From positions 141,624 to 205,623 of IMG/VR virus record IMGVR_UViG_3300033067_001661: a stretch of DNA of 64,000 nucleotides. One strand, given 5' to 3'. The notes under the pieces were generated by a model. It made no database searches. It had not been told where the DNA came from and worked only from the letters and a program-made list of their open reading frames with translations. Of this stretch, positions 1-64,000 are shown piece by piece (position 1 is the first letter of the stretch; each line of letters opens with the position of its first letter). The position numbers and the translations under genes were made by a program. Source of the DNA: a virus (lineage: Duplodnaviria; Heunggongvirae; Uroviricota; Caudoviricetes).

Positions 1-1730
1 TCAGTTCCGTTAAACCTAATACCGCTGATGCCGCTTGGAACATCATTATTATTGAGCCAAACTACATCTTCGCTTGAAGACAAAAGCACAGGATTATCGC
101 TAAAGTCATACGCAAACGTTCCTGTTGATTCATTAAGATGCCAAAGTCCAATAGTATTAGAGTCTCTTTTAACACCTGAACCTGCAATTGTTCTGTAAGT
201 AAAACCGCCAACTCCACGAGGATAGATCTTGACTCTAGGAGAAGCCTTCAAAAATCTGCCGTTACTGAAAATGCCATTTGAATCAAAGGTATATGCGGCA
301 TAGTAATATTGTTCGTTTTCTTCAAGCTCGTCGTCAAATGCTCTTTCAACAAAACCTTCTGTAACTATATCTCCGTCAAGAGGGCCTGTAGGATAAGCTC
401 CAAGCTTTCTAATGATTCGAACACCAGCATATCCGCTTTCTTGATCGGCGAAGAAAGCAGAAGCAACGTCTGCTATATTGTTTGTATTTACCTGATCTGT
501 CTCTACAACCGCAAAGAAATTCAGCTTGATAGGAGTAGACCCAAGGCTTAGAAGATTATACTTCACTTCGCCGGGATAAGTCGCTTCAAGCCTATCAATC
601 ATTCGTCTTGTTATTTCGTGCCTTAGCCCGCCGCTATCGTTCCAGCTAAGAGAACCGCTTTGGTCCATAACAACAGAAACCAACCTATCAGGAAGATTCA
701 AGGCAACCTTATTCGTAGTTGAATCAATATCAACTATTTTGGTTTGCAAAAATACAGGCTCTAAGTCGTCTATATCAAACTTCTGAACAACCTTTGTCGC
801 AATAGCCGACGCCGGAACAATCAGTTTACAAGCATTCTCATTTATAGAATCTCTAAACGAGTAAAATCTAATAGCATAGTTTCGAGTACAATCAAGATTC
901 CAAACTCTTAGAGATGAGTCATAAGATAGAGCGCAAGAAACGCTGTAAGGATCAAAGACTGGCTCTTCATTTTCAGCATAATCCCAAATAAGGTACAAGT
1001 TATCGCTTGATCCAGAAACAAACAAAGCCGCTGCGTAATGCAATGTAAAGCTTATGGAAGAATTTCCAGGCAAAGGGTCCAAAGCAAAATTGTACCAATT
1101 ATCGTCTTTGATTTCTTCTATTGTTGTCTTGTAGCTATATATTGGTATCGCGTCGCCGGGAGATATGTTATCATTGACTTCGTACATTCTAAAATGCAAA
1201 GTCAAAAACTTGCTCTGATACTCTATAGAATCAAGCATTGTTTCAGAAGAACTTATAATCACAGAGTCTATGTAAGACTTCTGTGTTTTAGGCTTTATAG
1301 ATAGCTCAAACTTCTTATTATCTTTGATAACAATTGTTGCAGAAACCCAAGACCATGAGCCTGGAGTTACTGTAGCGGTATTTTCGGAACTTGAAAAACC
1401 GTCAACGAGTAGTTCATAAGAAAACTGAGAAACATCTGTTTGAGTTCTCACTCTAATAAAGACATTATACTTTCCAGCCTTCGCTGCCGTAACAGGGTAA
1501 GACAAGACAGGATAGGAAGGGGTTCCAATGGCCTGAGAAATAGCCATAGAACCTGAGCCGTAAGAACCGTCCACAACAACGTCAAATACCGCCGATGGAT
1601 CGCCTTGCTCAAGCCTTGAAAAATTAGAAGCGTCAAACGCAGCGAAACCGTCTTCCGGCACTAAGAAAGAAGCCGAAGAATCGGTCTTGCCAACGGTTCG
1701 AATAAAAACAGAAGCTTTAGTGAGTATCAT
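1..1730 (-). CDS. Large tail-tip/adhesin protein, 3' end truncated by the window edge (vWA MIDAS motif, FN3-like segment, start of LamG-like domain); missing from the ORF track
   Basis: Read manually: ATG at 1730-1728 overlaps the TGA of the upstream gene (ATGA). The segments translated are in one frame down to base 2: MILTKASVFIRTVG..., LVSVVMDQSGSLSWND (DxSxS MIDAS at ~651-665), FDDELEENEQYYYAAYTFDSNG (FN3-like), DSNTIGLWHLNESTGTFAYDFSDN (LamG-like start). Confidence 0.85.
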   Translation of the reverse strand, partial: MILTKASVFIRTVGKTDSSASFLVPEDGFAAFDASNFSRLEQGDPSAVFDVVVDGSYGSGSMAISQAIGTPSYPVLSYPVTAAKAGKYNVFIRVRTQTDVSQFSYELLVDGFSSSENTATVTPGSWSWVSATIVIKDNKKFELSIKPKTQKSYIDSVIISSSETMLDSIEYQSKFLTLHFRMYEVNDNISPGDAIPIYSYKTTIEEIKDDNWYNFALDPLPGNSSISFTLHYAAALFVSGSSDNLYLIWDYAENEEPVFDPYSVSCALSYDSSLRVWNLDCTRNYAIRFYSFRDSINENACKLIVPASAIATKVVQKFDIDDLEPVFLQTKIVDIDSTTNKVALNLPDRLVSVVMDQSGSLSWNDSGGLRHEITRRMIDRLEATYPGEVKYNLLSLGSTPIKLNFFAVVETDQVNTNNIADVASAFFADQESGYAGVRIIRKLGAYPTGPLDGDIVTEGFVERAFDDELEENEQYYYAAYTFDSNGIFSNGRFLKASPRVKIYPRGVGGFTYRTIAGSGVKRDSNTIGLWHLNESTGTFAYDFSDNPVLLSSSEDVVWLNNNDVPSGISGIRFNGT

Positions 1731-3454
1731 GTATATATACTTATTTGTTTCTTAAAGACATTATCGTACCAATCTTTGACTTCAATCAGTACGTCACTCC
1801 AGAACGATGTTGTAGGAGTATCCCAAGCCCCTTCCCAAACGCCAAAATTCCTAATGCCTATTGATATTGCATACTTAATAGTTTCGACCCAAACCTTTCT
1901 AAACTGTACTGTATTTGTATCGTTTGAATTGTAGGGAGAGGAAACCGAACTCTGTACGGAACCGTCATTTCGGACGTTCCAAGCCGAGAACCAAGGACAC
2001 ATCGGGTTATCCAAACCTCCTGCAACAACACCATTATAGAGTCCCCTTCTCATATGCTGCATTCTAAACCAATTCCAGTCTGAAAAATCAGCAGGATAAT
2101 AGTTGGAAAAATCATAAGTCATGTAATTTCTAAAAGTTGACAATCTTGGATCTATTGCCGAAAAACCTTGATTAAAGAAATTGTTAAGGTCTTCTGAAAC
2201 ATACAGAGAGAAATCAGACTGATCAAAACAATACATACTAGCAGATTGCATCCAGTTAGTAAACGTAGGCATTGTGTCAAAAATGGCATAACCATTCATC
2301 GCTCTTAGACTTGTATTCTGAACGCCAATTCTTGTTGTTTTATGATATTTTGTATACAGGCTTTGTTGCGCGTTTGAAAAAACCATATTTGGAAAATGCT
2401 GCAAAGCAGGCTCACAAGATGCCTTCCATATGCAATAATCTCTAGAAGTAGTATACAAAACAGCAGCCCTCCAAAAACCTTCAAAAGCCTTTGGCGTTCT
2501 TACATATCCATCGGTAGCAAAATCAAGACAAGGCCAAGAACCTCCGTCTCTATGATTCGCCTGACTCCAAAACTGCTGAAAAGTTCTTTGCCCATCAACT
2601 AAAAAATCCGTATCTGATGAACGCGAATCTTGTAAACAACAACTTATGTATCCAATATCATTAAGACCAAATTGATCTACACAAGCAAACTGAGCGTGAG
2701 TTCCTGATATTGGATAAACCGCAACTCCTGGATAAAAATCCAATCCGGTTGATTCAACATTGAAATTGCAAAAATATGGATCTTTGTAACCTATATTAGT
2801 AAGACCAAGTTTGAGTTTTGTCCAAAACTCCGTATCCCAACTACTGTTATTATCTATACCGTTCTTTGACCACATACCATAATTCAATCCATTCAATATG
2901 GAAGGTCTCTCTTCCGGTCTATTCATGAATAGAAAAGTATTAGGCCCATCTGGAGTGCCATTAAGATCAGGAGGAAAACCAGGCGGATATCCCCAAGTAA
3001 AGTTTCTAATTGAATACTCAAAATCAGTCCTTCCGACAGACTGCATTTGAGAGTTCATATAAGGAATAATCTCTTGACAAATTTGATTAACAAAATAGTC
3101 AACATTCCTTACAACAAGTCCTGAATCTCTCGGGTTGTACCTGATATGAGGCATAACCCAAGGATGACTCCATAAAGATTGATTCTGAACATCTGGTCCT
3201 TGCAAACTTCCAGTGAATACACTTTTCTGAAAAGCTTGCTCAAAAAGGAAATAGGGTTCTCTATCAAATTGAGGACGACCAATCGGCAAACTTAAATCAG
3301 GAACAAAATCTGGAAGTTCTGGCCAATTTCTTTTTGACTGAAAACCAGAACCAACCCTAACTATCTGCCCTTTTCCGCTAGATTTTCTTCCTATATATTC
3401 CATGTTTGACTCTTTAGTTACTCTGTAATACCAGGGATCTCCACAGCCATTCAT
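1727..3454 (-). CDS. Hypothetical protein, possible glycoside-hydrolase-like TIM barrel (virion-associated depolymerase candidate)
   Basis: 575 aa, aromatic-rich; FCNFNVE, PMCPWF, GIRNFGVW segments resemble barrel strands of GH-like proteins; AGGGG SD-like sequence upstream. Confidence 0.5.
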   Translation of the reverse strand: MNGCGDPWYYRVTKESNMEYIGRKSSGKGQIVRVGSGFQSKRNWPELPDFVPDLSLPIGRPQFDREPYFLFEQAFQKSVFTGSLQGPDVQNQSLWSHPWVMPHIRYNPRDSGLVVRNVDYFVNQICQEIIPYMNSQMQSVGRTDFEYSIRNFTWGYPPGFPPDLNGTPDGPNTFLFMNRPEERPSILNGLNYGMWSKNGIDNNSSWDTEFWTKLKLGLTNIGYKDPYFCNFNVESTGLDFYPGVAVYPISGTHAQFACVDQFGLNDIGYISCCLQDSRSSDTDFLVDGQRTFQQFWSQANHRDGGSWPCLDFATDGYVRTPKAFEGFWRAAVLYTTSRDYCIWKASCEPALQHFPNMVFSNAQQSLYTKYHKTTRIGVQNTSLRAMNGYAIFDTMPTFTNWMQSASMYCFDQSDFSLYVSEDLNNFFNQGFSAIDPRLSTFRNYMTYDFSNYYPADFSDWNWFRMQHMRRGLYNGVVAGGLDNPMCPWFSAWNVRNDGSVQSSVSSPYNSNDTNTVQFRKVWVETIKYAISIGIRNFGVWEGAWDTPTTSFWSDVLIEVKDWYDNVFKKQISIYT

Positions 3455-3466
3455 TTTACTCCCCTA

Positions 3467-6400
3467 TTAGTTTATTGTTGAGCCTGTAGCAAGTTTTCTA
3501 ATGAAGCTCTCGGAGGCAAGTTTGAAGTAGGCATTTCCGAAGAGCCATATGTCTGAATTCACTATCAAAACCTTATGTATAGTTGGAAGTTTTGAAGTTG
3601 TATGAACTACAAAATCATCGGCATAAACAACATAACGACCGTCAGATAGTCCTATTAGCGACTTGGTAAAATCAGAATCTATGTCATTAACACCAATAGC
3701 AGCAGAGTCTTCAATATCTCCAAGAATATCAAGAAGCTGTAACGAAAGATTTCCGCTATAGAAAGAACCTCCATCTTGGAAAAGCCCCTTCGTTGTTCCG
3801 AACAGCATTTGAGAACGGTGTTTTTGAAGCTTATTGACAATTTGATTGTTTAGAACACCAACCCTATTCCAGTTAAATCCATCAGTTGAATAATAACTCT
3901 CTCCGCTATCAGAAACAGCCATTGCAGCGTCAGGAGAGGACATAACATTAACAGGTAAAGAAGTTGAAACAACCTTGGTCCAAGTTGACGAAGAATTCTT
4001 CCTTGCGTAAACTCCGTCTTCTGCGCCAATAACAAGATTACTTCCAAATATACTTACAAAACTATGTAATTTCTTTGGTAAACCAGAGGCCGTATCTTTA
4101 GTTATCTTCTGAGTATTTACGTCAAAGAAGTATAACTTAGATTCGTCAAGAATGTAGACAGTATTTTGATATTTTCTGATATCCTTAACCAAAAGGGTTC
4201 TATCAGATTTGAAAGATAGTCTATTTACTTCTTTTGTTACTGTGTTTATTGTTAGAACTCCTCCATAGCCTCCAACAAAAACATAACCAAGCTCAGGAAC
4301 GTTTAGTACCGCATTGGCGCATGGAAGAGACAAATTCCTATTGCCAAGGTCCGTAAAGACTTCATAATCAACAGTTGAGTTTTCCTTATCATACCAATCA
4401 GAATTGCATGGAATGCAATATTTAGCTTGATACGGCGGAGCAACAGAATCTTGCAGACCTGGACTAATTCTCTCGCCAGCAAGACCTCCAGACAGTATGT
4501 TGGAATGATGTACTTGGCTCAAATGAGACGGAGCGCCAGAGTTTACCCATTCAAAAGTATCTTCTATCGTCCAATGCGGCATTCCAACATTCACCAAAGA
4601 AGGGTTAACTATATCAAGCTCAACTCTATTATACTTAGCAAGAGCCTTAGGGAGTTCAATGATTCCATCAATAGAATTTGCTACTGCAACAATTTCAAAA
4701 CCTGAATAGTCTTCTGGAAACTGATCGCCAACGCCACCAGAAGGAACGTTCTTATATCTCTGAACACCAAACCCTTCTATCTGATCTCTCTTTTCGATTC
4801 CTCCTAAAGATACAATACCATACTTACCGTACTTCGCAATGAAAGAAGAACTACCTGAAAGGTCGCCTCCAACACCAAACGATATTGGCGGCGGCGGGTC
4901 AACGTCTATGTTGTATGTAAAGTTCCTTTGTTCTATAAACCTTGAAACAGGATACCAATTTTGTTGCATATCTCCCGTTGTTGCTACAGCATCATTATGA
5001 GTATAAACAGTTGCCCACCAGATGGCTCCCTGGCATCCGCTCATGTATAATGATCTGTATGTAAAGTCCGATATGTTTGGATTTGTATATCCACTTGCTC
5101 GAAGATATCCATTCCATATGAAAGGATAAAGAGGCTTATTAGCTATTCTTGCAATATCATGAAAATTCCTAAGAGACATTAAGTAAAAGATTCTTTGCTG
5201 TATAGGATCTGCTTGCTTTCTGCCTGTTTGAGAATAATACAAGTTAGCATCGTAATTGGCTGTCCTATCCCAAAGATACATTGCTGGCGAAATGAAATCA
5301 AACGCCTGCATCCATTCCTTCCAGTAATAAACTTCCAAATCTCTTAGAGAATTTGTTGCATCAGGATTCTGAGAACCAAAATCCAAACCGTCTATAGACC
5401 ATATGCCACGAGTTGGAACTGCTCCAAAAAAGCCTATCTTTTGAACATTCGGTCTTAATTGTCTAATAACATCATTTAGCTCATTTATCCAAACAATCCA
5501 ACGTTCAGCCCATTTCTTCTGCAAATAATCGTCTTGTTGTTCAAGAGTCTTACCTGAAGACCATCCTGGCTCCGACTGATCAACAGCCCATATCCACCAA
5601 TCTCTCAAAGTTCTTGCAGCCAAGCCAGAAGACGGTGAAGAGCGAATAAGAGTCGGGCTTGCGTATTGACTCATCATAATAAGACCGTTTCCAACTTGGA
5701 CGGCAACTTGATTATTTGAAGTATTGTAAGCTCTTAATTCAAAGTTATGGAAGATACTTCCCGTAAAAGTAGCTGGTATATACGGAATTCCACCAGACCT
5801 ACCAAAGCCAGTTATATTCTGATATAGAGTTGCTTTTGCTTTATCAAGTTTATCTTGTTGAAACAACCAAAGCAAAGAGTCACCAGATCCTGAAACAAAA
5901 TCATTTGTAATACCAGAAACAGGAACCCAAGAATGCTGACTTCCGCTTGGTAAAGTCCAATCATAATAAGCATCAAACTGATACAACCCTATCATTTCCT
6001 GTATATCTGGAACATTTGAACTGTAGGTTATATGAATATCTTTTGGTAAGCAAACTTTTCTACCACCAAGCAATGCGTCTCCAACTTGACATATCGAAGA
6101 CCCTCCGCCAAGAGCAAATATGGAAGAATACGTCACAAACGATTCTTTCCAACTTAGCTTATTAGGAAGAAGACATTCTCTTCTAACAATATAATCAATC
6201 GTTACAGGAACCGCCTGATGTACGCTTTCTATATATTGAACATAGTCCTCATATGCTGTGTTTGTTGTTGAAGACGGTCCATAATCGGCATACCAAGAAG
6301 CGATTGGCATGTATACCCAAGGGTCCAAACCAGAAAGCAACAAATCAAGGAACCAATCTCTTCCGCCTTTAGAATAGTCTTTGGTTAAAAACTCTGACCT

Positions 6401-7861
6401 ATCAACATATCCAGGAGCAACATAAAGGTATAATGAGTTTTCATTTCTTGCACCAGAAGCCATAGAAACAGAAGGATAAGAAGCCCTCCATCCTTGAACA
6501 TACTGTGTAACATAAGAACTCGTAATATTCTCTGGCAAACCAAGAAGAGATAATCCGCTAGCAGACCTCAAGCCGCCCTCAAAGAAGTTATCAGTTTCAA
6601 ACTGATCATGAAGAACTTCGTCTTCTTGGAAATCAACTGCTGGCTCAGTAAAATCACCAAGATTAACCTTGCTCAATGTATTATCTGCGGCAAAAATAAC
6701 TCTAAACTGGTTTTCTTCTTCCCATTCCTTAATTTCAACAAGAGAGTTTCTTAGAGACTGAGGAAGATTAGTAAAGAACGCAGGATTCTCTCCTCGGTCA
6801 TTATTTCCCCAACCGGCAATATTCAAAAACATGACAGCTTGATAGCCATATGTTTTAAGCAAAGAAACATCAACCGTTGAGTCAAGAAGCTCTCTCCATC
6901 CGCTTACTGTTTGAGGATTGACATATTCTTGTCCAGGCAGAGGAAGACGACCTTGCAAACTTTGCTTATCTTGCGTACTAAAAAGGTAATATCTTCTCTG
7001 ATTGTCTCTTGCGGTAAAATATGCCTTCGGAGCATTAGGCCCTGCAAGATTAATACCATATATCCTACCGCTAATTCTTGGTCCAACATTGGCATCTGAA
7101 TGGTTAGCCCAGAACCAAACAAAGTAAGGCTCATAAGATCTCAGAGCGGCAGTCCTTCTATAAGAAGCGCTGCCATTATATGAAGTGAAAGAGTTGTACT
7201 CTTCATATCTTAGCCAAACTTTCCAGGTTCTAGTTTCACCCGCCTGAAACTTATCAACAATACCTTTATCCGTATTGACATTTCCCTCTATTCGGAAATA
7301 AGCCTTAAGAGTTGAAGCGTCAAAATCTCCATAAATCTTGAATGGATACGAATAGTTAGTCGAAACGCTTGTCATCTGGCAAGCGGCGCTTGCTAAACCT
7401 GTTTTCCAGTTTTCAATAGCCAAGCAAGGAGCAAACCAATTAACGCCATATATAGCGTTTGGATTTCCAAACTTGTCTGTTGATGGATTCTTGACTGCCG
7501 GATAAGCAACAGCCTCAGGTCTCATACCGTATGAATCATGATTCATATGATTGAGAACGTGTCTGTAAAAAGAATTAGCTCCAGCGCCAACCCAATTGGG
7601 ATGATACATCCCTGAATTAATACGAACAAATGGAGCAGATTGCTGCACCTGTGTCTTGTTCTTGACTGTAATAGTTAGATTTACGCCTCTTGATTCAACA
7701 AGCTCCCTATTGACAGTTACTTCCCAAGTCGCTCCATTATTTACAAGCGGAGTACCATTGGAACTATCTCTTACAATAGAAGAATCATAATCATTTGGGT
7801 CAAACCATACGAGTTTCTGGCTATTAGGGCTACCAGCTTCTCTTGGCGAAAATAGTGACAT
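3467..7861 (-). CDS. Multidomain tail-associated protein with glycoside-hydrolase-like (GH56/hyaluronidase-like) barrel and C-terminal beta-propeller
   Basis: 1464 aa; IFHNFE, IRQLRPNVQKIGFFG, DFISPAMYL, KPLYPFIW, GCQGAIWW; C-terminal YYSTDGFNW Asp-box and propeller-like blades. Confidence 0.6.
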   Translation of the reverse strand: MSLFSPREAGSPNSQKLVWFDPNDYDSSIVRDSSNGTPLVNNGATWEVTVNRELVESRGVNLTITVKNKTQVQQSAPFVRINSGMYHPNWVGAGANSFYRHVLNHMNHDSYGMRPEAVAYPAVKNPSTDKFGNPNAIYGVNWFAPCLAIENWKTGLASAACQMTSVSTNYSYPFKIYGDFDASTLKAYFRIEGNVNTDKGIVDKFQAGETRTWKVWLRYEEYNSFTSYNGSASYRRTAALRSYEPYFVWFWANHSDANVGPRISGRIYGINLAGPNAPKAYFTARDNQRRYYLFSTQDKQSLQGRLPLPGQEYVNPQTVSGWRELLDSTVDVSLLKTYGYQAVMFLNIAGWGNNDRGENPAFFTNLPQSLRNSLVEIKEWEEENQFRVIFAADNTLSKVNLGDFTEPAVDFQEDEVLHDQFETDNFFEGGLRSASGLSLLGLPENITSSYVTQYVQGWRASYPSVSMASGARNENSLYLYVAPGYVDRSEFLTKDYSKGGRDWFLDLLLSGLDPWVYMPIASWYADYGPSSTTNTAYEDYVQYIESVHQAVPVTIDYIVRRECLLPNKLSWKESFVTYSSIFALGGGSSICQVGDALLGGRKVCLPKDIHITYSSNVPDIQEMIGLYQFDAYYDWTLPSGSQHSWVPVSGITNDFVSGSGDSLLWLFQQDKLDKAKATLYQNITGFGRSGGIPYIPATFTGSIFHNFELRAYNTSNNQVAVQVGNGLIMMSQYASPTLIRSSPSSGLAARTLRDWWIWAVDQSEPGWSSGKTLEQQDDYLQKKWAERWIVWINELNDVIRQLRPNVQKIGFFGAVPTRGIWSIDGLDFGSQNPDATNSLRDLEVYYWKEWMQAFDFISPAMYLWDRTANYDANLYYSQTGRKQADPIQQRIFYLMSLRNFHDIARIANKPLYPFIWNGYLRASGYTNPNISDFTYRSLYMSGCQGAIWWATVYTHNDAVATTGDMQQNWYPVSRFIEQRNFTYNIDVDPPPPISFGVGGDLSGSSSFIAKYGKYGIVSLGGIEKRDQIEGFGVQRYKNVPSGGVGDQFPEDYSGFEIVAVANSIDGIIELPKALAKYNRVELDIVNPSLVNVGMPHWTIEDTFEWVNSGAPSHLSQVHHSNILSGGLAGERISPGLQDSVAPPYQAKYCIPCNSDWYDKENSTVDYEVFTDLGNRNLSLPCANAVLNVPELGYVFVGGYGGVLTINTVTKEVNRLSFKSDRTLLVKDIRKYQNTVYILDESKLYFFDVNTQKITKDTASGLPKKLHSFVSIFGSNLVIGAEDGVYARKNSSSTWTKVVSTSLPVNVMSSPDAAMAVSDSGESYYSTDGFNWNRVGVLNNQIVNKLQKHRSQMLFGTTKGLFQDGGSFYSGNLSLQLLDILGDIEDSAAIGVNDIDSDFTKSLIGLSDGRYVVYADDFVVHTTSKLPTIHKVLIVNSDIWLFGNAYFKLASESFIRKLATGSTIN

Positions 7862-7863
7862 GC

Positions 7864-10800
7864 TTAGCCTCCGCCCTCATTATTTCTTATTCCCGAATTA
7901 GTACCCGAACCTGTCCCTGAACCCGAATTCGTCCCCGAATTGGTCCCTGAACTTGAGTCGGCTCCTGAAGTAGTATCGTCGTTAGACACAGAAGATCCAC
8001 CACCAATCGAACCTCCGCCTCCATTAGAGCCAAGAGATCCTGAGCTTCCAATAAGAGACTCTGGCAAGATACCGTCCGTGTTTAGCTCGCTACCAAAAGA
8101 ACCAATGTTTGAAGACGTAGAGTTATCTGCGTCTCTTGCCCAATCCTTATAAGAACCAAAGCTACCAAAAACAGCCTTGTTAACCAACTCGGTTGGATTC
8201 AAAAGGATAACCCTAAAAGCAGGAACAGTAAACGGCTGCTCGCTCGTTGTGCCGTCAGCATTCGTCACCTGAACAACTCTTGCGCCCTCATAAATCTGGG
8301 ACAAAAATCTCTCTATACCATACAAGGTTGAAACAACATTATCCTTTGAAAAGCCCGTAAGAGCAGTTATCTGCCCGTCTGAATTTCTTTCAACCGCAAG
8401 CAATTTTGTTCTACTATCTTCAAACTTAGCCTTAGCCAAATCCGCTCCAACCTTATGAGCATTTCTGTCATTATATGTTGGCAAAACAAGAGAAGCTATG
8501 GCAACTGCTGGTTTCTCCGAAACACTCATCTTGTTCATTCTCTTACCGTCAATGAAAAGAGAAACAGCAGATATGTAGTTTGTATCAGCCCAACCGCCAT
8601 ACTTTGCCTTATACTTTTTGTATTGATTTGCAACAGTAATAACTGAGTTAAGCTTTTGCTTAACATCAAAGCACACAAACTTCCTGAGCCTATCTTGGCT
8701 CGTACTAAATCTATATCCTATAAACTGTTTTTCACCATTTACATAAACTGTTGGTATGACTTCACTTTCGTTTTCCCAATGCAAAGACAACCTACCAGGT
8801 CTATCTGATATGAAAAGCTTATCCTCAGAACCAACAAAAAGCTTATTATCTATAACATCAAGAGATGTTGCTGGTAATATCTCATCATTTACTTTAAGTT
8901 GAGAAAAAGCTTGTTCAAAAGTAACAGTGAGGTCTGCATAAATGTCACTATCAGAAATGGTTGCCATCAAACCAGAATCAGTTGTTATGTAAATTCTGTC
9001 ATTCCATATAACCATCTTCCTTGATATCGAAGCGTTTTCCATAACGCCAATACGTTCAAAGAACTGAGAGCTAGGAGACTTTCTCCATAGCATATAATCC
9101 GTTATAGCAAAGAGATAACCATTCGAAGCAACAAGAGCAAATATAGGTCTCTGCTCCGTAAATTCGTCGCTAAAAGTCCAAGCAACACCACTATTGTAGG
9201 TTTCGAAAATACCAAGCTCATTGCTAACAACGATTCTTGATCTATCTTCGTCCCTAAGCATAGCGTATGCTTCAGTGCTTCTTGGGCCAAAAATAGGGGT
9301 CTGCTGGAAAAAGAATGAACCTTGTCCAATATCCCTTCTTAGCTTATACACACCTAAATCGCTACTGCAAAAAACATTTCCGTCTTCGTCTTCGCAAATG
9401 TCTCGAATAATCTTCGCATTTTCTGCGCCAGCAACTTCAGTCCATATACTAAAATCACCAGCCTGACCGCCACGACCAAACAAAATACCTCTGTTTGTTG
9501 CCGCAAAATACGTCTGATACTTCTCCGAGTAGAAAAACCTAAGAACAGGAGTTATTGTTTCAAATCTTCTATCCCAAGAAACACCAAAATCTTCGCTTGT
9601 ATAAATGCCGTCGCTTGTACCTGCTATTAAAACATCAGAATCGCCATGAGCTTGCATAATACAATAGAAAACGATTCCGTCTCCAAGGTCTTCTTCTCCA
9701 TCAACAGGAGCGTAGCGATAACCGTCGTCAACAGTTAGAGTGCTTATTTGAACAGGCTCAAGTCTTTCCTTAATTCTTCCACCATGATTTATAGAAGGAA
9801 TCTGAACTTTCTCAAATACTCCCACACCAACCTGCTGAGCGCTGACCCCGTTTATCCTACTCTTAGGCAGAATGTTCTGAACTTCTTCAAGATTTGAAAA
9901 CCTAACCTCAACAGTTGGAGGTTCAGAAAAAGGAAAGGTCTGTTCTGTTAACTCAAAACCTGTCGCAGCAAGACGAATCTCAAAATTTAAAGACCCCTCA
10001 ACCTTGTTGAGAGAAAACAAAACGCCATAGCTTGAAGCTTCTTCTCCATTTAGATACACCGAATATATCGTTGTTTCTGAGATATCAGTTTGGGTCGTAT
10101 AGGTTTGATTATCAGAAGTTTCCCAATCAGAAACAGTAATAACATCGCTAAGGTTTATTCTTCTATCGTTTTCTTCGTCTATATATTCATGCTTATGAAC
10201 TGCAAGTCTATTTACTGTTTCTGTTCTTACAGGATCTTCTAGTTTAGCTATGTTTCTAACACTAGAAAGATCAAACTCTGAAACGCCATTTTTGGTTATA
10301 ACCTTACCAAGCAAAATCGCATTACTAACTTGTATATTGCTTTCTGTAACAAACAAGTCAGCTTCATTTCTAAACTTACGAACAATGTAATACGCTTTAC
10401 CAGTTTTTGTTAGAGCATTGGCGTCAACATAATAAGTTACAGCAGGCAAAACTGTAGCTATAAGCTGGAAAGAAAACTTGTTACCTATAGATCTGTATAT
10501 CTCATAACCGTCAAATTGTCCTGCTGTTGGTTGCCAAGTTAGTTGAACATTTTGTCCATTCAAAGAATAAGACAAAGCCGCTGGAGGGTTCAGCGTTGTT
10601 GAAGACGTTGGCCTCAAGGTTATAAGAGCGTAATTGATATAACTATCATCAATTGGATTCAAAGATTCTTGACCAAACAAATCAACTGTTGTTACAAAGT
10701 AGATATAGGTTGTTTCATTTTCAACCTCATAATCCGTATAAGAAAATGTTGTTGCAGAAACGGTCTCAATCAAAGAAAAATCACCAGGCTCAATCGAGAC

Positions 10801-12534
10801 GGTATCGAGCGCTCTATAAACTCGATAGCCCGCAACCGCTTCAGTTGGAGCAGCGCTCCATTGAATTGTATTTTGCCTATCCGCAGCGAAACCTATCTGT
10901 TGTCTTGGAGGAGGCGGTTTAGGAAGATCAACAAAATCGGCAAAGTCAAACGAAATTGTCCTTGTCTGGCTTTGATTACCAAACTCGTCAACGCAGTATA
11001 TATCAAAACGATACCTGCTATTTGCTACTGCATAAGACGAACTCAAACTATAAATAGTAGAACGACCAACATTAAGTTGATCAATCAAGACCGTATCGGT
11101 AAGAGTTCCTAGATCTGTTCTTGTTATAGAAAGAACATTATAGCTAAATATTGACTTAGAATTCTCCCATCTCAAAATAAGTGTTCTGTCAGGCTTATCT
11201 GTTACAGAAAGAGACTGAACGGCTTCTGGCTCTTGAAAAGTTCTAGTAAAATGCCGAACTCTTTTACCTAAACTCTTAAGACCATCAGCGTCAACGTTTC
11301 TAACTGTTATGTAATACAACGTTCTAGGTTCTATGGACTTGTAAAATGTTTGACCATTATTCTTGTAAGGAAAGACCTCAATAGAACGATACGGAACACC
11401 CACAAGCGTTGGAATCCAATCCGAAGTTACAACCGTTCCGTCCGATCTATACTCTTCTATCAATATTTCAGCAGCGCCGGTGAAGTTTAGATATGGATCG
11501 GTATAAGAAATCCAAGATATATTGATACCATTCGTTGAAGCTCCTGAATCAGAAGCATAATCAACTATTTCAACCTGAACAACGTCAGGAGGACCATCTA
11601 TCTCAACAGGCAAACCAAGTCTCGTAACTCCTTCAGATTCAATATCCCAACGAGTAACCGTTTTCAAAACGATTAGATACCTTTGACCATTCTCAAGACC
11701 GTCAATACTAATATCAGCTTTAGAAGAATCAACTTCATATACAGACTGGTCTCCTATTGGTATTCTTTCTTCATTAACAGGAGTCATGTAAACTCTGTAT
11801 GCAAAAACGTTTCCATAAGGAGCGGAATTCCATGAAATATGCAAAACATTACTTGAGTTACCAATTCTAACATTACTTGGATTAGCAGGAACACTCAAGT
11901 CCTTTTCAGTTATCACAAGAACAGCGGATGAAAGCGGACTTGCATTCCCGCTAAAATCATATGCTTTCACCTTGTAATAGTATATTGAGTTTTCTTCTAA
12001 ATCCGTATCGCTAAATTCATTTGAGGACGTTTCTGAAATAAGAGAATAAGAGATGTTATCTCTACTCCTATATATCTCATAAACATCAAAATCAACATCT
12101 GAACTAGCTGTCCAACTTATTGTTGCAGAATCAATAGACTTTGTAACAATATAAAGCCCTGATGGTTGAGCAGGAGGAGTTGAGTCAACATAATCAATTG
12201 AAAGGAAATTGGAAAAGGCGCTAATCTGCCCAATTACGCCAGGCCTCATTCTCATCCATACATATACTGTACTATTATCAAGCAATGATTTCTTGTAGTC
12301 TCCAAACGTTCTAATAATGTATCTGTCAATCATTCCCCAACCGCTCGAAACATTCAGAGTCAAAGATGACGGAGTTGACAATTCCCAGCCTTCTATGACA
12401 CCAGGGCCAATAAGGTCTGAAATAAAAGCCATATGCGAATCTATACTCATAAACCTACGAGTATCTACAATTTCAGAGTAGATATCGCCAGTTATGAATG
12501 CTTCAAGTCCAAAATGTGGTGTTCTAACAGGCAT
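7864..12534 (-). CDS. Tail fibre/baseplate-attached protein with FN3 repeats, Asp-box beta-propeller and Gly/Ser-rich tail
   Basis: 1556 aa; FN3 signatures (ISWTAS..DFDVYEIYRS..YYYKVKAYDFSGNAS) repeated about six times; YTSEDFGVSW and ETYNSGVAW Asp-boxes; GS/SGTN-rich C-terminus. Confidence 0.75.
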   Translation of the reverse strand: MPVRTPHFGLEAFITGDIYSEIVDTRRFMSIDSHMAFISDLIGPGVIEGWELSTPSSLTLNVSSGWGMIDRYIIRTFGDYKKSLLDNSTVYVWMRMRPGVIGQISAFSNFLSIDYVDSTPPAQPSGLYIVTKSIDSATISWTASSDVDFDVYEIYRSRDNISYSLISETSSNEFSDTDLEENSIYYYKVKAYDFSGNASPLSSAVLVITEKDLSVPANPSNVRIGNSSNVLHISWNSAPYGNVFAYRVYMTPVNEERIPIGDQSVYEVDSSKADISIDGLENGQRYLIVLKTVTRWDIESEGVTRLGLPVEIDGPPDVVQVEIVDYASDSGASTNGINISWISYTDPYLNFTGAAEILIEEYRSDGTVVTSDWIPTLVGVPYRSIEVFPYKNNGQTFYKSIEPRTLYYITVRNVDADGLKSLGKRVRHFTRTFQEPEAVQSLSVTDKPDRTLILRWENSKSIFSYNVLSITRTDLGTLTDTVLIDQLNVGRSTIYSLSSSYAVANSRYRFDIYCVDEFGNQSQTRTISFDFADFVDLPKPPPPRQQIGFAADRQNTIQWSAAPTEAVAGYRVYRALDTVSIEPGDFSLIETVSATTFSYTDYEVENETTYIYFVTTVDLFGQESLNPIDDSYINYALITLRPTSSTTLNPPAALSYSLNGQNVQLTWQPTAGQFDGYEIYRSIGNKFSFQLIATVLPAVTYYVDANALTKTGKAYYIVRKFRNEADLFVTESNIQVSNAILLGKVITKNGVSEFDLSSVRNIAKLEDPVRTETVNRLAVHKHEYIDEENDRRINLSDVITVSDWETSDNQTYTTQTDISETTIYSVYLNGEEASSYGVLFSLNKVEGSLNFEIRLAATGFELTEQTFPFSEPPTVEVRFSNLEEVQNILPKSRINGVSAQQVGVGVFEKVQIPSINHGGRIKERLEPVQISTLTVDDGYRYAPVDGEEDLGDGIVFYCIMQAHGDSDVLIAGTSDGIYTSEDFGVSWDRRFETITPVLRFFYSEKYQTYFAATNRGILFGRGGQAGDFSIWTEVAGAENAKIIRDICEDEDGNVFCSSDLGVYKLRRDIGQGSFFFQQTPIFGPRSTEAYAMLRDEDRSRIVVSNELGIFETYNSGVAWTFSDEFTEQRPIFALVASNGYLFAITDYMLWRKSPSSQFFERIGVMENASISRKMVIWNDRIYITTDSGLMATISDSDIYADLTVTFEQAFSQLKVNDEILPATSLDVIDNKLFVGSEDKLFISDRPGRLSLHWENESEVIPTVYVNGEKQFIGYRFSTSQDRLRKFVCFDVKQKLNSVITVANQYKKYKAKYGGWADTNYISAVSLFIDGKRMNKMSVSEKPAVAIASLVLPTYNDRNAHKVGADLAKAKFEDSRTKLLAVERNSDGQITALTGFSKDNVVSTLYGIERFLSQIYEGARVVQVTNADGTTSEQPFTVPAFRVILLNPTELVNKAVFGSFGSYKDWARDADNSTSSNIGSFGSELNTDGILPESLIGSSGSLGSNGGGGSIGGGSSVSNDDTTSGADSSSGTNSGTNSGSGTGSGTNSGIRNNEGGG
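7867..8060 (-). repeat. Low-complexity Gly/Ser/Thr/Asn coding repeat (SGTN units)
   Basis: Imperfect cccgaa(t/c) units at ~7890-7950 on the plus strand; they encode SGTNSGTNSGSGTGSGTNSG with varied codons. Confidence 0.7.
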
Positions 12535-15500
12535 TTAGATCTTAACTCTCATGCTGACAAATTCATTATTCTCAAGCTCAAACATAATTGAGAAGTTCTT
12601 TACTACAGGAACATCGGAATACGAACCGCAATAGACCTGAGAAGTAGCGTCATTGGCCTTGAATGTAAACGAGTTACTGTTGTTTTCAAATACTTCTCCA
12701 TTGAAAACGTCTATAGACAAGTAATAAGTTTTAGCGGCATCAATATTTGAAAGTAAAGGCGTATAGTTTATCGTCGCTGTTTGTCCAGGATTTAACGTCT
12801 TACCAGAAACTGGCAAAGCGAATTCGTCTGCGAACCAATTAGCGATATCATTTCCGCTAAATGCCGTATGTTTAAGATCCGTTCTTTCAGGGTCATTGTA
12901 GAACCTTACTCTAAAATGATAAGTCTCAATGTTGGCTGTTGTATTGGTGAAATCAAAGCTTATTGTATCAACATAAGTTGTTCCGCATGACTGAGTAAAT
13001 GAGTAGTTGTCATAAACCGTCAAGGTTTCAACCTCATTCGTCATTTCTACTTTGACATAGTAGTATGTATTGCATCGAAGAGGAGTGTTTCCTATTGGAG
13101 TAAAGGACATTGCTGTAGTATTGTTTGGTGGAAGGACTACTCCGCCAGTTGGGAATATGTCTCCATCAGAACTAAATCCAACATAAGAATCGCTACTATC
13201 AGCATAGTAAACAAGATTCGTTAGCCCTGGGTCTTCGTAGAAGCTAACCTTGAAATTACAAGTTCTTTCAAGATTATCCTCGTTCTTGAATGACCACTCG
13301 ACAGCATTTAACAAAAGAGGCAACCCATACGGGCTATACTCTTCAGGAACAAGGCCAGAAGCTTCAGCCTTTGTTGGAGTAATAAGTCTTACACCAACCC
13401 TAAGGCCACTACCAACTTGAGAATCATCAGTTGTAAAGATTCTATTCTCATCAACTATCTGATACTCTGCAAAATCAGTAGAGTTATTCGTATTGATACC
13501 AAAAACAACGTCAGCGGAAACGGGAAGCAACTTGGTCGAAGTTACTATTCCGCTCTTAACTCTGCTTGGAAGCACAAAGTTCGTAGTAAAGAAGTGCGTC
13601 GAATCGCTAGAAATGCTCTTGATTATAACATTTCTCAAAGACGGACTCAAACCTCTAACTCTACTCTTCATGACTACCTTGAACTGTATAAACTGACCAG
13701 TCAAGAATGATATATCAGAACTCTGATCTTTACCGTCAACAGAGAATTCAAAAGCTTTATCAAGCAACTCGTCCTTTGTTGCGGCTGTCTTAACATAAAT
13801 AGTAACACTTGTATTATCTGGTATGGTTGCGTCCCAAGATATCTTATCCCAAGCAACAAGATTATTTGTTCCATTGAAGATTTCGCTGAAGTATTCTCCA
13901 CTCTCCTCTTCAACTATATCAGCCGAGTAGAACCTATCGTTTCCTTCTCTTATTGCAACCGCATTTCCGAATTCGTCTATTTTGAGAACTCTGTTGCGAT
14001 TAATAAACGATGCAAGATCAGATATGGAAATTTCGTCAAAGAGATTCTCATTAAGCGTTGATTGCGCATCGTCAGTGTAAAGATTGGTTTCATTACCAGC
14101 CCTATCAATGAGTTTCAAATAAACTCTCTTGACATTTTCAGCCCTTCCAATCTTATAGATGTAAGAGTCAGAAACAAACCAAACCGCATTGTCAAGACCG
14201 CCAATAACATCTCTAACTTGCTCATTATGAGTGTATTTTGCATTCCATACATTATCTAATGCATAAACTGTATTACCTATAGCGGCATAAAGCTTATCAG
14301 AAATAGTTCTGATAGAATGGACTGCTGAAGGAACAGTCTTGAATGAATGAACAAATGGAGAATCAGGAACCTTAGACCTCTTAATCTGTCCATTTGCTGA
14401 CATTCCCGCAAATATGTATCCTTGTCCGTTTACAGTTGCCTTGCCAATACTCAAGACATTCCTATCAGCATTAACGTCAACAATCTGTTGAGTACGATTC
14501 TTTGGATCAAGCTTGTATATACGACCCTCATATCCTGTTGCCGCATAAAGCTCTCTATCAGATTCAACAAGGGAATATATAGCTCCGCTTATGTTTCTGA
14601 AAACTTCAGTTGTTGTTGTACCGTCAAAGGAATACAAAGCACCATATCCACCGCCACCGCCGCCAAAGTAAAGAACCTCGTCAAAGACAACGGCGCAGTA
14701 AGCATGAGTATTGGAAGGAAGAGTTCGAAGCAAATCAAACTTCATAGTTGACGAGTTCATAACCCATAACTTTCCAGAACCGTTAGGGCTACCTGTTCCA
14801 GCGTATATTCTACCCTGATACTCAATAAGGAACTCAACAGAAGCGCTTGGATTTGCAACACCGCCAACAACATCCAAAGTATCTATAAGATCCCATGTCT
14901 GGTCAACACCGTTGTAACGATAGACATTGGCTGGCTCGGCTGTGCCTGCCATCATTGCTTGATTTCCGCCAATAGGCTGATAGCTTAGAAGCCTACGACC
15001 CTTGCCGCTCTCAAAAGTAAACTGCCTACTTACGCTATCAAATATCTCTCCAACGTTATGAAGCAAGAATCTTGTAAAGACAATAGGCTCTAACGGAGTT
15101 TCTCCGTCTGAAGTAAAGTTAGTGAAATTGGAAACAATCATCTTGTCAATGCCCGAAACGTCGTCAAAGACTCCTTCTACATCATCCTCAAGAGGCGATA
15201 CATTAACCTCAAAAATACTTCTTTCTCTTCTTGTTCCAAGAGTAATCTTTCCTCTTGGTGGAGTTCTGTCAAGAATGATCTTATCAAACGGAAGATCGCT
15301 AACAGAGTCATTTATCTGAAGAGTGTTTATGTCTCCGCCGGTCGAGGCAAAGATACTTCCATTCGCCGATACAAGCCTTTCAAGTCTTGTTGCCTTATTG
15401 CCAAGAGCAATTTGCTGAGCTTTATTCTGAGCAAAAGTTCCAATCTTCTCAATATCAAAACGAACATTAACTTTGATAATATCTGTTTCAGAAAGAGGAT

Positions 15501-18500
15501 AGCTAAATCTCAATAACTTATCGCTAGGAGAGAACGAGTACCCTCTTGTTATCTTATTACCATTCAAGATAACTTCATATACCGTATTCTTGGAAATTAC
15601 TCTGTTGTCAAGACCAACAACTCGGAATGTCTGTAGGTCATCATTCCTCTTTGGCAAAACAGCGTTAAGCGTAAAGTCCGAACTTCTAAACTTGGTTATC
15701 TCTGTTCTTTCCGTTGTAAAAGACTCTTCTGTAAAAGTTATCTGGAACAAATTATAACCCGAAGCAATCCATAGAATATTGGGATTTCTCCACCTAATGG
15801 CTTTTGCATTTACAAAGATTGGAAGGTTTACGTCGCCAACCCCAACCTGAGTTGCAGCAGCAGGAGGAGCATTGGTGTTATCAAAATTCAACGGAGAAAT
15901 TCCAACACCAATCATCTTATTGACGCCTGCTGTTGTGGCTATATACCTAATAGCTGTATTACGAATTGCTATATCGTTAATCTTGTTAGAGTTAAGACCG
16001 TTTGCTGTTGTAAAGACAGAAATCTCTCCGCCGCTATAACGAATAAGACCTTCTTCGGAACCAATCCAGGCAACATTTGAAGCATCAACCTTTACGGTCG
16101 TAATCTTATTAGTTGGCAATCCAGAATTCTGGTCAATCTTGATTATATCGTCGTCAGCAACCGCAATAGTCCTTACTGTTGTTGCATTTTCTTTTGTCAA
16201 AACAAGACTTGAATATATGTTGTTTAGACTAACAATGTACAGTCCCTCGCTAGAAGCAATGTACAAGTTATTAAGTCCGTCAATATCAACACAAACAGGT
16301 TTTGCTGGTAAGTTTCCAGAAAGCTTGAAGAAGTATGAATGGTCAGAGCTTGCGTAAATGCCACTAGAGGTTGACAAGAACATATTAGCTTTCTTGTCAA
16401 AAGAAATTGAGTTTACAGAAAGACCTTTGATGTTGTAATTATCAGAATCAAGCAAATAAGCCTTACTCGTATCTCTGTCATAGTACATCAAACCAATTGA
16501 TGTTCCAAACCAAGAATCTCCATTGTTATTGCTTGCAACAGCCAAAACTTCAGTCTTTGGCATATTTGTTGTTGCCGAAGAAACAAGACTTATATTGAAT
16601 GGATTCACAGCGTCCGATAGGTAGTATCTAAGATTTCCAATAACAAATCTAGAAGCTAAATTATCTGAGAAATCTCCAAACCTAAGCTCTTTTCTATTCA
16701 AATCGCCGTCAAGTCTTCGTTCGCCAAATAAAGTCGTTTCATGATCAGAAACATTATAATCAGGAACAAAGCTAAAATCATAAATCAAGTCTCTTACTTG
16801 ACCAAAAATGTCATTATTATACAGTATCTCTCTTGGGCTTGAAACTTGTAAGTTCTCAAAAAGTATATGCAAGTTACCACTAAACTTAGAAGGTATATTA
16901 GGCCTAAAAACTTCCTTAGGTAGTCCGAAATCAAAATCAACATCAAATGAAGCTGTATAAGAAGAAGGCTTGTCCTGATTACTGCTATACCAAACCTGAG
17001 AAGAAGCGTCCCACTTCAACATTGCAATAGACGGGCTTTTCAAACTAACGTCACTTGCTCTTGCTACATATGGGTCATAAGGCGAAACAATTTTCTCTTG
17101 TTGTTTTTCGAATACTACAAAAATATCGCCTGTTGACGAGTTGAGTCCAGCCTTAGGATGAGTAGAGTCATAGTCGCCTGTTGTAAGCTGCAAAACAGAC
17201 TTTGCGAAAACCAATCTAGGATTGATTTGCCTTCCAAAAAGCTGTATGTTGTTATCAACAGTATCTTGCCAAACAACAAAGACTTGACCTTTCAAATCAA
17301 TACAAATGGTAGAGTTATCTGCTCGTACAGACCCTGTACCAGAAACAGAAAAGTCAAAGCCTCCTTGAGCCGCAGAATTCCACTTCTTTTGTCCGTCGTC
17401 ATAAACAGCCATCTTAATTGACGAAGAACCGTTTCTCTCAAAAGCTGTCCAAGACATATATAAAGAAGTGTTGTTAGAAATAATAGCAGGTCTCTTTGCT
17501 CCAACAGCTTCGTTTGTGACCTGAATATCCTGCTTACCAAATGCATTACTCTCCCATTGTCCGTTTGACGCATTTCTGCGACAGTAGAAAATCTGAGGCT
17601 GAGACGCTCTATGATCTTCCCAAACAACGTGAGCATTATTCTTGCTATCAATAGCAATCTTTGGAGCAAACGAATCATAAAGATTTGACGTAAGCAAATA
17701 TGGCTCAGACCATCCATTCACATTCTTTGTTATAACCGCAATATCTGTATAATCAGATCTTGTTGTTTCATAAACAACGTAGATATTTCCATAACTATCA
17801 ACGGCTATACTAGGATTGGATGAACTAAAATCGTCAGATACAATAAGCTCCGGCTCTGACCATTCAGTGTTAGCATCATAGTAGCTATAATAGAGTTGTC
17901 TTCTATTGATACCCTTACCGTCGTCATGCCATACCGCATGAGTCTTTCCTGTAGAATCACAGAACACAGAAGGTCTAGCCGCATTTCCTTGATTAGTTGC
18001 GGCAAGCTTTATCGTTGTTTCAGCAATCAGCTTGTAAGACTGATCGCTTGCTTTCTTTCCATAGAGTTTGATTCTTGTCTTCTTTCCAACAAGTCTATAA
18101 TCAGTCAACTCAGTTGTATCATACAAGAATGATCTTTCTGCGCCTTCAAAGATAATCTCTTGAGGCAAGAACCATATGTTTTCGCTACACAAACCATCAT
18201 TAACATATATACCCGTTCCTTTTGGCTTACCTGTATTAGACGGAGTATCGCTATCCTCAAAATCATCTATTCTAAGGCTAAAGTCGATTGTCCATCCGCG
18301 AGAATTATCAACTCTTTCAAACCAAGGCGTGCCCTTCTTCCTATGACAGTAAAACCATTTACCTGTAGAGTATGTTCCATATGGGCTTGGATTGTAAGTA
18401 TCGGTAACTTGATAATCGCCTCTAAGGGCCAAGCTAGGAAACAGCGCGGTTCTTGAGATAGCATCTAATCTAATCGCCGATTGAGAAGCAACAGAAATAT

Positions 18501-20814
18501 CATTCGAAAAAACATCAAAGAAGAGAGAGAAGAAATAGTTTGTTGACAAAGATGCTTCTTTGATTTCGTCAACAACCTGAGATACGCTCTTATTAACAAG
18601 ATCCGTTGTAAACGCAACGGTGTTTGTTCCTGCTAGATATATTGTCAAAACACTATTTGCAATTTCAATCTCAAACTCATAGCTAAAAATTGAATCATAA
18701 AGAGATATGAAAGAGATAGCTTCGGTATTAACTGTTGAAAATATCTCAACAGTGCTTGAAGATAAGTCCGCCTGCTTAGAAGAAATAGTTGTATCAATAA
18801 CAAGACCTTCTTCAATATAGCTTGCTGCGTCAAAAGTTGTTGTTTTAACAAGCTCCCACAAGTTTATTGCCGGGTCAAATCCTGCTATAAAAACAGAATC
18901 GCTATCATACTTTGGTATGAAATATCCATCGAAAAAGCTTGCCCCATAACCATGTCCTATATAGAGAATGCCTTCGTCAGGAGAGGTTGCAATAGAGTTA
19001 ATTTTCGTATCAAAAACATCAACATTCTCTGTTGCGGCAAGAGAAGGTTGTTCTGTTTCTATGATCTTATAAACAACTCCACTTTCTGTTGGGTTGATTG
19101 GATTTGCAGCAACAAGAACATTACCCTCATGCTCCGTAATATCCGCAAGAGACATTCCAGTAAAGTCAACAAATCTCTCAAGCCTTATATCTGAATAAAC
19201 AGAGGAACCAGGGTCAAATGCTCCGTCAACATTATAAACAACTCTCTTGAACAAACCTATAGCTTCAGAACCTCCATTAGAACCAATTTCAATAAACCTA
19301 TCCGAAGCAGATTCCTTGAACTCGCCCGTTCCGTCTATAATAAGGCTATTCTGTATGTAAACCTTAATGTCATCAGCCTTAGCCGTAACAATGAGATTTC
19401 TAGGAACAGTCATATCAATATCAAAAATCTTGACATTAGACTTACCAAGCATGAGTTGGCACTTAGTTTCATAGAACCTTATTTCCGCAAATCTAGAACC
19501 GTCCGCAAAAGAGATTCTCTGATAGCCTTCGCCTGAAACGCTCAAAGACGCCTCAAATGTCCAGCCCTTTGAATTGCTAACTTCTCTTTCCCACAAGTTT
19601 CCGGCAACTCTAAAACTAGACGTTTCATAGTTTGTAAACAAGTCATTCTGATCGCTTGCAGAAACGGATACATAGTAATCAATACCTCTTCTAACAATGT
19701 TATCAGGTATGGTAAACTTATTATCATAAGTCTCTATTACATTTGTATAGACATTATCAGAACCAGGCGCTGTGCCTATCTTTATCTTGGCATATCTACT
19801 TGACCTATTGTACGGAGAAATAACGTCCCACTCAAGAGTTGGGTTTACGCTATTGACGTTCAAATTACTTACAAGGCCATCAACTCTTAGGTTGACCGTC
19901 CTAAATCCTGCGTCTTGAATAACAACAGTTCTTGAAGATACTGTTGTTCCTGTAAAAATACCGTCGCTAGGCGTTACAGTAAAGAACACTTCGTCATTGG
20001 GCTTCAAACCAAGTCTTACAAACTTTTCATCATTAGCTTCGCTAATGAGTTCATTGTTGATATACCATCTTATCTGGCTCTTATCTTGAACAAGCAAAGT
20101 CTGCGTATTTGGATCGTTTACGACATAGTTTGCTTCAAGTATGTCATTAACATTTGGGTTGATTGGTAAAATCTTGAGCGACTCTGTAACGGGAGGAAAC
20201 TTTATAATCCTAACGGCCTTTGCCGTTATTGTTGGTCCTTTCTCTAAATTGTCTACAGGCGTAATTTCACAATACCAAGAATCGCCATACCTAAGATACT
20301 CTTTAGATATCTTTTGATAGTTGTCAAACTGATCATAGTGAACGCCGTTCCTAATCCACTTAGTTTTGACCGTTACAGACTCAGACGACAAACCCAAGTC
20401 AAGTTCCAAATCAGTTTGTTCAGACGGCTCTTCGGGAGTTATGCTGGCATGAGTCAAGAATGGCAAACGATTAACAATAAAAACAAAACGAACCCATTCG
20501 CTTTCTTCGTTTGTCGTGTCTTTTACTCTTATTTGTCCATAGTATTTCTGACCGCGCTGCAAAAACTTTGGCTTAAATCTCCAATATTGAGATCTATCTC
20601 TTGCGTAAGGTTGGCTCAAAACGTCAGAAATATAGTTTCCTGTTCCCCAATTAACATTATGCGTTCCTATGCGTATTTCATAGGAAAGCTGCTTGATAGA
20701 CGGAGTTGTGGTCTGTATATCCCAATTAATCGTAATAACATCAAGAGGCACTTCGATTGAGGTGTCTTGTATGTTTGTATTGTTTATCTTTACCTGTGTA
20801 ATTGAAATGGACAT
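12535..20814 (-). CDS. Giant modular virion protein (Ig/FN3-like domains, several beta-propellers, tandem C-terminal Ig-like repeats)
   Basis: 2759 aa; FN3-like N-terminus (QLSYEIRIGT..LQRGQKYYGQIRVKD); blades HAVWHDD/YVVYE/HVVWEDHR/FVVWQD; sensor-type propeller repeats (SGLPTNKITTVKVDASNVAWIGSEEGLIRY); two C-terminal FxVxFYxDP repeats. Confidence 0.75.
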   Translation of the reverse strand: MSISITQVKINNTNIQDTSIEVPLDVITINWDIQTTTPSIKQLSYEIRIGTHNVNWGTGNYISDVLSQPYARDRSQYWRFKPKFLQRGQKYYGQIRVKDTTNEESEWVRFVFIVNRLPFLTHASITPEEPSEQTDLELDLGLSSESVTVKTKWIRNGVHYDQFDNYQKISKEYLRYGDSWYCEITPVDNLEKGPTITAKAVRIIKFPPVTESLKILPINPNVNDILEANYVVNDPNTQTLLVQDKSQIRWYINNELISEANDEKFVRLGLKPNDEVFFTVTPSDGIFTGTTVSSRTVVIQDAGFRTVNLRVDGLVSNLNVNSVNPTLEWDVISPYNRSSRYAKIKIGTAPGSDNVYTNVIETYDNKFTIPDNIVRRGIDYYVSVSASDQNDLFTNYETSSFRVAGNLWEREVSNSKGWTFEASLSVSGEGYQRISFADGSRFAEIRFYETKCQLMLGKSNVKIFDIDMTVPRNLIVTAKADDIKVYIQNSLIIDGTGEFKESASDRFIEIGSNGGSEAIGLFKRVVYNVDGAFDPGSSVYSDIRLERFVDFTGMSLADITEHEGNVLVAANPINPTESGVVYKIIETEQPSLAATENVDVFDTKINSIATSPDEGILYIGHGYGASFFDGYFIPKYDSDSVFIAGFDPAINLWELVKTTTFDAASYIEEGLVIDTTISSKQADLSSSTVEIFSTVNTEAISFISLYDSIFSYEFEIEIANSVLTIYLAGTNTVAFTTDLVNKSVSQVVDEIKEASLSTNYFFSLFFDVFSNDISVASQSAIRLDAISRTALFPSLALRGDYQVTDTYNPSPYGTYSTGKWFYCHRKKGTPWFERVDNSRGWTIDFSLRIDDFEDSDTPSNTGKPKGTGIYVNDGLCSENIWFLPQEIIFEGAERSFLYDTTELTDYRLVGKKTRIKLYGKKASDQSYKLIAETTIKLAATNQGNAARPSVFCDSTGKTHAVWHDDGKGINRRQLYYSYYDANTEWSEPELIVSDDFSSSNPSIAVDSYGNIYVVYETTRSDYTDIAVITKNVNGWSEPYLLTSNLYDSFAPKIAIDSKNNAHVVWEDHRASQPQIFYCRRNASNGQWESNAFGKQDIQVTNEAVGAKRPAIISNNTSLYMSWTAFERNGSSSIKMAVYDDGQKKWNSAAQGGFDFSVSGTGSVRADNSTICIDLKGQVFVVWQDTVDNNIQLFGRQINPRLVFAKSVLQLTTGDYDSTHPKAGLNSSTGDIFVVFEKQQEKIVSPYDPYVARASDVSLKSPSIAMLKWDASSQVWYSSNQDKPSSYTASFDVDFDFGLPKEVFRPNIPSKFSGNLHILFENLQVSSPREILYNNDIFGQVRDLIYDFSFVPDYNVSDHETTLFGERRLDGDLNRKELRFGDFSDNLASRFVIGNLRYYLSDAVNPFNISLVSSATTNMPKTEVLAVASNNNGDSWFGTSIGLMYYDRDTSKAYLLDSDNYNIKGLSVNSISFDKKANMFLSTSSGIYASSDHSYFFKLSGNLPAKPVCVDIDGLNNLYIASSEGLYIVSLNNIYSSLVLTKENATTVRTIAVADDDIIKIDQNSGLPTNKITTVKVDASNVAWIGSEEGLIRYSGGEISVFTTANGLNSNKINDIAIRNTAIRYIATTAGVNKMIGVGISPLNFDNTNAPPAAATQVGVGDVNLPIFVNAKAIRWRNPNILWIASGYNLFQITFTEESFTTERTEITKFRSSDFTLNAVLPKRNDDLQTFRVVGLDNRVISKNTVYEVILNGNKITRGYSFSPSDKLLRFSYPLSETDIIKVNVRFDIEKIGTFAQNKAQQIALGNKATRLERLVSANGSIFASTGGDINTLQINDSVSDLPFDKIILDRTPPRGKITLGTRRERSIFEVNVSPLEDDVEGVFDDVSGIDKMIVSNFTNFTSDGETPLEPIVFTRFLLHNVGEIFDSVSRQFTFESGKGRRLLSYQPIGGNQAMMAGTAEPANVYRYNGVDQTWDLIDTLDVVGGVANPSASVEFLIEYQGRIYAGTGSPNGSGKLWVMNSSTMKFDLLRTLPSNTHAYCAVVFDEVLYFGGGGGGYGALYSFDGTTTTEVFRNISGAIYSLVESDRELYAATGYEGRIYKLDPKNRTQQIVDVNADRNVLSIGKATVNGQGYIFAGMSANGQIKRSKVPDSPFVHSFKTVPSAVHSIRTISDKLYAAIGNTVYALDNVWNAKYTHNEQVRDVIGGLDNAVWFVSDSYIYKIGRAENVKRVYLKLIDRAGNETNLYTDDAQSTLNENLFDEISISDLASFINRNRVLKIDEFGNAVAIREGNDRFYSADIVEEESGEYFSEIFNGTNNLVAWDKISWDATIPDNTSVTIYVKTAATKDELLDKAFEFSVDGKDQSSDISFLTGQFIQFKVVMKSRVRGLSPSLRNVIIKSISSDSTHFFTTNFVLPSRVKSGIVTSTKLLPVSADVVFGINTNNSTDFAEYQIVDENRIFTTDDSQVGSGLRVGVRLITPTKAEASGLVPEEYSPYGLPLLLNAVEWSFKNEDNLERTCNFKVSFYEDPGLTNLVYYADSSDSYVGFSSDGDIFPTGGVVLPPNNTTAMSFTPIGNTPLRCNTYYYVKVEMTNEVETLTVYDNYSFTQSCGTTYVDTISFDFTNTTANIETYHFRVRFYNDPERTDLKHTAFSGNDIANWFADEFALPVSGKTLNPGQTATINYTPLLSNIDAAKTYYLSIDVFNGEVFENNSNSFTFKANDATSQVYCGSYSDVPVVKNFSIMFELENNEFVSMRVKI

Positions 20815-20819
20815 CTAGT

Positions 20820-21887
20820 TCATATCCTAACTGATGACTTGTAAAGCTTTAGCGCCCCATCCTGAACCCCAACGATAGAGTCAGAGCCGAAAGAATTCTT
20901 CTTCACAAACTTAACTTCGTCTTTATTGGCAAAATCTCTTCTGACTTGCCACATAGTTCTATCGCCACGAAATAAAGTTCCGTCATTCCTTCCAGCATAG
21001 AAGTTCTTTCCATTGCTCAAAACAGAGGTTACTCCAAGAGCGGTTGGGTCATCGCAAGCGAAGCAATTATTGACAATCTCCTTATACAGAAGAGACTTAT
21101 CTATAACATACTCAACACCAAGATTTATAGCATTTGATATCGTCTTTGCATCAACAATATACTTGCCTATGAAAACAAGTTCGTCGAGGAAGCCAGCATT
21201 ATCCCTCAAAAGAGAACTATAACCAATAGCTGACTTATTGATGCTAAAATAGGTTGAGTTTGTATTTATATTCGACGGAATTGACAGTCCATCCTCGGAG
21301 AAAAGATTCGCCTTAACTCCATTTATGTAAACATCCAGTCTTCTTCCAGGCCCATAATACGAAATCCAAAAATGATGAAGCTTACCGGCTTCGTATCTTT
21401 CCGTTTCAACAGCAACCTGTCTCTTGTCTCCTCCTGTTAGAAGAATCTTCATAACATTGAAGCCGTCTTCTCTACTTTCTTCATATATGACAAAAGTACC
21501 GTTACTTGAAGTTACATACCCGGTTGAACTTGTATACAAAAACTCAGACTTATCAAACAATGCCATTCTGTAATAAACAGTAAGATTAGTAAGAGGGCTT
21601 ACGGTTGGCGAAATCCAAAAAGGCCTTAGCCAAAAACCGATTGAAAACTCTGTATTGTTACTGAGCAACAAAGGAAGCGACATCGACGATTTTGGTCGCA
21701 TTCTAAGACCATTACCATTCTCCCCTCTTTCTATAAAAGGGAATCTATCACCAAACAATTGTAGAGTTTGTTCACTAATCTCATCAATAATAGGAGCAGA
21801 TTCGAACTTCATGAAGAACTTAACATAATCTCCAATAAGAAGCCTATTGTAATCTGTTGCTAGTATGTTTAGATTGATTGTTTCCAT
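20820..21887 (-). CDS. LamG/concanavalin-A-like domain virion protein
   Basis: FSIGFWLRP, HHFWISY, LDVYINGV, GFLDELVFI are LamG-type motifs. Start moved from the ORF track's 21911 to the ATG at 21887 (METINL), which follows AAGGTG and the upstream stop. Confidence 0.7.
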   Translation of the reverse strand: METINLNILATDYNRLLIGDYVKFFMKFESAPIIDEISEQTLQLFGDRFPFIERGENGNGLRMRPKSSMSLPLLLSNNTEFSIGFWLRPFWISPTVSPLTNLTVYYRMALFDKSEFLYTSSTGYVTSSNGTFVIYEESREDGFNVMKILLTGGDKRQVAVETERYEAGKLHHFWISYYGPGRRLDVYINGVKANLFSEDGLSIPSNINTNSTYFSINKSAIGYSSLLRDNAGFLDELVFIGKYIVDAKTISNAINLGVEYVIDKSLLYKEIVNNCFACDDPTALGVTSVLSNGKNFYAGRNDGTLFRGDRTMWQVRRDFANKDEVKFVKKNSFGSDSIVGVQDGALKLYKSSVRI

Positions 21888-21888
21888 A

Positions 21889-23304
21889 TTACACCTTGCT
21901 ATAAATAACACTTAGAGAGAATCTATTATTCAAAAACTCGTCATTTGATTCAGAAATAGATCGCTCAATCCAAACATAAACAACCTCATTAGGCTTTAGA
22001 TCTTTACCGCTCGCTCGATTACCTAAAACATTAATTGAAACTGCTGTTGCTTCATTATTGGCGTCGAAAAACTCAGAAACATTAGAACCGCTTGGAGCTT
22101 TCGTTCCTGATTTTGTTCTATGCGAAGGAGCCGTATCTATATAAAACTGGTCGCCAATTGAAATAGAATTTGGCAATCTCTCGTCAATTTCTATTGTTCC
22201 ACTACTTGCTGTAAAGGACTTAACAAGCCTCTTTTGTCCATTGTTATTACCTGATATGAAAACAATAGGAGCGGCTACAAAATGATTATCTTCGTAAACT
22301 CCAGCTAAATCAGCAACAGCAAATGCAGTTATACCAGTAGACGTAGAAGCTCCTGAATAATAATCGCTATTTGGAGCCTCAATAGCAAGTCTAACAGTAG
22401 ATAAGTTATTTCTACTGTTTATCTTGAAGAAAACCTTCATATCTTTAGCAATATCCTCAGCATGTTCATTTTTGATAGCAATGCATCTATACTGCTTTCT
22501 TTCAGGACTAAAGTTCAAATCAAAGAAATCATTCTTCAATATTTCCCGAACGATAGACCCCTTTGAATGACTTCTCAAAGGAGTATTGTATGCATTTCTT
22601 TCTGCTATATAACCAGCATTACTAGACCATTTGCTAATTCTTATGATTTCTTCGCCTATTTGAACGTATTCACTCTTCTGTAAATCAACTATTGAAAAAC
22701 CATCACTTACAGATTGTCCAAGATACAATATCTTATCATATATGGAAACTGAAGACAACAAAGCCGCTCCTCTGTAAAGCTCATTCGTACTAACATAGCC
22801 ACCCAAAGATTGAGTGTAATTGTTTTGCAATGACACTGGCTCTGCGCTTGTTAGATGATATGTAATATCAGTTGATAAAGTTGAAAACGTTGAGTTAATG
22901 TTTGTTGTTTCTGCGGAAAAATATGCCCAAGTACCAGAAACCGATGTAAAAGCCGTATCTTTAAGGAGCATTGAAGACAAATAATCAAAAGAATTAACAG
23001 ATTCTGCAAAAACCTCGACATAGGTATTCAATGACTTTACTAGCTCTGATATGGGTTGTCCAACTAGCGGTATTTGTACAAGAGTAGATTCCGTTCCTGA
23101 CGAATCAATAAAAACACCCGCCAAAACCTTAATACCCTCAACAGTCAGAACGCAAAACTTTGCAGAAACAAATGGAGTTACCGAGTTTTCGCTCTTTGCG
23201 AACTGAATTCTAAGCGCAGAATCATCAACTGGCTCATAGAGAGCCTTATCCGTCGAAGTCAAATTATAAGTACCTGAAATCGTTTTTTGAGAGAACAAGC
23301 TCAT
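21889..23304 (-). CDS. Virion structural protein with inserted small beta-barrel modules
   Basis: 471 aa; QSLGGYVS..QYRCIAIKN..DLKPNEVVYVWIER scaffold seen in phage tail-tip proteins, with VQIGEEIIRI..ERNAYNT..HSKGSIV and FISGNNNGQKRLVKSF..IGDQFYI inserts. Confidence 0.6.
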   Translation of the reverse strand: MSLFSQKTISGTYNLTSTDKALYEPVDDSALRIQFAKSENSVTPFVSAKFCVLTVEGIKVLAGVFIDSSGTESTLVQIPLVGQPISELVKSLNTYVEVFAESVNSFDYLSSMLLKDTAFTSVSGTWAYFSAETTNINSTFSTLSTDITYHLTSAEPVSLQNNYTQSLGGYVSTNELYRGAALLSSVSIYDKILYLGQSVSDGFSIVDLQKSEYVQIGEEIIRISKWSSNAGYIAERNAYNTPLRSHSKGSIVREILKNDFFDLNFSPERKQYRCIAIKNEHAEDIAKDMKVFFKINSRNNLSTVRLAIEAPNSDYYSGASTSTGITAFAVADLAGVYEDNHFVAAPIVFISGNNNGQKRLVKSFTASSGTIEIDERLPNSISIGDQFYIDTAPSHRTKSGTKAPSGSNVSEFFDANNEATAVSINVLGNRASGKDLKPNEVVYVWIERSISESNDEFLNNRFSLSVIYSKV

Positions 23305-24863
23305 ACAGTGACCTCTAGGAATGATTGTCCGTCGTAAATATGTATCCTCTTGGAGTTTCTAGGAACAATGTAAAGCAATGAATTATCTGAGTACAACCTA
23401 TATAACTGAGACCCAAAGTTCTTGATATACGTTACATTTGTTCCGTCATAATGATAGAGACTTCCATTTTTACATCCAAAAAATAGCTTATCCCTAAACT
23501 GATGCATCGCCAAAATTTCAGAATCAATTTCGCTTAGACTGAAAACTTCCTCTAACACAAAGCCTGTCCATCTATAGACCAAAGCGGTACTATCGCTTGT
23601 TTGAGCCGAAGCATACAATATATCACCATAGACCGCCAAGCAATTAATTTGCTCATTGACGTATGTTATGAAAGAGCCATTAGGGTTAAATCTGTGAATA
23701 GAAGGCTGGCTACCGTTCTGAGCAAGCCAAACAGTATCAGCATTTTGCGAAACGATATCAGCAATATCGTTGTTATCAATTTCAAACAAAACTCTAAAGC
23801 TTCTTGTTTCAGAGCTAGTTCTATTAGCGCCAAAATCCTGGAACTTAACTTTCAAAGTCTTAACGCCGTCATCCTCTGTTAGCGCCCAATACTTTACGTT
23901 CGCAAATGATTCTGGAGGTCCAACAATATCTTCTTCTGCCTCTTCTATAAACTGCATAGAATGAACACCTGTAACCTCATCATATGCATACATCTTAACA
24001 GAAACGTTTTCATTCCTTGTAAATTGTTCAGAATCGTTGATTTGTATATATCCGCTTGGTGGCTTCGTGTCTATCAAGAAAAAGCCTTCTTGAATAATAG
24101 ACACATCTCTAACATTAATTTCTTGCGATTTGTTTCCGTCGTCGTCAGCTAGATAGATAGTTAAAACATAATCGTCTGAAGGAGGTAATAGCGAAGTATC
24201 CCAAACAATAGGGCCTGCGCCAACTGGCATTCTTTGCGCAACAGGAGTGTAAGGAATTTGAGCTTTTAATGAACTGAAATAAATGTAATACTTAGCTCTT
24301 TGAGTAAAGCCATTCATAATACCAGAATCATCAAAAATGAACTTAACTGTTGAGCCGTATCTAGCACCAGGAATAGGAGAAAGAACTGTTGGAGTAACAG
24401 GTTGTGCTTTCCTTATTGAGAAAGAAGCAGCAGAAATAGACATAGTGCTTCTCTCTCCTCTACTATTAACAGCCCTAACACCAACTCTAACATTTTGACT
24501 CTTAATGCTGTTTCCAACTTTCCACAAAAACTTACCTATTCCAGACGGAACAGAAGCAATCATCTTCCAATCCGGTTCTGTCATGTAATCATAATTTTCT
24601 GTGAAATAAATTTCGTACCAAACTTCCAAATTATCTGTAGAAGGAGGAGACGGCTCTTGCCATGAAACCTCTATTTCTCTTGTAAGAATATCTTCTCCGC
24701 CATTTGGGTAAATAAGTGTTGGCCTATTGATAGCATTCTGTGGACCAGACGTTAAGATAGTCGGGATCGAAGGAGGGGTTGGTTGCGCAACGACTCTCCA
24801 CTCGAAACTCAAATCGAATGTATCAGGAACCGACCATATGTATGTTACAGATAAAGTTGACAA
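23301..24863 (-). CDS. FN3/Ig-like plus beta-propeller virion protein
   Basis: 520 aa; TTG start with AGGAG 8 nt upstream; LIYPNGGE..EVSWQEP..VGVRAVN (FN3), DTKPPSGYIQIN..DGVKTLKVKFQD (Ig-like), propeller-like C-terminus. Confidence 0.7.
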   Translation of the reverse strand: MSTLSVTYIWSVPDTFDLSFEWRVVAQPTPPSIPTILTSGPQNAINRPTLIYPNGGEDILTREIEVSWQEPSPPSTDNLEVWYEIYFTENYDYMTEPDWKMIASVPSGIGKFLWKVGNSIKSQNVRVGVRAVNSRGERSTMSISAASFSIRKAQPVTPTVLSPIPGARYGSTVKFIFDDSGIMNGFTQRAKYYIYFSSLKAQIPYTPVAQRMPVGAGPIVWDTSLLPPSDDYVLTIYLADDDGNKSQEINVRDVSIIQEGFFLIDTKPPSGYIQINDSEQFTRNENVSVKMYAYDEVTGVHSMQFIEEAEEDIVGPPESFANVKYWALTEDDGVKTLKVKFQDFGANRTSSETRSFRVLFEIDNNDIADIVSQNADTVWLAQNGSQPSIHRFNPNGSFITYVNEQINCLAVYGDILYASAQTSDSTALVYRWTGFVLEEVFSLSEIDSEILAMHQFRDKLFFGCKNGSLYHYDGTNVTYIKNFGSQLYRLYSDNSLLYIVPRNSKRIHIYDGQSFLEVTV

Positions 24864-24900
24864 TTATACTACTCCTCCAGGTGCTGGTGCGGGAGCCTGA

Positions 24901-26547
24901 TTAGGCGGATTGACTGGGGGTGCTTGGAGGCGGGGGAGGTGGCGGAGGTGATGGAGGAACATACACAGAGCCTTCTACATAATCAATAGAAAGAATCCCT
25001 TCCTTCAATCCAACTTCCGAAGTTTCAAATGATACAGAAAATGTCATAGCATTACCATTATTAGGAATAAGAGTATAAGGAAATGACGGAAGGCCTGATA
25101 ACGGCATGCTAGCAGAAGAAGAAGTGACAGAATTTATAATCAAATTCTTGTAAATACCTGAATTCTTCAACACAAAATATCTTGACAACGAACGGTCTCT
25201 TTCAACGGTTCCAAAATCTGTTTCTTGACCATCAACAAGAACCGAATCAGAAGATCCAGAAGAAAAGCCCTCGCTAAACTCAATCTTCGATTGTTGCAGA
25301 ACGGCATAAGTAAGAGTAAAATCATAAACAGAGTTAGTTCTGCTATTAGAAACTATTTGAACACTAATAGATTTACTACCTTCAACATTGGTTGATAAGT
25401 TGATATTGATATTACCATAAAACGATGGCGGTATAACAGTACCAGGTCCAATAGAACCCGAAGAAAGATTACCGTCTTCACCGATGGTAACTGATGATAT
25501 TATCAACGAACTTGAGCCTGTATTATAAACTCTAATTGTAATAACAGTTGTAACACCAATCGGGAATGAAGACAAAGAAAAAGAAGATCCTTCAACTATT
25601 GTATTACCCTGGTAGGACGGAGCAATAGTTGAAAACAAATCTGGGCCAGTTGAAGTTACTGAAAATTGATAACCAAAAGCAAACCGGCTTATCAATGCAT
25701 TGCTTTCAACAACTACCGTATCCTCATTAGGGCCTTGAATTTGTGAAAAATACTCAAATGATATTGGAAGAAATTCGCCTTTCTGAATTTCAGTAATAAC
25801 TGTAGGCCATGATTCGGCCTCAAATGTAATATATCTATTTTCTGATGAAATTCCACCTTGCGGTATAATGATTTTCTCATCACCAACGTTATAAAGGTAA
25901 AACTTATCTCCACCTGGTTGCTTGATAATATCAGGCAAAGAGGTCGAATCTTTATCTTCCATAACAAAACCAGATTCAGTTACGGCAAGTAGATAACCAA
26001 TTTCTGTAGAATTTATTATCTCAATCTCAATTGAATATACTCGTATTTCAACAGTTTCCTGTAAAGGGTTGGTTCCGTCAAAAGACAGTACAAAATCAAA
26101 TTTGTCTGAAGATAAATCTTCATCAACTGGTATGTTATTCAAGTAAAAAGAAACTACCGCTGTCTTAATTAAACCTTCACTATCATCATTTGTAATTCCG
26201 TTAACGATTTGAGAATTTAGCTCAAGGTCACCTCCGTCAATTGCAACATAAGGCTGCAAAGAGATAGAAGCTCCCCCGCCTTTAGTACAATCAAAAGAAT
26301 ACTTAACCTTAAACTTCAAAGCGGCAGTTGTTGGATACTGTGCTATAAACTCGGCAATTTTTACATTTTTGAAATTATACGCAATATGTTCTGTTGTAAA
26401 AGACTCTTTCTCGGACTGTACAGAAGCCCAAACATCATTAAGAGGATTCTCGCCGAGACTATCAGTAACGTTGCTCCAAGTCTCTCCCTCTTTTGTTGTC
26501 AAGAGATCTAAGTCTTCAGCAAATGAGTTATAATTAGGGGCTGCCAT
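24901..26547 (-). CDS. Protein with choice-of-anchor-D/ASH-type Ig-like domains and poly-proline tail
   Basis: 548 aa; TIRVYNTGSSSLIISSV..VQIVSNS and DFGTV..FVLKNSG..LIINSV motifs; poly-Pro C-terminus. Confidence 0.65.
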   Translation of the reverse strand: MAAPNYNSFAEDLDLLTTKEGETWSNVTDSLGENPLNDVWASVQSEKESFTTEHIAYNFKNVKIAEFIAQYPTTAALKFKVKYSFDCTKGGGASISLQPYVAIDGGDLELNSQIVNGITNDDSEGLIKTAVVSFYLNNIPVDEDLSSDKFDFVLSFDGTNPLQETVEIRVYSIEIEIINSTEIGYLLAVTESGFVMEDKDSTSLPDIIKQPGGDKFYLYNVGDEKIIIPQGGISSENRYITFEAESWPTVITEIQKGEFLPISFEYFSQIQGPNEDTVVVESNALISRFAFGYQFSVTSTGPDLFSTIAPSYQGNTIVEGSSFSLSSFPIGVTTVITIRVYNTGSSSLIISSVTIGEDGNLSSGSIGPGTVIPPSFYGNININLSTNVEGSKSISVQIVSNSRTNSVYDFTLTYAVLQQSKIEFSEGFSSGSSDSVLVDGQETDFGTVERDRSLSRYFVLKNSGIYKNLIINSVTSSSASMPLSGLPSFPYTLIPNNGNAMTFSVSFETSEVGLKEGILSIDYVEGSVYVPPSPPPPPPPPSTPSQSA

Positions 26548-26558
26548 AAATTAAATCC

Positions 26559-27656
26559 TTACGCAGAAACTTCCCATTGTATTCTTAGAGATGCATTCCT
26601 TTTACCTAAAACTGAAGAATCAAATCTAGTAGTAAACTGAACTGAATTTCCATTATTAGGTTCTAAAACAAAAGGAAGAGAAGGCAAACCTACGAGGATA
26701 GCGCTTCCGTCAACAAGTATATTTGTTACTCGAATACCATAAGAAATGCCGCCATTTTCAAGCGTAATTGTCTTATTGATTACACTTTTATGATTGAAAG
26801 ATCCAAGGTTAACTGCATCCCCATCAAATACTTCATTTGAAGACTGTTGTACCTCTAAGCTAAATGGCTTAGCAATCTCATATATAACAGTAAATACAAA
26901 TGGATTTTCGTCAGGATCATTTGATGTAACAACAACAACAAATGATTTTTGACCCAAAGAAGCTGTATCCAAAGAAACAGTAAGTGTTACATTAGAATTG
27001 AAAGATAAATTAACCGCTGAAGATTCTGAAGGATCTGTAATAACAGTTTCATCTCCCTGTATAGAGGTTACGCTAATGCCTCCCTGAGGAATAGTAAGTG
27101 TAGGAATTGCGTAGTTATATATCTGAAAATTCACAAGACCAACACTTTCTTGAGCAAACTTACCAACATCAATAGACGATTGTTGCTGGATGCTACCTGC
27201 ACTATAAAGAATGGCTATGTCAGGATATGAAACAGAAGGAGCGGTAACTGAAAACAAAAACGTATACTTAAATTCAGAGTTTGTTGCATCATTAGAAACA
27301 ACAAACAAGGTTACACCCTTATTGCCAACAACAGATGTATCTATGTATATTTTTACAAAGATACCTTCTTGCGGCAATATATCATAGGGCAATTCAATAG
27401 CTTCATCTTCATTTACGCTGTAAACTGGTCCGTCTTTTTTGAAGCCAAATATCTTCTCAGAAGTTCCAGACCCGTCAGTTTTTATACCATCTGAAGGTAT
27501 AAAAACAGGAGCGGACGAGTCTTTATTAACAATAAAAACGTAAAAAGAGAACGTTGTATTCTGAACAAACGAACCTAAAGAAAGACTTCCTTCGTCAAAG
27601 AGTTCTTCGCCCTCACTTGAAGGACCGAAAATGTATTTTAGTTCGCCACTTGCCAT
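26559..27656 (-). CDS. Protein with three choice-of-anchor-D/ASH-type Ig-like domains
   Basis: 365 aa; repeated LGSF..F.I.N....DT.S.G.K...V.SND.DENPF pattern; AAGGAG SD upstream. Confidence 0.7.
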   Translation of the reverse strand: MASGELKYIFGPSSEGEELFDEGSLSLGSFVQNTTFSFYVFIVNKDSSAPVFIPSDGIKTDGSGTSEKIFGFKKDGPVYSVNEDEAIELPYDILPQEGIFVKIYIDTSVVGNKGVTLFVVSNDATNSEFKYTFLFSVTAPSVSYPDIAILYSAGSIQQQSSIDVGKFAQESVGLVNFQIYNYAIPTLTIPQGGISVTSIQGDETVITDPSESSAVNLSFNSNVTLTVSLDTASLGQKSFVVVVTSNDPDENPFVFTVIYEIAKPFSLEVQQSSNEVFDGDAVNLGSFNHKSVINKTITLENGGISYGIRVTNILVDGSAILVGLPSLPFVLEPNNGNSVQFTTRFDSSVLGKRNASLRIQWEVSA

Positions 27657-27696
27657 TCAAGACTCCTTAATTCAATATCGTCTTAGCCCTATATTA

Positions 27697-30600
27697 TCAA
27701 CCACCCTGAAGTCCACCTGAGCCTCCTGAGCCTCCACCATTACCGCCTGAGCCATTGCCGCCCGAACCGCCGCCATCCGGACTGCCACTTCCTTCATAAC
27801 CAATGTTGTTATTTATAGGGCCAGGTCCGCCTCCAAACCAATCCGAAGATTCGCCTATACCAAACTTTCTTGTCTTATAGTAATCAGGATTACCAAAAGA
27901 ACCCTTTACATCGCTAGCTGTATACTTTTCTCTGAAAACAGTAAAGTTATTGAAAATTGATACGCTTTGATCAAGAGTTCCACTTGTTGTCAAAGATATA
28001 GATCTTGTTATTGAATCAGAAGAACCACACTGACCAGGTATGTCAAGCGTTATAATGCCAATGCCGTCAATGTTTATGATACCATCATCCGCAAAGACAC
28101 TAAACGTTCCTCTATATACTCCATCTCTTATTTTCTCAACAACAATACCAGTTTGATCATTAATACCTTGCTGATAAACATTCATAAGAATACTTGACGA
28201 AAGCCCAAGTCTTTCAACAGACTTCAATCTTTCTAACAAAGCAATCTTTTGCTTATCTCTAAACTCAATTCTAGCATATATTGTAGAAACTTCAGTTATA
28301 TCATCAGATATAGAAGAAAGGTTGCTATTATCTATAACGCTTTCGGTCTTTGATTTACTTACAACAGGATAGCTCTTGAATTTAGGAACTGGCTGAGAAA
28401 AATCTTCGTCAAAGAACAAATCTATTTTGTATTCAAAAGAGTCATACAAAGCCATGAAGTCAACACAAAACGATTCAGTCTTACCAAAGAAGGTCAAAAC
28501 CTCACAACAGATTCTCTTAACACCATTACCTGAAGAAGCAACCCAAGGAGCTACAAATCTATTCCTTTCAACGAAGTACGCTCTAAAGAAATCTCTTTCA
28601 GCAGGGGTTGCAGCCGTATCTTTTTGAGTTTGCTCTGGAAGATCAGGTCCAATAGGAATCCATTCAGACCAATCTTCGTCGGTTTCATTTCTAAGTCTAT
28701 AAGCATAAGTTCCAGGAACGCCTATTATGTCAAGTTCAACAAAGCAATCCGTTATAACTGGTATTGGAGTATTAACATCAAGGTATGTTGAATACGCAAC
28801 GCTTCCTGGAGATATTCTAACCTTCTGATATTGATCAACCGTTCTATCTGGCGCTCCGCCAACAACAAAGAAAGATGGATCAGTTTCGTCCGTAAACATA
28901 CAAGGCAAAATCAAATCCTTATTCTTTGCGGTAAATTTACAACCCAAACTGCATGACTGATTGTAAACCTTCTTCCCGTCATGAAGAGTTAGATTGATAT
29001 TCTGAAATGGATCAATGAAAACAGAAGCATCATACAAATACTTTTCAGTTTCAGAGAAATATGTCAATCTTCTATCATAACCACCTTGACCAGAACACTG
29101 GAAATTATCATTTTCAGCATCATAAAGAGCCATGAAATAATCAGGAGAAGATGGAGACTGACTATCTAATAGTCTCGCATATCTAAAATCTTGCCATATA
29201 ACGTAGAAAATATCATTCTCTGTTACAGATATCTTCGGGAAAAGGCAGTTACCATCTGCAAGAGAAATCCTAAAGTCTTCAAAACCTTGACCGCTTGAAA
29301 GCCAATTCTGAGAGTCATAATCAGTCTTCCAAAAATCAGAAGCAGTCTTTTCGCAAGGACATAGAAGCTCGTATTCTGATTCAACAAAGAAGCTTCCATT
29401 CCTGTAGCTTTCAATAACAACTCTATAAGGAATACCACAAAGCAATGGCTGTCTAACAACACTCGAAGGAGTTAATGTTGTCTTTGTTTGCGATTCATAA
29501 AACTCAAATGGCAATATTTCTGGCGAATAAATAACGCTTATAGACTGACCAGGTTCTACACTAACACCGCTTGAAGGAAATGAGGAAGACGAAGAGAACC
29601 AATTAAGAGTATCAGTCTTTGTAAATGATGACATAACAAGATTCGTCTTTTCAGGATCAGCGTAAAAGCTTACTCTAAAATGAATATCTTCAGCAACGTC
29701 TGAGTTGTTTGAGAATGAACAACTTACGTCGCATCGAGAAGACTGCTTCGATGGACAATAATAAACAAACTGATTTTCTCCAACAACCGAAGTATTATCA
29801 AGCAAAATAACCCTTATCTGGTCTATAACAGGATTTGTATACAAGAATAAATCAAGAGTCTTCCTATCTGCGGATACGGTGATGGTATCATTATTTTCAA
29901 CACCTGCACCACCGCCACCAGGATAAGTAACACCAGGATGACCAAATACCGAGTTTGTAGATCCAAGCTTAGAGCCTGAAATAAACAACGCTAATATTGG
30001 AGAATTAAACTTAACTTTTGCAGTTACGCTTCCCTCTGAACCTTCAGGGTCAAAATGCAACAAAACGCTTCTTATTTTTTGACCAACCTCAACGCCTGGC
30101 AACTCAGTTAAAGAACCGGCAAAAGAAACACCACTATACCCACTTGTATTGAGAGAAGCCAAGCTCTGAGCAGCCACCTCAACAGGAGATTCATCCTCAA
30201 ACTCAAGAAGCGCTCTAACCTCGTTTGATTTTTCAAGTCTACCAGTTTTCAAATTAAGACCGGAATATGGTCGCAAAATAGCAATATTCTGTGACGCAAC
30301 AACATCAATGATGTTTGAGTTGATTTCGTATTCAACAACAGCGTATAAAACTCTTCCAGTTATATTGTCTTCATTAGATGGAGTGTAAGAAACAAGATAT
30401 TGTGTTTCATCAATAGCTGATAAGCCATTGTAAGATATTTGCTTATTATCAACTCTCCATCCATTTATAGATTCTTTAGAAGATATTCTCTTATACAAAA
30501 TAGAGTAATCCTTATCTTCGTAAAAGCTAATATTGAAATGGAATAAACTTGTTTCTGTAGCAAGGAATGTAAACTCAACAGCACAATTGAGTTGACTAAT

Positions 30601-33600
30601 TGGCAAAACATCAGCATCGTAATAAGGATCTATAGACGAATTCCATTTGTACAAGAACTCATCTACCTCGTCTTGTTTACAACGATCAACAAGCATTTGA
30701 TCGGGAACCTTAGACATAGCCGCATAGATTTGATATTTACCGCTTCTAGCGTCTTGCCATGCGATAAGTCTTCTACCAACTCCGTCTACGCAAACTGATG
30801 GATTAACGCTATTGCTTTTTGAATCAGATATCTTTGTGTCAAATCTAAACGGATTGTTTCTAAGTCTTGAACCACCATAATAAACATTCCAATAATCATC
30901 TCTATTTGACTGCCAAGCAATATGAATCTTATCAATCTTATCTATGAAAATGTCGGCGCTCTTGTTTTGATAATCATTAGAAAGCGTTATTGGTATTTGA
31001 GTAAAGTTATTTGTTACATTAAGACTGTAATTTAGATCAAACTCAGGCTGATCAACAAGAAGGCTTTCTGCTGTTGTAAACGAATCAAGTTCATCATTTA
31101 GATCTTCTTCCGCTATAACCATTACAGCGTCTATCTGAGGACCATACTGGACATCCCTTCCGTCATTAAACTGATTAGACGCATTTTCAAGCTTTATAGT
31201 TGTAGTTGTTGAAGTTGCAACAAAACTCATGGAAACTGTTTTCCAATTCATCACAGAAGGGCCTGTTGCGTTTATTGTAGTAGAAAAAGTCTTTGATGTT
31301 GTTCCTAGAGTTGCTTTGACTTTTTTGGTAACAGAACTTCCTTGAACATAACTTTCTGGCTGATTTGCTAGGTCGAAGAAAACCCAATACTTCTTTCCAA
31401 CGGTCGTTGCAAAAGAATTTGTTATAAATCCTCTTTGAACTGTCGGAGAAGATAGACCAGTAAGTTCCATCCAACTTGTTCTATCAGAAGCGCTAAAACC
31501 AATCTCTGTATTTGGAATAACCGTTGGCGTTCTTCTATACAAAGCGCCATAGCTAACCGTCCATCCAGTTACAGATTCGTAACCATTATATAGAGGCAAC
31601 GAATCCTGATAAGGCATAACCGTTTCTTCAAACGAACCATTTGAAAGTATGTTCTTAACAACATCTGGAACAACCATCTGCGCTACATCTCTTTCAAACT
31701 CGCTAAAATCAATGTATGAAGGATCAAGAACTAGAGTATGCGGACTTATAGATAGGTTTGCAAAAATCTGCTTTACATTTCCGCTCTCATACATATTGCC
31801 CTTATAAGGTGTTGACTCATTAATTGAAAAGCCTGATCCAGGAGGAATACCCAAGGCAATATCAAACTTTCTAATCTGATCAGAAAAATCAGCCAAGAAA
31901 CTAGAAGCACAAATAATTTTGTTGTTTAGAGAAACAACAATATCCCCGTAATATCTATATTCATTAGCAAAAGCTTCTCTATCTCTCTTCATAACACCAT
32001 TTATGTGATCGCTTCCGGCTTTCGCATAATGGACAGAGATCTTAACTTTTTCAGCAGTTGAGAAATCAACATATCCATCGAGTAATCTCTTGATAAGATA
32101 TGTCTTTTTAGCAACTTGGCCTGTTGATTCGTTTTCGCATGTAGCCAACAATAAAGCAAGCTTGTATCTACCTGTATTTAGTTCGTATTCTATTTCGTTT
32201 GTAAAGCCTTCGCAATCAGATAGCTCAAGTTCGTTTCTTTCGCAAAACTGAGCAAATGTTTCCGTATTCTTAGCCTTGAATCTAATCTTCTCTGGAATAA
32301 TAGCAAGCATCCAATGCTTTACATTTGCAGGATTAGCAAGAGACATTCTCTCGTCATACGATGTATAAACAAGAGACTGTCTATGAGGAACATCATCAAC
32401 AACTGCTCCTCCGCTATTTATTTCTATGCTTGAACCGTCAAGCTTGAAAGCACCGCATACTGGTATGAAGTTTTCATAAAAAGCCTCATAAGAATCTATA
32501 GTGTAAAGGTTCTTGTTCTTAGAATACTTGTAATTACCTGCTGGAGTAAATCCGCTCTTCCATTCTGCAAACTTTGCTGCTATTTCTTTATCCGTAAGAA
32601 CGCCAGTTGATAAGTATGGCATCCAAAGGTCAAAAGAAACCTGATAGCTAAGCTGCGCAAAATTCGCAGGGAAATCATTTCCAAACTCGTCTTTGGAAAG
32701 AGAGTAATAAGCCATAGCAGTATCTTTAGAGCAATCTCCTTCTATAGCAACATAACTTCTGTCGTAAACGGAAACTTTACCATCATTTGCTATCATTCTA
32801 GAAAATGGACTCTGAAGTTTAACTGTTGGCTCTGTAATGGAATACAAATCAACATCTGCTCCAGAAAGAACATTCTTATCAAGTATGGACATTAAAATCT
32901 GATTATTTACTGGTTTAGCGGACGGTCCAAGAACAGAGTAATACAACTGAGTTGGACCAATCCTGTCTGATTCCCAAACAATATGCAGATTTCCAACGCT
33001 ATCGCATTTTATCTTAGCATTCTTGTTCTCACCAAGTTGAGTTAACTGTTTCCATTGATTATTCTCAACAGACTGACCAACTCTAAATGAGTAATAGAAT
33101 AACTGATAGATTCCATCAACAGGAGCCTGACAAACAACGTAAGCTATTTCCTCTCCTGTATCTTCAATCTTTCTGGAAGCTATAACAGGATAAGCGCAAC
33201 TAACCTCTCTATTGAATATGTCATAAACATAAGGCAAGGGATTGACTTCAATTAAGTCATTTTCTGGAAGTTCTTTTGTTGAATCAACAATAACAAACTT
33301 CTGACAATATATACTTTCATAAATGTTTGGACCAATATCATTATTGAATCCATCAGGAACTTCTATTCTTATAAGATTGTTTACCATGTCCCTACTAGAT
33401 ATTTCATGGGATTGATAACCAACCTTAGGCGTCAAGAAAACAACAGTATTACCTGAATCCTTTATAGCAGAAGAGTCAACCAATAGCTCAAGAGTCTTAT
33501 TGCTCTTTAACTGAACCTCAAGAGTTCCGCTACCAGTATAAACATCCGATCTGATAGTGAATCTTGTATCAGACTTGATTTCTATAAAATCACCCTGGTC

Positions 33601-34875
33601 AACAGCCTTAATCGAATAAAGCCTACATCTTAGGTCATTATTGATTAGTTCAACAAACGAAGTTATAAGCTCAGAAAGAGTTCCCAAAATAGTAGTGTAC
33701 TGTATTTCAAAAACAGCACCATCATCAACTCTAAACGTAATACCATACTTCTGATCAACAGCGACTCCGCTCGGAATTGCTGTGTGATAGAACTTTGGTG
33801 GCTTAAGAATAGAACCATCCCTAACAGGATTACCATTGTACTTCAAAGAACTTGGCAAATTAGCAATAAAAACTCTACTAGAAAGAGTTGGAAAAGCATT
33901 CTCGTCGCTCTCAAAAGTTTCTTGAGAACTAAAAACAACAAGACCAGATCCATTAGACAATGATGTTGAAGAAGTTGAATTGTAAATCCTACATACAGAA
34001 TCATTATCTACAGGATAAACCTCTTTCAAATCGGAACAAAATCCTATCTTTGAATTGTAAAACGCTGATTCGTCGTCAAATATGGATATTGAACCAACAA
34101 CGGCTCCGTCAACGCAAAAGTCATCAAGTTTTTCAAGCTTCAAACCCTGACCAGGTATGGGGTCAAGAATTGCGCATTCAGGAGCCTCTGGGTCATTAGT
34201 TGCTTGAAGAGCTTTCATCTCTTCGGGAACAAAGTGAATAAAAGAACCAGAGTCATACGTTTCAGCATGCTTATCAGCAGACTTTGAATACCTAATTGGG
34301 AACTTTTGCAACGTTCCCGAAGAAGCAGAAGATCCAGTTAGAACGTCTATCGCTCTAAACGAAATCGAACCCTCTCCGCTATAGTTCGATTTAACGATAA
34401 ACTTCTTGTCATTTACGATAACATGAAGACTTGAGTTTGGCTGAGTATGAACCTTGATTGTTGCTTTCTCTTGCAAACCAATAAAAGGCGGATACACAGA
34501 AATTCTGTCTCCAGTGCTTTTTACTTTTGAACTTTGAACCTGAAAAGCGAACGCTGCAATGTCAGACAGCCTCCAAGTACCCGACTCTGATTTTTCTTCT
34601 ACGTTTGCATAAACAGAGATAACACTTGCAGCATCGGCCTCAGAAAGAGCAAGGTCCATTCTTCCTGTAACTTCTGATACAGAACCAACAATAATCTTGT
34701 CACCAACAACGCTTCCACTAGACAATGTATTAGGCTTCAATACTCTACCAAACGTGGCGTTTTCAAATCCTATTCGATAGGTCTTTGACGGAACGAGACC
34801 GGAAACAACAAAAGCAATAGCTTTTGTTTCTGCTATTGGAGCGCTGAAAGGTTGTAACTTAAGTTTAGCGGACAC
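27697..34875 (-). CDS. Giant modular virion protein (dispersed propeller blades, DUF642/galactose-binding-like domain, Ig-like repeats, Gly-rich tail)
   Basis: 2392 aa, GTG start overlapping the upstream stop; LHIVWESDR/IHIAWQSNR/LIAWQDAR blades; NILSNGSFEE..YGPQIDAV domain; FxxSFYxD repeats; GGSGGNG tail. Confidence 0.75.
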   Translation of the reverse strand: MSAKLKLQPFSAPIAETKAIAFVVSGLVPSKTYRIGFENATFGRVLKPNTLSSGSVVGDKIIVGSVSEVTGRMDLALSEADAASVISVYANVEEKSESGTWRLSDIAAFAFQVQSSKVKSTGDRISVYPPFIGLQEKATIKVHTQPNSSLHVIVNDKKFIVKSNYSGEGSISFRAIDVLTGSSASSGTLQKFPIRYSKSADKHAETYDSGSFIHFVPEEMKALQATNDPEAPECAILDPIPGQGLKLEKLDDFCVDGAVVGSISIFDDESAFYNSKIGFCSDLKEVYPVDNDSVCRIYNSTSSTSLSNGSGLVVFSSQETFESDENAFPTLSSRVFIANLPSSLKYNGNPVRDGSILKPPKFYHTAIPSGVAVDQKYGITFRVDDGAVFEIQYTTILGTLSELITSFVELINNDLRCRLYSIKAVDQGDFIEIKSDTRFTIRSDVYTGSGTLEVQLKSNKTLELLVDSSAIKDSGNTVVFLTPKVGYQSHEISSRDMVNNLIRIEVPDGFNNDIGPNIYESIYCQKFVIVDSTKELPENDLIEVNPLPYVYDIFNREVSCAYPVIASRKIEDTGEEIAYVVCQAPVDGIYQLFYYSFRVGQSVENNQWKQLTQLGENKNAKIKCDSVGNLHIVWESDRIGPTQLYYSVLGPSAKPVNNQILMSILDKNVLSGADVDLYSITEPTVKLQSPFSRMIANDGKVSVYDRSYVAIEGDCSKDTAMAYYSLSKDEFGNDFPANFAQLSYQVSFDLWMPYLSTGVLTDKEIAAKFAEWKSGFTPAGNYKYSKNKNLYTIDSYEAFYENFIPVCGAFKLDGSSIEINSGGAVVDDVPHRQSLVYTSYDERMSLANPANVKHWMLAIIPEKIRFKAKNTETFAQFCERNELELSDCEGFTNEIEYELNTGRYKLALLLATCENESTGQVAKKTYLIKRLLDGYVDFSTAEKVKISVHYAKAGSDHINGVMKRDREAFANEYRYYGDIVVSLNNKIICASSFLADFSDQIRKFDIALGIPPGSGFSINESTPYKGNMYESGNVKQIFANLSISPHTLVLDPSYIDFSEFERDVAQMVVPDVVKNILSNGSFEETVMPYQDSLPLYNGYESVTGWTVSYGALYRRTPTVIPNTEIGFSASDRTSWMELTGLSSPTVQRGFITNSFATTVGKKYWVFFDLANQPESYVQGSSVTKKVKATLGTTSKTFSTTINATGPSVMNWKTVSMSFVATSTTTTIKLENASNQFNDGRDVQYGPQIDAVMVIAEEDLNDELDSFTTAESLLVDQPEFDLNYSLNVTNNFTQIPITLSNDYQNKSADIFIDKIDKIHIAWQSNRDDYWNVYYGGSRLRNNPFRFDTKISDSKSNSVNPSVCVDGVGRRLIAWQDARSGKYQIYAAMSKVPDQMLVDRCKQDEVDEFLYKWNSSIDPYYDADVLPISQLNCAVEFTFLATETSLFHFNISFYEDKDYSILYKRISSKESINGWRVDNKQISYNGLSAIDETQYLVSYTPSNEDNITGRVLYAVVEYEINSNIIDVVASQNIAILRPYSGLNLKTGRLEKSNEVRALLEFEDESPVEVAAQSLASLNTSGYSGVSFAGSLTELPGVEVGQKIRSVLLHFDPEGSEGSVTAKVKFNSPILALFISGSKLGSTNSVFGHPGVTYPGGGGAGVENNDTITVSADRKTLDLFLYTNPVIDQIRVILLDNTSVVGENQFVYYCPSKQSSRCDVSCSFSNNSDVAEDIHFRVSFYADPEKTNLVMSSFTKTDTLNWFSSSSSFPSSGVSVEPGQSISVIYSPEILPFEFYESQTKTTLTPSSVVRQPLLCGIPYRVVIESYRNGSFFVESEYELLCPCEKTASDFWKTDYDSQNWLSSGQGFEDFRISLADGNCLFPKISVTENDIFYVIWQDFRYARLLDSQSPSSPDYFMALYDAENDNFQCSGQGGYDRRLTYFSETEKYLYDASVFIDPFQNINLTLHDGKKVYNQSCSLGCKFTAKNKDLILPCMFTDETDPSFFVVGGAPDRTVDQYQKVRISPGSVAYSTYLDVNTPIPVITDCFVELDIIGVPGTYAYRLRNETDEDWSEWIPIGPDLPEQTQKDTAATPAERDFFRAYFVERNRFVAPWVASSGNGVKRICCEVLTFFGKTESFCVDFMALYDSFEYKIDLFFDEDFSQPVPKFKSYPVVSKSKTESVIDNSNLSSISDDITEVSTIYARIEFRDKQKIALLERLKSVERLGLSSSILMNVYQQGINDQTGIVVEKIRDGVYRGTFSVFADDGIINIDGIGIITLDIPGQCGSSDSITRSISLTTSGTLDQSVSIFNNFTVFREKYTASDVKGSFGNPDYYKTRKFGIGESSDWFGGGPGPINNNIGYEGSGSPDGGGSGGNGSGGNGGGSGGSGGLQGG

Positions 34876-35962
34876 GGTAAATATTCTCCATTATCTTTCC
34901 AAAAGCATCGGCAGCAACCCTATATGTAAAGTTGTTATGAACATAGTCATATGCCCTATCTGCTTTTCCCATAGTCTCGTCTTGATTTGAATAAACCCTT
35001 CTCATAGCGTCTTGAACTGATTGAATCGTTATTCGGGGCCACTTCTTATTGAAAAACTGAACGATGTTATCCATATTAGAATGAAGCATGAAACCCGAAG
35101 GTTCGATAAGGGTGCATCTGTCCTCTGAAGCATAGTCCTGACATCCTGAAAAATTTGTTATAATGATTGGCACTTTGATAGCCATACATTGCAATCCAGG
35201 AAGGCCAAATCCTTCGCCTAAAGTTGGCATAACTAAACAGTTGGCTGACTTATAGAAGGACGGTAAATAAGAGTCGTCGAATATTCTTCTTTCAAACAAA
35301 ATGGGAGCGAATTCCTTCTTTAAGCCAAGAGTTGTCTTAATTTTTGCAACTTCTTGCGTTGCAAGCTGAGTCTTGTCTGTTTTTATGAGAAGCTGAACAT
35401 TGTCAGAAGACGAAAACTCTCTACAAAAAGCCTCGATAAGCTCCTGCCATCCTTTTCTCTTTTTCCATGTCCCAACAAACAAGAAAGTGTACTTATCATG
35501 TTTGTCAAGAGGTATTACATCTTTATGCCAGTTTTCACTATTGAAAGTATGAGGTAGGTAAAACATAGGCTTGTAAATACCGGCATGAGCAAATATCTTG
35601 TAATTAAACTGCGACGGACAAGCAATGGCGTCAAGTCTATTAAGAAGTTCAACCCACTTTTCTGGAGGCTCAAACGTCTCAAAAGTTGCAAAACCAATAG
35701 ACTTATAAGTTCTTGGTATCCTCATTTGCATAGGAGGAATACAGTGATAAACTTGCGTTGCTCTAGGATTTGGCAACTTTCTAAACAAGGGATCAAGTAT
35801 AGACAATGACTTTTTACTGAACGATTGCTTTGAAAGGCTACCATTCAGAGGAACAACCCTAATATCATACTGCTTAGTTTCAAGGAGAGCAGAAACAACG
35901 TCAAACGCTGCTTGCCCATATCCTGTTTCGTTGAAAAAACCTATCCACTCAATTGGAATCAT
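34865..35962 (-). CDS. Glycosyltransferase family 4 (GT-B fold)
   Basis: TGYGQAA N-terminal motif, FLFVGTWKKRKG, CLVMPTLGEGFGLPGLQCMA, PIIITNFSG. Start placed at ATG 35962 (MIPIEW), downstream of GGAGG. Confidence 0.92.
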   Translation of the reverse strand: MIPIEWIGFFNETGYGQAAFDVVSALLETKQYDIRVVPLNGSLSKQSFSKKSLSILDPLFRKLPNPRATQVYHCIPPMQMRIPRTYKSIGFATFETFEPPEKWVELLNRLDAIACPSQFNYKIFAHAGIYKPMFYLPHTFNSENWHKDVIPLDKHDKYTFLFVGTWKKRKGWQELIEAFCREFSSSDNVQLLIKTDKTQLATQEVAKIKTTLGLKKEFAPILFERRIFDDSYLPSFYKSANCLVMPTLGEGFGLPGLQCMAIKVPIIITNFSGCQDYASEDRCTLIEPSGFMLHSNMDNIVQFFNKKWPRITIQSVQDAMRRVYSNQDETMGKADRAYDYVHNNFTYRVAADAFGKIMENIYRVR

Positions 35963-36575
35963 AAACATCCCTCCATCTCTCTCCGACCTGTTTAGAAAAT
36001 GAAGTTATGGTTTCTGGTTTTATTTTCTTTTTATCTGCAAGTCTATGACAATTTGGACATAAATAACTTAAGTTGTCATGAGAGTTGGCATTTGGTATTT
36101 TTCTACCATATATATGATGAAGATCGCAGATGTCTTCAGCCCATCCACATTGAGAACATCCTATTTTCAAATTAACCAAAACTCTTTTTCTGGGTATAGA
36201 ATTAAGATTCCAAATAGAATCAACTCCGGTAAATCTTTCTTTTGCTTTTATTTTAGTCCAGTTTGAGTTTTTTCTATCATTAGCATAATACTTACCTGAA
36301 CATAGTTTACTACAAAACTTGCGCCTCTTTTCATATCCATTATCAAACTCATTACAACAAAATAAACATTTTGAAATCTTACATCCAGGTTTCTTTGGCA
36401 TACTACTACCGCATTTGCGCGAGCAGCACTTTCTTAAATCTTTGCTAGTAAATTCTTTTTTACAAAAAGCGCATATTCTTGAATGCGCTATGTTCCAACA
36501 TTTTTTGCTACAGTATTTTGAGCCAGAAGCTTTACTTTCAAATACAGATTTACATACACAACAAACAACATTCAT
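35949..36575 (-). CDS. Free-standing HNH homing endonuclease with three N-terminal Zn-finger repeats
   Basis: CxxC..F..(K/R)xCSxxC three times, then CSQC..DLHHI..NSHDNLSYLCPNCH; visibly more AT-rich than its neighbours. Confidence 0.88.
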   Translation of the reverse strand: MNVVCCVCKSVFESKASGSKYCSKKCWNIAHSRICAFCKKEFTSKDLRKCCSRKCGSSMPKKPGCKISKCLFCCNEFDNGYEKRRKFCSKLCSGKYYANDRKNSNWTKIKAKERFTGVDSIWNLNSIPRKRVLVNLKIGCSQCGWAEDICDLHHIYGRKIPNANSHDNLSYLCPNCHRLADKKKIKPETITSFSKQVGERWRDVYDSN

Positions 36576-36634
36576 AAAATTCTCCGATATCAGTTATTCC
36601 GTGATACTGGATACACAGATAATCGGAAGAATTC
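36576..36634 (-). promoter_or_regulatory. RNA stem-loop that occludes the HNH gene Shine-Dalgarno sequence
   Basis: mRNA GAAUUCUUCCGAUUAUC...GAUAUCGGAGAAUUUU-AUG: the two arms pair over ~15 bp with two single-base bulges and cover GGAGA. Confidence 0.55.
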
Positions 36635-36664
36635 CTCTTATTTCTTCAATGTACTCAATTGGGG

Positions 36665-39600
36665 TCATGTGCTAACAATAACATCGCCTGTAAACTTGGC
36701 CCTTACATCGTTTACTTTGCTGAAAAGGCCTCCGCTTACCTGCCAAACAATGTTACCGTCAGAATCAACCTTGATTACCCTACCTGCGTTTCCAATAAAC
36801 GATGTTTCTGCGATAACAACATTAGTATTGTCGTCCAAAACAGCGTCCGAAGGGTAAGCATTATCAGAAGCAAAATACTCAAAACTGATAGACTTATCTC
36901 TTCTGCTCAGAATAATTGTCTTACCCCTATAGTTTGCCAACTTTCTTATAGCTTGCTGTTCATAGGTTTCAACACCATCGCCGCCATCTGGAGCAGGTAA
37001 AGGGTCTGACTCTTGAACCAGACCACTCACAAGAATTTTTTCAGAGTCTATCTCATAGACCGACCCCAAAGTAAAATCAGAGAATGTCAACGCATTATAG
37101 CTGAATATGACCTCTTCATTATTGAAGTTGATTTCAACCAAAGACGGAGCCTCTTCTGGGGTATCCGTTCCGCTACCGTCGTCGGCTGCAATAATGTTCA
37201 ATATAAGCGTATTGGTAGTTGTTGCTATTGTCTCGCCTGTATCTGTCTGTATATAAACAGCAGTAAAGACCAACTGCCATGTTCTTATTTGAGTATCATT
37301 GGGAGAGTTTAGACTAACTGTTGCAACATTTCCTGGTAAAGGAGCCTCAAAGCTAACAATATCTTGTATTGCAGCAGGAACATTTCTTTCCCAACGAAGT
37401 TCAAAACCATCACCAGGAGGGTCAACCTCGACCGTAAACGTCGTACTATCTCCAACCTTCAATGTAAGATTTGTAGTCGTACCAGTGTCAATCGCTTCCT
37501 CTTCTACCTTGGAATTACAAATCATCCAAGTTCCACTACTTGTTACATTCGCAAAGACAGGTCTCTTAACATCGTTCATGTAAACGAAATCGCCTATAAA
37601 AACCAAAAGGCCTCTATTCGTAATTAGTCGTCTTGCGCTATCAGGATAGACAAATGGAGTTGGCAAGAAACCCGAGAGAAGGTCTACATACACATCAAAA
37701 TTAGGGTCTTGAAGCTGCTCTACCTTATCGTTTGTAATACTTATTTCAAGCAACTTAGGACTCTTACCAGAGTCAAGAATCTCGTCTTGCTCACCAAAAA
37801 GAATACTTGCAGAACCTATCCAGAGCCTTATTTTGGTTATATCAACCTTAGTAGGATCAATGTCTTGACTAAACGCAATGGTCAAAACACCCTTTCTTTG
37901 ATTGTAAACAGCAGTAAGAGGATAGAACGAAGACGAGTCGCTAACATTATGCCCTCCAACACCTCTAACAAATTCTCCAGCAGGAGTTACCTCTATGACT
38001 CTATCATTCTTCGTATCTGCAATAATGAAGTTTCTAGTCTCAAGCCTATAAACAGAAAATGGATTGTTGAATCCTGGCGAAAAATCTGGCGAAGCTATAT
38101 CAATCGCTTGCTGCGGAGAGAGTAACGTTCTAAACAAAAGACCTCTGAAGCCATAAACAGCCGTTCCTTCAGGATCGTTTTCATTAACACCGTTTTGATA
38201 AATGTAGTAAATATCGCCTACTGAAATGGGTTCTTGCAAAACAATCTTTGAGTAAAATGGATTGAACTCGTCAATGGTTTGCTTTTGATTTGTATAAGAA
38301 CCTCTATCCCAATCCTGAGCAGTAGATATAGTAAAACCAGTTATATTGGAGCTAACAACAAGCTGTAACTCAAGACTCTGCAACGTAGGCGTAAAAGTTC
38401 TATCTGGATTAGAAACCAAAACAACTTCTATTTCTGCGTCAGTTCCATAAAGAGAAAATACGTCTCCCGATCTTAGAACAGGAGTATATATCGCTCTATT
38501 GAGCAAAGACGGAGAGTTCGCAACCCTAACTCTAACCCTTACGTCACAATCCTCTGGAATAAGAGCGTCATAGTTGATAGCGCTAAATACAACAGGAACT
38601 CCGCTAGAGTACCTAAACCTAATCAATCCGCTAGGAGGGAACAAGCTCTGATTGCGAAGGAATATATTGTCAACCCAGAAGACATGCTTTGTAACAGTAT
38701 CGTCGGTATAAAAGACAACTTCTCTAATGTCATTCTTGTCTTCTTCCGAAATGTCAAAAACTCGCCTCTCAAAACCATTGAATACGGGGTCAACATTATC
38801 TGTTATCTCGTCAGGACCAAGAACAAGGTAAGACTGCGACTGCTTCTTTGTATCTCCTTCGCCATTGACAAAGTACATATAGACAGCGCCATGAGATATA
38901 GACAAGCTCTTTACATCAAGGATAAGTTCGTCATACAAACTCCAATCTCTATTCTGCGTTAGAACTCTCTTGTAAATAATCCTAGAGTCTCTTTCTGTTT
39001 CAAACTTGCCGCTATAAAAGCCTTGAGTTCGTAAAGCAGAAGAGTCTTCCGAAGTTACGCCTATCTTGTCTGTCGTTATCTCAACTTGCGTTGTAAAGCC
39101 AGGAATAGGTACGCCAGCCCTAGGAACTTGCTCAAAGTCTTCAACTTGGGTTGAACTGCTACCGCCTCTTGTTAGAGTAACAGTATCTCTTGTAATTGTT
39201 ACATTCTGTCTGTCAGTTGCCGTGAAGAAAGCAGGATTAGAAGCCCAGTAAATAGAAATAATCGAACCGTCTTGAACTGGCTTTCCAGATATACAATGGG
39301 TATCAAGACTTACATTCGCTGTAGTGGCGTCAAAGTCAATACCTGCGTCTGGCGTAATACCAGGATAACAAACATGAAGATTTGGGAAATCAACAAGATC
39401 GCTAAGGTTCAGATTCATGCTATTCGCAAGATAGTGCTGAGCCGTAATAAGCTTCATTGTATTAACAGAGCCAATCTCGCCAAGAAGCTGTCTATTGCCA
39501 GAACTTATCAATCTTGTAAAAGAATCGAGAGCGGCATGCGTCAAAAGGCCATTGTTCTCTAAGTCATTATGGTCAAGCTGTGGCACTCTTTCTGGAGAGA

Positions 39601-40207
39601 GTCTTCCGCTGTTGACTTTTGAAGCGTCAAAGTCTTCAAGCCTAGCGCCTGGAAGCTGATTACGAGTTTCGGTCTGCAAATCAATCTTGCTTGGAGTTCC
39701 TCTATGCTTATGCTTTGCAACCTCGTCTTTAATGAACTCAAGAAAACTTATTTCTTCTCTAAAGTTCAGATCAATACTTGTTATGCCTGTTTCGCCAGTT
39801 GTAACCCTTGCAAGTCTAATGGCGTTTCTAGAAGGAAGGCTTCTACTCCATACAAAGTCAACTCTTCTTGAACGAACTGTTCCGCTTGTAAGTATGGCAT
39901 AGATATCAAATGTTTCGCCAGGAGGCAGATCCAAAACTTCTCCTGTGGATTCGGTTTGAACAGCAAGCGAAGAAATAATACCTAAGCCAGGTGTTATATC
40001 AACAGCGATGGTATTGCTACCTATGTTGTCTCTTTCCGTAATGGTCCAACCGCTTATGACTCCGTTACCAAAGACAGAGTACAAACCATAAAGCTGTTTA
40101 TCAATGACAAGAAAACGGTCAATCTCTTTTTGGACATTGATACCGTCGCCAAGGTCGTCGCCATAGGTAAAGTAAGCTAAACCGTAAAATGGAGTTGAAC
40201 CTGCCAT
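36665..40207 (-). CDS. Baseplate/tail-fibre-like protein with carbohydrate-binding-like domain and NHL-type repeats
   Basis: 1180 aa; N-terminus paralogous to 7864..12534; RDWSLYDELILDVKS..FWVDNIFL (CBM-like); FNNPFSVYRL..FIIADTKNDRVIEV and AYPSDAVL..GRVIKVDSDGNIVWQ repeats. Confidence 0.7.
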   Translation of the reverse strand: MAGSTPFYGLAYFTYGDDLGDGINVQKEIDRFLVIDKQLYGLYSVFGNGVISGWTITERDNIGSNTIAVDITPGLGIISSLAVQTESTGEVLDLPPGETFDIYAILTSGTVRSRRVDFVWSRSLPSRNAIRLARVTTGETGITSIDLNFREEISFLEFIKDEVAKHKHRGTPSKIDLQTETRNQLPGARLEDFDASKVNSGRLSPERVPQLDHNDLENNGLLTHAALDSFTRLISSGNRQLLGEIGSVNTMKLITAQHYLANSMNLNLSDLVDFPNLHVCYPGITPDAGIDFDATTANVSLDTHCISGKPVQDGSIISIYWASNPAFFTATDRQNVTITRDTVTLTRGGSSSTQVEDFEQVPRAGVPIPGFTTQVEITTDKIGVTSEDSSALRTQGFYSGKFETERDSRIIYKRVLTQNRDWSLYDELILDVKSLSISHGAVYMYFVNGEGDTKKQSQSYLVLGPDEITDNVDPVFNGFERRVFDISEEDKNDIREVVFYTDDTVTKHVFWVDNIFLRNQSLFPPSGLIRFRYSSGVPVVFSAINYDALIPEDCDVRVRVRVANSPSLLNRAIYTPVLRSGDVFSLYGTDAEIEVVLVSNPDRTFTPTLQSLELQLVVSSNITGFTISTAQDWDRGSYTNQKQTIDEFNPFYSKIVLQEPISVGDIYYIYQNGVNENDPEGTAVYGFRGLLFRTLLSPQQAIDIASPDFSPGFNNPFSVYRLETRNFIIADTKNDRVIEVTPAGEFVRGVGGHNVSDSSSFYPLTAVYNQRKGVLTIAFSQDIDPTKVDITKIRLWIGSASILFGEQDEILDSGKSPKLLEISITNDKVEQLQDPNFDVYVDLLSGFLPTPFVYPDSARRLITNRGLLVFIGDFVYMNDVKRPVFANVTSSGTWMICNSKVEEEAIDTGTTTNLTLKVGDSTTFTVEVDPPGDGFELRWERNVPAAIQDIVSFEAPLPGNVATVSLNSPNDTQIRTWQLVFTAVYIQTDTGETIATTTNTLILNIIAADDGSGTDTPEEAPSLVEINFNNEEVIFSYNALTFSDFTLGSVYEIDSEKILVSGLVQESDPLPAPDGGDGVETYEQQAIRKLANYRGKTIILSRRDKSISFEYFASDNAYPSDAVLDDNTNVVIAETSFIGNAGRVIKVDSDGNIVWQVSGGLFSKVNDVRAKFTGDVIVST

Positions 40208-40211
40208 CTAT

Positions 40212-40415
40212 TTATGCTCCGACTCTTCCGCCCCTCGTAACGCCAACAATCATAACGCCTTCTGCTGCCGTACTACGAGAAAGCTGATACAAACCCATTC
40301 CTCTATAACCTTGTCGGCTATTCCTAATTGCAAGAAAGTTCTCGGAAGAATTTCTATCCTTCTTAATCTCATTGCGAACTTTATTGAATACGCCTGTTGC
40401 TTGATTCTTTGACAT
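40212..40415 (-). CDS. Small basic hypothetical protein
   Basis: 67 aa; exactly fills the gap between the hub gene and the next gene; AGGAGG upstream. Confidence 0.6.
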   Translation of the reverse strand: MSKNQATGVFNKVRNEIKKDRNSSENFLAIRNSRQGYRGMGLYQLSRSTAAEGVMIVGVTRGGRVGA

Positions 40416-40416
40416 C

Positions 40417-43400
40417 TTATCCTCCTAAAACGTTTCCGCTAATAGACCCATTGGCTCCCAATCCAATCTCGTTCGTATTACCCCATTCAATATCTTGTCT
40501 TGGGAAGAGCCATAAGCATTCAAAATCTTGATACCATGTATTCTTTGAAGCGTCAACCTCGCTCTTTATCGAACTTATAACAAGAGGTTGTTTCTCTCTT
40601 GAACCAAGAGGCTGAAATGTAATAACATCAAGAGCCTTTAGCTTATTTCTTCCAATTGCTTTGAAAGAAACCTTTATTGGAGGGATAAACATTCTGGTGT
40701 AATTCTTGACAATCCACTTCACTGTATCTGCGCTACCAAATATACCGTCCATCTGCAAGAAAGGCTTACGGTATCCTATAAAGCCTGGCGAATCAGGATC
40801 ATTAAGAGAAGCATAGTTTGTATGACCAGCAACAAAGACTTCTCCATTTGGCGAAGTAGAAAGAACTTTGATTTCGTTCATAACATCTTGAACAACTCTT
40901 TCAACCTTATAATCGCCAACGATCTGCCTATTCATTTCAGCGCCGCCAACCGCCAACTGCTTTGGCGTTGCAAAAAAATCAACCTTACTAAGTCTTGCCC
41001 AATCCTGTATGGTCCAGTTTGTTTGCGAGCCAGACTGCCCTCCCCATATTTCTTGGTCATAAGGAAGCGGCTCAAAATGAAACACGCCAAGTCTATCAAA
41101 GTATGCAACCTTATTGGCAAGCAGAGACATCTTCTTTACAGCGTCCCAATAGTTGCTTCCGTCAGGGAACTTCAAAAATGGAGATTGCAAAATATCATAA
41201 GAGCCAGGAAGGGCGTATTCTCTATTATAGATTTTGTCGCCGTTATAATAGAAAGTATGCCATCCGCCTTGGTACTGAGATAAAGCAAGACTTCTAATCA
41301 AAGACCCAGGCTCAAACGTAGAATCATTATCCTCTCCGTCCCTAAGCCCTGCCATCTGCATAATATCGTAAACCGCATTTACATCCCTCATTCTGTCAAA
41401 GAATGGAGAGTTCAAGAACATCTGATCTTTCAGTATCTTAGAATAATCATTCAGTTTACAATCTAGAATCTTTTTATTAGTTTCAGTTGTAACAGTTCCG
41501 CCATGACAAAAACCAGTGAAAACAATCCTATCTTTAGGATTAGCTGGAGTTGGCATAATACCATCTTCCCACCAAATGCTAATCTGCAAATAGAATGTTT
41601 TATCAGCCAAAGAATACAGATAGTTTGATTGATTATTCCTAAACTTCATACCGTCGCTTACAAGGAACGATATCGAACCGCTATGTTCAAGTTCTTGCCA
41701 TTCCGTTTCTGACCATTCATCGCTAAAAGCAAGAACGTGCTGGCTTACGTCAACAGGGCTTCTTTCAAAGATACATCCCTTTGGCGGAACAAACATTCTA
41801 AAGTAGTATAGAATTGGAGTAACACAATCATTGAGCAGCCATCCTGTTCCGGCATTGTCTATAACAGGAAAAAGATAACCGCCAGGCAGCGCTGTTATAG
41901 CAACTTGGAAAAGCTTACTTCTATTAGAGGTTGAACCTTGATCAAGAACACATTCGGAAGCGTCAACCTCAAGAATAGATTCAAGGTTCAACCTTGTTCC
42001 CGTTCCGCCATTAGCTTTCATCATGTCTGGAGCTTTACCGTAGTTCCAAACAGCCCTAGGTTGAACGTCTATAGCATATGTTGTTGTCTTCTCAGCAGGA
42101 CCGCTTGGTTCTGTTGCATTACCAGACTCCTCTTCTGGAACGCCAGACGAGCTTCTTCTTGCGGCTATTTCCTTGTAAACACCAGCCTCGTTTGTATATT
42201 GTTGATTTTCAAGATAGACAGTAACATCAGGGTCCAAGCTCTTGCCTTTATCTCTGAAAAGAAACTGAACATCCTTAACGTCTATTGGTCCTTGTACAGA
42301 AAACGGTTGAGGTAAAACAAACTTGTTCAGCTTTGTATACAGCATTGGCGAGAAAGTAAACTGACAGTTACGATTTCCTCCCATTATGGCTATTCTACCA
42401 AAAGGGATGAGCATTTGTACTGTCTTATAGTTGACTTGACTTTCGCTAATAGGAACGCCAACCGGAGTTGAAGTAAGGTCTATATCCTTTCTAGATATAA
42501 CCCAAGGGTTATTCTCATATCCAGAAAAAGTAACAACGATATTACCGGCATGCTGTCTAATAGAAACCTTCAGCTTTTCCTGCCTCAAAAGAGTAGCAGA
42601 AGAAGCTGCGTCATACGTTGAAAGCTTTCTTAACTTCTTATTTCTACCTAGAACATCAAAATCAACACTTATAACTTCCTTTAATGAAATTCCGCCAGCG
42701 TCTGTTCTTCCCGTATCTTCGTCGGTATTAGTTCTGCATTTTTCAGGTTCATTAGAAGTTGATGTTCTTGGCGGAGGCTGCGTCCTTTGGTTGGAATTAT
42801 CAGCTTGAACCCTACAAGTAAGAGTTGGAGATTTTCCGCATTGGCAGAAAAATGGGAAGTTATTTTCTGATATAATGAGCCAATAATTATGCAAAGGATC
42901 TTCAACGCCTATCTCAATTATATAGTACATCTGTCTACTAAGATCAAGAGATTTCTTTCTCTCTTCCGCTATTTCGCTGCTTCTATCTCTGGCAGGATTG
43001 AAAAAATCTCCTGGATCAAAAGCTCCGCAAATAGAAGTCTCTGTAATAGAGTTGACATCTAAAAACGAAAACTTATCAAGCATTCTGTAGACATTGGACT
43101 TGTTAGCTATAGCGCTACTTTCTCTTGCTCCTGTAATAAACTCAACAACAAAGTCTTCTCCTTGAAAAACAGGAGTCCTCTTGAAAACTCTCCAATGAGC
43201 GCCAGGATTGATACCGTAATAGATATTGCCTCCCGGAGAGAAGAATGGCTTTAGGTTTGCTTGAGCAATAACAGCGGCAGGATCTCCTGTCTGAGCTATA
43301 CCAACCATCGCTGGCATGGCAACGGTATTCTTTGTTTTTGGAATAGTATCCGCAAGACCTTCGCTTGTTGCCTGTATGCCAAACGACTGACCTGCTTGAT

Positions 43401-44004
43401 AAGAAATATACTTCCATTGAGGACAGAATGACTTTATCATTCTAACAACAGGACTTGTTATTTTAGATATAGAATTGTATTCTGACGGCATCAGGTTGAT
43501 ATCGCAATATAAACTTCCGTCAGCTATCCATGTTTGATGGGAAGCAATCGAATTCGAAAAGACCGCAGAGTTACCTTCAAGAATAAGAAGATTAGAAGTC
43601 AAGTCCTTATCAAGAGCCAAAAACTCAAAAGAGCTAAGAGTATAGGTTCCTTTCTTCCAATCAAAATCTCTGCCTTCCTGAACTGTTGAACGAGACATCT
43701 CTGCTTTTAGCGAATTCTTTTCCGCTTTCTCTTCAGCGTCGGGTTTCAGAAAAGCCAAAAAGTTATCTATGTAGAAGTTGGGTATAGGCCTTAAGAAAGC
43801 ACCGTCCAAGCCAGGTATTGATAGTAAAGTATTCCTCAAGGTCTGAGGAGCAAACTGCAAAGTTTCAGGCGAAAAGATAAATGATTGATCTTGTCTAAGC
43901 CTATCATAGATAGGACAATTAGCCCAAATCAAGCATTTGAACTTAAGCTGACCAGGACGGCCCGGTGAAGCTGTTTCCCAATCTTTACAGCCATTTGCCA
44001 TCAA
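40417..44004 (-). CDS. Baseplate hub / Tal-like (gp27-fold) protein with large N-terminal extension
   Basis: C-terminal ~450 aa: VDVSQHV..IVFTGF..CKLNDYSKILKD..YWDAVKKMS..AYFDRLGVFHFEP..NEIKV..SFKAIGRNKLKALDVITF..VISSIKSE, the typical hub pattern; two genes after the tape measure. True start is probably ATG 44001. Confidence 0.7.
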   Translation of the reverse strand: MMANGCKDWETASPGRPGQLKFKCLIWANCPIYDRLRQDQSFIFSPETLQFAPQTLRNTLLSIPGLDGAFLRPIPNFYIDNFLAFLKPDAEEKAEKNSLKAEMSRSTVQEGRDFDWKKGTYTLSSFEFLALDKDLTSNLLILEGNSAVFSNSIASHQTWIADGSLYCDINLMPSEYNSISKITSPVVRMIKSFCPQWKYISYQAGQSFGIQATSEGLADTIPKTKNTVAMPAMVGIAQTGDPAAVIAQANLKPFFSPGGNIYYGINPGAHWRVFKRTPVFQGEDFVVEFITGARESSAIANKSNVYRMLDKFSFLDVNSITETSICGAFDPGDFFNPARDRSSEIAEERKKSLDLSRQMYYIIEIGVEDPLHNYWLIISENNFPFFCQCGKSPTLTCRVQADNSNQRTQPPPRTSTSNEPEKCRTNTDEDTGRTDAGGISLKEVISVDFDVLGRNKKLRKLSTYDAASSATLLRQEKLKVSIRQHAGNIVVTFSGYENNPWVISRKDIDLTSTPVGVPISESQVNYKTVQMLIPFGRIAIMGGNRNCQFTFSPMLYTKLNKFVLPQPFSVQGPIDVKDVQFLFRDKGKSLDPDVTVYLENQQYTNEAGVYKEIAARRSSSGVPEEESGNATEPSGPAEKTTTYAIDVQPRAVWNYGKAPDMMKANGGTGTRLNLESILEVDASECVLDQGSTSNRSKLFQVAITALPGGYLFPVIDNAGTGWLLNDCVTPILYYFRMFVPPKGCIFERSPVDVSQHVLAFSDEWSETEWQELEHSGSISFLVSDGMKFRNNQSNYLYSLADKTFYLQISIWWEDGIMPTPANPKDRIVFTGFCHGGTVTTETNKKILDCKLNDYSKILKDQMFLNSPFFDRMRDVNAVYDIMQMAGLRDGEDNDSTFEPGSLIRSLALSQYQGGWHTFYYNGDKIYNREYALPGSYDILQSPFLKFPDGSNYWDAVKKMSLLANKVAYFDRLGVFHFEPLPYDQEIWGGQSGSQTNWTIQDWARLSKVDFFATPKQLAVGGAEMNRQIVGDYKVERVVQDVMNEIKVLSTSPNGEVFVAGHTNYASLNDPDSPGFIGYRKPFLQMDGIFGSADTVKWIVKNYTRMFIPPIKVSFKAIGRNKLKALDVITFQPLGSREKQPLVISSIKSEVDASKNTWYQDFECLWLFPRQDIEWGNTNEIGLGANGSISGNVLGG

Positions 44005-47000
44005 TCATTCCCTTTTTGCGTATTCTATATCTAGTATCGGTGTTTCGGGATAAGAAAACGCTCTGAAACTACCAGATGCGTCCTTATAGAAAAATCTAAG
44101 GAAACCGTTACCCGTTGAATAACCAATTGAGGGTGTCTCTGATATAGAGAATCCATCGCCAAATACATCTACATCTCCATACGGGAAAACAACATTAGTT
44201 TCCTTGTTCTTAATGGCAATCTTTAGTTCTGGAGAAATTGCGCCAACGACAAAAACAGGCTTAGCCGTTTCTGAATCAGGACCAAGAAGATCTTGTATCT
44301 TAACATCACTAGCAATACTTGCCTTAGAAATGAAGTTTCTTATGAACAACATACCCTCAACCTGATAAGTTAGGTACGCAACATCAGACTTGTAATCTAT
44401 TGCAAATCCAAGCAATTTGATTGATTTCAATTCTTGCAAATCACTATTCTTATGAACAAGCAAGCCTTCTTCAAAGAAATCATACCAAGCGGCCCCGCCA
44501 TTTGAACTACCCCTACAGTACAAACGACCATTTGCAACAAATAGAACCTTGAACTGACCCGAAGAATCTCTAAAAGCAATAAAATCAACGTCGGGGAACC
44601 CCTCTTCGTAATTCTTTTCGTCCCCAGCAAGAGCTATACGATAATCTGTTCTTCTTGCATTTCTCATCGCTTCCGTAGTCGCAAGTTGCGTTTGAAGATA
44701 ATCTCCCGCTACGTTGCCAACAACTATATTACTTGGAGTAGACCTTAACTTTTGTCCAGCTTCAGAAAAATGATACAAGCCATACATCGCTAACGTATTT
44801 TCATCTAATCTATTCGGTCTCTTATATGCCAAAAATGCGTCTTCATAAACGAATAAACTAGCATCTATCTCTTTATGCATCAAAGCATCATTCAAAACAT
44901 AAAATAGGTGTATTTTATTGCTAAAATCGTCCATTACAGCATATGGAGCCGAAACGCTTTCTCCAACCACGGTTCTAACAAGACCCTTAAAATCATACCA
45001 TGTATAACCATAATCAGGGGACAATAGACAAGATATCTCTCTCGCCGTCTGCTCTTGAAGGCCTGGCATTGCGCCGTCAGGATAAGGTCCAACTACATGA
45101 GAACCGTCAGCATTGCGTCCATTATTAGAAGTATCGCCTTCGCCGCCCTTTTCGTCTTCATAGAAAACAAGCCATCGACCAGAAGGATCAAAGCATGTCG
45201 CAACATTGCTTGTTGATATCTTATACTTCTGATATTCTTCCTCTTCCAAAGACTCCGCTTCGATATATTCAATATCCATGTATTTAAGTATATCGCCGTC
45301 TATGAACCAACTTTCAGCATTTATGTAACGAGTATCAACGCAAACAATCCTTGCGTCCTTTTTGAAACTTCCTTGATAAGGAATAGCAACATTATCAACA
45401 ACATTCTTTGAAGACGGAAAAACAAAAGAAACCATTCGTTTTGAATTATCCAAAAATGCTCTGTTATTCGGTATGTATTTGATTGTTATTTTTCTAAGTC
45501 TTCTTCCGGATAAGCCGGCAACATTAATCCTGCCAGTAGTTTGATCTCTTGTGAAAACCAACTTGTCAGTTTTGATAATTGTAGGAGAAACCTTGCTCAT
45601 AAGAATCAAAGCATTTTCTGTTGATATCTCTATGCCTCTATAATATCCCGGTTGATCTCCTATGAGATTATCATATCCGCCATACTTGATACTCTCGCCC
45701 GTAAGCGACGTATCAAGCTGAGGAAGAGTATGACCCTCTGAAGTAAGATTTTCTCTTTCCATTTCGGAAAAATCTTTATTGATTACGCCTTCTTCGAAAA
45801 CCCTGAAGTTCGTTGTTCCATTAGAACTATCAGGATAAACAAGACAAGCTTGATACTTATTAGGGTCTGTAGTGACTGCATAGTTTTCAGTAAAGGCCGG
45901 TCTTGTACCAACCCATATAGCTCCGTCGCCTCGAATAGGATTAACTGCCTGAAACTTTTCAACATAGATACGAGACTTAGAAGAAAGTCCTTGCAAAAAG
46001 GTAGGAGTCCTCAAGAGCATATCAGCTTGTATAGTACCTTTTGTGCAGAATCCAAAATCGTAGGTAAATGTTACGTTGCAAGTATACAAAGTTCCAGAAC
46101 CCTGCATCGGAACCGAATCGAACTTAGCGCTTGTTAGATCATAATCGTCTCTGCCTGGAGACAAGTTTTTGATAAGATCCAAGTTCGCAAAACCAACTCC
46201 AGTATTAGGTATGTCTTTGTTATATATAGTACAATTTGAAAGCGCCTTTGCTAATCTTCTTTCATATCCAAACTTCTCATTATCATAGCAAACAGAATTG
46301 ACATGATCGCTTATATCAAAAAGAAAATCATCAAAAAAAGCTCTAGCCTCATCGCCGCCTAGAATCAACTGCCCACTTGAATCAAAAGCATTACTCGTTG
46401 ACTGAACTTCTTGCAAGAAAGAGTCAAACCAAGCCTGATCTCTTATAGACGCCCTAGGAATCAACAATCGAACTTCATTGTTATTTCTAAAACTACAAGA
46501 TAGTATACCTCTTGAGTCTGCAAAATAACAACCCATTATGAACTGGTTTCTATTTGCCTTTTCAAGCTTTGATTCGATTAGTCGCTGACATTCCATATCC
46601 GTCAAAAGGATTCTTTGAGTAAGCCTTTGAATTCTTCTTGTCTTTTCTGTTTCAGTAAGAGAAGCATTATTCTGTATTTCAAGGATTTGACTTTGTATCT
46701 CGGCGTCATTAACGAAATCCGCCAAAGCTGCTCGTTCCGAGGAATTCTTTCTAACCTTAAACTTGAACTTCTTAAAGTTCCAACCCTTTACCAAATCAAG
46801 AGGAGGTAACTGATAAACGCTTTGATCTGGAAAAAGGAAAAAGTTAGTTATGTTCTCTATAGCATGCCTAAAAAGAGGCGTTCCGCCAACGTAAGATATA
46901 TAGACCTTATCGCCAGCCTTCAACGCAACAGTAGGCGGAGCGTCTGCGGGAGGCGGATTGTTCGGGTCTGTTTGCTCGGAAAGATTGAAAGAAACAACCT

Positions 47001-47880
47001 TATCAGCTAGATCGTCGGTGCTACCATTCCAAAAACAATGACCATTTGTTCTATCAAACTCATTATCAGCCCTATAACGATTTTTCCTCTCGTCTCGAAC
47101 AATTCCCGTAAACAAATTGGTTGCGTCAGAATATTTGTAGTTCTCAAACTCCGCCTGTATCTGTCCTTCAGGAGACTGAGGCCAACCTCTAATTCTACCA
47201 CCCGAATTACCAAGATTCTCTAGCTCATTAAGATCTGACAAGCCCAAAAGAATCCTCATATCGCTATCTGTTAGTTCACTAGGCGCAACTCTTCTACCAA
47301 GCCTTTGTTCTACTTCGTCAGCGGGAGTTGCTCTTGCTCTAGCTATTTGCTCTTCTGTTAGCGGCGTGTCTGGCGTAACAAATACTATTGGCGCTCTTGT
47401 TATACCAAGAACTCCCAAAACATAATCTGGCAAAGTAATTTGCTTACTTGTTATATTCTCTTGGGTAAGAACAATTTCTCTATTAAGTCTTGTTTCTGAA
47501 TCGCAAACATGAAACGTCCACCTAGACAAGGTTCTTTCAGCATCGCCTTGCAAAGAGCAACCAAGAGCAGAACCTATACCAAAACCTGCTCCGCCTCCAA
47601 GAGTTCCAAATATGAAACCAGTATTACCACCTGGCGATAAATCATTAAGACTTGTTCCCGTGACTCTTGTTCTTACTCCAAACCAAAACTCAGCATACAA
47701 TCTATCTGCGGGAAGCAAACGTATAACCTCTCGTTCAGAGATTATTTGTCCTCCCTGATTACGAGTTCTAGGTCTAGCTGTTGTTCCTGTTTCTGGAATA
47801 TAGCCATTTGGAATAAGGTCTATATTGTCATAAGCAAGAACACTGCTAGGTAAAAGATTGCCTAAGCATATATTGGGCAT
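44005..47880 (-). CDS. Large tail-tip protein directly after the tape measure; Asp-box repeats in the C-terminal part
   Basis: 1291 aa; LSPDYGYTW and SSNGGAAW Asp-boxes; occupies the distal-tail-protein position. Confidence 0.55.
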   Translation of the reverse strand: MPNICLGNLLPSSVLAYDNIDLIPNGYIPETGTTARPRTRNQGGQIISEREVIRLLPADRLYAEFWFGVRTRVTGTSLNDLSPGGNTGFIFGTLGGGAGFGIGSALGCSLQGDAERTLSRWTFHVCDSETRLNREIVLTQENITSKQITLPDYVLGVLGITRAPIVFVTPDTPLTEEQIARARATPADEVEQRLGRRVAPSELTDSDMRILLGLSDLNELENLGNSGGRIRGWPQSPEGQIQAEFENYKYSDATNLFTGIVRDERKNRYRADNEFDRTNGHCFWNGSTDDLADKVVSFNLSEQTDPNNPPPADAPPTVALKAGDKVYISYVGGTPLFRHAIENITNFFLFPDQSVYQLPPLDLVKGWNFKKFKFKVRKNSSERAALADFVNDAEIQSQILEIQNNASLTETEKTRRIQRLTQRILLTDMECQRLIESKLEKANRNQFIMGCYFADSRGILSCSFRNNNEVRLLIPRASIRDQAWFDSFLQEVQSTSNAFDSSGQLILGGDEARAFFDDFLFDISDHVNSVCYDNEKFGYERRLAKALSNCTIYNKDIPNTGVGFANLDLIKNLSPGRDDYDLTSAKFDSVPMQGSGTLYTCNVTFTYDFGFCTKGTIQADMLLRTPTFLQGLSSKSRIYVEKFQAVNPIRGDGAIWVGTRPAFTENYAVTTDPNKYQACLVYPDSSNGTTNFRVFEEGVINKDFSEMERENLTSEGHTLPQLDTSLTGESIKYGGYDNLIGDQPGYYRGIEISTENALILMSKVSPTIIKTDKLVFTRDQTTGRINVAGLSGRRLRKITIKYIPNNRAFLDNSKRMVSFVFPSSKNVVDNVAIPYQGSFKKDARIVCVDTRYINAESWFIDGDILKYMDIEYIEAESLEEEEYQKYKISTSNVATCFDPSGRWLVFYEDEKGGEGDTSNNGRNADGSHVVGPYPDGAMPGLQEQTAREISCLLSPDYGYTWYDFKGLVRTVVGESVSAPYAVMDDFSNKIHLFYVLNDALMHKEIDASLFVYEDAFLAYKRPNRLDENTLAMYGLYHFSEAGQKLRSTPSNIVVGNVAGDYLQTQLATTEAMRNARRTDYRIALAGDEKNYEEGFPDVDFIAFRDSSGQFKVLFVANGRLYCRGSSNGGAAWYDFFEEGLLVHKNSDLQELKSIKLLGFAIDYKSDVAYLTYQVEGMLFIRNFISKASIASDVKIQDLLGPDSETAKPVFVVGAISPELKIAIKNKETNVVFPYGDVDVFGDGFSISETPSIGYSTGNGFLRFFYKDASGSFRAFSYPETPILDIEYAKRE

Positions 47881-47884
47881 TTAA

Positions 47885-50800
47885 TTACGCCTGTCTCATT
47901 TCCTTAAGAACCTGAGGTATAGCTTCTCTTGCAGCCGCAACAGCAACTTGAGTCATTGCATGCTTGAATGCATTTATAACTTCATTACTATTTATTGAGT
48001 CTTTAACTGTATTTGGAAAAGACTTTACATTCTCTCCTGACCCAGAAGCCAAGACTTTATCTTGTATTATTAGATTGTACATATTCAAATCTTCTTCATA
48101 TTTCTTCTTCATCTCTTGCAATTTGAAGTAATTCTTCTGCCTGCCTTCGAGCTTTTGTTCTTTTGTCATTCCTGAAAGATCTGTGGAATAAGTCTTCTCC
48201 CAACCACTCGCCCAATTTGTCAAACTATTCTTGCTACTACCAAATAAACCCGAACTAAAATACGAAGCGTAATCCGCAATACCACCAAATCCTTGAGAAA
48301 CTAAGCCCTTAGCAGCTTTAGACACAGGCGATTCGCTTGACTCTTGACCCAAAGCCCTAGTTTGAGCGCCAACAAGCTGCTCCATTCTTCTAATTTCTTC
48401 TTCATCAGCAACTAACTTAGAAAGATAATCGTTGTTGTTCTGAACAACTTCTACAACAGCCGGAACGTCAGCTTTATTTTGCTCGACCTCTTTTGCTTTT
48501 TCCTTTGTTACATAAGGAGAAACCGCTCCCGCAAAACTTCCAGAATCAGGAGCAACAACCGAACTATTCATAAGAGACGGGTTCCCGGTGACTCCAACAA
48601 AACCGCTTGCCGCTGTTGTAAGCTTTGTCAAAGCAGAAGCCGAATCTTCTGTCGCCTTCTTATGCTCGTCAAACGCCTGAGAGCTACCATAAAGAGCATC
48701 CGAAACCGCCGCAGCAACTGAACCGCCAGGGCCAGAATTGACCTTATTGATTACTGCATTTGCTCCGTTTCTAAGGAAATCCGTACCAGAACCAGTAAAG
48801 TCTCCGAACTGCGAAAGAACTGCCTTTTCAGCAGCACCAGCAGCACCTTCGGTCAAGCTTCCCGCGCCAAATCTTCCAGACTCTCTACGACCCTCAAGCT
48901 CAGAACCTGCTCTAAGCGCCCTAACTCTATCAGGAGCGCCAAATACTAAGCTACCAAGTCTCTTTTCTTGAGATATAACAATACGAGTAAATACACCAGC
49001 ACCAGTTGTCATGGCGGCAATAGCTGATATATAACCTTCTCTCAAAGCTTTTGTAAGCTCAGCCTGCTTTCTAATTTGCTCTGTATACTTTGTTCCAAGT
49101 TCAAGCCTCTTATTCTCGAAACTGAAATCGCTTGCCTGCCTATCTTTCTGAATCTTCTGTCTTTCCTCTTCTGATTCAGCAGCCGCAAGTAAGGTTTGAA
49201 ACCTTTGGTTTTCTTTTTGCTGCTCTTGATCTAAAAGAGCAATTGTTTCTAGAGTTATTCGTTTTTCATTTTCAATAGACTTAACAACTTGCATCTGCAT
49301 ACCAACGCTTGCTCTGAGTCCCATTCCAAGAGAATCTGCAAGATTCTTTCGAGACTCATCAAAAGCTGTTTGTTTATTAGATTGTTCAGCCGCCTGGCTT
49401 CCTGCTTCAACAATTTTGTCAGCAATGGAAGCTCCTTGTTTGCGTAAATTATTTTGCTCTGCAAGCTGCTTATTGTAGTCTCTAATAGTCTTAAGCGGAA
49501 TCAATGTCGCATCTGTAAGATTCTTCTCCATCTCATTAGCTTCATCAACCTTACCAGCAGCGCGCAATTGATCGGCCTCAGCTACTAAAGATTGCATTCT
49601 CTCAGGGCTAATGCCGCTTCTTTCAGATCCCTGTCTGATAACTTTCATATACTCGTCATTTGCTTTTTTAGCTTCATCAAGCCTTCTTCTAAACTCATCA
49701 AGATTTTCTCCTAAAGCGGAGCCAAATCCACCTGTCAGATTCTGCGTCATACCAAAAAAGCCAATAAAGCTATCAAGAATAGCCTTTTGAGAATTAAGCA
49801 AATCAACTTGTATTTTATATCGTTCTTCTACACTCTTAAGTCTTATTGTGTATTGCGTAAGAGTCTCTAAGTTTTTATTATCAGCTTCCCATACTTTTTT
49901 GCGAATATCCAATAAAGCTTGAGCTTTATTATTTTGCTCCTGCATTTCTGCAAGATTTCTATTATTGAAATCTAGTTTCTTCTGAAGATATTCAATTTGC
50001 TTAGCATCTCCGGCTTGCCTTGCCTCTGCAAGCTCAGCTTCTAGTGGAATAATTTCACTTTTTATGAAAGCGGCTTCTTGTTTTTTAGCCTCGCTTGCAC
50101 CAGTTGCTCCACTCGCTATTAAATCTTGCTCATTTGCCCTGTCTCTTAGAGCAAGCATCTGATTTTTCTTTTCTCTCGCAGATTTTACTTCATTAGCTTC
50201 TTCATTTTCAAACCAAGCAGCAATAAGTCCACCAATACCGCCTATAACGCCTCCTGCTACAGCACCGATAGCAGTACCCAAAACAGGAACAACACTTCCA
50301 ACGATGGCTCCCGTCGCGGCTCCGAGAGCGATTCCTCCTCCGAAGCCAGCAACCTTACCAACATCGCTTTCCATGAAATGTTCGTCGTCGTTTATTAATC
50401 CAACCTTCTTTGCTCCCCAATTAGCAATATTGAGACCGCCTGCGGCAGCGAGATAACCGCCACCGCCTGCAAGGGCTGCACTTCCCACACCGCCAAGAGC
50501 GCGAGCGCCAAAGCCTGTAGCGGTTGAAGAAGCTGCTCTAAATAAGCCGCCTCCGCTACCAAGCATATTCTTGACAGCCATTCCTGTTTGCATGAAATTA
50601 GCAAGACCACCAACCGCTCCCGCCAAAGTTGTAAGAGCGGCTGTTGCTATAACAAGACCCGAAGCAAATGATTGCAAAAATTCTGAGTTCTTATCCATAT
50701 ACTCAGAAATGTCTTTTAATGTTCCTATAAACCCAGAGCCAAGTCGCATCTGTAGATCTTCGAAGAACTTGTTTATGTTCCTAAATGCTTTTGTCTCTTC

Positions 50801-51616
50801 GTCAATCCTCTTCTTGAGTTCTGCGTCTTCCTTTGTTATAGGTTGACCGCCCCTCAAAAACTCGTCAAGTTTCTTTGCTTCTTGAACACTCAACTCACCA
50901 GCAGCGGCCATTGCAAAACCTGATTTCTCAATAATATCAAGGTTTGCTTGCAAGCCGCCCTTTGCGATAGACATTGTTCCAAAAACGTTATTCAAAAGCT
51001 GAGACTTACCAACGATTGACTGAATATCGCCAAGCATTGCAGCCATTGCTTCTTTATTAGTTCCAACAGAAGAAGCAATCTGATCAAAGACAGACTTCAT
51101 ACCCTTAAGAGGAGCATAATTAAAGCCCCTCTCATATTGGCTCATAAGCTGCAATGTTTCAGACCTAAGGAACTTATAAGACGAGGACAAAGACTCTACC
51201 TGAGCCTTTGTTTGCGCAATTCCCTGTCCATACTTTGTAAACTGAGCAGAAGTTGCTCTTAGCTCATTACCAAACTTGTTGTAAGCTTGCAGAGCGCTAG
51301 TAATCGAAGGAACGCTGGCTCCTGTAACCGCGCCAAGCTTGCCCAAAGCAGCAAGAGGGGTATTGATAACCTGACCAAGCCCCTGCATAGCATAGGAGGC
51401 TCCCCTGAGCTTATCCGTCATCTTTGTCAGAGTCTTATTCGATTCCTCAAGCTCTATACGAGCCTGCCTCATCGCTTGCTCCATCAAAGAAGCGTAGCGC
51501 TTAAACTCAAGAGCGGTAGCGCCAACAGAAGGGGCAACGATACCCCTTGCCTCAAGAATCATTACTGCACGATTCTTGACTTCTCTTTGAAACTCTTTAT
51601 CACCAGCGGTAGACAT
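47885..51616 (-). CDS. Tail tape measure protein
   Basis: 1243 aa, Ala/Gly/Gln/Lys-rich and helical; hydrophobic GxxxG stretch (GAATGAIVGSVVPVLGTAIGAVAGGVIGGIGGL); long coiled coils; follows the tube and chaperone genes. Confidence 0.85.
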   Translation of the reverse strand: MSTAGDKEFQREVKNRAVMILEARGIVAPSVGATALEFKRYASLMEQAMRQARIELEESNKTLTKMTDKLRGASYAMQGLGQVINTPLAALGKLGAVTGASVPSITSALQAYNKFGNELRATSAQFTKYGQGIAQTKAQVESLSSSYKFLRSETLQLMSQYERGFNYAPLKGMKSVFDQIASSVGTNKEAMAAMLGDIQSIVGKSQLLNNVFGTMSIAKGGLQANLDIIEKSGFAMAAAGELSVQEAKKLDEFLRGGQPITKEDAELKKRIDEETKAFRNINKFFEDLQMRLGSGFIGTLKDISEYMDKNSEFLQSFASGLVIATAALTTLAGAVGGLANFMQTGMAVKNMLGSGGGLFRAASSTATGFGARALGGVGSAALAGGGGYLAAAGGLNIANWGAKKVGLINDDEHFMESDVGKVAGFGGGIALGAATGAIVGSVVPVLGTAIGAVAGGVIGGIGGLIAAWFENEEANEVKSAREKKNQMLALRDRANEQDLIASGATGASEAKKQEAAFIKSEIIPLEAELAEARQAGDAKQIEYLQKKLDFNNRNLAEMQEQNNKAQALLDIRKKVWEADNKNLETLTQYTIRLKSVEERYKIQVDLLNSQKAILDSFIGFFGMTQNLTGGFGSALGENLDEFRRRLDEAKKANDEYMKVIRQGSERSGISPERMQSLVAEADQLRAAGKVDEANEMEKNLTDATLIPLKTIRDYNKQLAEQNNLRKQGASIADKIVEAGSQAAEQSNKQTAFDESRKNLADSLGMGLRASVGMQMQVVKSIENEKRITLETIALLDQEQQKENQRFQTLLAAAESEEERQKIQKDRQASDFSFENKRLELGTKYTEQIRKQAELTKALREGYISAIAAMTTGAGVFTRIVISQEKRLGSLVFGAPDRVRALRAGSELEGRRESGRFGAGSLTEGAAGAAEKAVLSQFGDFTGSGTDFLRNGANAVINKVNSGPGGSVAAAVSDALYGSSQAFDEHKKATEDSASALTKLTTAASGFVGVTGNPSLMNSSVVAPDSGSFAGAVSPYVTKEKAKEVEQNKADVPAVVEVVQNNNDYLSKLVADEEEIRRMEQLVGAQTRALGQESSESPVSKAAKGLVSQGFGGIADYASYFSSGLFGSSKNSLTNWASGWEKTYSTDLSGMTKEQKLEGRQKNYFKLQEMKKKYEEDLNMYNLIIQDKVLASGSGENVKSFPNTVKDSINSNEVINAFKHAMTQVAVAAAREAIPQVLKEMRQA

Positions 51617-51662
51617 ATTTTACGATTTCCGTTCGGTATATTCTAATTTCGTCCGTTAAATG

Positions 51663-51688
51663 AAAAAACCTTCGGCCAAACCGAAGGT
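51663..51688 (-). terminator. Rho-independent terminator after the membrane-protein gene
   Basis: Minus strand ACCTTCGG-TTTGG-CCGAAGGT followed by a T run (8-bp stem). Confidence 0.8.
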
Positions 51689-51738
51689 CTTGAGCGTATT
51701 ATTACGTCTCTAAATGCTACTTCTTGCCAAGACCCGAC

Positions 51739-52287
51739 TTACTTGTACGAGTCAATTCTGTCCAAGTCCTTCTGACGCCTCTTCATTGCGTTTTGAGCAT
51801 ATTCATTCGCTTCGTCCAAGCAACGATTAGCTGCCTCGAAAAGTTCGTCCTTATTTCTACCAGGAGGCGTAAGCTTGTAGATTTCCATGTAAGCGTCTGC
51901 CTCTTTGATCTTATTCTCAACGTAGGCCTCGTCATGAGCCTTGTTTCGAATATAAATGTCCTGATTTCTTACAGACCGAGCAACAGGGTCGTTGTAGCTC
52001 TTACCAGTTGATCTCGCAATATCGAACATGAAGAAGCCAATAACAAACGTTCCCATGAAGATCAAGAAGTTTGCGATGAAGCCCCTGTAGCTAAGCACTC
52101 GGGCGGCAAGCAAAAGGATTGACGATGCAACAGAGAACAGGGCAACAAAGGTCAAAGCTCCCCAAATAGCTCCGTCTTCAAAAGGACCGCCTTCCGCAAC
52201 GACTCTGATAACGAAAGCAGCAATCCAAGCGCAGACAAGGAAAACGCAACCGATTGAGAAAAAAACCGTAGGTCTGCTGTTATCCAT
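51739..52287 (-). CDS. Membrane protein (three predicted TM helices plus soluble helical C-terminus), moron-like insertion
   Basis: Start reassigned to ATG 52287 (MDNSRP) with AAGGAG 7 nt upstream; three hydrophobic segments; own terminator; codon usage looks more GC-rich than the flanks. Confidence 0.75.
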   Translation of the reverse strand: MDNSRPTVFFSIGCVFLVCAWIAAFVIRVVAEGGPFEDGAIWGALTFVALFSVASSILLLAARVLSYRGFIANFLIFMGTFVIGFFMFDIARSTGKSYNDPVARSVRNQDIYIRNKAHDEAYVENKIKEADAYMEIYKLTPPGRNKDELFEAANRCLDEANEYAQNAMKRRQKDLDRIDSYK

Positions 52288-52385
52288 GACCGAACTCCTT
52301 TGGCAAGTATAGGCCATGAAAGGCCTATCCATCAGATTTTGCCTCAAAGTTTAGTCCTGAAGCCCAAATCTACCAAACAAGACCC

Positions 52386-52787
52386 TTACCCTGCCGAATT
52401 GAGGGCTTTCCCTAGCTCGGAAGCTATCGTGTCACAAATAACGGGGAAAAGAGCGTCAAGGCTCTCTTTTGTCGCAGGTATTTCTTTTCCTGAATCATCC
52501 TTGAATGTCCAACCCTTGAGCAGCGTGAAAAGCCTTGTGTACTTCAACTGGTTTGAGACAATTGACAGGTTTCCTTCTCCATCAACTTTTAGACCTGCAT
52601 CAAGAAACAACATATGGTCTTTGTATGACGGAACCCTGAAGAAAACGTCGTGATGGTCTATTTTTGATTTCTCAAACCCTTCAGGAGCATCTTCGCTATC
52701 GCCCCAACAAACAAGCTTACCTTTTGCGTCTTCGGCAAGATTGATACCAACCTTAATCTCTGCGTCTTTGTCAATAAACAGTTTCAT
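52386..52787 (-). CDS. Tail assembly chaperone paralogue
   Basis: 133 aa; LKGWTFKDDSGKEIPATKESLDAL aligns with LKEWDVQDDSGNVIPINEESIGQL of 52991..53449; AGGAG SD. Confidence 0.7.
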   Translation of the reverse strand: MKLFIDKDAEIKVGINLAEDAKGKLVCWGDSEDAPEGFEKSKIDHHDVFFRVPSYKDHMLFLDAGLKVDGEGNLSIVSNQLKYTRLFTLLKGWTFKDDSGKEIPATKESLDALFPVICDTIASELGKALNSAG

Positions 52788-52796
52788 TTGCTACTC

Positions 52797-53449
52797 CTAT
52801 AACTTATTTGAAGCTCTTACGGCGTCAATCGACTTCTTCAGTAGAAGTATTATCGAATGTTCTCTAAACTTTTTCACAGGCAACGCCTCAATATACTCAA
52901 GGGACCAGCCATACTCTGAGGCAAATAAATGCTCATATATTGAATCAGGAATCTCTTGTTGAGAGAGAATCTTTGAATCAGTATATAGCCTTATGGCTGC
53001 GTCCGCGATTTTTTTTCGTCATTCTCGCTTGGCGAAGTGCTTTCGTCATATTTGCCAAGAAGTTCTTCAGCTATAGAGTTTGGTAACTGACCAATGCTCT
53101 CTTCATTGATTGGAATGACATTGCCAGAATCGTCCTGTACGTCCCACTCCTTAAGACAGGTTCTAAATATGTTATCCTTGTACTTTGTTGGGTCAAGTCT
53201 TTGAGAACCGTCAGCAGGGTTGTAATATGTAGAAGCCCTCATGACTTTGTTTGATATTTTCCAAGTAGGAATAGCCCATTTCGTATTCAAAACATCAACA
53301 GTTTCGTCTTTTTTCTCAAGGAGTTTTTTCCCTTCTTCTTCTGAAAGAATTTTGAACTGAAGATATCCTGACTTGTTTTTCTTAACTTGATAGTACAGCG
53401 TAATATGTATGAGATTTTCTTCATCTCTTATAAGCAGTGACTTCGCCAT
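52797..53449 (-). CDS. Tail assembly chaperone frameshift fusion (gpGT-like, about 217 aa) via -1 slip at 53009-53016
   Basis: GAA AAA AAA slippery run; the -1 frame is open for 70 codons (IADAAIRLYTDSKILSQQEIPDSIYEHLFASEYGWSLEYIEALPVKKFREH...ASNKL*), has no ATG start of its own and fills the 52788-52990 gap. Confidence 0.8.
52991..53449 (-). CDS. Tail assembly chaperone (gpG-like)
   Basis: 152 aa between tube and tape measure; CLKEWDVQD..IPINEESIGQLP motif; ends EKK on an A8 run; AAGGAG SD. Confidence 0.8.
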   Translation of the reverse strand: MAKSLLIRDEENLIHITLYYQVKKNKSGYLQFKILSEEEGKKLLEKKDETVDVLNTKWAIPTWKISNKVMRASTYYNPADGSQRLDPTKYKDNIFRTCLKEWDVQDDSGNVIPINEESIGQLPNSIAEELLGKYDESTSPSENDEKKSRTQP

Positions 53450-53476
53450 TTATTTCTCCTTGTAATACAGCGTAAC

Positions 53477-53510
53477 AAGACAAACCCTCTTGAGAACAGA
53501 GGGTCGTCTT
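53477..53510 (-). terminator. Stem-loop (probable leaky terminator/stabiliser) after the tail tube gene
   Basis: Minus strand AAGACGACCCTCT-GTTCTCA-AGAGGGTTTGTCTT, followed by GTT. Confidence 0.6.
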
Positions 53511-53543
53511 CTACGAACATATCGTCATTTACGACGTTGATAA

Positions 53544-54602
53544 TCAGGTGAGAGGCTGGAAATAGCCAGGAGCGGATGGACCGCCAAACGAGTTGGAAGC
53601 ATTGTCAACAGATACGTTGCAAGCACCAAGCTCCAATGCCTCATAATCATTTTCGCAGTCGCCAAGGGCGCTGAAAGGCATTCTTGTTTCAACAAGGTCG
53701 TTACTAATAGCAACTTCTTCAATCTGGAAGATTACACCCCAAAGAGCGGTTGCCCAATAAGGAACGGTTGCGCTACCAAGAGTATAACCAAACTGGATCT
53801 TAGTTCTAGAAGTAAAGCGATTCTGATTGTTATATACGAAATCATGGAACTGTTTGTTCGCAAAACCCATAAGAGTCAAGCTACCTTCGATTGACCTCTT
53901 ACGAGCGGTAATATCCTGAGGAACAAGCTTACCATTCAAGGTATAGAAACGATCTGCATTGTTGTTAAGAGTTACTTCAAAAGCTCTAATAAACGAACCT
54001 GGGACAACGATATTCTCTTCTCTTGCAAAAACGTTGATTCGGAAATCGTTCCAGGTAACAACACGAGCAGGAGCCAACATGGTTGGTTCTCTTTCAGTCG
54101 TAAGAGCTTCTCTTACGTTATCAGTAACGTTTGCTCCACCAATAACTCCAAAGTTAATCTTTACAACGTCAGCTTGAGTGACGTTAATTCTCATGGTATT
54201 AATGATGCAGTTTGGATAACGGAAAGCGGTGTTGTCTGTATAGCGAACGTCTACATTGAACTGGTTAACAAGACGACCAACTTGGTCTCTCTTAGCAGCA
54301 ATGTTCCAGAGGCGATTTGCTAGGTTTGTTTGGCAAGTAGCGTCTGGCTCGCCGCAATCCTTACCTGTACCATTCTGAATACCTTCATGAACAAGAGGAA
54401 ACTCAGCAGAGCCGTCTACCATACGGGGACCAACTTGGTAGAGAGTTCTGTCGATACGACCGTCAACAACGTCAGGATATGTTATGTCTTGCTTGGCTCG
54501 TATATCACAAGACAAGGCTCTTACAAAGATTTCTTGGCCGATAGACCCTCCTGAGAATCTAACGGAACCAACAAATCCCATTTGTGCTGTTGGAATAGGC
54601 AT
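53544..54602 (-). CDS. Major tail tube protein
   Basis: 352 aa, beta-rich with two related halves (VDGSAEFP..CIINTMRINV..KINFGVIG; IRAFEVTLNNN..RSIEGSLTL); directly upstream of chaperones and tape measure; strong AAGGAG SD and downstream hairpin. Confidence 0.8.
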   Translation of the reverse strand: MPIPTAQMGFVGSVRFSGGSIGQEIFVRALSCDIRAKQDITYPDVVDGRIDRTLYQVGPRMVDGSAEFPLVHEGIQNGTGKDCGEPDATCQTNLANRLWNIAAKRDQVGRLVNQFNVDVRYTDNTAFRYPNCIINTMRINVTQADVVKINFGVIGGANVTDNVREALTTEREPTMLAPARVVTWNDFRINVFAREENIVVPGSFIRAFEVTLNNNADRFYTLNGKLVPQDITARKRSIEGSLTLMGFANKQFHDFVYNNQNRFTSRTKIQFGYTLGSATVPYWATALWGVIFQIEEVAISNDLVETRMPFSALGDCENDYEALELGACNVSVDNASNSFGGPSAPGYFQPLT

Positions 54603-54633
54603 ACTAAATCACTCCTTACCTAGTTATTGTAAA

Positions 54634-55098
54634 TCAGCAAGCAGGTATTGCTGTCCCGTCTGCAAATCTTGGAACGGTAAGTCCGTCAACAGCAGAGTAG
54701 GTTGCAGAAGGAAGGTTGGAGATATTTCCTTGACATACGAGAACTCCCGTAATCTTGCAGAGTTCTGCCCATGCCATAGGAATCTCAACATTCGCTTCTA
54801 TCAAATAATCGTTGAGGTCAGTAACCGCAGCGCCGGATCTATTGATAACATGGTTATTGATAGCTCTTACAGCGCTGAGATAGGTAGTTGGCGAACGGTA
54901 AATATCCGTGTTGATCTGATAACTTGTCCAAAATTCATTGATGAGGTCGATTGTTGGGTACACATTATCAGACAATACGATCTTGTAAACTGCGTCATAC
55001 AAGTAATCAACCGAACCCACGTTCGCTATTCTTGCATTGGCGTAGTACGTCGCAATTGCCAGATAATCTGCTCCACTTATTACATTGCTAGACAACAT
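54634..55098 (-). CDS. Hypothetical protein, probably virion-associated
   Basis: 154 aa with AGAGGAG SD; co-oriented and immediately upstream of the tube gene. Confidence 0.65.
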   Translation of the reverse strand: MLSSNVISGADYLAIATYYANARIANVGSVDYLYDAVYKIVLSDNVYPTIDLINEFWTSYQINTDIYRSPTTYLSAVRAINNHVINRSGAAVTDLNDYLIEANVEIPMAWAELCKITGVLVCQGNISNLPSATYSAVDGLTVPRFADGTAIPAC

Positions 55099-55228
55099 TT
55101 GTATTAACTCCTCTTTCTAAGCTGGTCCCTTGAGCAAACGCTTCTACTCCATATTCTGCTTCTAATATAGAGTCTCCTCTTTTTTTTCAAGAAGTCAATA
55201 CAAAATCCTTCTGGAACGAAAAAGAAAT

Positions 55229-56386
55229 TCAAACAGAATCGAGAGCCAAAACCGGCTTAGACGAAAGAGCCTCCTGAACAACGTTTGAAAAGCCTTCCAA
55301 AAAGGACTGTTTGGAAAACTGATTGGAAAGGTTTCTGGCAGCAACAGAAGCCTCTTTAAGCTTGTCTTTATTATGAAGAAGATTTATCAGAGTTTGATTC
55401 AGTGCTTCCGAAGAGATTATAGCAAATTCCTCTTCATTCTGACCTACAAATATACAATACGGAACAAAGAATCTCAATCCTTCTGGCATTTTCGAAATTA
55501 TCTCTCCAACCCTACCGTAATTAGGGCCTACAGGAACACAACCGCATCTCATACCCTCCAGCAAAGACAAGCCAGTGGCCGACTTTATCGAACAATCGAC
55601 TATAACAGATGAATTGTTGTAAATTTCATTCATCTTAGAAAGAGATACACCTTCCTTAATGGAGCAATAGTCTTCGGTGTAGGATAGCTTATCAGCTTTA
55701 TATCGTTCTTTGAGAATATCTAGGTTGTAATCGCCAGGATCGTAAAGATTTGTATGTATATAGCTATTCAACCCGCTAGAAGCCCTAATAAAAGCAGCCA
55801 AGTTACTAGATTGAGCATTCCTTGCGGAACAAAGAACTCTATCTCTAGTAGAAGTAGGATCAAAAACAAAGTCTCTATCGTCTGGGCCATAAGGAATGAA
55901 AGTCGCCCTAACATTCGCAAAGGACGAAATCTCCTTCAAACCAAACTCGCTTGTTGAAACAATAGCGTCAGCGTATTCAAAGCTATCCTTACTGGCAACG
56001 GAAATGCCGCAAGAATCAAATGTATAAACCGCAATCCACCTAAACAGAGTTGGATACATGGATTTGATTGCGTAAACAAAATTCGTATCCTTGTAATCGC
56101 CAATCGTTATAACAAGATCAGGCTGAGTCCTCTTCATAAGCTCATATATAAATGGGGAGGCCTCTTCTGTCTTTGGCGTAAATGGATACAAATAACAAAC
56201 GTGCTTACCGTCTTTCTCGTAAGAATGAACGCCTTCTTCGGAGGGCATAAAATACCCTTCGTCATGATGCCAAACGGCAGAGCTAACCTCATGTCCTTCC
56301 GAAACAAACTTTTCAATAATGTCTGCATTTATCTTGGCATTTCTAACCAAGAGATAGGGCGAAGCGCCAATGGTCAATATCTTCAT
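55229..56386 (-). CDS. Glycosyltransferase family 4-like (GT-B fold), divergent nucleotide-sugar motif
   Basis: MKILTIG start, QPDLVITIGD, ADAIVSTSEFG, IPYGPD, MNEIYNNSSVIVDCSIKSATGLSLLEGMRCGCVPV. Confidence 0.85.
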   Translation of the reverse strand: MKILTIGASPYLLVRNAKINADIIEKFVSEGHEVSSAVWHHDEGYFMPSEEGVHSYEKDGKHVCYLYPFTPKTEEASPFIYELMKRTQPDLVITIGDYKDTNFVYAIKSMYPTLFRWIAVYTFDSCGISVASKDSFEYADAIVSTSEFGLKEISSFANVRATFIPYGPDDRDFVFDPTSTRDRVLCSARNAQSSNLAAFIRASSGLNSYIHTNLYDPGDYNLDILKERYKADKLSYTEDYCSIKEGVSLSKMNEIYNNSSVIVDCSIKSATGLSLLEGMRCGCVPVGPNYGRVGEIISKMPEGLRFFVPYCIFVGQNEEEFAIISSEALNQTLINLLHNKDKLKEASVAARNLSNQFSKQSFLEGFSNVVQEALSSKPVLALDSV

Positions 56387-56388
56387 GT

Positions 56389-56847
56389 TTACTCCATAAG
56401 TATGTACAGCGGGTTTTCAGGCCCATAAGATGTCAACTCGTATATCTCGTCAATCTTCGACTGCGAAATTAGAGACGTACAATCAATGATAACTGCTTGA
56501 TATCCAGAGACTCCCATAAGTCTTTCAAGACAGTTCGGCGAGCAAACTACAACTTTATCTTTTAGCTCTGGACTAAGTTTTAAGAATCTCGCTGCAAGAG
56601 TCATATTCGGAAGGACAAGTATAACCTTATCAAACCTATCTTCTATAATCTGCATGATTGCAGACGTATGACCAGCGCCTCTGTAAGAACAAAGTTTAAT
56701 AGTTGAGTATTCTTTTGCTCGTTTTATTCTTGGCAGAAAATCCAAAACATTACCAAGTTCTTTTTGTCGTTCCCTTGCCATATCAACAAGAGTAAGAAGA
56801 CAAGTATACAATTTACCGCCACGATATCCGGTATTTACCATTTCCAT
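56389..56847 (-). CDS. Small degenerate P-loop NTPase-like protein
   Basis: 152 aa; YRGAGHTS (Walker A-like with K replaced by H), VILVLPN, YQAVIIDC (Walker B-like). Confidence 0.5.
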   Translation of the reverse strand: MEMVNTGYRGGKLYTCLLTLVDMARERQKELGNVLDFLPRIKRAKEYSTIKLCSYRGAGHTSAIMQIIEDRFDKVILVLPNMTLAARFLKLSPELKDKVVVCSPNCLERLMGVSGYQAVIIDCTSLISQSKIDEIYELTSYGPENPLYILME

Positions 56848-56931
56848 AGGAACATCTCCCTTCCAGCCAAATATAAAAAGGAATATGTTCCTTACATTTG
56901 GTATATGATATTATCGACAAGGAGAAACAAA

Positions 56932-57489
56932 ATGATAGGACAAAGATTTGGAAGACTTGTTGTTGGAGAAAAAACAGAAATACGATTACAAGGCAAAAGT
57001 AAACACAAAACCCTATATCACCACTGTATATGTGATTGCGGCAAAGATCTTTTTGTAAGAAAACAAAGCCTGAAAGGAGGAAACACAAAAAGCTGTGGAT
57101 GCTATAAAAACGAACATTCAAAACTAATAGGAAGAAAAAACAGAAAAGGGAAATATACAGGTAAAGCAACAATAAACTATTTACTTAGAAAATACAAATA
57201 TAACGCTTCAAAAAGAAAAATTACATTTGATCTCTGTATGGAAGATTTTAACAAGATAATAAAAGAAAATTGCTACTACTGCGATAAAGAACCATCGCAA
57301 AAAATAGAACTTAGCTCACAGAAACTGTATTACAATGGCGTTGATAGAATAGACAGTTCAAAAGGATATATTAAAAGCAATTGCGTGCCTTGCTGTAAAA
57401 TGTGTAATATAGCAAAAAGTTCTTATTCTTTATCTGAGTTTAAGGAATGGATTTCTAAAGTATACAACAAACACTGTAAACGGGGCTGA
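56932..57489 (+). CDS. Free-standing HNH-type homing endonuclease, opposite strand
   Basis: Start reassigned to ATG 56932 after AAGGAG; MIGQRFGRLVV..CICDCG..TKSCGC N-terminus; CYYC..NGVDRIDSSKGYIKSNCVPCCKMCNIAK nuclease domain; AT-rich; the only credible plus-strand gene. Confidence 0.88.
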   Translation: MIGQRFGRLVVGEKTEIRLQGKSKHKTLYHHCICDCGKDLFVRKQSLKGGNTKSCGCYKNEHSKLIGRKNRKGKYTGKATINYLLRKYKYNASKRKITFDLCMEDFNKIIKENCYYCDKEPSQKIELSSQKLYYNGVDRIDSSKGYIKSNCVPCCKMCNIAKSSYSLSEFKEWISKVYNKHCKRG

Positions 57490-57509
57490 TATAGGAGATT
57501 ATCGGCAAA

Positions 57510-58415
57510 TTATGTTAGTTGAGGGTCAGACCAGCCATGCCTTGTCTGAACTTCCATCTCTTCTCCGAACCATGTTATGCTTGCCGCATGAAGAAGAGTC
57601 CCCTTGTACTTAAACCCATAGTTGATATCGCTAGGCCAAGAGTTGTATATAAACCTAGTCAACTTAATAACCTTCGTTTGCTCGTCAACAGCATAAGGGA
57701 AGTGAGGATTAGGAAAAACTTGCAAAGTTGTTGAATCTGGAATCGAAGCAACCCTCAACTCTTCTGCTTGATAAATGTTCTCTATCACTATCTTGTCTTC
57801 GCATACAAATTTCGAGGAATCAGCAACCTTGATAAACTCGTCTTCTGCATTTACGTCTGCAATCAAATTGCTTGTATCATAAGCGCCAATAAGAGGAAAG
57901 ATATTCTTCTTCAAACCTAACTGAATGATATTTGCAAGCTGCATAACCGTTCTATAAGAAGATTCATGGTTATCATTCTCTGCATAAATAGCTATCTGAA
58001 GATTGTATCTCTCTTTTGTTGTACCAAGAGTAAACCATTCAGACGTTCTATTTTGACCAAGTATGGTTATGGCTGGATAACGAGGAATAACGTCAGGCTC
58101 GCCTATGTAGATAGCCTGAACAAACTGTCCGTCATACGTCTTCGTTATCATTGCATTTGCCGAGACTCTCCAACCAGTTATAACCTTGATTGGCGACTCA
58201 AGAATGATTGTATTCCTATCTGGAATTTCCGCAATCCTCAAGCCAGGCTCGCCATTAACGCCGTCATGCAAAGCAACTTCGTCACCAACTCGAAAGCGTA
58301 TAGCAGAGTTGACTTTTATAGTCGTCGTATTGTAGGGAGCGTCCTCCGTAAGGGTCGCGCTCGTGTTGACCCAACGGTAAATTGTTCTTCTTACGCTCTC
58401 TAGAATTTCAATCAT
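57510..58415 (-). CDS. Tail terminator/completion-like protein with two inserted beta-barrel modules
   Basis: Core YIGEPDVIPRYPAITI..ERYNLQIAIY..VMQLANIIQLGL..INYG..LHAASITW resembles gpU/gp17-type terminators; position between adaptor and tube. Confidence 0.65.
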   Translation of the reverse strand: MIEILESVRRTIYRWVNTSATLTEDAPYNTTTIKVNSAIRFRVGDEVALHDGVNGEPGLRIAEIPDRNTIILESPIKVITGWRVSANAMITKTYDGQFVQAIYIGEPDVIPRYPAITILGQNRTSEWFTLGTTKERYNLQIAIYAENDNHESSYRTVMQLANIIQLGLKKNIFPLIGAYDTSNLIADVNAEDEFIKVADSSKFVCEDKIVIENIYQAEELRVASIPDSTTLQVFPNPHFPYAVDEQTKVIKLTRFIYNSWPSDINYGFKYKGTLLHAASITWFGEEMEVQTRHGWSDPQLT

Positions 58416-58681
58416 TAGAAGTTCCTATCCAAAAGATCGTCTAGTAAGTTTTTAGCAATGTTATCAACAGCTTTGTTGACATTGTTATTATCAATCTCGC
58501 TTGTCTTCATATAGTCTTCGTATTCAGCCCTATTTATTGCGTCCTCTTTTGTCTTGCTTATTTTTGATTCATTAGGCAAGCCAATATCGGTAACAAGTTT
58601 TGTATTTTCAATTTGAGAAGAAAGTTGCTCTATGCTTTTTATTAACTGATCAAATGTAACTTCTTTTTCAGACTCGCTCAT
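58415..58681 (-). CDS. Small acidic hypothetical protein
   Basis: 88 aa; start and stop overlap both neighbours (ATGA, TAATG). Confidence 0.65.
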   Translation of the reverse strand: MSESEKEVTFDQLIKSIEQLSSQIENTKLVTDIGLPNESKISKTKEDAINRAEYEDYMKTSEIDNNNVNKAVDNIAKNLLDDLLDRNF

Positions 58682-59403
58682 CTATCGCCTCCCTTCATCT
58701 CTCGGTCGCTGCCTTCTATAGGAGGCAAGCCATATCTGTCTCTAAGATTAGGATTGAAGAAGCGATGACCTATTCTCTTTTGACCATGAAGAATAGTTAC
58801 GCCTTGGAGAATATCATTTAGCCCTGATAAAGCCCAGCCTCTCAATGTTTTACCATAATCTGAAACATTAGGGCTTGATTGAGAAGCAAAATACTTATCA
58901 TAGATACTAGCGGCAGCTAATCTTGCGCAAGCCAAATTGATAGCAGCAGGATATCTTACTCGAACAACCCTTGCTGTCTCGGCATGGTAAATACCAAGCA
59001 AAGGCTCCTGAAGCTCAATGGTTGTTGTATTGACAACGCTCGAAACAGTATGCCTCTCTTCTCCTAAAGCGTCAATGAATATCAAGGTATCGCCAGGATT
59101 TAGAGGAGAGGTTTTGTTGAGTTCGATTGTATCGTTATAAGCGTCTATATCAACAAGAAGAGAAAGCTCCAAATCAACCTTTTCGCACAAAGGAGTTAGA
59201 TAGAGTTCGCTAATGGCTGCATCTATCTGATCTCCTGCCCATGTAATGTATTGATACACAACATCATCTGGAATCGAGTTATTACTCTTATTCTTACCAA
59301 AAGTCCAAAGAGGAACCGGCTGACCATTCGCAACAGAATTCGTTGCAGAAGTTAAGGCCTGTGCTAGTATGTCATATACCTGTTGTGTAGTTGCATATCC
59401 CAT
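58678..59403 (-). CDS. Head-tail adaptor, Mu gp36/DUF1320-like, with an inserted beta-barrel module
   Basis: MGYATTQQV start, YITWAGDQIDAAISELYLTPL, PAAINLACARLAAASIY, ALSGLNDILQG. Confidence 0.75.
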   Translation of the reverse strand: MGYATTQQVYDILAQALTSATNSVANGQPVPLWTFGKNKSNNSIPDDVVYQYITWAGDQIDAAISELYLTPLCEKVDLELSLLVDIDAYNDTIELNKTSPLNPGDTLIFIDALGEERHTVSSVVNTTTIELQEPLLGIYHAETARVVRVRYPAAINLACARLAAASIYDKYFASQSSPNVSDYGKTLRGWALSGLNDILQGVTILHGQKRIGHRFFNPNLRDRYGLPPIEGSDREMKGGDR

Positions 59404-59416
59404 TTATCTTTCCTGT

Positions 59417-60484
59417 TTACGATAGTATCTTATCTAAAGGATCTTGGGAAGCTGCTTGCATTTCCTTCTTCTGCGTAATAATCGCCTGCGTCAACAAACC
59501 TTCTGCAACCGCATTTCTTGGACTCTTAGCGTGTCTTACTTCCTTAATCTGGAAAGGCAAGTTCATCCCTCTTACTATTTTCTCTAATTTCTGGCAAAAA
59601 CCCTTTGGCATACTTGTACCACCAGCAATAACAATATCAAGAGGCTGACTGAACTTGCTTTTAGACTCTTGGAACTTCTTTCCGAACAATCCAAAAACAT
59701 GCTCGATCATGGCGTCATAATAAGCATCAAGAGCAAAAGAAACGTCGTCGTTTTCGTCTAGCTTGTTGAAATCAAGCTTCTTTTCCTTAGTAGAAATGAC
59801 CTGAGAAAGAGGAACGCCCGTCTGCTCAGAAACTTGCTTATCAATCCAATCACCGCTTCGGGCAACAGACATTCCAACAACAGGCAATCCCTTATACGCC
59901 AAAAGACAGTTAACTCTACCCGCTCCAAAGCTTACGCCAATGCCTGAATAAGGAACAACCGTTCCGTCTTCTTCGGTCATAGTCGGTCTTTCGCTCAAAA
60001 CAACAGCATGAGCCTCTTCGATAACCTTTACCTTCCATCCAAGCCTTGTGAACAAAGCCGTCAAACGATTCTTGTGAAAAGTTGAATCAACGGAAGTATC
60101 AACAGACTCAGAACTAACGCATATACAAACCCATGAGTTAGAGTCAGGAGCCTGCCCAATAGAAGCCTTGATTATCTCAGCAAGAACAACAAGCTTCTTG
60201 TCTTCATTCTTGTTCAAAACTCCGTCAGCCATAGGCCTTCGTATTTCAACTTTGCCCGGGAATATGTTAGCGACCTTAATACAGTCGTCTCCAACTACAT
60301 AATAGTTATCGCCGTCTCTTACATATTGCCAACCATTGCTCTTAAGAGTATCTTCAATATCATCGTTCTTGGGAAGCTCAACAAAGGCATTCCTTGTATT
60401 TCTGACTTTGATAGCGCCGTCCGCCATTTCAGCCACTTGAAAAAACATCGTTCCTGGGTCAACTCCAATTGCTTTACTCGACAT
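59417..60484 (-). CDS. Actin-fold ATPase, volactin-like
   Basis: 355 aa; phosphate-1 IGVDPGT, RRPMADGVL, connect-1 IEEAHAV, phosphate-2 GVSFGAG, SVARSGDWID, adenosine IAGGTS, connect-2 PRNAVAEG; AAAGGAG SD. Confidence 0.88.
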   Translation of the reverse strand: MSSKAIGVDPGTMFFQVAEMADGAIKVRNTRNAFVELPKNDDIEDTLKSNGWQYVRDGDNYYVVGDDCIKVANIFPGKVEIRRPMADGVLNKNEDKKLVVLAEIIKASIGQAPDSNSWVCICVSSESVDTSVDSTFHKNRLTALFTRLGWKVKVIEEAHAVVLSERPTMTEEDGTVVPYSGIGVSFGAGRVNCLLAYKGLPVVGMSVARSGDWIDKQVSEQTGVPLSQVISTKEKKLDFNKLDENDDVSFALDAYYDAMIEHVFGLFGKKFQESKSKFSQPLDIVIAGGTSMPKGFCQKLEKIVRGMNLPFQIKEVRHAKSPRNAVAEGLLTQAIITQKKEMQAASQDPLDKILS

Positions 60485-60499
60485 CTCTGTTCTCCTTTA

Positions 60500-61066
60500 T
60501 TACAGCAATCCTTCTAATTCCTGTATGTTCTTCGTAACATCTTTATCGGTTGTTTGTTCTTCATGCTTTACCTTAGATTCAGCGTTACCAGCCAATCGGT
60601 TAACCATCCTCTTTTGTATGTCAACAAGCTTGCCCTGGTCAACGTCTTTAGCTTCTTGAGACTGAGCTTGCGGTTGCGAGTTTCCAACAATTGCCGTCAA
60701 ATTCTGAAGCGCAGCAAGAGCCTGGTTAAGAGCGTTTACATCAACGGCTGGTTGTGAATGAGATACCTTTTCATCAATCCTCTTGGTTAGCTTCTCTTCA
60801 AGCTGTTTTATCGAGTTGATAACATCCATTGAAGAGTTTTGCTGAGGTTGATCCGCCGCAGCAGCGGGCTGCATATTGATAGCCCCTGAATCTTTATTCA
60901 AACAAAGTAGAGATTTTGAAGAAAACAAAGACCTAAGACTTCTAGCTTGTTCAATGTAGAATCTAGAAGAAATCATATCTAAATCTATCGTATGTCCAGG
61001 CGAAAGAGTAACTCTTAACTCTGGTATATCAACATCATGTTTTGTAATGTTCTTTACAACAAACAT
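60500..61066 (-). CDS. Hypothetical protein: small N-terminal globular domain, Gln/Ala-rich coiled coil, amphipathic C-terminal helix; putative partner of the actin-like protein
   Basis: 188 aa; MFVVKNITKHDVDIPELRVTLSPGHTIDL N-terminus; INSIKQLEEKLTKRIDE coiled coil; ends DVTKNIQELEGLL; 15 nt from the actin gene. Confidence 0.7.
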   Translation of the reverse strand: MFVVKNITKHDVDIPELRVTLSPGHTIDLDMISSRFYIEQARSLRSLFSSKSLLCLNKDSGAINMQPAAAADQPQQNSSMDVINSIKQLEEKLTKRIDEKVSHSQPAVDVNALNQALAALQNLTAIVGNSQPQAQSQEAKDVDQGKLVDIQKRMVNRLAGNAESKVKHEEQTTDKDVTKNIQELEGLL

Positions 61067-61067
61067 A

Positions 61068-61289
61068 TTACATCCTTCTTGTTTTTGGATAAGCCGATGG
61101 CATCTGCTTAGAAAAATCCATTTCGTTCATCTTTTTACATGATTGACAAAGCCAATAAACCTTGGAATCTCCAAAGTTAAACTCTATAGTTGGATTCCTC
61201 TCATGATGCCTGCAATGTCCGCAAACGGCCATCATTCTACAAGAAATATCTTCAGGCTTAGAAAGATCCCATGCTTTGCTGTCTTCCAT
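61068..61289 (-). CDS. Small Zn-ribbon protein
   Basis: 73 aa with CGHC and CQSC; GGAG upstream; 1 nt from the next gene. Confidence 0.7.
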   Translation of the reverse strand: MEDSKAWDLSKPEDISCRMMAVCGHCRHHERNPTIEFNFGDSKVYWLCQSCKKMNEMDFSKQMPSAYPKTRRM

Positions 61290-64000
61290 TTATTGCTCCA
61301 GCGATTATTGCGTCTAACACACTTGTATCGACATTGAACTTTGCAAACTTTCCTCTCAACGATACAAGATTTGCAACTCTTCTATTTTGAGCGATCTTCT
61401 GCATCATTCTAATTCTAGAAGCAATCTTACCGGCAGCGCCTGCGTCTAGAAGCTCAGCGAAGAACAAGGCGTCTCTAGCAACAAGGCGAGAAGGACCATA
61501 CGGCCTCTTACCCTTTGGATCGATTGCCTCTTCTTGAGGAGTCTCTCTAAGCATGCTCTTAACTAACTCGTCAACCTTAACTTGAGGCTTGTTATGAACA
61601 AGAGTTTTCTTTACAAGACCCCTATTATAAGCATCTCTAAGATCTGGGAAATATCTCTCAGCAATCTGGAACAGCCTTCTGTCTGGCATCTCTTTTATAG
61701 AGTTTGAAATCTGACCGGGAGTGATACCGATATGCTTCAAGAACTGATCCTTAGATTCAAGCTTATTTCTTGCCAAGAAAGCAGGATTATCCATAGATTG
61801 CTCTATGTACCTTTCAAGATAGACTCTCAAAGCTTCAAGCTCTCTGCTTTGATCGACGTAATACTTCTTGTACTCGCTCTTATCAAATTCATCTATAACT
61901 CTCTTCTTAGAATCTCTAGGAAGCTTTGCAAAGTCAGCCTTACCCTTTACGTTGTTCAAGCCAGCGGCTGCTGCAAACTGAGCAACATATTCGTCTTTGA
62001 TAAATGAACCTGGATCGCTAAATTTCTTTTCTATATCCGTTGGAGTTGAGTACATTGTTTCAAGTATATCTCTTACCTTATCAAAGGTTGCAGTGATTTC
62101 TTGAGGAGTCATTGCCTCAATCTCTTCCTCAGTCTTACCAAGATCAACGCCTCTTCGAGCAAGCTGAGTAAGATAGTTCATCTTGTCGTCAAAAGAACCT
62201 CTGTTCGTCTTTGCCAAAAGAGAACCAACCGCTGCTGTCTCTGGGAAGAAACCTATAACCTCAACAAACGAAACCATTGTATCGTTGCCGTACTTATTGA
62301 TAAGCTCGGGATCTAACAATACGTCTCTAAGGCTTTCAAGATCTCCATAAGCCTTTTGTTTTATAATGTTTCTTGTGTTATTTACTTGATTATAAGCTGG
62401 ATCTTTTCTACTACCAACTTGCATGTTAGGAGGATAATCAACAGCACTCGACGTTAGTATTTCGTCATACGCTTGGCGAGGGTCTGCAAATAACTTATCT
62501 GCAACAGCCTTTTGAACTATACCAGCTACGTCAGGATTATCAAGAGCAAATGAGTTATCTGCAAGATGTTCAAGTTTGAATAGTTCGCTCCAGTCTTGAT
62601 TTAGAATGTTGATCATTCTTTCATCAGTAAGGTTGTTTATGCCTCTATTAGCTGCTTCAACAGTTTGGGCAACAGACTTCCTGCATGACTCTTGTATTCT
62701 AGACCAAAGAAGCATTTTACGAAGAGCATTAACCTTTTGATCTCTTGTTTCCTTTGTCAAAGGCGTTCTCTGATAAAACTGAGCAAGCTTACCATTTACG
62801 TCTGTAATAAACGAACTGAGCTTATTCCAGTTGTTTTGCAAACTCTGTAGCTTATCAAGTTCAACCGTATCACCCTTCTGAACTGGCAAGCCCTCAGGCT
62901 GCAAGCCCTCTTCTTTGAAGACGCTTTCTCCAAGTTCAAGACGGAAATCAGTTTTGAAATCTCTATCTGGGGTAATAGCGAATGGGTCTTTTTCGTTAGT
63001 TGAACCAGCGTCAGCGGCCCATTGCATTTCTTGAGACTTATCTGATTGCGCCGAACGAACAGCCTCTTGCAATACCCAATCAAAGAACTTATAGTGCAGA
63101 GGATTATCTTTGTCCGAAATAACACTCTTAAGTTCTTGAACGAGAGGTTCAAAATGCCTATGAACAACATTCATGGCATTTGCGTCATATCCGCTCTTGC
63201 CAACATTTCCAAGTATTTCATTCTCACCAGGATCAAGATCCGGACCAATACTATCAAGCATGGACTGTCTAGCATAAGGTTCTAAAAAGAATGACAAAAA
63301 CAACTCTTTGTTATTGGCATCGGCGCTGAAAAGCTTATCCTTGATGAATCCAATTGAATCAGAGTCAGCAAGAAGTTTGCTATTCACAAATGATTTAGAC
63401 TTATCTCCCCTACCCAAACGAGATTGCAAAATCAAATCCCTATCTCTAGAAGACAAAGGCTCGCCAAGGAGCATCTTGTATCTAATGAGACTTTCTTTGT
63501 CATTTCCGCCAAGATAGCTTTTCAAGAACAAGTTCTTGAGTTCTTCTCTTGAAGCGTCGTCAATACCGCTTGAAATAGTAGAACCAGTAAACTCTTCTTG
63601 AACCTCCTTAAGCAATGCAAGGTTATGATCGTTATGAGTAAACTGAGGCATCTGAGCAATAGTATCAAAAACCCTATTCGTCTTACCTTTACCCTCTTGC
63701 AAAGCTCTGTTTCGCTGAAACAAAGCGACAACTTGAGCCTTTGTTAGGTCTGGGTATTTTTGCTCTTGAGGAGTTTGAGCAACGTCCTCTTCGCCTGAAA
63801 GACTCTTCCTCTTTGACTCTTCAAACTTGTCTTTGAATATCTTCTCAAACAAAGTCAGAGCCTCTTGCTTTCTCCCTATTTCCTCGTCCGTCAAAGGCCT
63901 TCTATCAGGGCCAATTTCCGTTTCTGCTTCTTCGTCAACAAACGAGAGAAACATATCGAAAATCTGATCTGGAGTAATAGGGTTATAACTGGTATAGCCA
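61258..64000 (-). CDS. Large acidic alpha-helical hypothetical protein, 5' end beyond the window
   Basis: The 898-aa ORF stays open upstream of 63954 to the window edge (GYTSYNPITPDQIFDMFLSF...); no recognisable motif. Confidence 0.75.
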   Translation of the reverse strand, partial: GYTSYNPITPDQIFDMFLSFVDEEAETEIGPDRRPLTDEEIGRKQEALTLFEKIFKDKFEESKRKSLSGEEDVAQTPQEQKYPDLTKAQVVALFQRNRALQEGKGKTNRVFDTIAQMPQFTHNDHNLALLKEVQEEFTGSTISSGIDDASREELKNLFLKSYLGGNDKESLIRYKMLLGEPLSSRDRDLILQSRLGRGDKSKSFVNSKLLADSDSIGFIKDKLFSADANNKELFLSFFLEPYARQSMLDSIGPDLDPGENEILGNVGKSGYDANAMNVVHRHFEPLVQELKSVISDKDNPLHYKFFDWVLQEAVRSAQSDKSQEMQWAADAGSTNEKDPFAITPDRDFKTDFRLELGESVFKEEGLQPEGLPVQKGDTVELDKLQSLQNNWNKLSSFITDVNGKLAQFYQRTPLTKETRDQKVNALRKMLLWSRIQESCRKSVAQTVEAANRGINNLTDERMINILNQDWSELFKLEHLADNSFALDNPDVAGIVQKAVADKLFADPRQAYDEILTSSAVDYPPNMQVGSRKDPAYNQVNNTRNIIKQKAYGDLESLRDVLLDPELINKYGNDTMVSFVEVIGFFPETAAVGSLLAKTNRGSFDDKMNYLTQLARRGVDLGKTEEEIEAMTPQEITATFDKVRDILETMYSTPTDIEKKFSDPGSFIKDEYVAQFAAAAGLNNVKGKADFAKLPRDSKKRVIDEFDKSEYKKYYVDQSRELEALRVYLERYIEQSMDNPAFLARNKLESKDQFLKHIGITPGQISNSIKEMPDRRLFQIAERYFPDLRDAYNRGLVKKTLVHNKPQVKVDELVKSMLRETPQEEAIDPKGKRPYGPSRLVARDALFFAELLDAGAAGKIASRIRMMQKIAQNRRVANLVSLRGKFAKFNVDTSVLDAIIAGAINGRQQSMGSF

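What the first reader, a model, noticed from the sequence alone, without database searches (positions are those of the whole stretch)
59417..61289. Phage-encoded volactin-like actin module (Zn ribbon + coiled-coil adaptor + actin) coupled to the neck genes
Seen: three tightly spaced genes (gaps 1 and 15 nt) lie 13 nt upstream of the head-tail adaptor, and the 355-aa protein keeps all actin-fold motifs. Knowledge, from my recollection of the family: RNAFVE, YVVGDD, ANIF, RRPM..G.L, G.SFGAG, SVAR.GDWID and GGTS match the volactin family (Haloferax volcanii cell-shape actin) better than MreB, ParM or FtsA; Ser replaces the usual phosphate-2 Asp. The best-characterised jumbo-phage cytoskeleton is tubulin (PhuZ). 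Inference: this is a late-expressed actin filament system for moving or positioning capsids or phage DNA, or for reshaping the host, with the 188-aa protein as adaptor. This is the best candidate here for an undescribed system.
Basis: partly seen in the sequence, partly recalled or inferred. Interest (0 to 1): 0.85.

Follow-up and report, generated by a model that had tools for sequence, protein, structure and literature searches.

The report
Huge-phage volactin actin with adaptor
A giant uncultured phage carries, among its virion-assembly genes, a true actin of the "volactin" family plus a small two-ended partner protein. The same gene pair occurs in Planctomycetota bacteria, so these phages probably build their own actin filaments, which no paper I could search describes.

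Summary
Three tightly packed minus-strand genes lie 13 nt upstream of a Mu gp36-like head-tail adaptor gene: a Zn ribbon (73 aa), a 188-aa partner and a 355-aa actin.

The 355-aa protein is a full-length member of Pfam Volactin (219 bits, cut-off 35). It falls below the MreB, MamK and BeeR cut-offs. Its model is a confident actin fold (pLDDT 96) whose nearest solved structures are filament formers.

A survey seeded with a different gene (p301) found the actin in 40 of 40 related huge-phage loci. It is the slowest-evolving gene of the block. The partner lies upstream in 39 of 40 loci.

New here: the partner's N-terminal domain is homologous to a protein encoded directly upstream of one volactin paralogue in Planctomycetota. 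The pair is therefore a shared two-gene module, not a phage invention.

Docking of the partner's invariant C-terminal tail on the actin received only weak computational support. Polymerisation, cargo and timing are untested.

This scan has already reported phage volactins on other DNA (83 notes, at least 69 genomes). I found no paper describing them. Verdict: a real, conserved, undescribed phage actin system, and a new variant of known phage cytoskeletal systems.

The parts
59417..60484 (-). 355-aa volactin-family actin (act355)
   Evidence: Pfam PF25216: 219.1 bits against a cut-off of 35, full length. AF2 model: pLDDT 96.3, pTM 0.93. Top folds are MreB, MamK, BeeR and actin. It sits in a 100*-supported phage clade in the tree.
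60449..60460 (-). Phosphate-1 motif D9-P-G-T12 of the actin
   Evidence: D9 is invariant and G11 and T12 are at least 90% conserved in the 74-sequence family alignment.
59909..59944 (-). Phosphate-2 motif G181-I-G-V-S185-F-G-A-G-R-V-N192 (family-typical Ser in place of Asp)
   Evidence: G187 and G189 are invariant; S185 and N192 are at least 90% conserved. Relatives carry inteins inside this motif.
59612..59623 (-). Adenosine motif G288-G-T-S291
   Evidence: G288 and G289 are invariant and T290 is at least 90% conserved.
60500..61066 (-). 188-aa partner (cc188): head, variable coiled coil, C-terminal tail
   Evidence: 18 homologues, all metagenomic. It lies upstream of the actin in 39 of 40 clade loci. 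AF2 model: N-domain pLDDT about 90, then helices and disorder.
60896..61066 (-). Partner N-terminal domain (residues 1-57, starts M-F-V-V-K-N)
   Evidence: Homologous to the gene upstream of planctomycete volactin: BLASTP E 1e-6; hhalign probability 90.5%, E 1.3e-6. N6, D28, L29, D30, R35 and K58 are invariant across 21 phage and planctomycete sequences.
60503..60547 (-). Partner C-terminal tail (residues 174-188, ends E-L-E-G-L-L)
   Evidence: E183, L184, E185, L187 and L188 are invariant in 13 homologues. A [DE]-E-L-[ED]-x-[LM]-[LIF] ending is kept at 24-32% overall identity. Docking on the actin: ipSAE 0.32 against a best control of 0.00, weak support.
61068..61289 (-). 73-aa Zn-ribbon protein (zn73)
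   Evidence: C23, C26, C48 and C51 are invariant, with a basic P-K-T-R-R end, in 13 homologues. tblastn detects it in 30 of 40 clade loci. It was not seen beside the planctomycete module.
58678..59403 (-). 241-aa Mu gp36-like head-tail adaptor candidate (context)
   Evidence: 10 of 10 family members hit Pfam Phage_Mu_Gp36, best E 4.3e-5, all below the cut-off. It directly follows the actin in 38 of 40 loci.
57510..58415 (-). 301-aa conserved neighbour used as the unbiased survey seed (context; function unknown)
   Evidence: No Pfam, PHROG or PDB sequence hit. Conserved in 40 loci.
61258..64000 (-). 3' part of the ~1023-aa upstream gene (context; fast-evolving, function unknown)
   Evidence: It starts outside the window. 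It is only 25-50% identical where the actin is 79-85%. No family hit.

Best explanation
The 355-aa protein is a nucleotide-binding actin of the volactin family. It most likely polymerises into filaments in the infected cell. The 188-aa protein upstream is its dedicated two-ended adaptor: a conserved roughly 57-residue head, a variable coiled-coil spacer, and an invariant acidic-hydrophobic C-terminal tail that probably docks on the actin in the way ParR docks on ParM. The actin-adaptor pair is an old two-gene module shared with Planctomycetota, from which this huge-phage clade probably took it. In the phages it became a core gene pair, fixed between a large upstream gene plus a phage-only Zn-ribbon gene and the head-tail adaptor, neck and tail genes. 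It is therefore most likely made together with virion parts and organises a late step, such as positioning particles or DNA at assembly or packaging. Shown: family membership, fold, conservation, synteny, and homology of the adaptor head to the planctomycete protein. Inferred: polymerisation, tail docking, late timing and the cargo.
For: Family:
- Pfam Volactin scores 219 bits against a cut-off of 35 over the full length.
- MreB, MamK and BeeR models score far below their cut-offs.
- A maximum-likelihood tree separates the family from true MreB of the same bacterial genomes by a 100* branch.

Fold:
- The model has pLDDT 96.3.
- The best Foldseek matches are the filament formers MreB, MamK, BeeR and actin.
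- The family profile finds MamK at 6e-16, then BeeR, MreB and FtsA among PDB sequences.
- The founding member, VolA, forms dynamic filaments in vivo (PMC10869688).

Constraint:
- The nucleotide-binding motifs are intact.
- dN is 0.10, against 0.13-0.52 for the neighbouring genes; dN/dS is 0.05-0.10.
- The actin is present in 40 of 40 loci found with a different seed gene. It stays 52-85% identical where that seed is 31-46% identical.
- Relatives carry inteins in the ATP-binding core, and LAGLIDADG genes sit beside the actin gene. Such elements usually target conserved genes.

Adaptor:
- It lies upstream of the actin in 39 of 40 loci, with a conserved head and tail and a variable middle.
- Its head is homologous to the planctomycete gene directly upstream of volactin: BLASTP E 1e-6; hhalign 90.5%, E 1.3e-6.
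- In 151 sampled Planctomycetota the partner profile hit 14 genomes. Twelve hits lie directly upstream of a volactin and two are at contig ends.
- Tail docking: ipSAE 0.32 against a best control of 0.00. That mark was reached by 58 of 80 solved complexes and 2 of 110 mismatched pairs. At 0.60 or under, only 7 of those 80 solved complexes passed, as did both mismatches, so the support is weak. The runs agree in at least 83% of contacts, and the partner's pLDDT is at least 67.

Context:
- The next gene is a Mu gp36-like adaptor.
- Downstream are a PHROG minor tail protein and a tape measure protein.
- There are no promoter or terminator signals above chance within the block.
Against: - No experiment or expression data exist for any phage member.
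- Polymerisation is inferred from family and fold only.
- Docking support is weak, and the adaptor head was not tested against the actin.
- The head is conserved between phage and bacterium. This is odd for a cargo-binding domain unless the cargo is common to both (membrane, DNA or the filament itself).
- The head has no recognisable fold or family.
- I could not locate the major capsid protein, portal or terminase in the held 334 kb (66% complete). 'Neck-coupled' therefore rests on a sub-threshold Mu gp36 match plus the downstream tail genes.
- A position among structural genes fits a packaged virion protein equally well.
Confidence: 0.6

Rival explanations
1. Virion-packaged or injected protein. 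The actin, perhaps with the partner and the large fast-evolving upstream protein, is loaded into the capsid or neck. It is delivered with the DNA and acts at the start of the next infection.
For: The gene sits inside the head-tail and tail gene block with no transcription signals of its own. The upstream ~1023-aa protein evolves fast, as internal or ejected proteins often do: 25-50% identity where the actin is 79-85%. That last reading is my inference.
Against: No known phage packages an actin-like protein (my knowledge). The same actin-adaptor pair exists in Planctomycetota chromosomes with no virion context. Very strong conservation of the ATP-binding motifs points to a working NTPase cycle rather than a passive structural role.
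Confidence: 0.12
2. ParMRC- or AlpAC-like DNA positioning. The filaments push or place phage genomes (replication sites, or plasmid-like maintenance), with the partner as a DNA-binding adaptor.
For: The layout, with a small adaptor gene immediately upstream of an actin and a C-terminal docking tail, mirrors ParR/ParM and AlpA/AlpC (PMC4446434, PMC5539076). Some volactin-family proteins are fused to a ParB HTH domain (P0065, P0089, P0132).
Against: There is no iteron or centromere-like array, and no non-coding space, near the genes. No DNA-binding family was found in the partner. The genes sit among virion genes, not among replication genes.
Confidence: 0.12
3. Host take-over by mimicry. The phage copies of a host actin-adaptor module interfere with, or co-opt, the host's own volactin system, for example to change cell shape or membrane organisation. 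They do not carry phage cargo.
For: The nearest cellular relatives of both the actin (38-39% identity) and the adaptor head are planctomycete. Volactin scores over the cut-off in 65 of 151 sampled Planctomycetota. VolA acts in cell-shape change (PMC10869688).
Against: At 38% identity, co-polymerisation with a host actin is doubtful (inference). The phage tail motif (E-L-E-G-L-L) differs from the planctomycete one (A-D-L-L-G-G-I-D). The host of this phage is unknown. Fixed placement next to neck genes in 38 of 40 loci is not explained.
Confidence: 0.1
4. A non-polymerising ASKHA-fold ATPase that acts as an assembly chaperone or enzyme for neck or tail parts.
For: The actin fold is shared with Hsp70 and sugar kinases. 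The usual phosphate-2 Asp is Ser. The gene lies between assembly genes.
Against: The Ser is the family norm, and the family's founding member polymerises (PMC10869688). The best structural and profile matches are all filament formers, with no Hsp70 or kinase among the 50 Foldseek rows listed.
Confidence: 0.06

Closest known systems
Volactin (VolA, HVO_2015) of Haloferax volcanii; Pfam PF25216 (PMC10869688)
   Same: Same Pfam family, matched over the full length at 219 bits. Same actin fold. The family-typical S-F-G-A-G phosphate-2 motif is present. VolA forms dynamic filaments that span the cytoplasm.
   Different: Encoded by a huge phage inside virion-assembly genes. Paired with a coiled-coil adaptor and a Zn-ribbon gene. 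The nearest cellular relatives are planctomycete, not archaeal. I could not compare it with the VolA sequence itself. The role in cell shape is not transferable.
Planctomycete partner + volactin gene pair (e.g. L032:3095-3916 and L032:3995-5089), uncharacterised
   Same: Same gene order, with the adaptor directly upstream of the actin. The adaptor head is homologous. The tail is acidic and ends in Leu-Leu. The actins group together in the tree.
   Different: Chromosomal, followed by an LPG-synthase-like membrane protein or a TPR protein. The adaptor is longer (about 190-280 aa). There is no Zn-ribbon gene. The actins are only 36-39% identical to the phage actin.
ParMRC plasmid partition and AlpAC of prophage CGP3 (PMC4446434, PMC5539076)
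   Same: An actin-like NTPase with a small adaptor gene just upstream. The adaptor is expected to hold the filament through a terminal peptide. AlpC is a precedent for a phage-borne actin.
   Different: A different actin family. No centromere repeats and no recognisable DNA-binding domain here. It lies in a virion module of a lytic-type huge phage, not in a maintenance or replication module.
PhuZ tubulin spindle of nucleus-forming jumbo phages (PMC8314001, PMC9067925)
   Same: A phage-encoded cytoskeletal polymer in very large phages, used there to position the replication compartment and deliver capsids. This is the functional analogy proposed here.
   Different: Tubulin fold versus actin fold. 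No tubulin was found in the held 334 kb. No link to a phage nucleus is known.
MamK, with its adaptors MamJ and McaA/B, in magnetotactic bacteria
   Same: The closest solved relative by sequence profile (6e-16). An actin filament that positions large cargo through acidic or coiled-coil adaptors.
   Different: The NCBIfam MamK model scores 27.6 bits against a cut-off of 400, so this is not a MamK. The cargo and the partners are unrelated.

Membership tests
Volactin (Pfam PF25216) | Scores over the curated Pfam cut-off along the whole profile | tested here: met
   219.1 bits against a cut-off of 35, profile positions 2-321 of 321. 218.9 bits in the genome search. Among 14 control genomes, the model exceeds the cut-off in one only; Haloferax volcanii is among the four where it rings.
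Volactin (Pfam PF25216) | Groups with family members and apart from MreB in a tree | tested here: met
   IQ-TREE with 84 rows: the 80 volactin-like rows are split from 4 true MreB by a 100* branch of length 3.22.
Volactin (Pfam PF25216) | Actin (ASKHA) fold with intact phosphate-1, phosphate-2 and adenosine motifs | tested here: met
   pLDDT 96.3. Foldseek finds MreB, MamK, BeeR and actin at E 1e-13 to 1e-16. D9, G187, G189, G288 and G289 are invariant, and S185 is the family norm.
Volactin (Pfam PF25216) | Dynamic polymerisation into filaments (shown for VolA in vivo) | not testable with these tools
   Needs purified protein or live imaging. My one complex job went to the partner's tail.
Volactin (Pfam PF25216) | Direct similarity to the H. 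volcanii VolA sequence | not tested
Membership rests on the Pfam model.
MreB | Scores over the Pfam MreB_Mbl and NCBIfam MreB cut-offs | tested here: not met
   Pfam: 23.6 bits against 27. NCBIfam PRK13927: 21.4 against 293. Genomes with volactin also hold a true MreB at 443-497 bits.
MamK | Scores over the NCBIfam MamK cut-off | tested here: not met
   27.6 bits against 400.
BeeR | Scores over the NCBIfam BeeR cut-off | tested here: not met
   19.6 bits against 530.
ParMRC / AlpAC-type partition system | The adaptor's terminal peptide binds the actin | tested here: inconclusive
   ipSAE 0.32 against a best control of 0.00: weak support. The mark was reached by 58 of 80 solved complexes and 2 of 110 mismatches. 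At 0.60 or under, it was reached by only 7 of those 80 solved complexes and by both mismatches.
ParMRC / AlpAC-type partition system | The adaptor has a DNA-binding domain (RHH or HTH) | tested here: inconclusive
   No Pfam, PHROG or NCBIfam hit. The fold searches were filled by the helical part and barely tested the head.
ParMRC / AlpAC-type partition system | A centromere-like repeat array beside the operon | tested here: not met
   Only chance-level short repeats, no tandem arrays, and gene gaps of 1-15 nt.
PhuZ-type phage tubulin cytoskeleton | Tubulin/FtsZ-fold polymer | tested here: not met
   The protein has an actin fold. There is no Pfam Tubulin match in the 334-kb record, which is only 66% complete.

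The most novel reading that the evidence does not exclude
A clade of huge phages (contigs up to about 550 kb) captured a two-gene actin-plus-adaptor module from Planctomycetota-like hosts. The phages made it a core part of virion morphogenesis. It would be an actin-based line for assembly, transport or positioning of capsids or DNA: the actin counterpart of the PhuZ tubulin spindle, with a phage-only Zn-ribbon protein as a third component.
Probability: 0.35. Interest if true: 0.85.

Novelty: new variant of a known kind. Interest (0 to 1): 0.72.

Why it matters
The only well-studied cytoskeleton built by large lytic phages is tubulin (PhuZ). Known phage-borne actins (AlpC, ParM-like) belong to prophage or plasmid maintenance.

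Here an actin of a different family is a universal and the most conserved gene of the virion-assembly block in a whole clade of huge phages. It comes with a dedicated adaptor that also exists next to volactin in Planctomycetota. This gives three things:
- a directly testable candidate for actin-driven organisation of phage assembly;
- a first partner protein for the bacterial branch of the poorly understood volactin family;
- a clue to the hosts of these uncultured phages.

A 2026 review of jumbo-phage biology does not contain the word actin. The only held paper that contains both 'volactin' and 'phage' is a Haloferax volcanii motility and cell-shape paper; I did not read its one 'phage' passage.

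Tried and rejected
- Fold of the partner. The AF2 model has mean pLDDT 69, about 90 in the head. Foldseek against the PDB gave nothing at E <= 0.001. VIA-align wide matched only generic long helices, Z up to 5.0, over residues 75-131. The head alone remains barely tested.
- Sequence profiles of the 241-aa and 301-aa neighbours against PDB sequences gave nothing meaningful.
- PHROGs gave no family for the actin, the partner, the adaptor candidate or the 301-aa protein, and only one unknown-function family for the Zn ribbon, at E 0.001.
- I looked for the capsid and terminase to fix the module's place in the head genes. Pfam Phage_capsid (HK97) and Terminase_6N gave no match in the held record. 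The genes upstream of the ~1023-aa gene are PhoH and unknowns. The record is 66% complete, so this is not evidence of absence.
- I rejected the idea that the 355-aa gene is the major capsid protein because it sits where a capsid gene would be, after a coiled-coil 'scaffold-like' gene and before the adaptor. The fold is a confident actin fold.
- The promoter and terminator scan gave counts no higher than in shuffled sequence.
- A first genome-contig query with the 74-sequence alignment failed for lack of a conserved stretch. I repeated it with 11 sequences. Its single search pattern may miss many lineages, including Archaea.
- The cultured-phage collection holds only two uncultured records with a distant homologue at 29-31% identity, and no isolate.
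- The plus-strand ORF 56764-57489 looked HNH-like by eye but had no Pfam hit.
Full report
WHAT IS THERE

The window is part of a single 333,623-bp IMG/VR virus record (linear; CheckV completeness 66%). Almost all genes in the window lie on the minus strand.

At the reported coordinates there are three ORFs:
- a 73-aa Zn-ribbon protein (61068-61289);
- a 188-aa protein (60500-61066);
- a 355-aa protein (59417-60484).

A 241-aa gene follows (58678-59403). The gaps are 1, 15 and 13 nt, and ribosome-binding sites sit in front of the last three genes. The Zn-ribbon ORF overlaps by 32 nt the end of a large upstream gene. That gene starts outside the window and is about 1023 aa.

THE ACTIN

The 355-aa protein matches Pfam Volactin (PF25216) over the whole profile: E 1.4e-64, 219 bits against a cut-off of 35. 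MreB_Mbl reaches only 23.6 bits, below its cut-off of 27. The NCBIfam models for MamK, MreB and BeeR score 27.6, 21.4 and 19.6 bits against cut-offs of 400, 293 and 530.

An AlphaFold2 model built on a 74-sequence alignment is very confident (pLDDT 96.3, pTM 0.93). Its best Foldseek matches in the PDB are MreB, MamK, BeeR and eukaryotic actin. The family profile finds MamK (6e-16), BeeR, MreB and FtsA among PDB sequences. All of these form filaments.

In the family alignment D9, G187, G189, G288 and G289 are invariant. The founding member, VolA of Haloferax volcanii, forms dynamic filaments in vivo (PMC10869688).

An exhaustive HMMER search of 1.84 billion cluster representatives found 829 relatives at E <= 0.001 and 220 at E <= 1e-30.

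CONSERVATION IN PHAGES

A search of IMG/VR with the actin gave 25 loci on contigs up to 498 kb. In 21 of them the neighbourhood around the actin is kept, in this order: large gene, Zn ribbon, partner, actin, 241-aa gene, 301-aa gene, glycosyltransferase, 352-aa gene. tblastn misses the large gene in the more distant loci, and the partner or the Zn ribbon in a few.

To avoid circularity I repeated the survey with the 301-aa neighbour as seed:
- All 40 loci found carry the actin (contigs up to 548 kb).
- In 38 of them the actin lies directly before the 241-aa gene.
- The actin stays 52-85% identical in 39 of them (one outlier at 38%) where the seed gene has fallen to 31-46% and the 241-aa gene to 37-48%.

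Against three relatives, dN is 0.10-0.13 for the actin, 0.13-0.19 for the 301-aa gene, 0.21-0.26 for the 241-aa gene, 0.21-0.23 for the Zn ribbon and 0.35-0.52 for the partner. dN/dS for the actin is 0.05-0.10. The actin is therefore a core gene, and the slowest-evolving one, in this block.

In a maximum-likelihood tree of 84 rows with an MreB outgroup, the window's protein lies in a 100*-supported clade of 14 viral sequences. Four other viral volactins fall elsewhere, so phages acquired the family several times.

THE PARTNER

The 188-aa protein has 18 homologues, all from metagenomes. Alignments show three parts:
- a strongly conserved head (residues 1-60, starting M-F-V-V-K-N);
- a variable, partly coiled-coil middle;
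- an invariant C-terminal end (E-L-E-G-L-L-COOH).

In the 40-locus survey, an ORF of 172-203 aa with this head and a [DE]-E-L-[ED]-x-[LM]-[LIF] ending lies upstream of the actin in 39 loci. The remaining locus looks frameshifted. The AF2 model gives a confident small alpha/beta head (pLDDT about 90), then helices separated by disorder, and a last short helix at residues 177-185.

A complex prediction of the actin with residues 140-188 of the partner gave ipSAE 0.32 against a best control of 0.00. This is weak support. The mark was reached by 58 of 80 solved complexes and 2 of 110 mismatched pairs. At 0.60 or under, however, it was reached by only 7 of those 80 solved complexes and by both mismatches. 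The runs agree in at least 83% of contacts, and the partner's pLDDT is at least 67. Docking is plausible but not shown.

A CELLULAR COUNTERPART

A scan of species-representative genomes found the nearest cellular actins in Planctomycetota (36-39% identity), followed by Acidobacteriota and a few Pseudomonadota (30-34%). The scan's single search pattern limits what it can find.

In the planctomycete loci the gene directly upstream of the actin encodes a 190-280-aa protein that starts M-W-I-V-K-N and ends in an acidic Leu-Leu tail. Its head is homologous to the phage partner's head: BLASTP E 1e-6; hhalign probability 90.5%, E 1.3e-6 over residues 1-61. Six positions are invariant across 21 phage and planctomycete sequences.

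In 151 sampled Planctomycetota:
- Volactin scores over the cut-off in 65 genomes.
- The partner profile hits 14 genomes. Twelve hits lie directly upstream of a volactin and two are at contig ends.

In the tree, the phage clade and the planctomycete clade share a group (support 93) that is separate from the Acidobacteriota clade. These genomes also hold a true MreB. The actin-adaptor pair is therefore an older two-gene module, and the Zn-ribbon gene is a phage-side addition. The four Cys of the Zn ribbon are invariant. I did not see it in the planctomycete loci.

CONTEXT

All 10 members of the 241-aa family hit Pfam Phage_Mu_Gp36 (best E 4.3e-5, all below the cut-off).

Further downstream lie a glycosyltransferase, a PHROG 'minor tail protein' (E 4.8e-13) and a 1243-aa tape measure protein.

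I could not find the capsid, terminase or tubulin genes with the Pfam models I tried, and the record is incomplete. There are no repeats or non-coding space for a centromere near the genes, and no promoter or terminator signal above chance.

READING

The best-supported explanation is a filament-forming phage actin that works with a two-ended adaptor and is made together with virion parts (confidence 0.6). The rivals are:
- a packaged or injected protein (0.12);
- ParMRC-like DNA positioning (0.12). ParB-HTH fusions elsewhere in the family are a hint;
- interference with a host volactin system (0.10);
- a non-polymerising ATPase (0.06).

The conservation of the adaptor head between bacteria and phages suggests that it binds something common to both: the filament itself, membrane, or DNA.

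NOVELTY

Phage-borne actins are known from prophage CGP3 (AlpC/AlpA: PMC4446434, PMC5539076), and jumbo-phage cytoskeletons are known from PhuZ tubulin. I found no paper on volactin-type actins in phages:
- One held paper contains both 'volactin' and 'phage'. It is a Haloferax volcanii motility and cell-shape study, and I did not read its single 'phage' passage.
- A 2026 review of jumbo-phage biology never uses the words actin, MreB or ParM.

This scan has already reported phage volactins on other DNA (83 notes in at least 69 genomes). I used those notes as leads only. One of them called the partner phage-only. Here the partner's head has planctomycete homologues.

Noticed in passing
Relatives P0019, P0021, P0022 (55-59% identical to the window's actin) and about 14 further representatives; equivalent window positions about 59906-59932 and 59852-59860: Volactin-family genes carry inteins (Pfam Intein_splicing plus LAGLIDADG_3) at three sites, all in the nucleotide-binding core: inside the phosphate-2 motif (G-I-S | C-G-A-G), just after G-A-G-M-x-N-C, and before G-D-W-I-D. 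The window's own gene has no intein. I know of no report of inteins in actin-family proteins.
   Followed up: partly
L001:434-1246 and L003:5175-6002 (between partner and actin); the window gap 60485-60499 is the empty site: The nearest relative (actin 95% identical) and several others hold a free-standing LAGLIDADG_2 endonuclease gene (E 2e-19 and 9e-22) inserted between the partner and the actin. Its first 5-8 codons duplicate the start of the actin gene (M-S-S-K-A-I-G-V in L001; M-A-N-S-R in L003). The window lacks the insert, so this is a presence/absence polymorphism of a homing element.
   Followed up: partly
Representatives P0065, P0089, P0132, P0090, P0027: Other volactin-family proteins are fused to an N-terminal ParB HTH domain, or to a C-terminal Wzz/GNVR/ParA-like tyrosine-kinase module, or occur as tandem double actins. 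This hints at DNA-linked and envelope-linked roles in the family.
   Followed up: no
Planctomycetota genomes G003-G154; e.g. L032:3095-6268: Volactin scores over the Pfam cut-off in 65 of 151 sampled Planctomycetota, often in 2-4 copies. One paralogue type is paired with the adaptor and is followed by an LPG_synthase_TM membrane protein or a TPR protein. The family is thus common in bacteria, not mainly archaeal.
   Followed up: partly
window 61258-64000 and beyond (L026:3-953): The ~1023-aa gene upstream of the trio has no family match. It evolves much faster than its neighbours: 25-50% identity where the actin is 79-85%. It directly follows a PhoH-like gene (L026:1053-1826).
   Followed up: partly
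window 56764-57489 (+): This is the only sizeable plus-strand ORF in the block. It is Cys-rich and looks HNH-endonuclease-like by eye, lying between the 301-aa gene and the next minus-strand gene. It had no Pfam hit at E <= 0.01, so it remains unverified.
   Followed up: partly
whole record G000 (333,623 bp): Pfam Phage_capsid (HK97), Terminase_6N and Tubulin gave no match in the held record. Most proteins of the structural block have no PHROG family. The clade is very distant from described phages.
   Followed up: partly
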